Origin: Felis catus
Taxonomy: Eukaryota
Length of the DNA: 64,000 bases
Direction: 5' to 3'
Assembly: GCF_018350175.1 (NCBI RefSeq)
Contig: NC_058377.1
Location: 103,788,001-103,852,000 of the forward strand
Part shown: positions 1-64,000 of the stretch, in pieces
How positions within the stretch are numbered: the stretch's first letter is position 1
Layout: every line of letters starts with the position of its first letter
The notes under the pieces: generated by a model
Told to the model about the DNA's origin: nothing
What the model saw: only the letters and a program-made list of their open reading frames with translations
Database searches by the model: none
Translations under genes and position numbers: made by a program

Positions 1-408
1 TGTGGTACAATGTGGTACAATGGAGTACTACGTGGCAATGAGAAAGAACGAAATATGGCCCTTTGTAGCAACGTGGATGGAACTGGAGAGTGTGATGCTA
101 AGTGAAATAAGCCATACAGAGAAAGACAGATACCGTATGTTTTCACTCTTATGTGGATCCTGAGAAACTCAACAGGAACCCATGGGGGAGGGGAAGGGAA
201 AAAAAAAAAAGAGAAAGGTTAGAGTGGGAGAGAGCCAAAGCATAAGAGACTCTTAAAAACTGAGAACAAACTGAGGATTGATGGGGGGGGGGGGGGGGGA
301 GGGAGGGTGGGTGATGGGTATTGAAGAGAGCATCTTTTGGGATGAGCACTGGGTGTTGTATGGAAACCAACTTGACAATAAATTTCATATATTAAGAAAA
401 AAAAAAAA
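1..408 (+). mobile_element. LINE-1 3' end (L1_Fc-like)
   Basis: ORF2 end (atggaactggagagtgtgatgctaagtgaaataag), G-rich 3' UTR, aataaa and A-rich tail. Confidence 0.9.
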
Positions 409-1089
409 GGTCACCATTCTATCCTGTCCTGACATTGCAAGTATAGTTTGGAATCTTCTAAGATGATTAGCCAGAAGAACCAGTGGAATTGTATTAATTC
501 AACAGAAAAGCCAATAGTAAGTAGCTTCAACATCAGTGTCCAGAGACTTGACTTGGCTGATCCCAGGCTCTCTGCTAGACATTTTCAGCCAATGCCTCAT
601 GGAACCATTAAATACCAAAACTAATTAGAACTGTCTTCCCTACACTTCTCTTTTCTTAAGAACTCACCTTTCTTAAGACAATTTTACAGAAAAGGAAAAG
701 GAAAATACAAGAAACATAATATCAGAGCTCAAATTAATGAGGAAAAACCTTCCACTTCAAGTTGTAAATATGTGTGAGGTTTTTTTTTTATATCAGAAGC
801 CATTTAAAGTCATTTTTTTAAGTGGATACAATAGAATATATTTTTAAAGTAAAATTACCAAAATCCAATTACTCTCAGGTAATGGTTGCTACTATTATAT
901 CTTTCCAGATTTCTTCTAGATATGTAGATTTTTTCCCCAAAATAACATTATATGATACATTCATTGTTTTGATCTGTCACTAAAAAGGAATATTACCTTG
1001 TCCATAAGTTAAATTCTACATTATAAATTTGAATGACTGTAATACTAGATTATTCTAGTGTATCATAACTTATTGAAACAATTTTATAT

Positions 1090-1316
1090 GGGGCACCTGG
1101 GTGGCTCAGTTGGTTTAACATCCGACTTTGGCTCAGGTCATGATCTCATGGTTCGTGAGTTTGAGCCCCACGTCAGGCTCTATGCGGATGGCTCAGAGCC
1201 TGGAGCCTACTTTGGATTCTGTGTCTCCCTCTCTTTCTGGCCTCCTCCACTCATGCTCTGTCTCTCTCTCTCTCTCAAAAATAAATACATATTTAAAAAA
1301 AGAAAAAGAAGAAAAG
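1090..1316 (+). mobile_element. Can-SINE (SINEC)
   Basis: ggggcacctgggtggctcag head, CT-rich body, A tail. Confidence 0.9.
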
Positions 1317-2535
1317 AATTTTATCAGATACTAACTTAAATTCTAATTTCTTCTAATTTCGTTTACTAGCAACTTTTTTTGTACTTACAATATTAAGCAC
1401 TTGGTTTATTAACTCTTTAGCACAAATTCCTAAAGTAGGATTTCTGCATGAAAGGATTTGCATATTTTAGGTTTTGACACATATTTCGAGAATGACCCCA
1501 GAAAGTTTGTCCTTATATACACTCCTACCAACCATACATGGAGTTGACCATCTTTTAAAATGTGGACTGATCAATTATATTTCTCTGTGAATTTAACCCA
1601 TTTTTGTTTTAAAGTATGTTTCTTATTGATTGACAAACACTCTTTATACATCAAAGATATTAAGCCGATTTTGTATCATGTTTTTTTACATATATTTCCC
1701 CAGGTTTTTAATTTATTTTTAGTTAACTTCTTTTTCATGCTTTTAAAACATAAAAGTTTCGTATTTTTCATCAAATCTAATCATACTTGGCAAAATGCTT
1801 ACAAAGTTCTCTATCCCCAAAATTATAAAAATATTTAGTTAAATTTCATTCTAATATTTTAATTATTTTTTGACATTTATATTACTAAGAGGACAAAGTC
1901 TTCAGTCTTCTTTTCCCATGAGAAGTCATAAAGTATCATTTATTTCAGTTCATAGCATCTACTTCTAAAAACAAATCAAACATTCGAACACAAAATTAGG
2001 CTGCTTCTTTACAAAACCTTAATCATCAGTTAAAACTAGAAAACTAACATATCACTTGACCTAGTGAGCTTGCTTCTGGACTTACAGATGCACACGAAAA
2101 TGTAATTAAAGAATGTTGAGAGCAGCATTATTTGAAAATAGTAATTAGGGCCCAACTAGGCAAACTGAAGAGGTTAATGTATGACTTCTGTGACCATGCA
2201 CCTCCTGTGTATTCTACAAGCCTGACTCCCAGTGCTACCTACCCACCCCTAATTTCCATATTCCTTTTCTGATCCCTGCCTCCTCAGACTGCTATGCTCG
2301 CCTGGCTAGCATACCCCCATTCCAGTCTAGCCCACGTGACCAATGCTTATTCTTGATCTGTCCAATTGTCATATTCCTATGAAAACCATTCTCTACCTTA
2401 GTAGCCAATGTATTTTCCCATTGCATTCTACAAAGGATTAAGGAGATCTTACAGACACAACAACAAAACACACATAATAAAATAAAATGTAAGTAAGAAA
2501 CTGTTAAGAAACTACACTTGAAAAAGTATGGAGTA

Positions 2536-2715
2536 GGGGCGACTGGGTGGCTCAATCTTGGTTAAGTGTCAAAATCTTGGTTTTGACAGGGGTCATAATC
2601 TTGCAGTGGGTGAGTTCGAGCCTCACACTGACAATGCAGAGCTTGCTTGGGATTCTCTCTCCCTCTCTGTCTGCCCCTCCCCTGCTCATGCTCTCGAAAG
2701 AAGGAAAGAAAGAAA

Positions 2716-2787
<72 letters not shown>
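2536..2787 (+). mobile_element. Can-SINE with (GAAA)n microsatellite tail
   Basis: SINE head, TSD atggagtagg, GAAA array about 2696-2787. Confidence 0.9.
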
Positions 2788-2789
<2 letters not shown>

Positions 2790-2813
2790 GGAGTAGGAAA
2801 TTAAGCCACATAT

Positions 2814-3036
2814 TTTTTTTTAAATAATGTTTATTTATTTCTGAAAGAGAGAGAGAAAAAGAGAGAGAGAGAGAGAAAGAGAACAAGTAGGGGAGAGACA
2901 GACACAGAATCCAAAGCAGGCTCCAGTCTCTGAGCTGATAGCACAGAGCCCAATGCGGGGCTTGAACTTGTGAACTGTGAGCTCGTGACCTGAGCCAAAG
3001 CCAGACGCCCAACCGACTGAACCACCCAGGTGCCCC
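2814..3036 (-). mobile_element. Can-SINE
   Basis: Antisense consensus, TSD ccacatat. Confidence 0.9.
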
Positions 3037-3989
3037 AAACCACATATATGTTTTTGAGTATATGATAGTCAAAGGAGGGGGAAATGGCCCAATACTTAGT
3101 CTTCATCATCTAAGAGGAAGAATCTCACTGGTTTCCCAGGGAGCTCTCCCTTACTCTTGGATCAAGGACAAATGTTTCCCTGGTTTCCCCTGCGGTCTCA
3201 AATCCGGGACACTGAGTAGATCCTGGCCTTAATATAATCCTAAAGTGGGCTCTTCTTTGTAGCCCACTTTGTATTTCTTGTTACAGGCAATAACATAATC
3301 CCAAACGCAGAATACCGTTCAAAAAGCATTCTGCTGTTTGTTCGGTGGCAGTAAAAAACACAGAGTGCCAGTTCTAGGCAATGTGTTGTTCCTGGATGCT
3401 GTCATACTTAGTATTCCTATTAGATCATACTAAAAGAAACTTTAAAGAAAAAATTCACTTTTCAACAGGAATTAAATGGTTCTAATAGTAAGAATACAAG
3501 GAATCTAGGAAAATCAACAGAGAAGTTTATTTAAGAGGATTTCTATAGGCCCCAAACATTCAGGTTAAAACATAAAAATCACCCAAGTATAACAGAATTG
3601 GAAAAAGAAACATCAAGAAATATGTTGTTTGCAGAAATATGTTGTTTGATGTTTATTATACTTTTATTTCAAGGAAAGTGCTTGGTTCTTTTTTCATCTA
3701 GTGTATTCTCTTCTTTCTTAGCCTATTTCCTTCAGATACAATTTCATTGCAGCGAATACCTAGACTATTTTCTATTGTTGAACCATATTTCAGTCATCCC
3801 AACTACTTGAATTTTTAAATTTTATGTGGGATATGAAAGTCCTTGGACATACAAATATTCTTATTGAAAAGAATTTTGTCCTCAGATGGTCAAATATCTG
3901 ATTTGACAAAAAAATCAAATAAACCTATTTTGCTATCATACAGAAATAGTAGAAAATCCCTGAAATTGGAGTCATCAACCCTGGTTAAA

Positions 3990-4260
3990 AGTCTCTATCT
4001 TTCTATGAGTTTGACTATTTTAGAATCCACATGTAAGTGAGATCATGCAGTATTTGTCTTTTTGTGTCTGGCTTATTTCACTTAGCATAACATGCTCTAC
4101 TCACAGAAACAGAGAATAGAAAGATGGTAATGGGGGAGGGGGAGGGAGGTAGGGAAGATGGGACTTAAAAATACTTTATTGTATACTTGAAATGTGTTAA
4201 CAGGGGTAGATCTTACATGTTTTCATGACAACAAAAAACAAAAAAGAATATTTAAAAAAA
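3990..4260. mobile_element. Old L1MA-type 3' end with inverted 5' part
   Basis: About 3990-4095 is antisense L1 3' sequence; about 4096-4260 is the adjacent sense sequence with an A-rich end. Confidence 0.65.
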
Positions 4261-4534
4261 ATTCTCCATCTTTTACCAAGTCAGACTGATTCTCAAAAAA
4301 TAAGCAATCTTCTCTGCTCACCCCTGAAGTGAGGAGTTTTGGGTTAAGTCACCTCTGCAGCTTTAATGATCAGTTTGTTGGTGATACCTGCATGTGCTCT
4401 GAACAATGATTGCAGCTCTTCACGCTATCAAGAGCCCCTGGACCTGGTGTCCAAGTGTCCAAGTGTCTCCGAGTGCAGGGGTATAGTACTTAAGAGGGCC
4501 TGATTCTTCTTTTCCTTTAAAGGAGGAGGTGAGG

Positions 4535-4760
4535 GGGGCGCCTGGGTGACTCAGTCGGTTAAGTGTCCGACTTCGGCTCAGGTCATGATCTCGCTGTCCA
4601 TGAGTTCGAGCTCCGTGTCGTGCCCAGTGCTGACAACTCAGAGCCTGGAGCCTGTTTTGGATTCTGTGTCTCCCTCTCTCTCTGACCCTCCCCTGTTCAT
4701 GCTCTGTCTCTCTCTGTCTCAAAAGTAAAAAAACGCTAAAAAAAAATTAATTAAAAAAAT
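4535..4760 (+). mobile_element. Can-SINE
   Basis: Consensus match, TSD aaggaggaggtgagg. Confidence 0.92.
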
Positions 4761-4914
4761 TAAGGAGGAGGTGAGGATTAAGTAGTCAGGCCATTTAATT
4801 AACTGCTTAAGCCTTATCTCCCCACTATAATTCTGATAAGCCAAAGTAAGTGCCAGAATCTCTGATCTGGCAGAATGTTTCAGGGGGAACCTCTGCAGTC
4901 TATTAAACAAAAAT

Positions 4915-5049
4915 NNNNNNNNNNNNNNNNNNNNNNNNNNNNNNNNNNNNNNNNNNNNNNNNNNNNNNNNNNNNNNNNNNNNNNNNNNNNNNNNNNNNNN
5001 NNNNNNNNNNNNNNNNNNNNNNNNNNNNNNNNNNNNNNNNNNNNNNNNN
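4915..5049. other. Assembly gap
   Basis: Run of N. Confidence 1.
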
Positions 5050-5380
5050 AATAAAGGAGAGAAATTAAGCTCAACTCCAAATACAACAAGGACAGTGGGG
5101 ATTTATAGCCCAGGAGCAGAGCAAGTGGGTCAGTAGGTGGAAAATTACTAAAAGGACACATGAAAGACAAAGGGATTCTTGCTAAACTGGCTTAACAGGA
5201 CTCTTGCAAAGACAAGCCAAAGACTTAGTTACAAGGAGTTATATATCAAAGATCAGGGATGAGACATTTGATCAGATACCAAAGGTAGGGTCTTCTTGCT
5301 AAACTGATTTAGCAGGATTCTCAGCAAGGAAAGAATAGAAGGCCAAGGTCAAGGTGCCCAATTAACATTGGCCTTTGTCA
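5050..5380 (-). mobile_element. ERV-type LTR fragment, family uncertain
   Basis: Repeated ggattcttgctaaactg-like motifs; resembles 31430-31950. Confidence 0.45.
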
Positions 5381-5924
5381 AGTCAGAAAAACTACTTGCA
5401 CCTGAATCCTTGACTTGCCACTCACTAACTTTGCAATTGTGCAAATGTGGGCAAGTCATTAACTGCTCTAAACTTCAGCTTCCCTTATATAACATGGAGA
5501 TGATCATCACCACTCTCTAGACCCCACACAAACATCATAAGAATAAAAATCAAGATATTTCAGGTGAAAGACTTTGGTAAGGAGTAAAGTTCTGCATACA
5601 TACTTTTGCAGGACAGAAGGCAAGACATAGTCAAATGACCATAGTCCTGCCATCTTCCTCTTTCAGAGGGAAGGCATCAGAGTGTGATGGCTCTTGCTGT
5701 CCGCTCAGGGTATTTCCAATAGGAAAGAAGAATCATCAGGATAAAGAATTTCCAGGCCATAAGAGGGGAGACCCTAGCCCAGTTTTTCTGAGTAGTCATG
5801 ATCTGGATGCTCGAGATAGCCTTAAGACAATATAGGATAAATGATGCTGTCCCTTCACGACACCATACTCCTAACCCTAATGTGCCTTCTCCCAAGATAG
5901 ACATGGAGGAGGGTGGTCCCAACC

Positions 5925-6869
5925 ATGGGCCAGAGCAACCACACCAATGTGAAGGAATTTGTCTTCCTAGAACTCACTCACTTCCAGGAGCTGGAATGTT
6001 TCTTGTTTGTGGCTTTCCTTGCTGTATATGTAACCACCGTGCTGGGCAATGCCGTCATTGTGCTGACCATCACCTGTGAGTCCCACCTTCACACTCCCAT
6101 GTACTTTCTGCTGCGGAACAAATCGGTCCTGGACATTGTTTTTTCATCTGTCACTGTTCCCAAGTTCCTGGTGGATCTGTTATCAGAGAGGAAAACCATC
6201 TCCTACAATGGCTGCATGGCACAGATCTTCTTCTTCCATTTTGCTGGTGGGGCAGATATTTTCTTCCTCTCCGTGATGGCCTATGACAGATACCTTGCAA
6301 TCACCAAACCCCTGCATTATGTGACCATTATGAAGAGAGAGGTGTGGGTGGGCTTGGTGGTGGCTTCCTGGGTGGGCGGTGGTTTGCACTCAATTGTCCA
6401 GATAATTCTGATGCTTCCACTCTCCTTCTGTGGCCCCAACATCCTGGATGCCTTCTACTGTGATGTGCCCCAAGTAGTTAAGCTGGCTTGCACTGATACC
6501 TTTGCTCTGGAACTTCTCATGATCTCTAACAATGGGTTGGTGACCCTGCTATGGTTCCTCTTGCTCCTGGGATCCTACACCGTTATTCTGGTGATGCTGA
6601 GATCTCACTCTGGGGCAGGACGGAACAAGGCCCTGTCCACCTGCACCTCCCATATCCTCGTGGTGACTCTGCACTTTGTGCCTTGTGTCTACATCTACTG
6701 CCGGCCCTTCACTACACTGCCCATGGACACAGCTGTGTCCATCAATAACACGGTCATTACGCCCATGCTGAACCCCATGATTTATACCCTGAGGAACCAG
6801 GAGATGAAGTCTGCCATGAAAAGACTACACAGAAGGCTTGGACCTTCTGAGAGCAGTAAGCTGGGGTGA
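5925..6869 (+). CDS. OR4D6: Olfactory receptor 4D6 ortholog, 314 aa, intact
   Basis: ATG at 5925 (accATGg; the ORF track begins at an upstream GTG). OR motifs [36 protein letters not shown] and N-glycosylation site NHT. The unusual RNKSVLDI and SINNTVITP segments match human OR4D6 as I recall it. Confidence 0.92.
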
Positions 6870-7598
6870 GCACTCACACTGAGACCGGAAATTTATGCTC
6901 TGCTTTCCTCAAACTGCTGTCCTGGGGCAACAGACTGGTAGCTCGTTTGCCAGTCATTTCTGAATATCCTCATAGCCATTCAACTCTCTTCCAGGAAGGA
7001 TGAGATGAGGCTGAACATGAGCTATTGGGCTTGTGACCTTGGGAGAAGTAGGGGATATAAGGTGAAAATCAATAACCTGATGCTATTTTGGTATAACCTG
7101 TGATTCTCGATGCTAACATATTTTCCTTACTTTTACCACTTAAAATATGGAAATGACACTGTCTGTTCACAGGGTTGCCATGAGAATGAAGAATAATAAA
7201 TGCTAAGAGGATGGTCATTAGCACTGCTCATGGCGTTAATCAGGCACAGAATCCAGGTTCCCTATTGTCTAGCCCTCTAATCCTAAATATGCATATATGG
7301 AAATTATGGATGTGTTTATTTCATGCGTGCTCTCTCTGGTGGCTCTGTATTTCCAGTTAATTACTAAAATCATTCCTTGATTTAATATTTTGAGTGCAGA
7401 ATCTTCAATATATTTTACCTACTAGTGAAAAGAGAAGAAATATTTTAAGTCATGTTTAGTCAGATATATACATGGACAAATCTACGCTTGGACCAAGAAT
7501 CTCCTGTTCTCAGGTCCATTCTACTAATTTGCCCACTGAAATTAACCTTAAAAGTGCTTGTATGGTTTGGGAATATATCTGCACAAAAGCCACAATGG

Positions 7599-7629
<31 letters not shown>

Positions 7630-7825
7630 TTATGTTTGTTTTTGAGAGAAAGAGAGAGAGAGAATGCACAGGCAGGGCTGGGACAGAGAGAGAGGGGACA
7701 GAGGATCCAAAGCAGACTCTGTGTGATGAGCAGAGAGCCTGAGGTGAGGTTTAAACTCATGAACGGCAAGATCATGACCTGAACCAAAGTCGGACACTCA
7801 ACCTATTGAGCCGCCCAGGTGCCCC
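7599..7825 (-). mobile_element. Can-SINE
   Basis: Antisense consensus with (TTTA)n tail. Confidence 0.88.
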
Positions 7826-8439
7826 GGTAATTTAATTTATGTTAACCCAAACTTTCTTTTTCCCTCTCTTCTCTCCCCATCTCACCTTCAGAGATTTTAT
7901 AGCTGGAGCAACACTACGGGTTTTGTCTACGTATGCACGGCAAGCAAGACAAGTCGCTTAGAACAGCAACAACAAAAATACCTAAGAAATACCTTTTCAC
8001 ACATTCAGGACCTGTTTTGTGTCCCAGGAGAGGAAAGAAATATATCGCATGCAGGGTCACTTAGGAACAGCCATTGGGTCTGTGTTGTGCTCCACCTCTC
8101 TCCTAAGAAAAGGATTCCCAGGAAATAAATATGTAGGAAGACAATAAATGTCCCTTCATCCCCTTTGCTCACCTCAAATGCCACCCTTCAGCCTACAGGA
8201 GTCATTCAAAAATTGGACAATTAGTAAAGAAACCCAGGAAATTACAAACTACAAGGACAATTTTTTGCAAATTGTTATAATGCATTAGTATTTGGCTAAA
8301 AAGTTCCTCGTAGGTGGTATATACCTGTGATCTTCTCTGAGTCCTACAAAACAGAGATAGTAGGCCAAGACTTTTAATCATATGGCAGCACTTCTCAAAT
8401 TTTTCCAAATCATTATGCCCCAAGGAAGTTTATTAGATA

Positions 8440-8648
8440 TTTTCTTTTTTTTAAGTTTATTTATTTATTTTGAGAGAGAGAGTACAAGCAGGGGAGGGGC
8501 AGGGAAAGAGGGAGAGAGAGAAACCCAAGCAGGCTGCATGCTGTCAGTGCAGAGCCCAGTGCAGGACTCAATCTCATGACTGTGAGATCATGACCTGAGC
8601 AGAAATCAAGAGCCGGACAATTAACCACCTAAGCCACCCAGGTGTCCC
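8440..8648 (-). mobile_element. Can-SINE
   Basis: Antisense consensus, TSD agatatttt. Confidence 0.88.
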
Positions 8649-8957
8649 AGATATTTTTCCTAATTGTTCTCCCACGAGAAAATTTAATACCAAAGATAGA
8701 CTGTGTATCCTTTAATGTACTGAGGCTCTTTGAAGGCCACACATCATTGTAATATCTAAGATTTTTGTCGTCCTTAAAAACCAATTTTTGTCCCCTTCGG
8801 CATGCTGCTCACATTGAGAATGAATGATCATATGGGATTAGATGTTTCTATTAATATGTTTCCCTAAAACCCAGAGAATCAGAACAGATAGATTTATGTC
8901 TTCTGAGGTTTTACAAGAATGTAGAAAGCAAAGAAACATGAGCATCTGTATATGTGC

Positions 8958-8980
8958 GTGTGTGTGTGTGTGTGTGTGTG
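8958..8980. repeat. (TG)n microsatellite
   Basis: Read directly. Confidence 0.95.
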
Positions 8981-9989
8981 GACTTGTATGCAATAATGAC
9001 TTGGAAACTTTAATAATTCCCGCTGGAACTCCAAAATGATCAAAGAGGGTCCATTCTCCTTCCACACTCACATCCAGTAAATTCCCTTCGCTAATTCTCA
9101 TGTTAGGCTTGGGCCTGAGGGACCAGTATACACAGCAGGGACACTTTGGGACAGGCAGAAGAGCCAAGATGACATGATCCCTGAGTCTGCCCTTTCCAAT
9201 GTGAAGGTGGAAGAGAAGACCTTGAAGTCTAATGTAACCAATCGTGAGAAGGACTTGACGTTCTAACACGAAGGTTCCCTGGCATCATACACACTGGCAC
9301 CCCACTGGGTCTCAGATGGCGTGAATTCCTGGTTGGATACCAAAGGTTTAGGTAAGGACATGGAACAGTGTGAGACACTATGGGTTATGCATGAACAAGA
9401 TGAGCATGAAAAATGTGCCCAGTGTACCAGACACTATAAAAAAGGATCAAAACTTTAGTGAGAGAAAATGGAAGTGGATGTTAAATGCTGGGAAAGGAGG
9501 GATATCTTTCTAGGGAGAAAGGGCCCCCGACACGGGGTCGGCAGCTTGTATTTGGTGAAACAACTGAGATGCATTTGGAGAGATTTTGTTGCAGCTTAGG
9601 GTCTGTCCATGGGGATCGCAGAGTGTTTTTACACAAGATGGGTACTTCCTTAAAAAAACAAACAAACAAAAAAAGACTTTAAAATGCCCCAAATTCCCTT
9701 AAAAGCTGTAGAGGTTTCAAAGGCAGTTCCATATCCACACACGGCCCATGACTCACTGGGTCTCTTTGGCCTTTGATCCAGAGCCAGCTTTATTCCCAAA
9801 CCTGATGACCTAGCACATGAACGCTCCAGTCCACTTGGGTAACCCACACAAGTTCACCGAAACACAAACAAGCAAGTGATTTCAAAGAGAAGCTGTTCTT
9901 CTGTTGAATAACATTTTATATTCTGCAAAAGTCTTCTTAAATAACTCTTCAGGGAAAACAGGGATGATCCTGTTTTCAGGGGGAAAGGA

Positions 9990-10270
9990 AAGGAATCAAG
10001 TTAACTGAATGCCTACTATGTGCCGGGTACTTTACAGACATGAACGTAGTTGCTCCTTATGCTACCCAATGAAGTAAGTATTATGCTTCCAAGTTTACAG
10101 AGGAGGAAAGTAGAGGACTTGCTCCAAGTAACAAAGAAGCAAGAGGCAGAATTCCAGCCCAGGTATGCCCTACTCCAAAGCCCTTAATATTGTTCCACAC
10201 CAATAACACTGTTTTACAACTGAGGATCTGAGGCACAGAGAGGAGTGACTTTTTCAAGGTCACAAAGCTA
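9990..10270. mobile_element. MIR-like remnants
   Basis: gcctactatgtgccggg, tttacagaggaggaaa, tgaggcacagagagg. Confidence 0.5.
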
Positions 10271-10852
10271 TTTTATAGCCTGGAAAATGCATCTCTCTCT
10301 GGCATCCCTGAGGTCAAGTCAAGGACATTAACAAAAGAATTTCTTAGCCTGTGTTTGTCAAGATCTTTCTCACTCACCCAACACTCCAGTGCCAATGCTT
10401 ATAAGGCATGATGTGCACTTATCAACTACATTTGTTCATTAATCTAAAAAGCATTTAGTGGCACCTAATATATGCTCCAGACTAGGTAAAGCTTTGATGA
10501 TCTCAGGATGAATAGAACCCTGAGCAGGCAGGATGAACTTGAGGGGTAATGGGGAAATTATATTGAACAAAGGAGAGACAGATTTGTAAGAAATTAGATG
10601 GAATAATCTGTTACAAGCGCCAGAAGAGAAGTCAATGCAGGGAATGATGAGTCACAAAGGGGTGTCAGGAAAGTTTTCACAGAAAAGGAGACTCTGAACC
10701 TGAGTATTGAAAGATCAGTGTTTGTGAAGGTGGAAAAATAGGAGATTCTGGAAATGGGGGTTGGGGAGGGCATGATGGATAGAGGGAACAATGGGAACAC
10801 AGATCCAAAGGCATGAGCCAGCAATAATTTGCATAACATTTAAACACCCTGA

Positions 10853-11020
10853 GGGGCACCTCGGTGGCTCAGTCCCGGTTAAGTGTTTGACTCTTGATTT
10901 TGGCTCAGGCCTCCCGGTTCATGATTTCGAGCCCCATGGTGGGCTCCACACTGACTGTGGAGCCTGCCTGGGATTCTCTCTCTCTCCCTGCACCTCTCTC
11001 AAAATAAACAGAATAAACTG
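10853..11020 (+). mobile_element. Can-SINE
   Basis: Consensus match, TSD atttaaacaccc. Confidence 0.85.
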
Positions 11021-12645
11021 TAAACAATTTAAACACCCAAACCAGACAATCAAAGGAAACAAGACACCAGATATCAAGAGGAGTTTAATCTTTATTGTGT
11101 AGGCAATAGGGAACCATTGAAGATTTTCAAACAAAGGACTATGTATGGTGCCATTTGTGACTTATAATTACATTTCTGGAAAAGACAGACAGGATGAATT
11201 AGACAAAACTACACTGAAGGAAAGGACACCAGTTAGGAAACTTGCAACCATCTAAGGAGAAATGACAAGGGGTTAACTGAAGACCAAGAAAAGGGGGCAA
11301 AATGAGACAGGTAAGGAAAGTAAAATCCTCAGAACTTTTACACAGTGCCCAGGTTCCTTGCAATGTGAGTGGCTCAGTATAAGCCTTCTGGATAAAACGT
11401 GCTACCCACCAGTACCTGCTGCAGAGATGACTGTGCCCACAGAGACAGAATAAACAGGACACAAGGCAAGTAGTGATATTCTCCAGAGCAAATGAGATGC
11501 AATGTGTGTTTGGGGTGTATTCAGCCACATGATTTCTCAAGGCTCTCAGAACTTGTTTCTACGCAGACCAAGAGCAATGCTTCCCAGGTGGGCATGATCT
11601 GGGGACCACCTAGATGTTCGTGCCAGATGGCTCAGACAGATGTATAGGCTGAGGAGGGCTTTTTTCCTCTAACTCTGAGTTAATTTTGTCACCACTGCCA
11701 CCATCATGAAACTTCTCAGAAATTATCAAAATGGCATGGGTGGAATATGTATTTTGCTGAGAGCCAAAGTCTGGCTTCACTGCTAGCTTTCTCTACATCC
11801 TTCTGTGTGTCTCTTAAGCCTCCCTGGAACTTTTTTTTTTTTCAAATTTGACACTCAAGCAATAAAAGGTTGCTTGCTCCTGAATCCCAAGGGCTAAATA
11901 GAATGAATTGGAAATCCTCTAAATTGGATTTGCCACTCCCTTCCCAAACAGGATGCTTTAGTAAGAGAACATATGGCCTCCGCAGAGGGGGCACTACCAT
12001 TGTTCCCTTGGCTGTCGATCTGTACTCCATCCGGCAGTGGAAAGCCTAAGCTTATCAGAAACTGCTCTGGGTTGTATAGGAAGGGCTCACCTGTATTGCC
12101 TACAACCCCGTGGTAACCTTGCGCTTCATGCCCTCTATGTATGCATGCCTGGACCGTGCTGTCATCTTCGTGAGCAGAACCATCTCGAGTATCATCCTGG
12201 TCCTCTTCTTTGTGTTAAACCCTAATGTCTGCATATCTATGAAATGAAATTTTTTAAAAAATAAATAAATGAAAAGAAGACTTGTCATTTCTGAAACATA
12301 ATAGAAGGGCAATGGTCTACAATTCCTTGGTCATGGAAAGAGGAAATGGAGGGGCTAATGAGACCCACCATTGAAAGGACCAGAAAATTGTGTAAAGAGT
12401 CCCTTATGCAAATTATTCTTGGATTTTATATAGCCTGAAGCTGGCAGGCAGCACGGAAGAGTAGAAAGATCCTAGAACCAAGAGACAGAAGAGACTTGTT
12501 ACTACTTTTCCTGTGCCGCTGATTTTCTATATGACCGTGAAAAATTGGCTTAATGCTTATTGAGTTCAGTTTCAGTATTAATTGACATGGGAATGCTAAC
12601 ACTTTTCCCCCTAACTTCAGAGCGATATTAGAAATATTGATTGTA

Positions 12646-12816
12646 GGTGTGCCTGGGTGGCTGAGTCGGTTAAGCGTCCTACTTTGGCTCAGGTCATGAT
12701 CTTGCAGTTCATGAGTTCAAGGCCCTGTCGGCCTCTGTGCTGATAGCACAGAGCCTGGTGCCTGCTTCAGACTCTGCGTCTCCCTCTCTCTCTGCCCCTC
12801 CCCCTCTCGCACTCTG

Positions 12817-12853
<37 letters not shown>

Positions 12854-13112
12854 AATAAACTTTGAGGGGCGCCTGGGCAGCTCAGTCGGTTAAGCGTCCG
12901 ACTTCGGCTCAGATCATGATCTCGAGGTTTATGAGTTCAAGCCCCGCGTCGGGCTCTGTGCTGACAGCTCAGAGCCTGGAGCCTGCTTCAGATTCCGTGT
13001 CTCGCTCTCTCTCTGCCCCTCCCCTGCTCATTCTCTGTGTCTCTCTGTCTCAAAAATAAATAAAACATTTAAAAATTTTAAAAAAATAAGTAAAAAATAA
13101 ACTTTGAAAAAA
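12646..13112 (+). mobile_element. Two nested Can-SINEs (second, from 12866, in the tail of the first)
   Basis: Inner TSD aactttga, outer TSD attgattgt. Confidence 0.9.
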
Positions 13113-13601
13113 ATTGATTGTTATTAGGTGTGCAGTAGCTTATAAAATTATAACATGCTGTTCAAATCGATCCCTATTATGTTGTCACTGAAAGGCCTAT
13201 GAGTGTTGGTTTATTCCAATGGCTCTTAAGGAAACAAAGTGCAATGAGAATAAAATCAGAGATGCTCCGGTTCATGGAGCACCTTCCATGAAGCCTTCCT
13301 CAGTTCTCTTCCTCAGCAACCTCTAGGGGTGGATTTTAACAGATGTCAAAGGCCCCAACGAGTACAGTAGAGAAACGAATGATCCAGCCCACACCACATT
13401 TTAGACTAATGAGGGAGCTGAAGCAAGGAGAAGTGAGTGACTTCCCCAGGTGACACAACAAGTTCATGAAGAATAAGATAATATGATTAAAAACAAGAGC
13501 GTGAGCAATCTTGAAAAAGAAAACCAAAGCAGGAGTCCTCACAATCCCACACTTCAAGCTGTATTACAAAGTTTCCACAAATGAGATAAACCTTTGCTTG
13601 A

Positions 13602-13975
13602 TTTTTTTTTATGTTGATTTATTTTTAAGAGACAGAGATAGAGCGTGAGGGGGGTGGGGCAGAGAGGGAGGGAGACCCAGAATCTGAAACCGGATCCAGG
13701 CTCTGAGCTGTCAACACAGAGCCCAACGCGGTGCTCGAACCCAGGAACTGTGAGATCCTGACCTGAGCCGATGTCGCATGCTTAACTGACTGAGCCATCC
13801 AGGCGCCCTCTTTCCTTTTTTTTTTTTTTTTTTTTTTAATGTTTATTTACTTTTGAGAGAGAGAGAGAGCACAAGAGGGGAAGGGGCAGAGAGAAAGGGA
13901 GACAGAATCCTATGCTTAACCAACTGAAACATCCAGATGCCCCTTTTTTCTTTTTGTTTTAAATGTTTATTTATT

Positions 13976-14016
<41 letters not shown>

Positions 14017-14089
14017 AAGAGGGGGAGGGGCAGAGAGAGAGGGAGACACAGAATCCAATGCTTAACCAACTAAGCCACCCAGGCGCCCC
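13602..14089 (-). mobile_element. Three antisense Can-SINEs, two internally deleted
   Basis: Heads end near 13808, 13943 and 14089; outer TSD ctttgcttgattt. Confidence 0.85.
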
Positions 14090-14164
14090 AAACTTTGCTT
14101 GATTTCAATGCCTCAGTAATATTATTCTCTCTTTCAAAGCTGTACAGGGAGGAAGAAATATCCA

Positions 14165-15100
14165 ATGGCCCTGAGAAATTATACCAAGGTGTCTGAATTT
14201 ATTTTTTGTGGACTTACCCAGTCTCAAGAGCTGAGCTTGCTCTTATTTTTCTTTTTATCTGTAGTTTATGTAACAACTGTGTTAGCAAATGTTGCCATCA
14301 TGGTCACTGTGACCTACGAGTCCCGCCTTCACACGCCCATGTACTTCCTGCTCCGCAATCTCTCCGTCTTGGACATCTGCTTCTCCTCCATCACCGCTCC
14401 CAAGGTCCTCGTAGACCTCCTGTCAAGGACGAAGACCATCTCCTTCAATGGTTGCATCACTCAGATCTTCTTCTTCCACCTCCTCGGGGGGGCAGACATT
14501 TTTTCTCTCTCTGTCATGGCCTTCGACCGCTACATGGCCATCTCCAAGCCCCTGCACTACGTGACCATCATGAGCAGGGGGCGATGCACTGCCCTCATCG
14601 TGGCCTCCTGGGTGGGGGGCTTTGTCCACTCCATCGTGCAGATTTCCCTGTTGCTGCCCCTCCCTTTCTGTGGACCCAATGTTGTTGATGGCTTCTACTG
14701 TGACGTCCCCCAGGTCCTCAAACTCGCCTGCACCAACACCTTTGCTCTTGAGGTCTTAATGATTTCCAACAATGGTCTAGTCACTACTTTGTGGTTTGTT
14801 CTTCTCCTTGTGTCCTACACAGTCATCTTGATGATGCTGAGATCTCACGCTGGGGAGGGAAGGAGGAAAGCCATCTCCACCTGCACCGCCCACATCACTG
14901 TGGTGACCCTGCACTTTGTGCCCTGCATCTATGTCTACGCCCGGCCCTTCACCGCCCTTCCCATGGACAGAGCTGTCTCCATCACCTTCACGGTCATCAT
15001 CCCGGTCCTGAACCCCATGATCTACACCCTCAGGAACCAGGAGATGAAGTCAGCCATGAAGAGATTGAAGGGAAGACTTATGTTTTCTGAAAGGGGATAA
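14165..15100 (+). CDS. OR4D-subfamily olfactory receptor, 311 aa, intact
   Basis: Complete ORF with [39 protein letters not shown]1 has AN instead of GN. Exact ortholog not recognised. Confidence 0.93.
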
Positions 15101-15982
15101 CCTCATTATAGATTGTTGATCAAGATACCAGCATATAATTGAAATATATTCTTAAAATATTAGATGTTACATATTGGGGCTCAGCAATGCGTAGACAATT
15201 AACTATAGCAAGATGGCACAGACACAAAGGATCAGTGACTTGAAACACTGGTGTTGAGAAGGAACACCAAGTTAAACAGGAAGAACATAGTCCTTGAAGA
15301 GCAACTGACAGCAAGGAAGGTACAAATGTGAAATATAATAGAAGGTCTTGGGTGTCCCGGCAACAGGATGAAGGATAGCACTGTGATGTCCAGACGTGCA
15401 GTAGGCAAGAGACACCTACCTCAACATAGCCAAGCTCTAGTAACTAGGTCCCAGTGCAGCCATGGTTACCTTAAAACTATTTCGTAAGCATATACTGTGT
15501 ACCAAGCACTACTTGTAAACATTTTTCTCTACCTCTGCTTTGTCAATAACGTTTATACCACAGCCTCAGGCATAAGTCAATTTGATGGTTGAAAAAAGAA
15601 AAAGCTATATCCAACCCAATAAACACTTTTATTTTTCCTATGTGCTCTCATTTATCATTTCCCTTACCATAGTGTGTTAAAATACCCCCACAAAACTTCA
15701 TATTAGTAGAGCTAGTTCTCCTTTATATTCCCAGTGTCAGAATAGTGCCTGACCTGTAAAAAGCTGTAAGTGTTGGTTGAATCTGTGGAATGGAATGGAA
15801 TGAATGTAAGATGCCAATTTCCACTTAATCTTGGTTTTTAACATTGAAAACTGACTTTATTTTCTGAACATATACTTCTTCATAGAAGCCAAAGGAAATT
15901 GAAATGGCTAAATCAGAGTGTACGGTGATCTAATACTCAAGGTCTTAGCATCTAGGTATGTCTTCATGAAATCACCAAATCA

Positions 15983-16210
15983 GGGGCGCCTGGGTGGCTC
16001 AGTCGGTTAAGCGGCCGACTTTGGCTCAGGTCATGATCTCGCCGGTCCGTGAGTTCGAGCCCCGCATCGGGCTCTGTGCTGACAGCTCGGAGCCTGGAGC
16101 CTGTTTCAGATTCTGTGTCTCCCTCTCTCTGACCCTCCCCTGTTCATGCTCTGTCTCTCCCTGTCTCAAAAATAAATAAAACGTTAAAAAAAATAAAAAT
16201 AATAATAATA
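15983..16210 (+). mobile_element. Can-SINE (young)
   Basis: CpG-rich consensus match, TSD aaatcaccaaatca. Confidence 0.93.
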
Positions 16211-16289
16211 AAATCACCAAATCAAGTGTTAGGTCCCAAAATGTCTATTGAAAACCGTGTACACAATTGAATAGAAACACCTCAGGGCA

Positions 16290-16477
16290 GGGGTGCCTGG
16301 GTGGCTCAGTCAGTTAAGTGACCGACTTAGGCTCAGGGCATGATGTCAAAGTTTGTGGGTTCGAGCCCCACATCAAGCTCTGTGCTGATGCTGCAGAGTT
16401 TGCTTGGTTTTCTCTCCCTCTCTCTCTCTGCCTCTTTCTCTCTCAAAATAAATAAATAAAATTTAAACAAACAAAAA
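16290..16477 (+). mobile_element. Can-SINE
   Basis: TSD agaaacacct.agggca. Confidence 0.9.
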
Positions 16478-17040
16478 AGAAACACCTAAGGGCAAATGAA
16501 TGTTTTGCAACACTCAAGGCAAATGAAAGTACAAATTCACTGATTTAGAGTTCCAATAAGCCTGTGCTCTGAGGATATCCAGACAACCCCTCGGGATGCC
16601 TGGTAACTGTATACAGAAGGATGGGATGTATTTCCTCTTCTCTCTTCTCTCCTCCTCTGTAGCATGGGACCTAGTAAAACTGACTAAGAAGTTTCATTGA
16701 AATGTAACTACAGGCTAATAATAAGAAGAAGAAGAATAGTAATAGTAATAATATAGGACCACATTCCCTTATTTTAATTTATTAGGATGAAATAGGTTTT
16801 AGACTTTAGCATTTCTTAGATTTTAGAAAGATAATACAGTGCATGTATTGTATGTTACATCATTTCCTCCTTGGGGAGACCTGATACCCAAACACTTTAA
16901 TATTTCTGTGATAAGATGTATAAATAGTTTCACTGAGTGTAATCAATAAAAAACTATGCATGGCCTCACACTAATTCAGATCAAATTTTGCCACAAAATT
17001 AGTTCAGGTCAAATGAGATTTTACTACCAAATGATTTTCT

Positions 17041-17321
17041 TTTCTTTTTTTTTTTTTTTTTTTTTTTTTTGGAACCAAGGTCGGGAGCCTTGCTTCTCCT
17101 TTATTTATTTTTTTTTTCAACGTTTATTTATTTTTTGGGACAGAGAGAGACAGAGCATGAACGGGGGAGGGGCAGAGAGAGAGGGAGACATAGAATCAGA
17201 AACAGGCTCCAGGCTCCGAGCCATCAGCCCAGAGCCTGATGCGAGGCTCGAACTCACGCACCGCGAGATCGTGACCTGGCTGAAGTCGGACGCTTAACCG
17301 ACTGCGCCACCCAGGCGCCCC
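17041..17321 (-). mobile_element. Young SINEC_Fc with 3'-transduced tag and second poly(A)
   Basis: TSD ccaaatgattttct at 17027-17040 and 17322-17335. Confidence 0.92.
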
Positions 17322-17403
17322 CCAAATGATTTTCTAAAAACCTTCCAGCATTCAGAGTTCAGAGATTTCAGAATGAAATACAGAAACTGAACAAGAGGGG
17401 ATC

Positions 17404-17952
17404 GTAATAAGCAGAATAATGCCCCCACTCAAGGTGTGCAAGTCCCAAACCCCAGGATCTGTGAGTGTGCTACTTCTATGGCAAAGCAGACTAAGAGTGC
17501 AGATGGCATTAAGGTTGCTACTGAGCTGACCTTTAAATCAAGATTATCCTGTGCTCGCTTCGGCAGCACATATACTAAACCAAGATTATCCTGATTATCT
17601 GGGAGGGCCCAATGTAATCACAAGGGTTCTTAACAGTGGAAGACGTAGACAGAAGAGAAGGTCAGAGTAATGTAATGTGAGGAGTATTTGACTTAACATG
17701 GCTAGCTTTAATGGTAGAAAGATCCACAAGCCAAAGAATGTAGCTAGGCTCTAGAGGCTAGAAAAAGCAAGAGAATGGAATCTGCCTTAGAACCTCCAGA
17801 AAGGAATGCAGTCTGCCAACACCTCGATTTTAGACCAGTTGATACTCATGTCAGATTTCTGACCTACAGAATTGTAAGACAATAAATGCATGTTGTTTTA
17901 AGCCACAAAATGTGTGGTGATTTTGTTATAGCAGCAAAAGGAAACCAATACA
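17404..17952 (+). mobile_element. MaLR LTR (MLT1C/D-like)
   Basis: Hallmarks gcagaataatgcccc, gattatctgggagggcccaatgtaatcacaaggg, aataaatg..tgttgttttaagccac and terminal aataca. Confidence 0.8.
17551..17579 (+). pseudogene. 3'-truncated tailless U6 snRNA retrocopy
   Basis: gtgctcgcttcggcagcacatatactaaa is the U6 5' end. Flanked by a 16-bp TSD, aaatcaagattatcct (17535-17550) and aaaccaagattatcct (17577-17592). Confidence 0.92.
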
Positions 17953-18134
17953 AGGATAATACTTCTGTTGGAGACGAAGAGGCTGTAGGAGCTAAAGAAA
18001 GATGAATTTCAAGGAAAAGGGGTCAGGGGTGGGAGGGGGACCAACCAAGGGAGGCTGGTCATGTGCTTCTCCAAGGAGTCCAGGAATGAGCACCACACCC
18101 ATGCACAAATCTCAAGTACAAGTGCACTGGGCTT

Positions 18135-18270
18135 GGGGCACCTGGGTGGCTCAGTTGGTTAACAGTCCAACTTTGGTTCAGGTCATGATCTCATGGTTCG
18201 TGGGTTCGAGCCCTGTGTCGGGCTCTGTGCTGACAGCTCAAAGCCTGTAGCCTGCTTCTCATTCTGTGTC
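18135..18270 (+). mobile_element. Can-SINE running into a gap
   Basis: Consensus head and body. Confidence 0.88.
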
Positions 18271-18408
18271 NNNNNNNNNNNNNNNNNNNNNNNNNNNNNN
18301 NNNNNNNNNNNNNNNNNNNNNNNNNNNNNNNNNNNNNNNNNNNNNNNNNNNNNNNNNNNNNNNNNNNNNNNNNNNNNNNNNNNNNNNNNNNNNNNNNNNN
18401 NNNNNNNN
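18271..18408. other. Assembly gap
   Basis: Run of N. Confidence 1.
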
Positions 18409-19516
18409 CCAATCCCAAGCTGTCACCACTTTATGGACTCTGTATAAGATGGAATAAAACATTTGAATCTGAAGTCAAGACCTCACTTGACACCCTCTGA
18501 ATTTCCCCATGTAATTGATTAACAGTGAGACCATTTGACACCCAGCAAACTGCTTCTACACTTTATGAAAAGAGACACAGAGATGAAGTTCCAAGTATTT
18601 TGTATTTGAATTGAAAAGGTCATCCACTATAAAAATGCCACTTTAACAACAACTATGTGGTAAAAATGAAGCACTACCATATTACATGTACTCATCGATG
18701 GTAAGACACATCTTAATTTCAGGGACATTAAACCGTGAAAGACCATTTGCATTAACATGGGTGGAGCTACAGAGTATTATGCAAAGTGAAATAAGTCAGT
18801 CAGAGAAAGACAAATACCAAGTGATTTCACTCATATATGGTATTTAAGAAACAAAACAAATGAGTACAGACTGTTTTAAGTGCCATATAGTGTGATGAGC
18901 ACAATCTTTGAATGAAGTAACATGATCTTATTTATATATACAAGTGGTGGTCTTAGAAACATCTTTTTTTCACTAATGCCACTACAGAGTATTTTAAATT
19001 CTGCCCATGAGTTGAGAACATTTGTTCCTTGAAAAAACACTATCCACAATGTAATTCTGTCATTCTTCAAAGCATCTTTTATATCTGTGACGTTACATAG
19101 TGTGTCCCTTTCACTATAGTGTGTATAGTACATTCTTTAAATGAAATAACACAGTAGTTCTGGCACTTAGAGAAATATCTATTATATATGTTCCTTTACG
19201 GAGTGTATGAAGTGTAGCACAATATCTTGAACACATTCTTTCATTGAAATCGTACCTAGATGCAATAGAATTCTATTATTGATTTTTTAAATGTGCAATA
19301 AAGAAATATTAAAAAGAAAGGTTCACCTTAGAACTTAAGAAATTCAATATTTAAAGATGTAAGTAAGCAGTTCCTGATGTGTGTGCCCATGCGTGGGCAC
19401 ACACACACACACTTTTCCAAAGAGAGACAGATGAAAAGCAAACATACTTCATTTGGTCAATCCTATGTTTTAGGAATACATAACACTGCCATCAACTCAC
19501 TAGTACAAAATAGATT

Positions 19517-19738
19517 TCTTTTTAATTTTTTTAACATGTATTTATTTTCAAGAGACAGGGAGAGACAGAGCACGAGCGGGAGAAGGTCAGAGAGAGAGGG
19601 AGACACAGAATGGGAACCAGGCTGCAGGCTCTGAGCTGTCAGCACAGAGCCAGACATGGGGCTTGAACCCACAAACTGTGAGATCATGACCTGAGCCAAA
19701 GTCATACGCTCAACCAACTGAGCCACCCAGGCACCCCC
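19517..19738 (-). mobile_element. Can-SINE
   Basis: TSD aaaatagattt. Confidence 0.9.
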
Positions 19739-20188
19739 AAAATAGATTTTTTTAATGACTAAATTCTGATCAGCTATAACACACATTACATTATTTATAT
19801 ACAGTTCATCAATTTTCTGGTATAAAAAGAAAATTCGAAACTGCTATTTTCCTTATTTTAGGGGACCAAAGATACTACTGTTACAATTCCTCATTTTGGA
19901 AACCATAAAGATATTTATCTTATAGGAGCCCCCCTTTTTCTCCCCAAATACCCAGACACATCTGAGAGTTACAATTCTCTGGTTGAGTATAGAAACAAAT
20001 GCTATCTATGAACTAGCGTCCTATTAAGGGAAAGAAGTAAAGACTTAGTGCACTGAAATGTAGTTTTAAATTTTTATAAGATGAAAGACAGAATATAATT
20101 TCCATGGGAAATATAGGTTGCCAAAATTGACTGAATGGGGGGAAATCTTAATAGATCAATAATTATAGATGAATTGAAAAGGTTGTCA

Positions 20189-20306
20189 GGGCATCTGGGT
20201 GGCTCAGTCAGATGAGCATCCGACTTTGGCTCAGGTCATGATCATGTGGTTCATGAGTTCAAGCCTCACATCAGGTTCACTGCTGTCAGCACAGAGCCTG
20301 CTTTGG

Positions 20307-20350
<44 letters not shown>

Positions 20351-20400
20351 CCTCCCTCACTTATGCTTTCTCTCTCTCTCAAAAATAAACATTAAAAAAA
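20189..20400 (+). mobile_element. Can-SINE
   Basis: Consensus match with (CT)n. Confidence 0.88.
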
Positions 20401-20464
20401 TTAAATGTTGTTAAAGATAGACCTTTTGAAAAGTCTCCATGCCCAAATTGTTTTGAGAGTGATT

Positions 20465-20684
20465 TTTTAAAAAATTTTAAAAAGCTTATTTATTTTGAGA
20501 GAGCACAAGCAGGAGAAGGGCAGAGAGACAGGAAGAGAGAGAGAATCCCAAGCAGGTTCCAAGCTATCAGTATGGAGCCCGGTGTAGGGCTCCACAACCA
20601 TGAGATCCCCACAAACCATGAGATCATGACCTGAGTGGAAACCAAGAGTCAGACACTTAACTGACTGAGCTGCCCAGGAACCCT
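20465..20684 (-). mobile_element. Can-SINE
   Basis: TSD gagtgatttt. Confidence 0.85.
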
Positions 20685-21166
20685 GTGAGTGATTTTCAAT
20701 AAGTATTCAAAAAGCTAGTAATTCCAATTTCTTAATGAATTATAGAAATAATTATATAAATGTAATAATATATTATAAAAATAATAATTACAGTAATAAT
20801 CTTAACTCACTCTGTAAGGACAGCACAACCCTATCTATAAACTAGATAATAACACCTGATAAATCTAATATTATCATGTATCTATGTGTACACACCAATC
20901 ACATCTTGGAACAAAAATTTTAAGTTCTTATAACACATTAGCAAATTACATACCAATGAATTAAAACAATGGCAAATTATCATCAAGTAAGGTTTATTCC
21001 AAAAATTCAAAGACAACTATTAACACAATTCACAGTAATAACAGAATAAAAAAGACACAATGTGATTACCTCAGTGAGGCAGAAAATATTCCATATGATT
21101 CAACCCACATCCTTGGAGAACAAAACACCTGTGAAGTCAGGAACTGAACCAAAAACGTATGATCTT

Positions 21167-21287
21167 GGGGCGCCTGTATTGCTCAGCCAGTTGAGCATCT
21201 GACTCTTGATTTCAGCTCAGATCATGATCCCAGGATCATGGGATGGTACCCCATGACAGGCTCTGCTCTGAGCATGGAGTCTGCTGT

Positions 21288-21334
<47 letters not shown>

Positions 21335-21388
21335 CCTCCCCTCATTCATGCACTCTCTCTCTTTTTCTCTAAAAAATGAAAAAAAAAG
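21167..21388 (+). mobile_element. Can-SINE
   Basis: Consensus match with (CT)n. Confidence 0.87.
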
Positions 21389-22264
21389 TGAATTATCTTG
21401 ATAAAAAATATCTATTAGAACCATAGAGCAAACATTACACCTAATGATTAAACATTAAAATAATTTCCATTACCATACATAACTAGACAATGATACCCAC
21501 TCTCACCACAAATATTAGATATTAAACTTGAATTCACTTACTATTTAAAAACAAGAAAAATTAGAAAGTATATAAACTTTGGAAAGCTGGAGAGGAAAAA
21601 AATCATTATTCTCAGATATTGAGATGCTATACACTAAATAATACATAGAAAGTCACTGAAAGATCATTGAAAATAACAAAAGATCTAAACTAGGTTCCTA
21701 TATTTAAGATCAAATTACATACATCATTGGTTTCCTATGTACATTATATCCATGGAAAAAATGTAATAGAGCTATTTTGTGCAACATGAAAGACCATATA
21801 TCCTGAAGTAAAGTCCTGATTTAAACATGCATACACACATTAGAAATGCTTCTTGCAACGCTAATATCATCCTCAATGGGGAAAAACTGAGAGCTTTCCT
21901 CCGAGGTCAGGAACAAGACTGGGATGCCCACTTTTGCCACCGTTATTCGACATAGTATTGAAAGTCTTAGCTTCAGCAATCAAACAACAAAAAGAAATAA
22001 AAGGCATACAAATTGGCAAATAAATCAAACTTTCACTCTTCACAGATGAGATGATACTCTACATGGACAACCCAAAAGACTCCACCAGAAAACTGCTAGA
22101 ACTGATATGGGAATTCAGCTAAGTTGCAGGATATAAAAATCAATGTACAGAAATTAGTTGCATTTCTGTATACCAATAATGAAGCAGCAGAAACTTGTGT
22201 GTAAATTAAAAAATAAACTAAAAATTTTAAAAAATAATAATAATTTAAAAATAAATAAAAATAA

Positions 22265-22740
22265 AAAAGTTTTTAATATTAAATTGTTGTCAAATTGGTT
22301 TCCATACAACACTCAGTGCTCTTCCCAACAGGTGCCCTCCTCAATACCCATCACCTACCCTTCATTCCCTCCCACCCCCCATCAACCCTCAGTTTATCCT
22401 CAGTTTTTTCAACTTTTTTTTTTTTTTTTTTTTTGGGACAGAGAGAGACAGAGCATGAACGAGGGAGGGGCAGAGAGAGAGGGAGACACAGAATCGGAAA
22501 CAGGCTCCAGGCTCCGAGCCATCAGCCCAGAGCCTGACGCGGGGCTCGAACTCACGGACCTCGAGATCGTGACCTGGCTGAAGTCGGACGCTTAACCGAC
22601 TGCGCCACCCAGGCGCCCCTATCGTCAGTTTTTAAGAGTCTCTTATGGTTTGGCTCTCTCCCTCTCTAACTTTTTTTTTTCCTTCCCCTCCCCCATGGTC
22701 TTCTGTTAAGTTTCTCTGAATCCACATGAGAGTGAAAACA

Positions 22741-22742
<2 letters not shown>
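22265..22742 (-). mobile_element. 5'-truncated L1_Fc-like 3' end, antisense, interrupted by a SINE
   Basis: Reverse complement of the 3' UTR seen at 130-400. Confidence 0.85.
22405..22619 (-). mobile_element. Young SINEC_Fc inside an L1 3' UTR
   Basis: CpG-rich, TSD tatc.tcagttttt. Confidence 0.92.
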
Positions 22743-22771
<29 letters not shown>

Positions 22772-23006
22772 ACGTAAAATGTTTAAAAATAATTTAAAAA
22801 TAAAATAACTCTTAAAAAAAGACATTCATAATCAAAAATAAAATAAAATAAAATTTGGCGCTAAAAAGGAAAGAAAATTTCCTTAATTCAATAAAGAATA
22901 TCGGTCAAAAATAAAAAAAAAAAGTATTTGCAAATCATATAGGGTTAATATCTAAAATATATAAGTAATTCATACAACTCAAAACCCCCCCCCAAAAAAA
23001 AAAACA

Positions 23007-23007
<1 letters not shown>

Positions 23008-23048
<41 letters not shown>
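23008..23048. repeat. (CA)n microsatellite
   Basis: Read directly. Confidence 0.97.
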
Positions 23049-23050
<2 letters not shown>

Positions 23051-23071
23051 TGATTTAAAAGTGGCAGAGGA

Positions 23072-23381
23072 GGGGCACCTGAGTGGCTCAGTCAGCTAAG
23101 CGCCGCTCTTGGATCTTCTCAGGTCATGATCTCACAGTCCATGAATTTGAGCCCCATATCGTCTCCATGCTGACAGCATGGAGGCATGGAGTCTGCTTGG
23201 GATTCTCTCTCCCTCTTTTTCTGCCCCTCCCCTGCTTGCTCACTCTCTCTCAAAATAAATAAATAAACTTTAAAAAAAAAATGGCAGGGTGCCTGGGTGG
23301 CTCAGTCAGTTAAGCATCTGACTTCTGCTCAGTTCATGATCTCATGGTGTATGAGTTTGAGCCCCACATTGGGTGAGCCCT

Positions 23382-23419
<38 letters not shown>

Positions 23420-23433
23420 CTTGCTCACTCTCA

Positions 23434-23471
<38 letters not shown>

Positions 23472-23515
23472 CCTTGCTCACTCGAGCCCTCTCTCTGTCT
23501 CAAGAAAAAAAGAAG
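23072..23515 (+). mobile_element. Two tandem Can-SINEs (heads near 23072 and 23287)
   Basis: Two heads and two tails. Confidence 0.87.
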
Positions 23516-23951
23516 ATGGCAAAGGAATGGAAGATATTTCTTCAAACAGGACACACAGACGGCCAACAAGTCCATGAAACATGTTCAACATTACTAAGCA
23601 CCAGAAAAGTGCAAATCAAAACCACAATGAGGTATCAGTTAACACCTGTTTGGATCCTTATCATCAAAAAGGCAAGAGGTAAGTGTTGGCAAGGACGTGG
23701 AGAAAATGAAACCTTTGTTTCCACTGTTAGCAGAAATATAAATTGGATCAGCCTCTGTGGAAACCAGTATAGACATTCCTCAAAAAATTAAAAATAGAAC
23801 TACCATATGATCCAGCAATCACATCTCTGGGCACATATCCAAAGGAAATAAAATTAAGATCTCAAATACGTACGAGCACACCCATGTTTATTGCAGCATT
23901 GTTTACAATATCCAATACAGGGAAACACTCTAAGTGTCCATAAATGGATAA

Positions 23952-24142
23952 NNNNNNNNNNNNNNNNNNNNNNNNNNNNNNNNNNNNNNNNNNNNNNNNN
24001 NNNNNNNNNNNNNNNNNNNNNNNNNNNNNNNNNNNNNNNNNNNNNNNNNNNNNNNNNNNNNNNNNNNNNNNNNNNNNNNNNNNNNNNNNNNNNNNNNNNN
24101 NNNNNNNNNNNNNNNNNNNNNNNNNNNNNNNNNNNNNNNNNN
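23952..24142. other. Assembly gap
   Basis: Run of N. Confidence 1.
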
Positions 24143-25867
24143 ACATAAAATGGTGCTCTCCGGGTACTGAGGGGTGGGAGAACTGGGGAGATGTTAATTA
24201 AAGGGTACAAACTTTCATTTATAAGATGAAAAATTTGAGGGGAACCTAACGTAAAGCATAGTGATTATGGTTAACAACACTGTATTATATACTTGAAAGT
24301 TGCTAAGAGAGTAGATTTTGAGTGAGCTCACCACTAAAAGGAATTAGTAATTATGTAAGGTGATGGAGGTGTTAGCTAACCCCACAGTAATAATCACTTT
24401 GCAATACATAAATGTATCAAGTCAACACATCATATGCCTTAAACACGCACTGATATATGTCATTATATCTCAATAAAGCCAGTGGAGGGATTACCTATCT
24501 CAAATATACAACCTGTCTCATGCAGTTTTTATCTTTGTAGATTAGTTTAATATACTTAAACACAAACAAAATGGAAAAGCAGGTAAATCCAAACCCATTA
24601 CCATTCTAGAAACAGTGGAAGTGCGTTCTATACAAAGTCAAGCCATTCAATAAATTGAGTTAATCTTAAATAGCTATTGTTTAGAGAGCTTTACTAACAT
24701 ACTTATCTAGCTATATCCAAATTGAGAGATGTGCAGAATATAGGAAAACAGGGGAAATGTGCATTCCCCAAACACCACCTAATCATGTTTCTCTACATGT
24801 GGAGACTTACAACAACATCATGAGACTATAATCATCCTGTGTATAATTAGAAATTGAACTAGCAGCAAAGGAGTTTAAGTCCAGTTCTCTTGTCATTTTC
24901 TGGCAACCTAATTGAAACTCAGTTGTATATAATGTCCTCTGAGTCTTGCAAGCCATGAAAATTGGACCCTTGTGGTCTCTTGGACACCATATTTGGCATG
25001 TTTTAACAATGTTCTGATTGAGCTGTGGATAAAAGAATAGACTTCCACTACTGCCTCTAAATAATTTGGACACTAATCAAAATGTGTCCATCTGCGTGTG
25101 TCTACGCATGTGCCTATCATGGTGACTTTTTAATAAATCCCACTGAAACTTCATCTCCACCAGCACAATCAGGCACTTGACTTCTTCCCTGCCCAATAAT
25201 ATTCCTTTTGCAATTCTTATATTAGGCCTGAGGCTGAGGGATTTGTACATAAGATAGAGATACAGTAGAAGTTCTTGAATGTGTGATGCTTTGAATCTGC
25301 CCGTTTTCTCTTGAAAGGAAAGCAAAGATACTACAATTTAGTTTTCCAAAAGGCTTTACCTTCATAAACAAAATTTTTAAGAATTATTGTCTCCAAGTGT
25401 ACTATTCTACATTGTTCCCCAGAGCATACAATTTTTAGTTGGAATTTCAGGATCAACGGAATCCAGGAAAGATGTTAAACTTTCAGCTAAGGTTAAGATT
25501 ATGCATAGTGAAATTGACATGTTGTTGTTCTGATTATGTATAAATAGTCTGACTTTGATATTTTTCCAGGTATATTAAACACTTCAGAGCTGAGATGATC
25601 TTCGCAAGATAGAAACAATAAAGGTAGGTATTCACTATGGGGAAGAGGGATGCTGTGTTAAAAGGGATTCCAGAACCATGGCCCATTCAGTGTAAGGGAA
25701 GACATCATGCATCTGTTGCTACCCTTTGAGTTGCTTATCAGTAAAGCCACCTCAGATTAAGATTGATGTAAATAGAGTTTCCAGAGCCCCGTTTTGCCAA
25801 ATTCCTATCTTTGGACAGACACTTTTATTATCTAAAATTAGACCCTCTCAATAAGATTGAAGGGGGA

Positions 25868-26021
25868 GGGGCACCTGGGTGGCTCAGTCGGTTAAACATT
25901 ATTGATTTCAGCTCAGGTCATGATCTCACAGCTCATGAGTTCAAGCCCCGAGTTGGACTCCACGCTGATATTGTGGAGCCTGTTTGGGATTCTCTCTTTT
26001 TCCTTCTCTCTGCCTCTCCCC

Positions 26022-26054
<33 letters not shown>

Positions 26055-26083
26055 CCAAAACAAACTTTAAAAAAAAAAAAAAA
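25868..26083 (+). mobile_element. Can-SINE
   Basis: TSD aagat.gaaggggga. Confidence 0.9.
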
Positions 26084-26115
26084 GATCGAAGGGGGAAAAA
26101 TACTATTTCTTCCAT

Positions 26116-26195
26116 CCTATTTCCATCTCTTCCTTCCTATTTCCATCTCTTCCTTCCTATTTCCATCTCTTCCTTCCTATTTCCATCTCTTCCTT
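26116..26195. repeat. 20-bp minisatellite, 4 perfect copies
   Basis: (cctatttccatctcttcctt)x4. Confidence 0.97.
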
Positions 26196-27623
26196 CCTTC
26201 CAGCCAAATGTAGATTCATAATACATTCCATATGAAAAACAAGAATAGCATTAATACTTACTAAAGGATGGTGGGAAACACTGAATGGATTAACTTTTAT
26301 AACTCTTCAGACATAGTAAGCATTCATGAAGTAGGAGCTGTTGATGCTCCTGGAAATCAGGATATCTCTACCATCCCTCCTCTCCCACCAAATCTACCTT
26401 CACTTTTCTCACGACCCATTTCACATTTTATCATGCATCATGTTCATCAATGTATGCTAATCACCCACTTTTGTTAGGCTGTCAACACTTGGACAAAGTG
26501 GTCCAACTTAATCTTATACGAAGATTGCAATAAATATTCCCTTACTAAGTATAAGGTAGAACAAATAATAATTACAAAAACTCCTAAGAATTATCAATAA
26601 CAGTGTATTAAAAAGCAGGCATAATTCTAATAATACTAATGTCTCTTCTCGCTGTGTGACCTCTCCCTCTTTTAGCTGTGATTCAAAAAAAAGAGGCAGA
26701 AAAAAGTGTGATGGATACAGAATAGACCAGTCCTCAAAATCAGGTTATTATCCTTATTCTCTCCCTCAAACTCTGGCAAGGACCAGTTAAGTTATAGAAG
26801 ATGAAAAAGTTCTAGAAAATTGCTGTATAATACTGTGCACCTAAGAATTTGTTAAGAGGGTAGATTTATGTTTCAGTGTTTTTATCACAATAAAAAAAAT
26901 GTTATTCTTTGAGATTTGGATTTATACCTTGTCTTAATCTGTTTTCCAGTAACAATATTTTTTAATATTTTTAAATAATTATTAAGCAAATAATCTGATT
27001 AGTATAAAGTAATAATCACAATAGCAAGTTATCTACATGGAATAATAGGTTGCAGATTTAAGAAATTCAACATAAAGCAGCCAAGAGCAAGGAAAGTGAC
27101 TCAGCAACATTGAAATAAGGAACAGAAACACACCCCTGTCTAGAAAGACAAGACCCTTTTGAAGTCAACAGAATATTTGCCAATATGAACATTAAACTTG
27201 TAGACTGTAAGCCTGCAATGGCTGGAAACATGTCTAACCTCATATGCTTCAGACAGGTCCTGACATTCTATCAATTTGCGTGGAATAAAAAAGTAAAATT
27301 TAAAAAACCAAAATAAATAAAATATGCTGTGTAAATGTCTAACTAAGATATCTACTAATGTCTACTAACATAAATGCTTATTCATTCCAAAATTAGTTTT
27401 ATAGGAAAAGAATTATTGAATGACTTTGCATGTGATCATTTGATTTGATCACCAAAGTGATTGCAATCTTAAAAATTTGGACGGCTCAACAAATCACAAG
27501 CACTACATCCACATGGGCAAGATTCTGAATTGCGGTCTTAGAGCTTAAGAAGAAAATAAAATAAACAGCCAAGTACTTTCATAGGAAGTAGCTTGGAACC
27601 AAAGGGAAAAAGAAAATGACTTC

Positions 27624-28559
27624 ATGGAGCTGAGAAACTGCACCAGGGTGAAAGAATTTACTTTCCTTGGTCTAACCCAGAATCAAGAGCTGAGCTTGGT
27701 CTTATTTCTTTTCCTGCTTCTCGTGTACGTGACAACTCTGCTGGGAAACCTCCTCATCATGGTCACTGTGTCCTGTGAATCTCGCCTTCACACCCCCATG
27801 TACTTCCTGCTCCGTAATTTATCTATTGCCGACATCTGCTTTTCCTCCATCACTGCTCCCAAGGTTCTGGTGGACCTGCTGTCACAGAGAAAGACCATCT
27901 CCTTCAATGGCTGCTTCACCCAGATGTTTTTCTTCCACCTTGTCGGAGGGGTGGATGTGTTTTCATTATCAGTGATGGCATTGGATCGATATGTGGCCAT
28001 CTCCAAGCCTCTGCACTACGTGACCATCATGAGTAGAGGTCGTTGCATTGGATTCATAGTGGCCTCCTGGGTGGGGGGCTTTGTCCACTCCATTGTGCAG
28101 ATTTCCCTGTTGGTTCCACTCCCGTTCTGTGGACCCAATGTTCTTGACACTTTCTACTGTGATGTCCCCCAGGTTCTCAAGCTCTCCTGTACAGACATTT
28201 TTATACTTGAGTTGCTGATGATTTCCAATAATGGACTGCTCACCACACTGTGGTTCTTCTTCCTCTTGGTGTCATATATGGTCATATTATTAGTAGTAAG
28301 GTCTCAGGCAGGGGAGGAGAGGAGGAAAGCCATCTCCACCTGCACCTCCCACATCACTGTGGTGACCCTGCACTTTGTGCCCTGCATCTACGTCTATGCC
28401 CGGCCCTTCACTGCCCTCCCCACAGATAAAGCCATCTCTGTCACCTTCACTGTCATCTCCCCGCTGCTGAACCCCTTGATCTACACGCTGAGGAACCAGG
28501 AGATGAAGTCAGCCATGAGGAGATTGAAGAGAAGACTCATGCCTTCTGACAGGGAATAG
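27624..28559 (+). CDS. OR4D10: Olfactory receptor 4D10 ortholog, 311 aa, intact
   Basis: All OR motifs present. [32 protein letters not shown] and TDIFILELL match recalled human OR4D10. Confidence 0.85.
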
Positions 28560-28870
28560 ACAGGTAGCTCACTCCTTTCACTCCTTCTCAGCACCCTTGA
28601 AAACATTTGTCCATGAAATAAACTGCTATTTATTCAAGGATTTCTGATTAACTTTTAGATTTCTTCTAAGACCCAGAGGACTTTCAAAGATTCTGCTCAG
28701 CATACAATAATGACAAAATCTGGGTTCCATGTTACAAAAGAAATCAAATTGTTAGCCAGAGAGGTACATGTTGTTTTTGCAATACAACCTTGGAAGAAAT
28801 AAGAAAAACAGAATCAAAATATACTCAGTTTTATCAATTTGGAATTTTCTATTCTATTGAGATACAATTA

Positions 28871-29570
28871 TGTGAAAATAAATAAAGTAAATAAACCTCA
28901 TTGAAAATGGAGGTGGGGAGTTCTGAAGGGGGAGCTCTCACACTATCACTGGCTGTAGGAGGCATGCTGGCCTTCCCCAGCAGGAAGAGGGAAGAATTTC
29001 TCCTTGCCCAGCAACAGCCCAGCCAGTGAGAACTCAGCAAAAACAGCCCCTCCCAGCTTCCTCTTTTCACCTATAAAAGCAAGTTTCTCTCCCCTGTTCT
29101 TGCCATTTGCCTATGGTCTGCTGTAGTTTGCTTGTTCTGAATAGCAGTTCCTGGACCATTCCCAAATAAACTCATTTTTCTGGTAAAATAACTGGCTCTT
29201 TTGTTTTCTAAGGTCAACATTACTTGGTGACCACAAAGGAACCTGAAGGGGATGAACTGGTAAGGAAATAATGGCCCCCGGAAGCGTGTGAGGTACACAC
29301 TGGAGCCCCTTGCACTCTCTGCTCCCCTGAGTCATCGTTTCTATTTCAGTTCCACCAGACCAGGTTCCCTCCTTCTGGTTGACCTCCACAACTGTACCTG
29401 GGATCTGTTTGTTCATTTGTTTGTTTGCTTTTAGGAAGGCACTGCCCCTTGTGACTACTCTTCTATTAACCGAGTCTCTGGTTTTGACTAATGGCATTTG
29501 AATCTGCCAAATTCTCTCAGGAAGGTCCTCCTTCTGGGCCCCAGTCTGGTTTTATGTTTAAAAACTATGG
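28871..29570 (+). mobile_element. ERV 5' LTR (about 28871-29219) with tRNA-Arg PBS and leader remnant
   Basis: TG...CA ends, tataaaa near 29072, aataaa near 29165. tggtgaccacaaaggaac at 29225-29242 matches the tRNA-Arg(TCG) PBS TGGCGACCACGAAGGGAC at 15 of 18. Confidence 0.7.
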
Positions 29571-29575
29571 TCTCA

Positions 29576-29740
29576 CGCGCCTGAGTGCCTCAGTGGGTTA
29601 AGAGTCTGACTTCGACTCAGGTAATGATTTCATGGTTCATGGGTTTGAGCCCCGCATCAAGCTCCCTGCTGACAGCTCAGAGCCTGGAGCCTGCTTCCCA
29701 TTCTGTGTCTCCCTTTCTCCCTCCTTTGTGTCTCCCTCCT
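29576..29740 (+). mobile_element. Can-SINE lacking its tail
   Basis: Body matches consensus and ends in the CT region. Confidence 0.8.
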
Positions 29741-31429
29741 TTTTTTTTAGATCAACAAAATTAATAAAAATGGTGTATACTTAAGATGTACAACTCCATG
29801 TTTTGACATATGTAAATGATCATGGGGGGAGACTGCATTAAGGTGGGATCCCTGTTATTTCCTAAAACTGCATGTGAATCTACAATTGTCTAAATGAATT
29901 TTTCAATTAAAAAAAAAGTGTCTATCTACATATATACTCAGACATTCCCACTACATTCCTGCCTTGTTATCAGGAAGGGAGCTGAGACACATACTAGAGA
30001 CATAATACATTTTGGGCATTGGGGTTCTACAAGATCTTTCATGAGGTAATCACATCTTTATGAAGTAAACAGATCTGAATTAAGTTCATCATCTGACTCA
30101 TTAATATTAATAAGTTAACTATTACCTGAAGATTGTTCCACCTAAAGCCCACAGTCCAGTGGTTGAGAGCAGGTGCCTTGAAGTTAGCACAGCTTGAGTA
30201 AGTATGCAGACCTCACCAAATTATGAGTTCTGTGACCTCATGCAAGGTTCTTACCCTGACCTTCCTCTGAACCCCAGACCCTTTGGCCACCCCACCACTG
30301 CATTCCCTCAGCACCCAGTGCTTGGCTCTAACACAGAACTCGGCATCCTGTTTCCAATTCCCTGTTCTCTTTCTTCCTATCTCCCCCCACTAGGATTATG
30401 CTTTATTCATTAATGGATCCCCAGCATCTGGCACAAGTGGGCTATAGTAAACCTACATAACCATTGTCAAATCAAAACAAATTCAATGATTTCACATTGT
30501 TTCTCAATCATTTCTTTGCTCCTCAAATCATTGGAGGATCTGGTTAAGAAAACAACTAATTCGGTTTTACTCTCCGATAACATGACTCCCTAAAGTTGAC
30601 AGAAACCTATGAAACTGCTTCAGACCATGCAAATACATCAAAAACGTTGGAATGAAGTGGAAAACGTTATTTAATATACCAACACGTATTTATTTGTTTA
30701 TTTATTATGCTATTGATAGCTGCTGGAAGGTCTTCTGGGTTGTTTTTACATCTTAGATCTCAAATGTTTACATCATCACACAAATATCAGACAACAAATC
30801 AGAGGTTCAAAGGCCCTGAAGTAGGGAATTTCCCAGACCATTCAAGAAATAGCATGGAGGCCTTTGTAACTAGATGAGAGCATGCAAGAACTGGAGAGGT
30901 AGTAGTTGAGGTCAGAGAAATCATGGGGCCACAAGACCCAGCATTAGGACCTTTTAGATTATTGTAAGGATTTTGACTTTCACATTAGGTGAGGTCCAAG
31001 GTGTCAAAGAGCAGAATAATGGTGTTTTAACAGAACTGCAGGGGCTCCTCTGATGAATAGATTGAAGAGGGGTAAGGACAAAAGCAGGAAGACTAATGAA
31101 GAAGTTACTGCAATAGAAATAATGAAGACATGATTTATGGTAATTAGGGTGGAGTTGGTGAGAAGTTGGAAAAACTCTGAAGGTCAAGCAAGAATTTGCT
31201 GGTGGATCCAGTGGGGATTTCCTGGCTGCATGTGTATCCTGTGAGAATTCTGTCACCCAGCATGGTTATCAGCCCACTGAGAACTCCTTCACTCCTGCCT
31301 GATAACCCCAGTGGGCCCAACGGTCCTTCTAATACCTGTATGTCACACGTCAGGACCCCCCCTGCATGGGTGTCACTGCCTGAGGAAGTTGTTCAGAATC
31401 CCAAAGAATAGATGTTTATTTCCCAACAG

Positions 31430-31950
31430 GAAAATTGATAAGAGGAAACACCAGGGCAAAAGGGGGGTTCTGGCTACACCAACTTAATGGGTTTCTTTAC
31501 CAAGTTGATCAGATATCAGCTGGGGGTGGTGGAAGATGAGGAGCCTGGTCAAATAATGAGGGTGATCAGCTATGGAGGGTGCGGGATTCTGGCTAACCTG
31601 GATCAGCAGGATTATAGCTAAACTTGGACAATGCAGAGACAGAGACAGAGATCCAAAAGTTGAGCCCTGGTTAAAAAGTTCAGGGAAGCAGTGCCTGGGT
31701 GGCTCAGGCAGTTAAGCATCCGACTTTTGATTTCAGCTCAGGTCATGATCTCATGGATTATGGGTTCGAGCCCTGTGCCTCATGGTTTGTGGGGTCACAC
31801 AGCACAGGGGATGCTTGGGATTCTCTCTCCCTGTCTCTGTGCCCCTTCTCTGCTCACTCTCTCTTTCTCAAATAAACAAATAAACTTCAAAAAAAAAAAA
31901 AGTTCAGGGGAGCCTGAGTAGAGTTTGGCCAAGGATAGAATCTTTCTCAC
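31430..31950 (-). mobile_element. ERV-type LTR fragment interrupted by a SINE
   Basis: Shares ggattctggcta/tgatcagata motifs with 5050-5380. Confidence 0.45.
31691..31900 (+). mobile_element. Can-SINE
   Basis: TSD aaaaagttcaggg.agc. Confidence 0.88.
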
Positions 31951-32409
31951 TGCTACAGAATTTTAGGCCCTAACAAAAATGTGTGTTCCTAAGTGTATGT
32001 ACCTAATTATGTCTTAATTACTCCCACAGAAACAATCTCACGATCAGCAGAATTTTTCCACAGCCAAATCCAACTATATTCCCTCTGATAATTCTTACAC
32101 CAGTTTTGGGATTAAGGAATTGGTAAATATAACGGGGCACTATGAATTAACATGGGAAAGACAAGAAAATACTATTTCCTGAGTCTGTCCTTTTGCACAT
32201 AAAGATAGAAAAGTAGCCACTGAAATCACTGGCCTTCAGAGGGCTATTAGCACAATTTTCTGAAGCTGAATGCTTCCTGAGGTTCATGTGAACATAATTT
32301 AAGATGGAACCCTTGAGAGAAGGTTGGAGATTTTAGGTAAGAAGTATAACTCTACATGAGTGTGTGTGTCTGTAGTGTCTGAATGTCTATGTATAAGAGT
32401 GAAAAATAA

Positions 32410-32514
32410 GGGGTGCCTGGGTGGCTCAGTCCGTTAAGTGTCTGACTCTTGATTTCAGTTCAGGTCATGATCTCACAGTCATGAGATCAAGTCTCGTGTT
32501 AGACTCTGTGCTAA
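32410..32514 (+). mobile_element. Can-SINE running into a gap
   Basis: Consensus head. Confidence 0.85.
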
Positions 32515-32648
32515 NNNNNNNNNNNNNNNNNNNNNNNNNNNNNNNNNNNNNNNNNNNNNNNNNNNNNNNNNNNNNNNNNNNNNNNNNNNNNNNNNNNNNN
32601 NNNNNNNNNNNNNNNNNNNNNNNNNNNNNNNNNNNNNNNNNNNNNNNN
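32515..32648. other. Assembly gap
   Basis: Run of N. Confidence 1.
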
Positions 32649-32742
32649 TATATCTACATCTACATCGTTATCTATATCTATATCGATATCAATAGATATA
32701 GATGATATAGATAGATATATAGATAGATATAGATATAGATAT
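32649..32742. repeat. (TCTATA)n/(GATATA)n low-complexity inverted repeat
   Basis: Read directly, adjacent to a gap. Confidence 0.85.
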
Positions 32743-33398
32743 GAAAAGATGGAGAATCTGGAGGATGTTGTCTGAATTACCGAAGGTAGTTTGTGAACAT
32801 GGGATGTATTCCTTTCTAACAAGCCTGACTCAGGGTTTGAGGTACTTTCTACCCTTTTATATAGATAATCTATTATTTACATGGGGGGCCCTGTGGAAGA
32901 CTTTCATAGTTAGGTTGGATTTCCTCAATAACTATTGAGTTGATATTTTCTGATGAGCATTTTCTCTCTCTCTTTAACTAGTCAGGATTGATAGTTGAGC
33001 CATCATTCAGTTCAACACACTCCATTTACTAATGATCCTCCAGTATCAACATAGTACTAATCATAACAGATAACCAGCCTGTATGCTGACACCTTCACAT
33101 GTGTTAGTTCATCTAATCGTCATAGCCACCCTGTGAGATGGGTATTATAAGCCCCATTCTATGGATGCAGAAGTCAAGTCTCTCACTTGCCCAAATCACC
33201 AAGCCAGGACTTGATCCCAGGAGGCTCTCACTGCAGAGACCATGTACTGGACTTCTCTGGTTTGTTAAGATGATATCAGACAAGAAGCCAGATCAAGCAA
33301 GCACTCTTCTTACTATCATACACTGTCACCACCCGCTGGGCCATTCTTACTGCCATTAAAGAAAAACATCTCCTAGTTTCATGAAAGCAGTGTGTTCT

Positions 33399-33600
33399 GG
33401 GGCCCCTGGGTGGTTCAGTCGGTTGAGCATCTGACTCTTGATTTCAGCTCAGGTCATGATCTCAGGGTCCTGAGATCGAGCCCCATGTTGGGTTCCATGC
33501 TGAGCAAGGAGCCTGCTTACAATTCTTTCTCTCCCTCTTTGCCCCTCCTCGCTTTCTCTCTAAAAACAAAACAAAACAAACAAAACAAAACAAAACAAAA
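33399..33600 (+). mobile_element. Can-SINE
   Basis: TSD cagt.tgttctg, (CAAAA)n tail. Confidence 0.88.
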
Positions 33601-34264
33601 AACAGTATGTTCTGATGAATCTGTTTTAGAATACATGTCCTGGGAAATATACAGTCCCTCTAAAAGATTGGCAGTCTATTTAAAGATGCTGTGTGTCTGT
33701 GAGAGTAACTGACTTAGCAGTTTTCTTTGCGATAACACACATAGAATCACACTTATTATGGATTATGGATTGGGCAATGCTCTAAGTATTGATGCTTTTC
33801 CAAGATTAATTCACTTAATCCTCACATGAATCATATGAGGGAGATGCTATTGTTTCCAAATACTGATGCAGAGATTGAGGCCAAAGTGGTGAATCAACTT
33901 GCCCATGTTTGCATAAGCAGTGAGTGCCCAGCTGGGATGTGAGCAGGCAGGGTGGTGCCCAAGCCCCCCAGGTACCCGCTGTATGCTGTGATACCGCTTA
34001 GTAGTTCTTTTCAGCTTTCCATATTAAATAGACTTTGGACAAAATTTCACACAGATGCCATAAAACTTGGTGGGAATATGAGCTAAGTGAAAAGAAATAT
34101 CTTCGTTTGACCTGAAAAGCACACACACACAAAATTGAGAGGGAAGTGATGTTCACTTTTCTTTTGTTTCTGATTATGGTCAGAAACAGGAGATAAACTT
34201 CAAAGAAAGAAATTAAGCCTCGTTTCAAGGATTCGTGAAAGAAAACCAAAGGAATTCAAAAGCA

Positions 34265-35340
34265 GTAAGATTATATGGTAAGTATACATTTCACATTATG
34301 AGAAACTGCCAAGCTGTTTTCACAAAGGGTCGCACCATTTTATGTTCCCACCAAAGTTTCAATACCTCTCCATTTTTGGCTATTCTTTTTTCTATGTTTA
34401 TGTATTTTATTTTAAGAGACAGAAAGAAAGCATGAGCGGGGGTTGTGGCAGAGAGAGGGAGGGAGAGAGAGAATCCCAAACAGGCTCCACGCTGTTACAT
34501 AGAGCCTGATGCAGGGCTTGATCCCATGAACCGTGAGATCATGATCTGAGCCAAAATCAAGACCTGGATGCTTAATCTACTGAGCCATCCAGGTGCCCCT
34601 GCCTATTCTTGATATATTTGTCTTTTTTATATTGGCCATTCTAATAGGTGTGTACTCTGATTTTAATTGACATTTCCCCAGTGGTAAATGATGCTAGCAT
34701 CTTTTCATGTGTTTATTTGTTATTCCTATGTCCTCCTGTTGAAGTGTCTTTTCAAACCGTTTGTCTCTTTGTGTTTTATTTAGGATATTGGTTTTCTTAT
34801 TATTGAATTTTAAAAGTTACAAACATTATACTCCTAGGTACTTATCCAAGAGAAGTGAAAACATATGTCCATACAAAGACCTGTACATGATTATTTATAG
34901 CAGCTTTAATATGTAATAGCCAAAAAACCAGAAACAACCCAAATTGTTCATCAAGTGAATGGAAAAACACACTGTGGTATATCCATACAACTAAATGGAA
35001 AAAAATATTGGCACACACAAACTTATGGATAAATTTTATGAGTGGAAAAAAAAACAGTCTATGTTATAGGATTCAATGTATAGAAAATTCTAGAAAATAC
35101 AAACTAATATATACTGACAGAGAGCAGATCAGTGGCTGCCTGAAGAAAGAGGGGCAAAGAGGACATATAACAAAGGGTCATATAACAAGAACACTTTTGG
35201 AGTGACAGATATGGTAACTATCTTAAATATAGTGATTTCCTTGGGTATATGGTTATGTCCAAACATCAAAGTATACACTTCAAATACATGAGCCTATTGT
35301 ATATCAATGATAGCTCTATAAAAAAATAATAATAATTTTT
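34265..35340. mobile_element. Old L1 fragments (antisense about 34265-34815, sense about 34830-35340)
   Basis: gagaaactgccaagctgttttc and ccattctaataggtgtg antisense; actcctaggtacttatccaagagaagtgaaaacatatgtcca sense. Confidence 0.65.
34386..34599 (-). mobile_element. Can-SINE
   Basis: TSD ctattctt. Confidence 0.88.
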
Positions 35341-35551
35341 AAGAAACAAAGTAGAACAATGGTCAGAAGAGAAACTGTGAGTTACACCTTCATTTCCATA
35401 GCTGAGGAGCTATTCATCACACACGGATTTTGGTACCTAAAGTAGTGTAAAATAAAGGTAGAAGTAAAGAAGTCTTGTTAAGTGAGAATAGACCACTGAG
35501 AAGAACTTCATGACCTTAATTTTTTTTATTTTTCATATAATTAAATTTGCA

Positions 35552-35767
35552 ATTTATTTTTTTAAGTTTATTTATTTTGAGACAGAGGGTGAGAGAGAGA
35601 AAGAGAGCATGGGAGGGGCAAAGAGAAAGGGAGAGAGAGAATCCCAATCAGGCTCCATGCTGTCAGTGCAGAGCCCAACTTGGAGCTTGAACCCATGAAC
35701 CATGAGATCATGACTGAGCCAAAATCAAGAGTCAGTGATCAACTGACTGAGCCACCCAGGCGCACCT
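35552..35767 (-). mobile_element. Can-SINE
   Basis: Antisense consensus. Confidence 0.87.
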
Positions 35768-35791
35768 AAATTTGATTTAAAAAAGGGAGAG

Positions 35792-36060
35792 TGGTGCCTG
35801 GGTGGCTCAGTCGGTTAAGCCTCTAACTTCAGCTCAGGTCATGATCTCACAGTCTGTGAGTTCGAGCAAGTCTGTGAGTTCAAGCCCTGCATCAGGCTCT
35901 GTGCTGACAGCTCAGAGCCTGGAGCCTACTTCAGATTCTGTGTCTCCCTCTCTCTCTGCCCCTTCCCTGATCATGCTCTGTCTCTCTCTGTCTCAAAAAT
36001 AAATAAAAGCATTAAAAAAATAAAAAATAAAATAAAAAATAAGATAAAAAAATAAATAAA
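35792..36060 (+). mobile_element. Can-SINE with internal 18-bp duplication
   Basis: agtctgtgagttc.agc occurs twice at 35851-35886. Confidence 0.9.
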
Positions 36061-36146
36061 TAAGGGAGGAGTGTTTCTGTGGAGTTCAGTCCAAAGAGAA
36101 CCATTTTGCAGATAGTGGTTCTTAAATCATTTAAATGGAACATGCA

Positions 36147-36340
36147 GGGGCAGTCGGTTGAGCCTCCAACTCTTGATTTTGGCTCAGGTCATGATCCCAG
36201 AGTCATGGGATGGAGCCCCATGTTGGGTTCTGTGCTGAGCATGGAGCCTGCTTGGGAATTCTCTCCCTCTCTCTCTCTCCCTCTGCCCCTCTCCCCTGCT
36301 CATGTGCTCTCTCTCTCTCTCTCTAAAATAAAAAAAAAAT
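36147..36340 (+). mobile_element. Can-SINE (5'-trimmed)
   Basis: Consensus body and tail. Confidence 0.85.
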
Positions 36341-36714
36341 TTAAACATTTACGTGGAGCATGCAATCTGGAAAAGAAACTAAACACATTGCCTTTCCCAC
36401 ACACCAAATTGACTCCATTTTTTTTTTATCCCTCATGCTCCAAGAGTCCCTTCCTGAATATTTCACATCTACCTGTTTATCTTGAACATGTAGAACTTCT
36501 ATACTTATTTTTATGTCACATCTAAAATATTTATAATTTACAGAAGAATAATTATATGCATGCTTGTATTAATCAGATGTCATTTCCCACACACTAGCAG
36601 TAATTTCAGAACAGCCCTTCATGTGTTAACAGCAGCTCCCTAGTTTTCAGTCCTAATACCTAACTCTTTAAACCTGATGTGTTAAGGGAGAGTGAACACT
36701 TTCTGTGATAATAC

Positions 36715-36731
36715 TTTTCATTTTTCCCAAG
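36715..36731 (+). promoter_or_regulatory. Probable splice acceptor for the OR coding exon (equivalents end near 5896, 14139, 27584, 47265, 61046)
   Basis: Pyrimidine tract plus AG about 25-40 bp before each ATG, typical of OR genes with upstream non-coding exons. Confidence 0.6.
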
Positions 36732-36759
36732 CTGCACAAAGAAGAAGAAACATGATTCA

Positions 36760-37695
36760 ATGGAGTTGGGAAATAGCACAAGGGTAAAAGAATTTATATT
36801 TATGGGACTTACTCAGTCCCAAAACCTGAGTTTGGTCCTATTTCTTTCTTTGTGCTTGGTATACATGACAACTCTTCTGGGAAACCTCCTCATCATGGTC
36901 ACTGTGACCTGCGAGTCCCGCCTTCACACGCCCATGTACTTCCTGCTCCGCAATCTCTCCGTCTTGGACATCTGCTTCTCCTCCATCACCGCTCCCAAGG
37001 TCCTCGTAGACCTCCTGTCAAGGACGAAGACCATCTCCTTCAATGGTTGCATCACTCAGATCTTCTTCTTCCACCTCCTCGGGGGGGCAGATATTTTTTC
37101 TCTCTCTGTCATGGCCTTCGACCGCTACATGGCCATCTCCAAGCCCCTGCACTACGTGACCATCATGAGCAGAGGGCGATGCACTGCCCTCATCGTGGCC
37201 TCCTGGGTGGGGGGCTTTGTCCACTCCATCGTGCAGATTTCCCTGTTGCTGCCCCTCCCATTCTGTGGACCCAATGTTGTTGATGGCTTCTACTGTGACG
37301 TCCCCCAGGTCCTCAAACTTGCCTGTACAGACACCTTTGTACTTGAACTCCTGATGATTTCCAACAATGGCTTAGTCACTACCCTGTGGTTTATTTTCCT
37401 GCTTGCATCCTACACAGTCATCTTGACAATGCTAAGGTCTCAGGGAGGGGAGGGAAGGAGGAAAGCCATCTCCACCTGCACCTCCCACATCACTGTGGTG
37501 ACCCTGCACTTTGTGCCCTGCATCTACGTCTATGCCCGGCCCTTCACTGCCCTCCCCACAGATAAAGCCATCTCTGTCACCTTCACTGTCATCTCCCCGC
37601 TGCTGAACCCCTTGATCTACACGCTGAGGAACCAGGAGATGAAGTCAGCCATGAGGAGACTGAAGAGAAGACTCATGCCTTCTGACAGGGAATAG
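36760..37695 (+). CDS. OR4D11: Olfactory receptor 4D11 ortholog, 311 aa, intact but mosaic
   Basis: N-terminus [23 protein letters not shown] and TM5 [11 protein letters not shown] match recalled human OR4D11. Middle and 3' end are shared with paralogs in this window. Confidence 0.8.
36891..37319 (+). repeat. Homogenised OR core shared with 14296-14724 and 61206-61634
   Basis: About 4-6 differences per pair over about 430 bp by eye, including silent sites. Confidence 0.95.
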
Positions 37696-37919
37696 ACAGG
37701 TAGCTCACTCCTTCTCAGCACCCTTGAAAACATTTGTCCATGAAATAAACTGCTATTTATTCAAGGATTTCTGATTAACTTTTAGATTTCTTCTAAGACC
37801 CAGAGGACTTTCAAAGATTCTGCTCAGCATGCAATAATAATGACAAAATCTGGGTTTCATGTTACAAAAGAAATCAAATTGTTAGCCAGAGAGGTACATG
37901 TTGTTTTTGCAATACAACC
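37456..37919 (+). repeat. Near-identical copy of 28320-28789 (OR4D10 3' CDS plus 3' flank)
   Basis: Direct alignment shows only a few substitutions and two small indels. Confidence 0.95.
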
Positions 37920-37964
37920 ATGAGGAGACTGAGGAGAAGACTCATGCCTTTTGTAATGGAATAG
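37920..37964 (+). pseudogene. Orphan OR C-terminal fragment MRRLRRRLMPFVME*
   Basis: atgaggagactgaggagaagactcatgccttttgtaatggaatag aligns without gaps to the last 15 codons of OR4D11 (37651-37695). Confidence 0.9.
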
Positions 37965-40900
37965 TATAAGTATCTCCAACCTCTTCATCACCAAGGACTC
38001 CTTTCATTATTTTTTCCATAAAGTCATATTTATGTAACCAAATACGTTGTCAATAAACCAACTATACTTACTAGATAGCAATTTATTTTCCTATTTAATA
38101 GGTTACTGATAACTTAAGTTTCTGGTGAGCATGCAGATAACTAGTATTATAGGACTGAGCTGATTGATGTGTTTCTATTCAAGGACAACTATATGGCAAG
38201 TAAAGACACAGATTGAATCTAACACCTTTTTCAGCAGGCAAGTTAATAGAAGTCTAAGTATGAGTGATTTGCTCAAAATCTTATATCAAGTGAATTGCAG
38301 AGAAAAGTCTTCAGATACCTAATCTATTGTCCTTCTGCCATAAGAAGGCAATGTGTTACATTACCAGAACTGTCTACACCAAACTGCAATCCTGTTCTAA
38401 GAAAGATCTTATGATCCGTGCTCCGGTAGTACACATATATGGGTGCATATGTCCTATCACAGATTAGGGAATTTTCTCACCTTAAACTCCACATGGGGAT
38501 GTGACCACTGAGAACCTCAAGTAGTACGTAATGGTTGTCCTACTGGATTCCTATCAGGAATGAAGAAACTTGGGCCTAAAAGGATTTATCACATGCAGAG
38601 CCAGACAAGCCAGATGCACATTCTCATGATAAGTTTAGGCAAAAGCAGAACCTCAGGAATCTTATACGAAGAGCAACCCATTCTCATTATTTAAGAACCA
38701 ATTCCAGTCTCATTGGCTTCACTATTAAGGATTTACATTCTTCCCACCAAAGAGGAAGAGAGGAGGTGTTCAAGAAAGTAAAATTCTAATCAGTCTGTTT
38801 TTCAATCTGTTGATGTTTGGGGAAATGTGGTATAGGCTAGTTTTTTATCTGGGAGAGCATGGGAAAGACATAAAGTAAAAAAGTAAAGCCTTGTGACCTG
38901 GATCCAGATCCTGTCTCTGCCATCTACCAGCTGTGTGACCTTGAGCAAGTTATTTTATCTCTCTTCAGGTCATAGTTCATTTATGCAAAGATATTTATAA
39001 TGTCCATTTCATGGAGTCATTGATATAGTTAAAAGGAAATGATATACGTGAAACACACAATGCCCAGCAGATAGTAAATGTTCAGTGCAAGACAAATGTC
39101 ATTTTCAATATCACCCTTACTGCTCTGCCTAACACACATTCGGTCCCCCATGAGCCTATTGCACTCTTCTCCAATATGGCCCGTATTCCTCATTATCAAG
39201 GAAAAAAACCTGATGGGATAAAAAGCAAAGTAATGTACACTGAATTCAAAGCATCTATCATCTTAAAATTTCTAGTGTTCTGTCATTAAAATATGACAAT
39301 AGATTTGCTTGCTATTCATTCACATCAAAGAGACATCCTATAGCTGATGAGATACAGCACAGGAGAGTTTCATACCAAAAGAATAATGAGTCAAAGATAA
39401 ACCCTAGCTGTGAAGGTGATATAAGGCGTCAGATAAAAAAGTCAGACAGACTCAGTAGGCTAGAAGAGAGCCCAAGTAAAGTTAGCCAAAGGGTAGTGAG
39501 TATTGGGGATGAACTTCAGTTATATCTGTCATTGGATCTGGGCTGGCCTCATAATCATTCATCAACTGACTGGCTCAATCATTTGCCATTCCTGTCACTT
39601 GATCAATCAATTCCAACTTTTTACAGTATTAACCTACTTCCTCTAGCATGAAAATTCTAAGAATAATTCACACTTAAGTCACCATTCATAGAGTCCTGCC
39701 ACATTACTTGTATAGCTTTGGTCTCGAGTCCTTAGGCTTTTCTTTATGAAATTGTCTATAAAAAATGCACACCACAAGCCACTTTATGATCCATTTCATG
39801 CAAATATGTCCTATCCTTTCCTTCGTATCTCATATTTTTACTGCTATGTCAGAACTGGATGGCACCGAAGATATATGGGGTGTGAATCATTGTATCACTG
39901 GAGCATAATCCCAAAGGTCGAGAACCCAGAAACCGCTTCCACACCATGGCTCCCGACACTTCCTCAACCATCTCTAAATAAACATACAACATAACCTGAT
40001 CAATAATTCAGGGGAAGGGAAAAGCAATACATCTTATTACACAAACATACATCATTTATATGGATGACATAAAATCACAACATGGATGGGCTGCATTTTT
40101 TTCCATTTAAATAAGATTTTATTATTTTTGCAGTTCTGCTGTTAACTGCCATAGGAAATTTAACGACTCTGGGTATACGTAGAGCTTTCGAATTACCCTT
40201 TCCTGCATTACTCCCTGAATCAAACGTTTTAATGATAAACATCTCTGGGTACCTGTGAACCCAATAACATAAAATAACTTCAAAATAATTAAATTGATGA
40301 ATATCAAGAACTGTCACTGTGCTACGCTCCTAGGTCCTAAGTGAACTGTAGATTTCAGAGATGTAGTAGATTAAGGTAATTGCAGAGGGACAATGTACCT
40401 ATTGCATTAAACAGAAATTGCACAGATAAATCTACACTGTCCAGTCTCTGAGAGCTGCCCTATCAGTAGCCACAGAGCTTTAATTTTTTCCATTGGTACT
40501 CTTTTACTTAAGTTTCATTTCCCAGCTGATTGCAAGCAAATAGATTTTGGTCAGGAGGAAGACTGCACAGTTCCTTGTGGGGATGGTGTCGTTGAACACA
40601 ACTTTTCTTCTTGAGCCAAGGGGGATAATGCACTGTCTCATATACTTCCTCCAGAGAAAAGCTTGTGTCCTGAATGTGCATTGGGACCTCTGCATTATGT
40701 GTGAGATGGGGCAGAGAGGAGATGAGGGAGTCCCATAGGAACTCCGCTGAATTGGCCACTCAGCTTCCCTGCATATACCCAACAGTATTCCCTTTGCTCA
40801 TTCCTATATTTGGCTTGTGGCTGAGGGACTAATTGAGATGGCCGAGGCACTATAGGGCAAAGTGGAGGAGTCAGTTGGATGTGATTCCCTGAAGCTTCCT

Positions 40901-41680
40901 TTTCCCACCTACAGAAAGAAAGTAACAAAATCACTAACCTTGAGGTTGGCTTTCCATTAAACACAGTATTTCCCCAGGACGTACTTCCTGTCAGATGCAG
41001 CCGGAGCTTCATAAGAAGATCAATTTCCCATTTGGAGACTGAAGTTGGATAGTATTGGTATGTGTGAATCTTCTGAAACTGGAAAGCTGTTAGTGTTGAT
41101 TTTTCAGAAATGCCACAAGTGTATAGAATGTTTCTATTGAAACCATAACTCAAATCAAGCAAATAAAAGTGGTGGTTTTTCACAAAAGGGGAAGTAAGGA
41201 TTACAGAATACAAGAAGGTCAGTTGGCTTCAGGGATGTGATATATTCTACTTGGTGAGATGTCGAGATTCAAAGTGCTTTGAAAGTGAGATGGTGCTAAT
41301 ATCCCAGCTCTCAGGAGGGTGACTGCCTTGGAAAAATACACCAAGACAACAATTCCTGAATTTAGTATATGTTTCTTGGCTGGGAATGGAAGTGTGGGGG
41401 CTTTGAGTAAGGTGTTTTAATGGTTAGCTTGTTTATCTGTGCCCTTATGTGCTGATGAGCATGAATCATGCTCCTAAAATTTTTAGGGATTCAATTAAGG
41501 ATAGAGGCCTTTCAATATTGGGAAAGAGAAAACTGTGACATGAGAAATTCCACTCCATGTAGAGAATGTGCAGCATTTGCTCAGTGGGAAGCTGGGATGT
41601 GAGGGTAGCCCTCAGGCTGTAGCTCTGTCCAGGCTTGACAAGCTTGTTTCCAAAGGATGAGGTCTCCTTGGGGTGATTTC

Positions 41681-41886
41681 TTTTTAATGTTTATTTATTT
41701 TTGAGAGAGAGGAAGAGCATGAGTGGGAGAGGGGCAGAGAGAGAGATGGAGACACAGAATCTGAAGCAGGCTGCAGGATCCAAGCTGTTAGCACAGAGCC
41801 CAATGCAGGGCTCGAACTCACGAACTATGAGATCATGACCTGAGCCGAAGTCAGATGCTTCACCAGCAGAGCCACCCAGGTGCCCC
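41681..41886 (-). mobile_element. Can-SINE
   Basis: TSD gtgattt. Confidence 0.9.
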
Positions 41887-42765
41887 ACTTTGGGAGTGAT
41901 TTTTAAGAAATTCTTATGATCTGTATTTTGACCTTGCAAAGACACATAAGATTGTATTTCTTTGTCCATTTCCCCCTCACCCTCACTATCATGCATGTGT
42001 TTTGATGCAACATGCACAATATACTTTCAAAGTAGCTTTCCTACTCTTTGTAAAAAGATAGCGTCCATAGGAACCCAGCAGATCCATTATATCCAAGAGG
42101 AGTTTATATTTAAAGTAATGCTACTCAGATCTCATTTCTGCGCCCTGCACTGGAGCACTGCGTGTGGTACCTTGATGAAGGTACCTCTGAAGACTGCAAA
42201 GCCTGCTCTTTCGAACTCTGCTTTCCTTTTTTTGTTCAGTCACTCTGACATCCTCTCACAGGAGAGGATGTGCAGTCTCCTAACACTCGCATACTACTTT
42301 CCCTTGATAGGAAAAGATTATTTTTTTCTCTGCGTCGTTTTCTGGGACAGGCTGATCAACACTGGGAAGAAGTACAGGTGCAGTAGTTAAGAGCATCTGT
42401 CTTTGCAATAAGACAAATCTTAGTTTGAGACAAGGCTCTGCCAGCTGTGAGACCTTGAGCAAGACCTTTCTGCGCCTCAGTGTCCTCATCAACAAAATCA
42501 AAATAATAACTATTTCATCTGGATATTACAGGTTCTGGAAGAGATAAAGTGAAACAGTTGGTATAGCACATAAGAAACACTCCATAAATGTTCACTAAAA
42601 GCAGGAAAAAAATTAGCAGAGCAGAGCTCCATTATCCTGCCCATATTTACATAAGGCTGAGACTTTGAAAGTTGCATGGACCCTCTCCACCACCACTACC
42701 ACCCTCCCCTGCCTGCCGGGCCTGATAGCCTGATGACTGCCTTTCGAACTGAGGATTATAGTTCA

Positions 42766-42964
42766 TTTTCTTTCTTTCTTTTTTAATTTGGGAGAGAGAG
42801 AGAGAGCACACGAGTGGGGGAGAGGGGCAGAGGGAGAGAGAGAATCCCAAAAAGGCTCCATGCTCAGCACAGAGCCCAACACAGACCTGGATCTCAAGAC
42901 CCTGGGATCATGACCTGAGCCAAAATCAAGAGTCGGATGCTCAACCAAGCCACCCAGGCGCCCC
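42766..42964 (-). mobile_element. Can-SINE
   Basis: TSD tatagttc. Confidence 0.88.
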
Positions 42965-43216
42965 TATAGTTCTTTTTATATCTGAAGACTTTTTATGACT
43001 ATACCTATATTTATGACTGCATACAAAAATAAGTTTATTGGTGTTTATAAGCAGATATGTGATACAACACTCTGAATTTTTTTTTGGACATATGCTTAGC
43101 TCAAATCCCTAAGCAGAAAAGAAAACTATTGCTAAAGGAGAGATTGCATTTTTCATTTACCCCAAAGTGTTGGGAAGAGAGCTTTGAACCATAGGGGTCA
43201 ATAGCAAGATGAGCCG

Positions 43217-43416
43217 CGCCCCTGGGTGGCTCAGTGGGTTAAGCATCCGACTTCGGCCCAGGTCATGATCTCATGGTTCGTGAGTTCAAGCCCCGCGTCA
43301 AGCTCTGTGCTGACAGCCTGGAGCCTGCTTCAGATTCTGTGTCTCCCTCTCTCTCTGCCCCTCCCTAGCTCATGCTCGCTCTCTCTCTGTGTCAAAAATA
43401 AATAAACTTAAAAAAA
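43217..43416 (+). mobile_element. Can-SINE
   Basis: TSD aatagcaagatgagcc. Confidence 0.92.
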
Positions 43417-43954
43417 AATAGCAAGATGAGCCACTCTCAGACAAGCCCCCACAGATGGACCCGGCAGGTATAAGGCAGAAGCACTCAGCTGAGGCTGGTG
43501 ACACTGAGGCATCACTGGCAGAATCAGCTTCCTAAGTACCTTTCAGTTTCCAAGACAACCTCACCTCCTCCTTAGAAGGATCCTGTGTATGAGGTAGGTC
43601 TCGTTTATCATCATGGTACAGATAAATTATAATGGCGTAGGCCGAAAACTACGTCTAAGCCATGCCCTGTGAATCTCATGAGTTTGGTACTATTAGTAAC
43701 TTGCCAAAGGTCACACCAGCTAGGAAGTGATAAAACCCAAATTGCCTAAGTGTTCCAGATGATCCTCGCACGTGTATCCCAAATGCGAGTGTGGGATGAT
43801 ACTGTCCAGCAGAAGTCCCAGACAGGGTTTACAAACATTACATACCTAAATGGAAATGGTTTTTGTGTATGTCCCTCATGATTCTGTACACCCCCCCCCC
43901 CACTTTTCTTTCCACTGATTCCACAAGCTACAACACTTTTACTGTTCTAACTTC

Positions 43955-44161
43955 TTTTTGTAATGTTTATTTATTTATTTTGAGAGGGAGGTCATGGGGG
44001 GTGTGGTGGGGACAAAAGAGAGGGAGAGAGAGAATCCCAAGCAGGCTCCGTGCTGTCAGCACAGAGCCCAACTTGGGGCTCGATCTCATAAACCGTGAGA
44101 TCGTGACCTGAGCCAAAATCAAGAGTCGGACACTTAACCAAATGAGGCACCCAGGTGCCCC
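43955..44161 (-). mobile_element. Can-SINE
   Basis: Antisense consensus. Confidence 0.87.
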
Positions 44162-44188
44162 ATAAACTTCTTAAAGAAAGGACCAATA

Positions 44189-44385
44189 GGGGCACCTGGG
44201 TGGCTCCATGGATAAGCTTTCAACTCTTGATTTCGGCTCAGGTCATGATCTCACAGTTCAGCTCATGGGATGGAGCCCTGCATCGGGCTGTGTGCTGACA
44301 GCACAGAACCTGCTTGGGATTCTGTGGGATCTGTGGGAATCCAGAGAGAGGGATTCTCCCTCTCTCTGCCCCTCTCCCACTTGCA

Positions 44386-44433
<48 letters not shown>

Positions 44434-44463
44434 ATAAGTAAATAAGCATTAAAAGAAAAAAAA
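44189..44463 (+). mobile_element. Can-SINE
   Basis: Consensus match with small internal duplications. Confidence 0.87.
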
Positions 44464-44526
44464 GGAAGGAAGGAAGGACAGATTTTTGAGTCACCTTTCC
44501 CTCTAAAAGATCATCTCAACATCATC

Positions 44527-45245
44527 ATAATGGTTAATTTTATGTATCAACTTGATGGGCCGCAGGGTGCCCAGATTAAACATTTCTGGGTGTGTCTGTG
44601 AGAGTGTTTCCAGATGAGGTTAATTTTTTTAAAAATTTTTAAGGTTTTATTTATTTTTGAGAGACACACAGAGCATGAACGGGGGAGGGACAGAGAGGGA
44701 GAGGGAGACACAGAATCCGAAGCAGGCTCCAGACTCCGAGCTGTCAGCACAGAGCCCAATGTGGGGCTTGAACCATTGAACCATGAGATCATGACTTGAG
44801 CCAAAGTCGGATGCTTAACCAACTGAGCCACTCAGGTGCCCCTGATGAGGTTAAGTTTTGAATTGATGGACTCAGTAGAGCAGATGAATTGCCCTTCCCA
44901 ACTAAGGCAGATGTCATTCAATCCTTTGGTGGCCTGAACAGTTTAACAGAAGTTAGAGAAAGGAGAAACTTGCCCCCTCTCTCCTGCCTCACTGCTTGAG
45001 TTGGAACATGTCATTTCATCTCATCATTTATACCACTGGTTCCCAGGTTCTCAGGCCAACAGACTAAGACTGAATTACACAAACAGCTTTCCTGCATGTG
45101 TAGCTTATAGACAACAGATTGTGGGACTTCTCAGCCTCCATAATCGTGCAAGCCAATTTTTCATAATAATTCCCCCTTTACGTAAATATATATAAGCACA
45201 TACATGTGCATCATACATACATTGTCACAGTGGTTTCCTGAACAG
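44527..45245 (+). mobile_element. MLT2 (ERVL) LTR with inserted SINE
   Basis: atggttaattttatgtatcaacttga and gtgggacttctcagcctccataatcgtg are MLT2 hallmarks. Confidence 0.8.
44624..44842 (-). mobile_element. Can-SINE inside MLT2
   Basis: TSD gatgaggttaa. Confidence 0.9.
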
Positions 45246-45741
45246 AAGATCTGCAACCTGTTAACCTATTCGAGGATTCAAAAGCAAGATTCTGGAGTGG
45301 GTGGCTGTCATCCTTTCTACACTCCAGGTTGATCAGACTCCTTTTGGAATGATTTCTCCACCTTCTAGCCATGGTACGTAATAGTGCAGGGGATTCTTAA
45401 TTCTGGGATCCTGGAGTCCTGAAATCTACCACAATCATTATTCTAAACATCTATTCTTGTCACTCCATGTCGTTACATAAACCTCCAACACAGGGAGACT
45501 GAGATGAATCTGAACAAATGATATTGGAATGAGGAGGGAGCTCTTTATCTTATTTTTTGTGTGTGTGAGCAAAAAGTATATTACCATGAGGAGCAGTGGT
45601 CACTTAAGGATTTTTTTTCCTACGATTAGAAGAGCAAAACAAAAGAAGAAATCCAAAAATTAAAAACCAGAGTCAGAGAAAGAACAAGCGGGCATCCTGC
45701 ATAACACAAGGATTTGGGATGATCTGAAGTCCCTGAGTGAT

Positions 45742-45906
45742 GGGTACCTGGGTGGCTCAGTCAGTTAAGCATCCAACTTCAACCCAAGTCATGATCTCAT
45801 GGTTTGGGAGTTCAAGCCCTGCATCAGGCTCTGCACTGACAGCTCCTGTCTCCCTCTTTCTCTGCCCCCTCCCCTGCTCATGTGTTCTCTCTACCAAAAA
45901 TAAAAT
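45742..45906 (+). mobile_element. Can-SINE
   Basis: TSD aagtccct.agtga. Confidence 0.85.
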
Positions 45907-46059
45907 AAGTCCCTAAGTGAGAGGAAAATAAGAAGGCAACTCTCAGGTTGCCTTTTAACTATAAAAGTAGCCATTATGAAAGTGAGTAATCCATCAACTC
46001 TCACTTGAAACGAAATTCATTCTTTAGACATGAGATTAAAATGTTACAATCGCTATATG

Positions 46060-46965
46060 CTTATTATTTTTTACATTTTACGGAAGTATAACGTACATAC
46101 ATACAGGAAAATGTCCGTGAATGCACGGTTCAATGAATTTTCACACGTGCTGAAAACGCCTTTATAACAATCACCCTGATCGAGAAACAGAACATCTTCA
46201 GCACCTCGGAAATCTCCCTCATGTTTCCTTTAACTTTGTATATGTTTGTCCTTTATATGGACGTACTAAGAGAGTGTACATTCCTTTGTGCCTGGGTTAT
46301 TTGGCTCAACGTTATAAACATAATGAGGTTCATTTATACCATTACACATAGTGTAGCTCATCCCCACTGATGAACAATACTGTGTGGATTTGACCCAGTG
46401 TATCTTTTCTACTGGTGATGGGTATTTTTTGTCATTCTCCAGTTTGAAGCAATTACACACAGCGCTATGAGCATATGTTATATTTCCTAGGAGTGGAATA
46501 GATGTTCTAATGTATATATTTCCATCCTAACTGATACATGCACAGCATTAGCCGCTATAACCCAACAGCAATTTGACTGCACAAGTTTCATACACCTTCC
46601 AGCAGTGTATGTATGTACATTCCAGTTGATATACATCTTCACCATCATGTGGTATTTCTCATCATCTTCAATTTAGCCATGTTTGTGTGTATGCAGTAGT
46701 TCCTTCCTGTAATTTTAATTTACATTTCCCTGGTAACTAATGGCATTGAACTGGCATTTGGATGTTCTATTTTGTACAGTTTTGGTTGGTGTTTTTTGCC
46801 ATTTTCTGATTCAGTCATCATCTTTTTCTTTGACTGATTTGTAGAAGTTTTTTAATATATTCTGCACATGAATATTTATTCAGATATATATATTGTAAAC
46901 ATCTGGTCCCATTTGTGGGTTATCTTTTAATTCTTGTAATATCTTTTGTGACCAAAATTCTTCAC
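46060..46965 (-). mobile_element. Old L1 3' region (L1MC/ME-like), antisense
   Basis: caatgaattttcac, cctaggagtggaat, ccagcagtgtatg, ttttaatttacatttccctg. Confidence 0.7.
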
Positions 46966-47295
46966 AGAGTCGAATTTACGCTTATTATTATTTTCAGTTT
47001 CAGATTATATGGTAAAAGTACAATTGAATAAGTTCACAGACCCGTCACCTGTATTTCAGTGACCACAGTGATAAAACCTATCTGCTTGGATGATGGAGTC
47101 AAAAACACAGGTAATCCTCCACCTACTGGTGGCATGCTGAATTGCAGGCACAGCTCATGCATTGCAAGAGCTTCCTCCTAAGGCAAACACCAACACTCAA
47201 GTGCCAGAAAAGAAAACAAGAGATTATATAACACACTCTTTAACTGCTCTGTTATTTCTTCCAAAGATATACTTGAAAAAAGGATCTGTGACCCA

Positions 47296-48232
47296 ATGGA
47301 TCAGGGAAACTACACCAGAGTGAAAGAATTTATTTTCCTGGGAATTACTCAGTCTCAAGAGCTGAGCTGGGTCTTGTTTGGCTTCTTGTTTTTGGTGTAC
47401 ATGACAACTCTGCTGGGAAACCTCCTCATCATGGTCACTGTGACCTGTGAGTCTCACCTTCACACCCCCATGTACTTCCTGCTCCGCAATCTCTCTGTGC
47501 TTGACATCTGCTTCTCCTCCATCACTGCTCCCAAGGTCCTAGTTGATCTTCTGTCAGAGAAAAAAAACCATTTCCTTCCATGGCTGTGTCACCCAAATGT
47601 TCTTCTTCCATCTTCTTGGAGGAGCAGATGTTTTTTCTCTCTCTGTGATGGCCTTTGATCGCTATGTAGCCATCTCAAGACCCCTTCACTATATGACTAT
47701 CATGAGTAAGGGACGATGTACTAGCCTGGTGCTGGCCTCCTGGGTGGGGGGCTTTGTCCACTCCATCGTGCAGATTTCTCTGTTGCTGCCCCTCCCCTTC
47801 TGTGGACCCAATGTTCTTGACACGTTCTACTGCGATGTTCCCCAGGTCCTCAAACTCGCCTGCACCGACACCTTCACTCTAGAGCTCCTGATGATTTCCA
47901 ATAACGGACTGGTCAGTTGGTTGATTTTCTTCTTTCTCCTCATATCTTACACAGTCATCCTGATGATGCTGAGGTCTCATGCAGGGGAGGGAAGGAGGAA
48001 AGCCATCTCCACCTGCACCTCCCACATCACCGTGGTAACCCTGCACTTTGTGCCCTGCATCTATGTCTACGCCCGGCCCTTCACTGCCCTCCCCACAGAT
48101 ACTGCCATCTCTGTCACCTTCACCGTCATCTCCCCTTTGCTCAATCCTATGATCTACACACTGAGGAATCAGGAAATGAAGTCAGCCATGGGGAGACTAA
48201 AAAAACGACTAGGGCATTCAGAAAGGATTTAA
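47296..48232 (+). pseudogene. OR4D9: OR4D9 ortholog with a single +1 frameshift (recent pseudogene or sequencing error)
   Basis: [17 protein letters not shown] and [10 protein letters not shown] match recalled OR4D9. Span is 937 bp against 936 in the paralogs. A8 run at 47560-47567 where A7 restores the frame; ORFs 47296-47658 and 47543-48232 join there. Confidence 0.88.
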
Positions 48233-48577
48233 ATTCTATGAGAATGAGATAGCACCGAAATGTAAAAGTAGACATTAAATTTCACTTTCTCAAAATGGGA
48301 AGAGATCACTTTAATGCCAAAAACAAAAGGGCATCTATGGATATCATGGAGTCCTCAAAGAGGTTGGTCCTATAGTATAGTGTGTGCTGAGGACTTACAG
48401 GTGACACTGCTTTAAGCTGAGGTTCACTCATGACTTCCATTGCTCACTTTCAATTATTCATTCTGCAAATATCTCACAGAACATGCACCGTGTGCCTGAC
48501 AGTACTAGGATTCAGATTGCTGCAGAAAGATTAAATATAGTCACTTTCCGAGAGCCATACCCCAAGATGCTCTAATG

Positions 48578-48635
48578 AAGAAATGTTGTAGGCACTTTAC
48601 CTGAGAGCTTCAAAAGATGTTTTACAGTGAGTAGA
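48578..48635 (+). repeat. 58-bp direct repeat, second copy at 49426-49483
   Basis: 56 of 58 bases identical. Confidence 0.95.
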
Positions 48636-50722
48636 CCTTGTCAAGGGGAACAGACAGAGAAAAACAACAAGAAAAGAAATCAGTATTATAGATGGAAAGA
48701 ACGGTGTAAGAGTATGCCACATTTGTGCAACAGTGAGCTCAACGTAGCCATGAAGTAGTACACTCATGGAGTGAGTACCACTAGTTGACATTTACAAGGA
48801 AAGTTAGGAGAGAACTCCATTTGTTGTCCCTTAACCAATGTAAATCTGTGATTTCTATTGGGAGAGAGGATCCTCAAATCACTCCAAAGCTATGGTTTCC
48901 TCCTAGACAGAAGATAATACTGTAAGCGGGAGTATTCATCAAGAAATAACAATGATGGGTAAAGGTCATGGACAACTCACCTGGATTTGTGCAAGGCTTA
49001 AGCAAATAGAGATGCTAAGCACTCCCCCTGGAGAAAAACTGTCTCCTCACTGTATAGCAAGATTATCCCAATCACAGGTGAGCCAGGCCCAAATTCCTCA
49101 CTGTTTCTGCACGTAGGGACCCCAAAACTCCTTAATATTTTCCACTCAATCCATTAGAAGGTAAAGAAAGAGTCGTGAAAAGCATGAATGTTTAATTGTT
49201 GAATCTGGGAATTTTCTAGTGTCTGTAATGAGAGGAATGAGAATAGCATTAGCAAAAGTTTTACCTAACAGTCCAGCTGATATTTTGCTGGGACCTATTG
49301 ACTTTGTTAGACGATGTCTTTCTTCATGATTACGCTCAAGCCACAGAAGCTGGCATTCATGTGTCAATCAGAGTAGATCAAATGCTATGACAAAATCAAA
49401 GTACTTAATAACCAGAGAGCTTTAAAAGAAATGTTGTAGGCACTTTACCTGAGAGCTTCAAAAGATGCTTTGCAGTGAGTAGAAATTTATTTCCTGCTCA
49501 TGGCACAAACCAATGCTGGTCTTTAGAAAGAGCTGTTCCATGCAGTCATTTACAAAGATAAGCTTCTTCCACTTTGGGCTCTACCTCTCTCTACATCCTT
49601 AGCATCTCTCCATTCATCTAACAAATGGAGAAAGGGAGAGAGGATTAAGAATTATAGGGAGAGGGGAGGGATCATTATTGGCCAGTCCTGAGAGTGATAT
49701 GTACCACTTCTGATCACATTTCATCAGCCAGCCCTTGATCATATGGTCCCAGGTCCCCGCAAAGGAATCTGGAGAATGTAATCTAGCCCTATTCCCAGAA
49801 AGAAAAGGAGAACGTGAAAAATGGTGAACTCTAATGATCTCTTCCACATTTATGATTCATTGCTAAGAAATCACAATTGGATAAGATTACAGAGACTAAG
49901 ACTTTGTCTCTAAAAGGATTCTCCTAATATATAGATGTGCTGGAAATACTGCTAGACCCTTGGAATGCACAAAGAACTAAACTGAAATGAAGAAAATTGG
50001 GAGAAAGAAAATTTAATTTAAAAGAAGGGGAAGGGGATCAAGGTAATCCTGGGAATTAGAATGACAATAAACTGGAAGACCAAGTCCGCAAAGAAAACAC
50101 ACTGGAGTAAAGTGCCCAAAGAAGATAGGTCTGGAAGACACCCTTATAGAAGACAACCCTCATTTCTCCCCATAGTTGCCATAGGCTAATTGTAAACAAA
50201 CATTTATTAATGCAGAAGCTTCTACAGAGATGAGTGTCTTTCTGTTTGTTGATTATCCTTTCCTGTGTTCTATTCCATTCCCACCACTCAAAAATGTTCT
50301 GAATGATTTTCCAATATCAGACATACTTCCCCAAGCATTAAAATTCCAATAAAGACAAAGTTTTGTCTTCAGTTAGATTCATCTGCGGAACAAATGATCA
50401 TTTACCACCTGGCTCCATCTTTGCTCTGGTATCATTGTTCTCCAGATCCTATGTACTTTTCACAACGATGCCTTTTTCTTTTCTGTCCCTCTGCTGACTT
50501 TACCTTGAACAAAACCTTTGTGACTGGGTGGAATTTTAACTAACCAAAGATGTGTACAATCAGAGTTTATGTTTCCAAGTGTAGGACCCTACAAATGACA
50601 GCAATCCAGCAAAAGGCACCCAGGAAGCTGTCTTAGATTGTTTACACATGCAAAATAACCTGATCAAACGCAGTGAGGGATAGCAATTGAATTCATGAAA
50701 ACATTAAATTTACTTCTCTTTT

Positions 50723-50900
50723 GGAGTGCCTGGCTGGCTCAGTCAGTTGAATGTCCAACTTCGTCTTGGGTCATGATCTCGTGGTTTGTGGGTTCGATCC
50801 CCACATTGGGCTCTGTGCTGATGGCTTGGAGCCTGGAGCCTGCTTCAGATTCTGTGTCTCCCTCTCTCTCTGCCCCTTCCCTGTTCAAGCTCTGTCTCTC

Positions 50901-50941
<41 letters not shown>

Positions 50942-50958
50942 AAATAAACATTAAAAAT
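50723..50958 (+). mobile_element. Can-SINE
   Basis: TSD taaatttacttctcttt. Confidence 0.9.
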
Positions 50959-51315
50959 GTATAAATTTACTTCTCTTTCAACATGACATCAAATAATTAT
51001 TTGTATTTATATTTTTCTCCAGGTAGAGACATTTCCTTAGTTAACTAATACATATAAACTGATTCTAGCTTATCTTACACAGGTCACATATGCTTGGTCC
51101 TATCACCTATGATTTTTTTTCTATATAAAGAAGCTTGATTTTACATTTACACTGTATTTTTCATAAGCAAATCAACATATCTATATGCACAAATCAGCTG
51201 GTTTAGGAGTGATCCTGCCATTCTGGACTTCTTTGAGAAATTCAAAGTCTTTCAAGTCTGAAAGAGAATGTTGTCAATATAGCTCTTACTCAATAAAGAA
51301 GACTATTAGTTCAGT

Positions 51316-52065
51316 GCTGTGTTAGTAATCTATTACTATTATATTGTATTACCCCAAAACTTAGTGGCTTAAAACAACAGTTTTTGGGGTGCCTGTGTGG
51401 CTCAGTCAGTTAAGTGTCTGCCTCTTGGTTTTGGCTCAGGTCATGATCTTGCAATTTGTGGGTTTGAATCCTGTGTTGGGTTCTGCACTGGCAGCGTGGA
51501 GTCTGCTTGGGATTCTCTCTTTCTCTCTCTCCCTGTCTCTCTCTCTCTCTTCCTCTCTCTCTCTCTTTCTTAAAATAAATAAATAAAAACTTTTTTAAAG
51601 GAAAGGAAGCAGGCTTTTAAAAAATCAAAAAGCACAGTTTATGTTTTGGGAACTAGGCATGGCTTAGCTAAATCTTCTGCTTCCGGGTCTCTCACAAAGC
51701 AACAGTCAAATGTCAGCTGGGAGTTGTCTCATCTCAAGGTTCAACTGGGGAAAAATCTGCTTCCAAGCTCACTGACATGATTGTTGGCCCGAACATTGAG
51801 CTACGGGACTAAGGGCTTCAGTTCTTTATTGAATGTTGGCTGGAGACGATCTTCCAGCCTCTCTCCAATATGGCAGCTTACTTCATCAGACTGAACAATC
51901 AAGGCAAAAGAGTGTGCAGCAAGATAGAAGTCAGTCTTTTACAGCTTACTCTTACAAGTGACATCCTATCACTTTGGCTGTACTTCTGTTCACCAGAAGC
52001 AAGTCACTAAATTCAGTCCACACACAAGATGAGGGGATTGCACAAGAGCACGAACATCAGGTCCA
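51316..52065 (-). mobile_element. MaLR LTR (MLT1 type), antisense, with inserted SINE
   Basis: ccccaaaacttagtggcttaaaacaaca, tctgcttccaagctcact, gaagcaagtcactaa. Confidence 0.7.
51386..51600 (+). mobile_element. Can-SINE
   Basis: Consensus match. Confidence 0.87.
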
Positions 52066-52316
52066 GGACCAACAAAGTTCTAGAAGTAAATTATGAAAAA
52101 TTATTGCCAATTATTAAAGAAACCTGAAATTAATTTATTCAGAAAAGGTTACAAAAGACAAAAAAAAGGGTCGTGGGGAATGTCAGAGATGATTCAGAGG
52201 TACTGAGCCCTTATTGACAAGCAGAATGATAGAATGATAGTATCAGCCACAGCTAGAGAAGTATTTAGTTATTAATAACAATGATCAGATCAATTGTATT
52301 AATAACATTGATCAGA

Positions 52317-52543
52317 AGCGCCTGGGTGGCTCAGTCGGTTAAGTGTCTGACTTTGGCTCAAGTCATGATCTCACAGTTCATGAGTTTGAGCCCTGTGTCA
52401 GGCTCTGTGCTGACAGCTCAGAGCCTGGAGCCTGCTTTAGCTTCTGTGTCTCCCTCTCTCTCTCTCTCTCTCTGTGTTTCTTCTACTCACATTCTGTCTC
52501 TCTCTCTCTCAAAAATAAATATTTTTTAAAATTGAATAAAAAA
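52317..52543 (+). mobile_element. Can-SINE
   Basis: TSD aataaca.tgatcaga. Confidence 0.88.
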
Positions 52544-52582
52544 AATAACAATGATCAGATCAAATGATTAGACCAGATCAAC

Positions 52583-52690
52583 TTTTTAAAAAGATTTCAT
52601 TTTTAAGTAATCTCTGCACCCAACATGGGGCTTGAACTCACAACCCCAAGATCAAGAGTCACATGCTCCACCAACTGAACCAGACACCCC
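52583..52690 (-). mobile_element. Short Can-SINE variant
   Basis: taagtaatctctgcacccaacatggggcttgaactcacaaccccaagatcaagagtc. Confidence 0.8.
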
Positions 52691-53527
52691 TGCTATAGAC
52701 ATTTCAAATGTCTATACATATGCAATATCTATGATATGCGATATCCAAGCGAGACCATCCATCTATGGTCTATGGTGAGAGACAAGGTTTCAAAAATGAT
52801 ATTAAGGAATGAGATGGGAAGCAACATGCAACTCTCTGCTTTTAGGACTTCCGGAATCATAGGGCCTGGAACATGGTGGATGCTCAGTAAACATTTTGCC
52901 ATTAGATATTCGACGGATGAACAGTACGAACACATCTTTTATCTGCTCCTACCCCCACTTCTCCAGGGAGAAGATGCATTTCCCAATCTTTATGATGCTT
53001 CTGATTACACGTATCAATAGGACATCAAGCAAAGGATCTGCCTAGGAAGAAAAAAGCTTGGAATGGGCTGAAATACAGCCTATTGGGGGTTCTGTTCATT
53101 TTCCCTGAGGTTCTACCACTTACGGAAGCAGACTCCTGCCTCTTAAGGAGGCAGGCTCCCCCTATGAGCCCCCCTTCAGGCAAAGGTATGTGGGCTCTAA
53201 GCCCAAGGTTATTTTTAATCCAAATGAATACATTTGATTAAGGATAATTATTCTTTCTTCCTAAAAAAAGTGATTCAATTTATGAAAATTATGGGAAAAG
53301 GTTTACTTAAAGAAGATCTTTATTCAATATCAGATCATCTTACCTTCTTCTTTAAGTTCAAACATACACACATCCCCTTTGTTTTTCCTTATGTCTCGTT
53401 TGCCAACTAATTTTAGTTCATATACCATAGACTTCCACGTGACCTCATGAAGGAGCTTTACATGTAAGCTTTACACGTAAGTACATGTAAAATGTGGCTT
53501 CTACATAGTTTGATCTGAGGAATCTGA

Positions 53528-53660
53528 GTGTATTAGTTTACTATGACTACTGTAAACTAATTGCCACAAAGTGGCTTCAAACCACATACATTAATTATCT
53601 CACAGTTCTGTAGCTTAGAATTTTGACAAAGGTCTCACTGGGTTGAAATCAAGGCATCTA
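53528..53660 (-). mobile_element. MLT1 LTR fragment
   Basis: tgtattagttt...ttatctcacagttctg...aaatcaagg. Confidence 0.6.
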
Positions 53661-54354
53661 CACAAATCTTCCAGTACATGACTTCTTAATAACACTCAAG
53701 GGAGCTTCATCCCAGAAGGAGAGTCTAGCTGTTCGAGTTAGCAGTCACATCCAAAACTATTCCCTGCGGTGAAATATCGGGTCCGGGCCTGGGAGACTGG
53801 TGCTCATGTCAGAGGCACCACAGAGCAGTGTGGTGGGACTGTGGGAGGACCGTGCAGAGGTGATTCTTGAAGCTGTCGTCTGCCTCTGACAGTAGGAAAT
53901 AAGACGTTGACCCAACCAACACTCAGATGCACGTCTGCCCTACAGGAGAATATTCTTTGACGGTTAGCGTCTCCTAAGGTCAGTATGTGCAACCAAATGG
54001 CAGGCTCTGCTTCTCAGGTAAGGGATTCAAGTTTGGGACCTTTAATGAGGTCACTTTGTTATGAGGGCACTTTAGTAGGTGCTCACACGTCCGACTGTGT
54101 GTCTGTGTGTGTGTGTGCCCATGCACAGCCCATTTTGAAATGTTATGGTGAATCACAAAAGGGGTTTGAACATTAACGATGCTCCTGTACATTATATTAT
54201 GTAGATTAAAGCTAGAAACTGTAGTGAAGCCAAGAAGAGGAATTTGTCCTTCAAGATGAGGAAGGTGGCTTGAATAGCCTACAAGGATATCAGCTGGTAA
54301 AGGGATGAGTGGCCTCTCTCAGGCGGGGGATTCTGTGAAAATCAATAAGCCCAG

Positions 54355-54551
54355 TTTATTTCTTTTTATGTTTATTTATTTTTGGGAGAAAGCATGAGCA
54401 GAGAAGGGGCAGGGGGGTGGGGGACAGAGGATCTCAAGCAGTCTCTGCTCTGACAACAGTGAACCGGATGTGGGGCTCGAACTCACGAACTGTGAGACCA
54501 TAACCTGAGCCGAAGTCAGACGCTCAACTCAGTGAGTCACCCAGGTACCCC
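54355..54551 (-). mobile_element. Can-SINE
   Basis: Antisense consensus. Confidence 0.85.
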
Positions 54552-55060
54552 AATACACCTGTTTTATGAAGACGGGTCGACCTGGGCATGCTTCTGAAGA
54601 AGCACTTGGGATCTTGAGTTTGTTCTTGCCAAAAACAAAAACAAAAGCAAATTTATAAACGATGCTTGTCTGTTTTCTTTCCTCTTTTTTGTTCCAAACA
54701 GACCCATACATTCTCCACCTTTTCGTTTCCTAGTTGCACATACATTTTGTGCACAGCAGAGCACCATTTTTGGCATTTCTTGGTGATTTTGGTGACTTGG
54801 TCACATCCAAGACTAATTTCTGCACAGAACCTTACACATCTGGGTTTCAAAGCCCATTCTCTCAACCACTACGATAAGCCACCCCCCAGAAATCCTTGAT
54901 GTCAACAGTTTGACTTGACGTCACCAGTGGGCTTACAGTTAAATATCAAGAAATAATTGAAGTTTGTGGTTAATGGAGATTTAACCATTCGTAGGCAGTG
55001 GGCAGAACGGCCCTTGACTAGGCATGAGGTAGTTGAGGCAATAGGATTTAAAACAATTCA

Positions 55061-55305
55061 GGGGCACCTGGGTGGTTCAGTCAGTTAAGCGTCCGACTTT
55101 GACTCAGGTCATGATCTCACAGCTTGTGAGTTTGAGGCTGGCGTTGGGCTCTGTGCTGACAGCTCGGAGCCTGGGGCCTGCTTCAGATTTTGTGTCTCCC
55201 TTTCTCTCTGCCCCTCTCCTGCTCACACCCTGTTTCCCTCTCCTTCAAAAATAAATACACATTTTTAAAAAAATTTTTTAATAAATAAATAAATATAAAT
55301 AAATA
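55061..55305 (+). mobile_element. Can-SINE
   Basis: TSD taaaacaattca. Confidence 0.9.
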
Positions 55306-55393
55306 AAACAATTCATCATTAAAGCTCCAAAGGCCTAGAAATCAATGGGTCCATTTAATATTGTACTGTGCTGTGCAGATGTCACCTACTTTC

Positions 55394-55618
55394 TTTTTTT
55401 TTTTTTTTTAAGTTTATTCATTTGTTTTGAGAGAGGGAGAGAGAGAGAACAAGCAGGGGAACGGCAGAGAGGGAGGGAAAGAGGGAAAGAATCCCAAGCA
55501 GGCTCCGCACTGTCAGCACAGAGCCCGATGTGGGACTCAAACTCACAAACCGTGAGATGGTGACCTGAGCCGAATCAAGAGTCTGGTGTTTTACTGACTG
55601 AGCCCCCCCAGGCATCCC
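55394..55618 (-). mobile_element. Can-SINE
   Basis: TSD cctacttt. Confidence 0.88.
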
Positions 55619-55887
55619 TGGCCTACTTTCAGAAGGACTGACGGCAGCAAGTGTTCCCCTTTCACTGATGAAAAGACTGAGCCTCCTGGAGTCTGCTGCC
55701 TTTAGAGATTCCCCCATCGCTGTGAACCCACCAAAGCTCCTGTCCCCCAAGCTGGTGTCTTCCCTCCGCGCCCTATTACTTCCGCCACAGCTCAAAATAA
55801 AAGCAAAATCCTCTGTGTGTTCCTAAAACACTACGTGTGTTCTGAGTTTATTTTTTTTTAATCTTTTTTTTAAAAACTATTACTCTG

Positions 55888-56322
55888 GGGGTGCCTGGGT
55901 GGCTCAGTCGGTTAAGCGTCCGACTTCAGCTCAGGTCATGATCTCCGGGTCCGTGAGTTTGAGCCCCACGTCAGGCTCTGTGCTGACTGCTTAGAGCCTG
56001 CAGCCTGCTTTGGATTCTGGGTCTCCCTCTCTCTGTCACTCCCCTGCTCATGCTCTGTCTCTCTCTGTCTCAAAAATAAATAAAAACATTAAAAAAAATT
56101 TTTTTTAAATATTACTCTGGGGGTGCCTGGGTGGCTCGGTCTGTTAATGCCAGACTTCGGCTCAGGTCATGATCTCACAGTTCCTCAGTAGGAGCCCCAC
56201 ATCAGGCTCTATGCTGACAGCTTGGAGCCTGGAGCCTGTTTCAGAATCTGTGTCTCCCTTTCTCTGCCCCTCCTCTGCTCGTGCTCTCTCTCTCTCAAAA
56301 ATAAATAAACATTAAAAAAAAA
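55888..56322 (+). mobile_element. Two tandem Can-SINEs (heads near 55888 and 56119)
   Basis: tattactctggggg precedes both heads. Confidence 0.9.
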
Positions 56323-57416
56323 TTTTTTTAATGAGAAAATGTCTGGCCCTTTTAAAAACTAAAAATGTTTGAAGACAGTGACATTCCCTGAGAATTATTG
56401 ATGGGTCAGTAGATCATTGGCAGAAAGCCTAGAAAGGTAGCTGTGTGTGGCTTGGGCTCCAAGGGAAAGAGAACGGGAGGAAAGTGAGCGAAGGAGAAGT
56501 TCTGTTCTGATGAGAAATTGCAAGAGACAGTTCAGTGAGATCAGAGGACCCTGTAGTTCACGACAGGCCCCTGCTGGCTTCGGTGTGGACAGAATACGGA
56601 AGGAAGGAATACAAAACAGCATCAGAGCCGAGCCCTGCCAGACATTAGAGTAGTGGTAAGGACCATATTAAGTATTGGCAGTGGGGGACGTGAGTTCCAT
56701 CCTGATCTGCACAGAGGTGACCGGGCGGGCATTCTGGACGGGGAATGAGGGAGAAGCAAGCGTCAGAGAAGGGACAGATGGCAAGAAACAGGTCCATGTC
56801 CCTGAGACTAGGCCTCTGCTCTGTCTGCCAGCGGCCGGTTATGGAAGTCAGCATTCTGACCTCGCACAGAGACAGGGAGACGGAGGCCCATCCTTCCTGA
56901 TGATTACAGCTCTCTGGTCCTTGTAGAAAAACTGCATTGCAAGAAATACATGTTCACCACTGCAAGCCCTTTTTAGTAAATGCTCTGAGAAAGGGAGGTC
57001 AGGGGTCTCTCTCACACAGAAAACTTTCCTGGCACTGATGAGCTTTTTCGGGGAGGCGTTTGAATGGGGGAATGGGGGGCGGGGGGGGGGGCTGGTGTCA
57101 TCCTAAGGACACAGACTTCTGCTACCCGAGGCCCTGATAAACTTGGGGCCTGTCTGGGTGCAGAGATTTGGACAGAATCATTTGGGTCAAGAACTCGGCA
57201 GTTCTCCGCAGCACAGGGAAACTTTTGGGGGTGGATGGAGCTTTTTTAAGAGAGATCTGAAAAGGGAGATTTTATTGTAAGCAGGTGACAAAACCACAAA
57301 GCCGGATGCCTGTCGACACCCAAAGCAGGACTTATTGCAAATGTTCTTCTCTTTGTAACAGGATGGGAAGCAGGGGGAAAGCACTGAATTAGGATTTATA
57401 GAAAGTGACACTTGGT

Positions 57417-57652
57417 GGGGTGCCTGGGTGGCTCAGTCAGTTAAGCGTCAGGCTTCGGTTAAGCATCAGACTTCAGCTCAGGTCATGATCTCACAGCTCG
57501 TGGGTTTGAGCCCCGCGTCGGACTCTATGCTCACAGCTCAGAGCCTGGAGCCTGCTTCTGATTCTGTGTCTCCCCTCTCTCTCTCTCTCTCTGCCTCTCT
57601 CCCACTCACACTCTGTCTCTCCCTCAAGAAGAAATAAACGTTAAAAAAAAAA
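57417..57652 (+). mobile_element. Can-SINE with internal 18-bp duplication
   Basis: gttaagc.tcag.cttc occurs twice; TSD aaagtga..cttggt. Confidence 0.88.
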
Positions 57653-57673
57653 AGTGATGCTTGGTAATAAAAG

Positions 57674-57887
57674 TTTTTATTTATTTATTTACTTACTAAA
57701 GTTTATTCACTTATTTTGAAAGAGAGAGCAAGAGTGTGTGAGAGCAGGGGAAGGGCAGAGGGAGAGAATCCCAAGAAGGTTCCGTGCCATCAGCACGGTG
57801 CCCCACGCGGGGCTTGAACTCATGAACCACGAGATCACGACCTGAGCCGAAGTCAGACACTTAACCGACTGAGCCACCCAGGCACCC
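57674..57887 (-). mobile_element. Can-SINE
   Basis: Antisense consensus. Confidence 0.87.
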
Positions 57888-58234
57888 TTAAAAGGTTTTT
57901 TTTTAAATGTGTTTCTTTACCAAATGTAAATGTTCTAAATCATTTTATCCTTTGGTATATCTGCTTTTTAAAAAAATTAATAGATTTTTGTTCTTAGAGT
58001 AGCTTAGGTTTACAGGGAAATTAAACAGAAGGTACAGAGAGCCCCACACTCCTTCTCCTCCCCTGCCCTGCCGCAGTTTCCCCACTATCAATATCTTGCA
58101 TGGGTGTGCACTGTGTTCGTTAACAACGGAGGAACCAGGATTGATACATTTATTAACTAAAGTCCTTAGTTTGCGTTAGGGCTCATTCTTAGTGTTGTAC
58201 ATTCTCTGGATCTGACACATGTGTGATGCCATGT

Positions 58235-59103
58235 TGAAAGAGCAGACCCAGGCTGGCCAACTAGTGACTATGTCCCAGACGTGGCCACAGAAAGAAGTTC
58301 CCGCTCAAACCTCAGACCACGCCTCCCCCCCTTGAGTAACTTATGTTTTCTAAGAAAGCAGGCTACCGATTGATGCATTCTTCCGAAGTCTAAGGTGGGA
58401 GGAAGGGGAGTGTGAGAGGCGTGGAAAGTGTGAGAAGAGGGAGGGCTTCTCTCAGGTAGGGGCCAGAGGCAGGAGCCCTCAACCCTGTCCAGGCTTAGAA
58501 TGACCTGGGAGCATTTTAATAACTGACCCCTCCCCAAACCAATTAATCAGTCTCTGGGGATGGTGTTTGCTGGTAGGTATTTATCTAGCACAGCAAGGCT
58601 GACAGCCAATGGTTAATAGGTGACCAGTGAGAAACGTTCTGTATACACTGAGGCCAAACATGTTAAACAACCTCAGACACAGTGGTTCTTAAACTTCAGG
58701 TGCATCAGAATCTCCTGGAAGACTTGTTCAAACACAGATTGCTGAGCCCCACCCCCAGAGTTTCCGATTCAGTGGGTCTGTGACCACCAGGCCCAACATT
58801 TGCATTTTTAACAAGTTCCAGGTGATGCTGATAATTGCTGATCTGGGACCACACCTTGGCAGCCATTGGTCTATCCTTCCCCAGCCAATCAGCTGAGGCC
58901 ACGACCCTTCCCCAGCCAATCGGCTAAGGCCATGATCCCTATAAAACCTTTGTGCTTTTGAAACCCGCTTTCTCCGGTATCTCACCGCTGCCTCGGTGCA
59001 GGTAGGGGATTGAGCTCGAGCTAGCTCGACTAAAGGCTCTTTGCTTTTGCATCGGACTCGGCTCCCTGGTGGTCTTTGGGGATCACGAATTCTGGGCATA
59101 ACA
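58235..59103 (+). mobile_element. ERV1-type solo LTR with an internal foreign segment
   Basis: Starts tgaaaga, ends cataaca, flanks atgt/gtgt. Two 31-bp CCAAT repeats (58874-58935), tataaaa at 58940, actaaa polyA variant at 59029, CpG-rich R/U5. Confidence 0.75.
58680..58868. mobile_element. MER5A (hAT-Charlie) DNA transposon
   Basis: cagtggttcttaaact...gtgcatcagaatctcctgga...ccccacccccagagtttccgattcagt...tttgcatttttaacaagttcc follows the MER5A consensus. Confidence 0.88.
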
Positions 59104-59407
59104 GTGTATCCATGATTAAAAATAAAAATCCCTAAAAGTCCCCTGTGCCTCACCTATCCATCCCTCCCCACCTGCACACCCCAGCCCTTGGCAACCGTTA
59201 ACTTTCCTACTACAGTTTTGCCTTTTCCAGAATGTCATATAGTTGGAATCATACAGTATATATATTTTCAGATTATCTTCCTTTGCTTAGGAATTGTGCA
59301 TTTAAGCTTCCTCCTTGTTTTCTCGTGCCTCAGTAGCTCATTTCTTTTTGTAACTAAATAATATTCCATTGTGTGGAATGTATCTGCTTTTTAAATGCTA
59401 TATTTGA

Positions 59408-59586
59408 GGGGCGCCTGGGTGGCTCAGTTGGTTGAATATCTGATTTCAGCTCAGGTCATGATCTCCTGGTTCATGAGTTTGAACCCTGCATCAGGCTTGC
59501 TGCTGTCAGCACAGAGCACACTTTGGATCCTCTGTCCCCCCATTCTCTGCCCCTCTCTCGCTCACTCTCTCTCTTTCTCTCAAAAA

Positions 59587-59633
<47 letters not shown>

Positions 59634-59640
59634 CATTTAA
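59408..59640 (+). mobile_element. Can-SINE with (TAAA)n tail
   Basis: Consensus match. Confidence 0.88.
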
Positions 59641-59819
59641 TAAAAATACTATAGTTGATCTTCATTGCAATTATTTCAAAACACCATCTTTTATAGGAGA
59701 AGTGTACCAGCATCTCCCAAATAATGTTGCAAGAAGACTGGCCCAGCAAAATGTTAACTGGTGCAGCATGAGGGGACATGTGGTCTGTGGGAACTCAGGT
59801 TAAAGAATTAAACAAGTCA

Positions 59820-60040
59820 GGGGCGCCTGGGTGGCTCGGTCGGTTAAGTGTCTGACTTCGGCTCAGGTCATGATCTCGCGGTCCGTGAGTTCGAGCCCCG
59901 CGTCAGGCTCTGTGCTGACAGCTCAGAGCCTGGAGCCTGTTTCGGATTCTGTGTCTCCCTCTCTCTCTGACCCTCCCCTGTTCATGCTCTGTCTCTCTCT
60001 GTCTCAAAAATAAATAAACGTTAAAAAAAATTAAAAAAAA
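59820..60040 (+). mobile_element. Can-SINE (young)
   Basis: TSD aaagaattaaacaagtc. Confidence 0.93.
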
Positions 60041-61074
60041 AAAGAATTAAACAAGTCCATTCAAACTTCACAACCCTATGACACAAGCATGATTCTGCCC
60101 ACTTGTACTGATGATACACAGAAGCTCAGAGTCACCTACTAATTGAGCCACCTACTCAGTTAAGACAGTCTGTATTCAAATCCAGGTCTACTGATTCTAA
60201 AATCCGTGCTTTTTTGCACAAAACTGAAGCCTCTACAAATAGTGAGGTGAGACGAAGTGCCATCCAAAGGTAGGTGTTAAGAAGGGAGGGAGCCCGAGAA
60301 AAGACAGCCATTTGTGCAGTGGCCTCGGTGAGAAAGCCTTTGCCAAGAGCGTTATGAGGAGCAGGGGCTGTGGCTAGCACTTGCCAAGTCCCATGTGGAC
60401 CAAAGAGAACAAGCCGCCAAAAAGAAGAAAAACTGAAAACAAAAGCAGCTTGTGCTCAGATTGCATGAGCTGCTGCAAAGCTCTTTATCCTCAGGGGAGA
60501 AGGCAAACTGGAAATGGTTTTTCTTGCCTTGGTGCTGATCATCAAGCATCGTGACAATTTGCACAGACTATGCCAAGCAGATCATCTACTGTGGAAGATG
60601 GTGAGACAAGACGCTCTAAGCTTCCAGTACCGTCTCAGGCCCTGTTTTATACTTTTCCCCGGCATGTTTCCCACGTCCTAACAATGAGATACAGGAGTTC
60701 TCACTGAAAAACAAAATGAGTCCTCTTTGCTTCTCAGGCCATCTAGGGACTTTTCAAGAGGGGTACAGGATATGTAAAATTATGCAACCATAATAAAAGG
60801 TCAAAAGAATTTAATGGCATGCTGATTTTGGTGCTTTGATTAATCACATCCATTGGAAACTCACTTTTTCATTTACTCTGAAGGAACTCTAAACACACCA
60901 TCTACTGGGGATATCTTCCTGAATTGTAGGCATCCCTGCCCACAAGGAAAATAACTGCAAAAATAACCCTTGAGACCCTCCAGTCCTACAGCTCACATTC
61001 CTTTTGTTTTTAACGATACACCTCGTATTTTCCATTTTCTCCCTAGGTAGTTGAAGACGAAGAAACATAACACA

Positions 61075-62010
61075 ATGGAGCAGGGAAATTACACCAGGGT
61101 GAAAGAATTTATTTTTCAAGGACTGACCCAGTCCCGAGAGTTAAGCTTGGCCTTATTTCTTATGTTATTTCTGGTGTACACATCAACTCTTCTGGGAAAC
61201 CTCCTCATCATGGTCACTGTGACCTGCGAGTCCCGCCTTCACACGCCCATGTACTTCCTGCTCCGCAATCTCTCCGTCTTGGACATCTGCTTCTCCTCCA
61301 TCACCGCTCCCAAGGTCCTCGTAGACCTCCTGTCAAGGACGAAGACCATCTCCTTCAATGGTTGCATCACTCAGATCTTTTTCTTCCACCTCCTCGGGGG
61401 GGCAGACATTTTTTCTCTCTCTGTCATGGCCTTCGACCGCTACATGGCCATCTCCAAGCCCCTGCACTACGTGACCATCATGAGCAGGGGGCGATGCACT
61501 GCCCTCATCGTGGCCTCCTGGGTGGGGGGCTTTGTCCACTCCATCGTGCAGATTTCTCTGTTGCTGCCCCTCCCCTTCTGTGGACCCAGTGTTGTTGATG
61601 GCTTCTACTGTGACGTCCCCCAGGTCCTCAAACTCGCCTGCACCAGCACCTTTGCTCTTGAGGTCTTAATGATTTCCAACAATGGCTTAATCTCTACACT
61701 ATGGTTTGTCTTCCTCCTTGTGTCCTACACAGTCATCTTGACGATGCTGAGGTCTCACGCCGGGGAGGGAAGAAAGAAAGCCATCTCCACCTGCACCGCC
61801 CACATCACTGTGGTGACTCTGCACTTTGTGCCCTGCATCTACGTCTACGCCCGGCCCTTCACTGCCCTTCCCATGGACAGAGCTGTCTCCATCACCTTCA
61901 CGGTCATCATCCCGGTCCTGAACCCCATGATCTACACCCTCAGGAACCAGGAGATGAAGTCAGCCATGAAGAGACTGAGGAAAAGACTTGGACCTTCAGA
62001 AAAAGAATAG
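61075..62010 (+). CDS. OR4D-subfamily olfactory receptor, 311 aa, intact
   Basis: ATG at 61075 (ORF track begins at an upstream TTG). MEQGNYTRV start and all OR motifs. Closest in-window relative is 14165-15100. Confidence 0.93.
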
Positions 62011-62869
62011 ATGGCTATGAAGTCCAGATTGAGAGTCAGAACTGAAAAGTATTCTCTCACAACACAGTAGCAGACCCCAATCAATAAGACCATCTTGAGG
62101 CCAAAGTTTCCCCTGTGTCTTATAACAGCATCCTCTAATAAGGGTGTCCTGAAATGGCCTTCTCTGAAACGTTTTTTCTTGGTGAAATTGTCAACGACTT
62201 AGAGTCTTCAATCCACAAATTGGCCTCTCTTCAAGAAACTCCAAAGCTTGCATCACCCAAACACCTCATTTTACAGGTGAGGAAATGAGGTCTGAGAGAA
62301 AGTGACTTCTCAGTTGTGGAGCTCTGGCTGTTGTTGCCCAACCAGTAATTAGCAAAATGATCTCCAGGGACCAGGAGTCAAGGCCAGAAAGCCCAGCCAT
62401 CCCTCCCTTTGTGGAAATCATCTTCCATTGCCAACCTTGGAGGACCCAGGGTACATCTTTCTATGGAAGCCTCTGGGTTTCCCTTGCAGAAGCTGAGGTA
62501 AGTTTTGTGTGTCGCCAAAGGTTTCCTAGCTAACTAATGGTGGAGGCAAGGCTGGATCTGAGTTATCTGACCCTCAGCTAAGTGCATGGTTCCCTACTCC
62601 TGCCTCCTCATACGGGATTTGATAGGGTCTGAAACAAGCCCATCCACAAACATCTCTCCTCTAGTGTAGTATTATGAAAGGTGTTTGCTTGTCTTCACCT
62701 GACCAAGGAGTAAATACCTGAGGGCTTCGGGCCCCTTTAAGAATTTCAACATCATTTCCAGCCATTCATTCCCAACCAACCCTCCAGAGAAAGGAATCCT
62801 ATCCTGTGTGCATTGCTAGAATGTGCCTGACTCAAGTCCACAAGAAACAACGACTTAAGAATAAACTCA

Positions 62870-63315
62870 GGGGCACCTGGGCAATTCAGTCAGTTAAGCA
62901 GCTGACTTCAGCTCAGGTCATGATCTCATGGTTGGTGAGTTCGAACCCTGTGTCAGGCTCTGTGCTGACAGCGTGGAGACTGGAGCCTGCTTTGAATTCT
63001 GTGTTTCCCTCTCTTTCTGCCCCTCCCCTGCTAGTGCTCTGTCTCTCAGAAAATAAATAAACATAAAAAAAATTTTTTTAAAGAATAAACTCAATTTGGG
63101 GTACTTGCATGGCTCAGTTGGTTAAGTGTCCCGATTTCGGCTGAGGTCATTATCTCACGGTTTGTGGGTTCAAGCCCTGTGTCAGGCTCTGTACTAACAG
63201 AGCCTAGAGCCTATTTCAGTTGATTTCTCCCTCTCTCTGCCCCTCCCCTGCTCTCTCTCTCCCTCTCTCTCTCTGTCTTTCCCAAAAATAAACATTAAAA
63301 AAAAGAAGAAGAAGA
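62870..63315 (+). mobile_element. Two tandem Can-SINEs (heads near 62870 and 63098)
   Basis: TSD aagaataaactca around the first. Confidence 0.88.
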
Positions 63316-64000
63316 AACTCATTTTTCATTATCCAGACCTCCTTTTTAAGAGAATAGAAAACAATATTTCGTTTGAGTTCGTCTCCTGGAAACCTATTAA
63401 GTTTGTCAAGTAAAGAGATGAAGTTGGTGGTCAACTAGAATTTGGGTTGCATTTGGATCCCAGGCTTCTCTCCCATGCAATCTCTGATGGATGCATGAAG
63501 TAAAAGAAGTAAAGAGCCATTTGCGCTGCCCAATTCCAAGAAAAACACAAGTAAGGGAAGCCTGCCAAAATATAGCCCATCCCAAACATCTCTAACCCTG
63601 CCTAGTATTCCTCCCTTGGTGCTGGCTTGAAATCCCTGCTCTTAGAATACTTCCTAAGATAGACACAGTTCATGGGGGACAAGCTAGATAGAATGCCACC
63701 ACTTCCGGAGTTAGATACGTCTCCGGATGGCCATAGCAATCTGCTGGTCTTGACGGTGGGGAGGGGGCATCTCTGAGTCTATTTTCAGGGGTATGCCTCT
63801 GGGGATTCATTTCAGATGGTTTGTTGGATTAGTCAAAGGCGCCAGGTGTCCTCCGAGGGTAGAGGAGATGTAGAACTGGAAAGCTGCAGTGGGTGGACGT
63901 GAGGGGGTGACTCCAAGTCCAAAGGTAGCCCAAGAGACCCAGGTGCAGAAGGGTGGAACACTTCAGCACAGCAAAGCAAGGCAAACACTGGTAACAAAAT

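Follow-up and report, generated by a model that had tools for sequence, protein, structure and literature searches.

The window under study, a 64-kb stretch of the Felis catus genome, carries six OR4D olfactory receptor (OR) genes on the same strand, starting at 5925, 14165, 27624, 36760, 47296 (frameshifted) and 61075. Two of these, both on the plus strand and both encoding 311 amino acids (AA), are of interest here: OR4D10 (27624-28559), of which the first 45 AA are 100% identical to felid proteins named OR4D10, and OR4D11 (36760-37695), an intact gene with an OR4D10 tail at its end. The first 45 AA of OR4D11 are 89-100% identical to those of carnivoran OR4D11 and at most 82% to those of other paralogs, and outside the converted segments the gene is nearest to named OR4D11. 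Both genes keep the names assigned in the original prediction, given 99% identity to Lynx rufus OR4D11 for the gene at 36760 and a grouping with felid OR4D10 for the one at 27624.

Sequence sharing is extensive among the neighbouring genes. The genes at 14165-15100, 36760-37695 and 61075-62010 are nearly identical over approximately codons 50-190, with identical runs of 150-200 nt between them (181, 197 and 176 nt), and differ at their ends; those at 14165 and 61075 also have the TM6-TM7 region in common. The OR4D cluster is under strong concerted evolution, and OR4D11 is a mosaic. The OR4D9-like gene at 47296-48232 (937 nt) has a frameshift near codon 90 and is likely a pseudogene.

The copied tract and the stranded tail of OR4D11

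Alignment of 37456-37919 with 28320-28789 (plus strand), which comprises the 3' coding end of OR4D10 and 230 nt of its 3' flank, confirmed the original prediction of a near-identical copy, as the two differ by three substitutions and two indels. One substitution is located in the 240 coding bases (C at 37660, T at 28524), while the other two and both indels (9 nt and 3 nt) are located in the 224-nt copied flank. The coding stretch of 37456-37650 matches OR4D10 at all 195 nt, whether through this or other conversions, whereas upstream of the tract 134 of 672 coding positions differ between OR4D10 and OR4D11. What marks the apparent left edge is a recent change in OR4D10, of which residue 232 (28317-28319) is Glu in Felis catus and Gly in other felid OR4D10 entries; OR4D10-like silent sites ('C-like') begin approximately 22 nt left of 37456, near 37434.

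On the right side, the homology with OR4D10 ends after ...CAATACAACC (37919 in the copy, 28789 in the donor), and the sequence restarts, as had been predicted, as a diverged OR tail of 45 nt (37920-37964), the translation of which is MRRLRRRLMPFVME followed by a stop. This stranded tail aligned with the end of OR4D11 with a local score of 70, compared to a maximum of 33 in 2,100 shuffles (20 per gene, 105 genes). Over its 45 nt, it has 5 differences from the present OR4D11 tail, 6 from that of OR4D10 and 11-18 from those of three other paralogs tested. The net gain is 269 bp (37651-37919, donor equivalent 28515-28789), consisting of the last 14 codons of OR4D10, its stop and the 224 nt of flank. 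OR4D11 thus has the new C-terminus that was originally proposed, its coding end being that of OR4D10 (PSDRE), and the AATAAA noted in the gained flank is present at 37744-37749 as a candidate signal copied from the donor (28617). The single-copy sequence of 37965-38400 is likely the original OR4D11 3' flank and contains an AATAAA at 38052; the copied AATAAA lies 48 nt past the new stop and the one in the old flank 87 nt past the old stop.

Whole-genome DNA searches, in which common words were skipped, gave no other source for either piece, the matches being the window's own paralogs. The copied OR4D10 flank, when compared on its own with 37965 onward, gave no significant match (score reached in 2 of 100 shuffles). 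When 37965 onward was compared with the flanks of the other five genes in the window, the scores were 32-40 and were matched by 3-18 of 30 shuffles, except for the gene at 61075 (0 of 30 shuffles, but a weak 53/83 match 230 nt away). These flanks provide no convincing source for 37965 onward and so give no support to the loss of a seventh, different OR by deletion.

Near-identical paralog ends are prone to misjoining during assembly; an erroneous fusion of the OR4D10 end onto OR4D11 is nevertheless very improbable, given that copy and donor differ by three substitutions and two indels and that the same swap is encoded in independent assemblies of Lynx, Prionailurus and Leopardus. The insertion of a reverse-transcribed OR4D10 mRNA with a 15-nt target-site duplication (CCATGAGGAGACTGA) was also considered, as the insert is flanked by a 15-nt perfect block and position 37660 is C in OR4D11 and in the stranded tail but T in the donor. 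However, the same C occurs in two other paralogs, so that the T of the donor likely arose by a later mutation. The junction, reading ...CAATACAACC and then ATG, has no poly(A) of the kind left by L1-mediated TPRT, and an exact in-register landing in a paralog would require homology anyway, which makes this route scarcely credible.

A scan of OR genes indicated how rare the arrangement is. The loci scanned were the top 100 of 144 matches outside the window, taken from the best 150 of 1068 candidates; 99 had a usable gene end and, together with the six window genes, gave a set of 105. OR4D11 was the only gene (1/105) with a second copy of its own tail in the 2.2 kb downstream of it. Other arrangements were observed in the same set. 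The adjacent genes L006 and L007 (contig C37) are 94% alike over the 3' coding sequence and approximately 144 nt of flank, in a tract that passes through the stop codon and has no stranded tail. Internal OR fragments lie in the 3' flanks of L050 (153 nt, 1391-1543 after the gene end) and L064 (448 nt, 1425-1836 after), and a 19-nt tandem repeat is found at the gene end of both L071 and L072, which are recent whole-gene duplicates.

Outgroup proteins and the direction of transfer

Outgroup proteins were collected from a homolog search (best 120 of 2021) and from two protein clusters (15 of 18 and 16 of 106 members), the second of which added no species. Of the carnivoran OR4D11 entries from outside the Felinae, 13 have a genomic-type tail, and seven of these end in exactly the stranded peptide, namely those of lion, spotted hyena, striped hyena, elephant seal, walrus, fur seal and sea lion. 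In one partial hyena entry, 13/13 residues agree, otter has one change, two bears have three and two meerkat models have more; PSDRE ends none of the 13. Rhino, horse, whale, hippo and bat OR4D11 show related ends (PSVME, PSVVE, PPVME, PSVMQ and LSVME, respectively). The old tail of big cats is represented here by one protein sequence (P0127, common to two Panthera records; the lion OR4D11 ends KST-MRRLRRRLMPFVME), four further big-cat entries being 305-AA models that hide the tail. By contrast, PSDRE ends all five Felinae OR4D11 entries with a full tail (P0121, P0003, P0125, P0128 and P0132; Felis catus, Lynx rufus, two Prionailurus and Leopardus), a count that leaves aside as uninformative one truncated puma entry and nine alternative models of 305 AA, five from small cats and four from big cats. 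In cats, hyenas and meerkat, the end of OR4D10 is PSDRE or PTDRE. No canid OR4D11 ortholog was found among the best 120 homolog matches, the canid ones being OR4D9-like.

Together, the outgroup OR4D11 tails and the PSDRE of OR4D10 identify OR4D10 as the donor, OR4D11 as the recipient and the stranded piece as the ancestral OR4D11 end. The proposed direction and the notion of an 'old C-terminus' are thereby borne out, and the outgroup comparison that had been suggested gave, at the protein level, the expected result, with the stranded peptide placed directly on the coding sequence in lion, hyena and pinniped OR4D11. The reverse direction, OR4D11 to OR4D10, is ruled out by the same tails. The donor was unchanged, OR4D10 retaining PSDRE in cats and hyenas, as in a non-reciprocal transfer. 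Judged from these sequences, the tail swap is common to four small-cat genera (Leopardus, Lynx, Prionailurus and Felis), with the swapped tail known from proteins in the first three and the stranded piece from Felis catus DNA.

Two further features of these entries were observed. The 305-AA OR4D11 models of nine felid entries (37651-37662 and 40815-40832) end in MRRLWLRD, with the final piece placed at 40815-40832; the intron that this implies has CT...GC on the plus strand, which corresponds to GC-AG on the minus strand, and it may therefore be an intron of an antisense transcript or an annotation artefact. In hyena, OR4D10 shares with OR4D11 an Arg that is Lys in cat OR4D10, and the OR4D11 of aye-aye ends with PSDRK (P0072, P0089 and P0026), so further independent exchanges of the 3' ends of OR4D10 and OR4D11 are possible in these species.

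The junction, the proposed repair route and its age

The arrangement of the tract suggests that OR4D11 probably suffered a germline break, after which OR4D10 was copied past the end of homology and the old end was rejoined by microhomology. The break would have occurred near codon 298 of OR4D11, inside the tract homologous between the two genes, as one-step invasion requires. The left end would have invaded OR4D10, 9 kb upstream, via the near-identical TM6-TM7 region (SDSA or replication template switch), and synthesis would have run to 28789, 230 nt past the donor stop. With no homology left, the displaced strand would then have been joined at CAACC/CC to a right end that had not been resected, in a Pol theta-type joining. 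The old tail of OR4D11, the peptide of which is ancestral by outgroups, adjoins the OR4D10 flank directly at this second junction. The left edge would be placed between 37446 and 37664 if the event is small-cat specific, because lion also has Gly229; the 80 copied codons may come from one event or several, as the OR4D cluster converts repeatedly.

At the junction (37915-37919), the donor reads CAACC and then TTG, and the present recipient context CAGCC and then ATG; the exact shared bases are CC, the microhomology reported in the original prediction. Of 1000 donor positions, 163 have an exact match of at least 2 nt and 5, the observed one among them, have the 6/8 match of junction and recipient; the box for the latter was defined once the junction was known. 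The mismatch falls on the first base of codon 297, which encodes Thr in 5 of 150 proteins, all of them big-cat OR4D11, and Ala or Ser in the other 145. The big-cat Thr codon is assumed from the protein to be ACC, one step from GCC. With Thr as the state at the time of the event, the predicted microhomology is the 5-nt CAACC (0.5% by chance), and it may thus have been CAACC rather than CC. By our judgement, there is a fair likelihood that Thr is cat-ancestral, that the join was made by a perfect CAACC and that the copy then replaced codon 297 with the donor Ala, while a big-cat Thr297 coincidental to the event is improbable. Pol theta-mediated end joining is described as mismatch-tolerant in PMC13015775, and the junction would resemble such joining, with one mismatch between CAACC and CAGCC or a perfect 5 nt under Thr.

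The event would be placed on the small-cat stem, approximately 10-11.5 million years (My) ago, with the big-cat Thr codon as the likely state then. The limits of this bracket, which applies if the favoured small-cat-stem reading holds and to a sample outside the caracal and bay-cat lineages, are taken from the ages given in PMC4691742: at least 10 My for the progenitor of the ocelot lineage, and over 11.5 My for the split of Panthera. For such an age, a flank divergence of 2 substitutions in 221 nt is low; the probability of so few is 0.18-0.12 if 1e-9 per site per year is assumed, 0.04-0.02 with 1.5e-9 and 0.18-0.002 over the range of 1-2e-9, and a later re-conversion of the flank is therefore possible.

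The same final sequence, from the same donor, could be produced in two steps, in which an unequal crossover between OR4D11 and OR4D10 duplicated approximately 9 kb, giving a chimeric OR4D11 with the OR4D10 end followed by a whole OR4D11, and a microhomology-mediated deletion then took out the interval reaching from the copied flank to codon 298 in the second copy. According to PMC5104497, similar rearrangements can arise from long-tract conversion and from crossing over, and recent whole-gene OR duplicates do exist in the Felis catus genome (L011/L012, flank identity 99.7% over 1742 nt; L089/L090, 97.8%). This route is nevertheless unlikely, as it calls for two events, which would likely both have to fit in the short small-cat stem, and for a deletion end landing by chance within the shared tract of approximately 240 nt, and no felid with two OR4D11 copies was found among 15 of 18 cluster members.

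Residue 228 and codon 297 bear on another reading, which we regard as doubtful, in which the copy-and-join preceded the split of big and small cats and big cats later lost the 269 bp by recombination between direct repeats (37646-37695 and 37915-37964, 88% identical over 50 nt). Deletion of 37648-37916 would make A 37917 the first base of codon 297 and give Thr followed by the old tail, which is the lion protein, with Thr limited to big-cat OR4D11 (5/150). Residue 228 is Gln in all cats, as in OR4D10, and His in the other carnivoran OR4D11 listed, a hint of an older conversion in cats; together with the OR4D10-like silent sites from near 37434, it would fit one long early tract. However, Gln228 is also found in horse, rhino, whale and bat and may therefore be a retained state, such a pop-out would be expected to resolve more often within the perfect blocks of 15 or 17 nt, with Ala remaining, and the small flank divergence favours a young insert. 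If true, this reading would mean that the stored old allele is back in use in big cats, with Ala297Thr as a scar readable in sequence.

Relation to known repair outcomes and consequences for OR4D11

Interlocus gene conversion among OR paralogs is a non-reciprocal transfer between cluster neighbours, and in its ordinary form sequence is replaced, length is unchanged and the old allele is erased. OR4D11 is similar in the non-reciprocal transfer, which is pervasive in the window, and differs in its non-homologous right end, the 269-bp gain and the old tail kept downstream. One-sided invasion, reportedly proposed by Belmaaza and Chartrand in 1994 for experimental breaks, has a homologous junction on one side and a non-homologous one on the other; the same two junction types are found here, as an evolutionary record in a coding gene. 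The same repair outcome was described in mouse ES-cell reporters in 2016 as homologous recombination (HR) that terminates in a non-canonical way (PMC5104497). As in the product outlined there, OR4D11 has one end homologous to the template (a left junction in long homology, 37456-37650), copying beyond homology (224 nt of donor-only flank, 37696-37919) and a net insertion, and its second end may likewise have been joined by microhomology. The reporter system uses induced breaks in somatic cells, a sister-chromatid template, kilobase tracts and a resected second end, whereas the OR4D11 event is natural and germline-fixed, with a paralog template 9 kb away, a tract of at most approximately 0.5 kb and a second end without visible loss. 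OR4D11 is probably a clean natural example of an already known repair outcome; no earlier description of the event was found in the literature listings searched, in which six papers that name both genes have the look of gene lists.

In the protein, the swap altered four residues of the cytoplasmic tail; the receptor pocket is predicted to be unaltered and the proximal 3' UTR to be swapped. No GT donor or fitting AG acceptor for splicing onto the stranded tail was found by eye at equivalent positions. C-terminal motifs are able to alter OR surface expression and cAMP signalling (PMC12315510). The functional effect of this swap is likely small, as ends of the PSDRE/PSERE type occur naturally on OR4D11 of primates, rodents and armadillo.

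Paralog conversion usually erases the overwritten allele, so that the donor, the direction and the repair route must be guessed. In OR4D11 the old end is preserved and confirmed residue for residue by outgroups, and the junction would record how copying stopped, providing a probable, dated germline case of an outcome of repair otherwise seen mostly in reporter cells. The insert is also a near homoplasy-free marker of the split between small and big cats, and a caution for OR gene trees.
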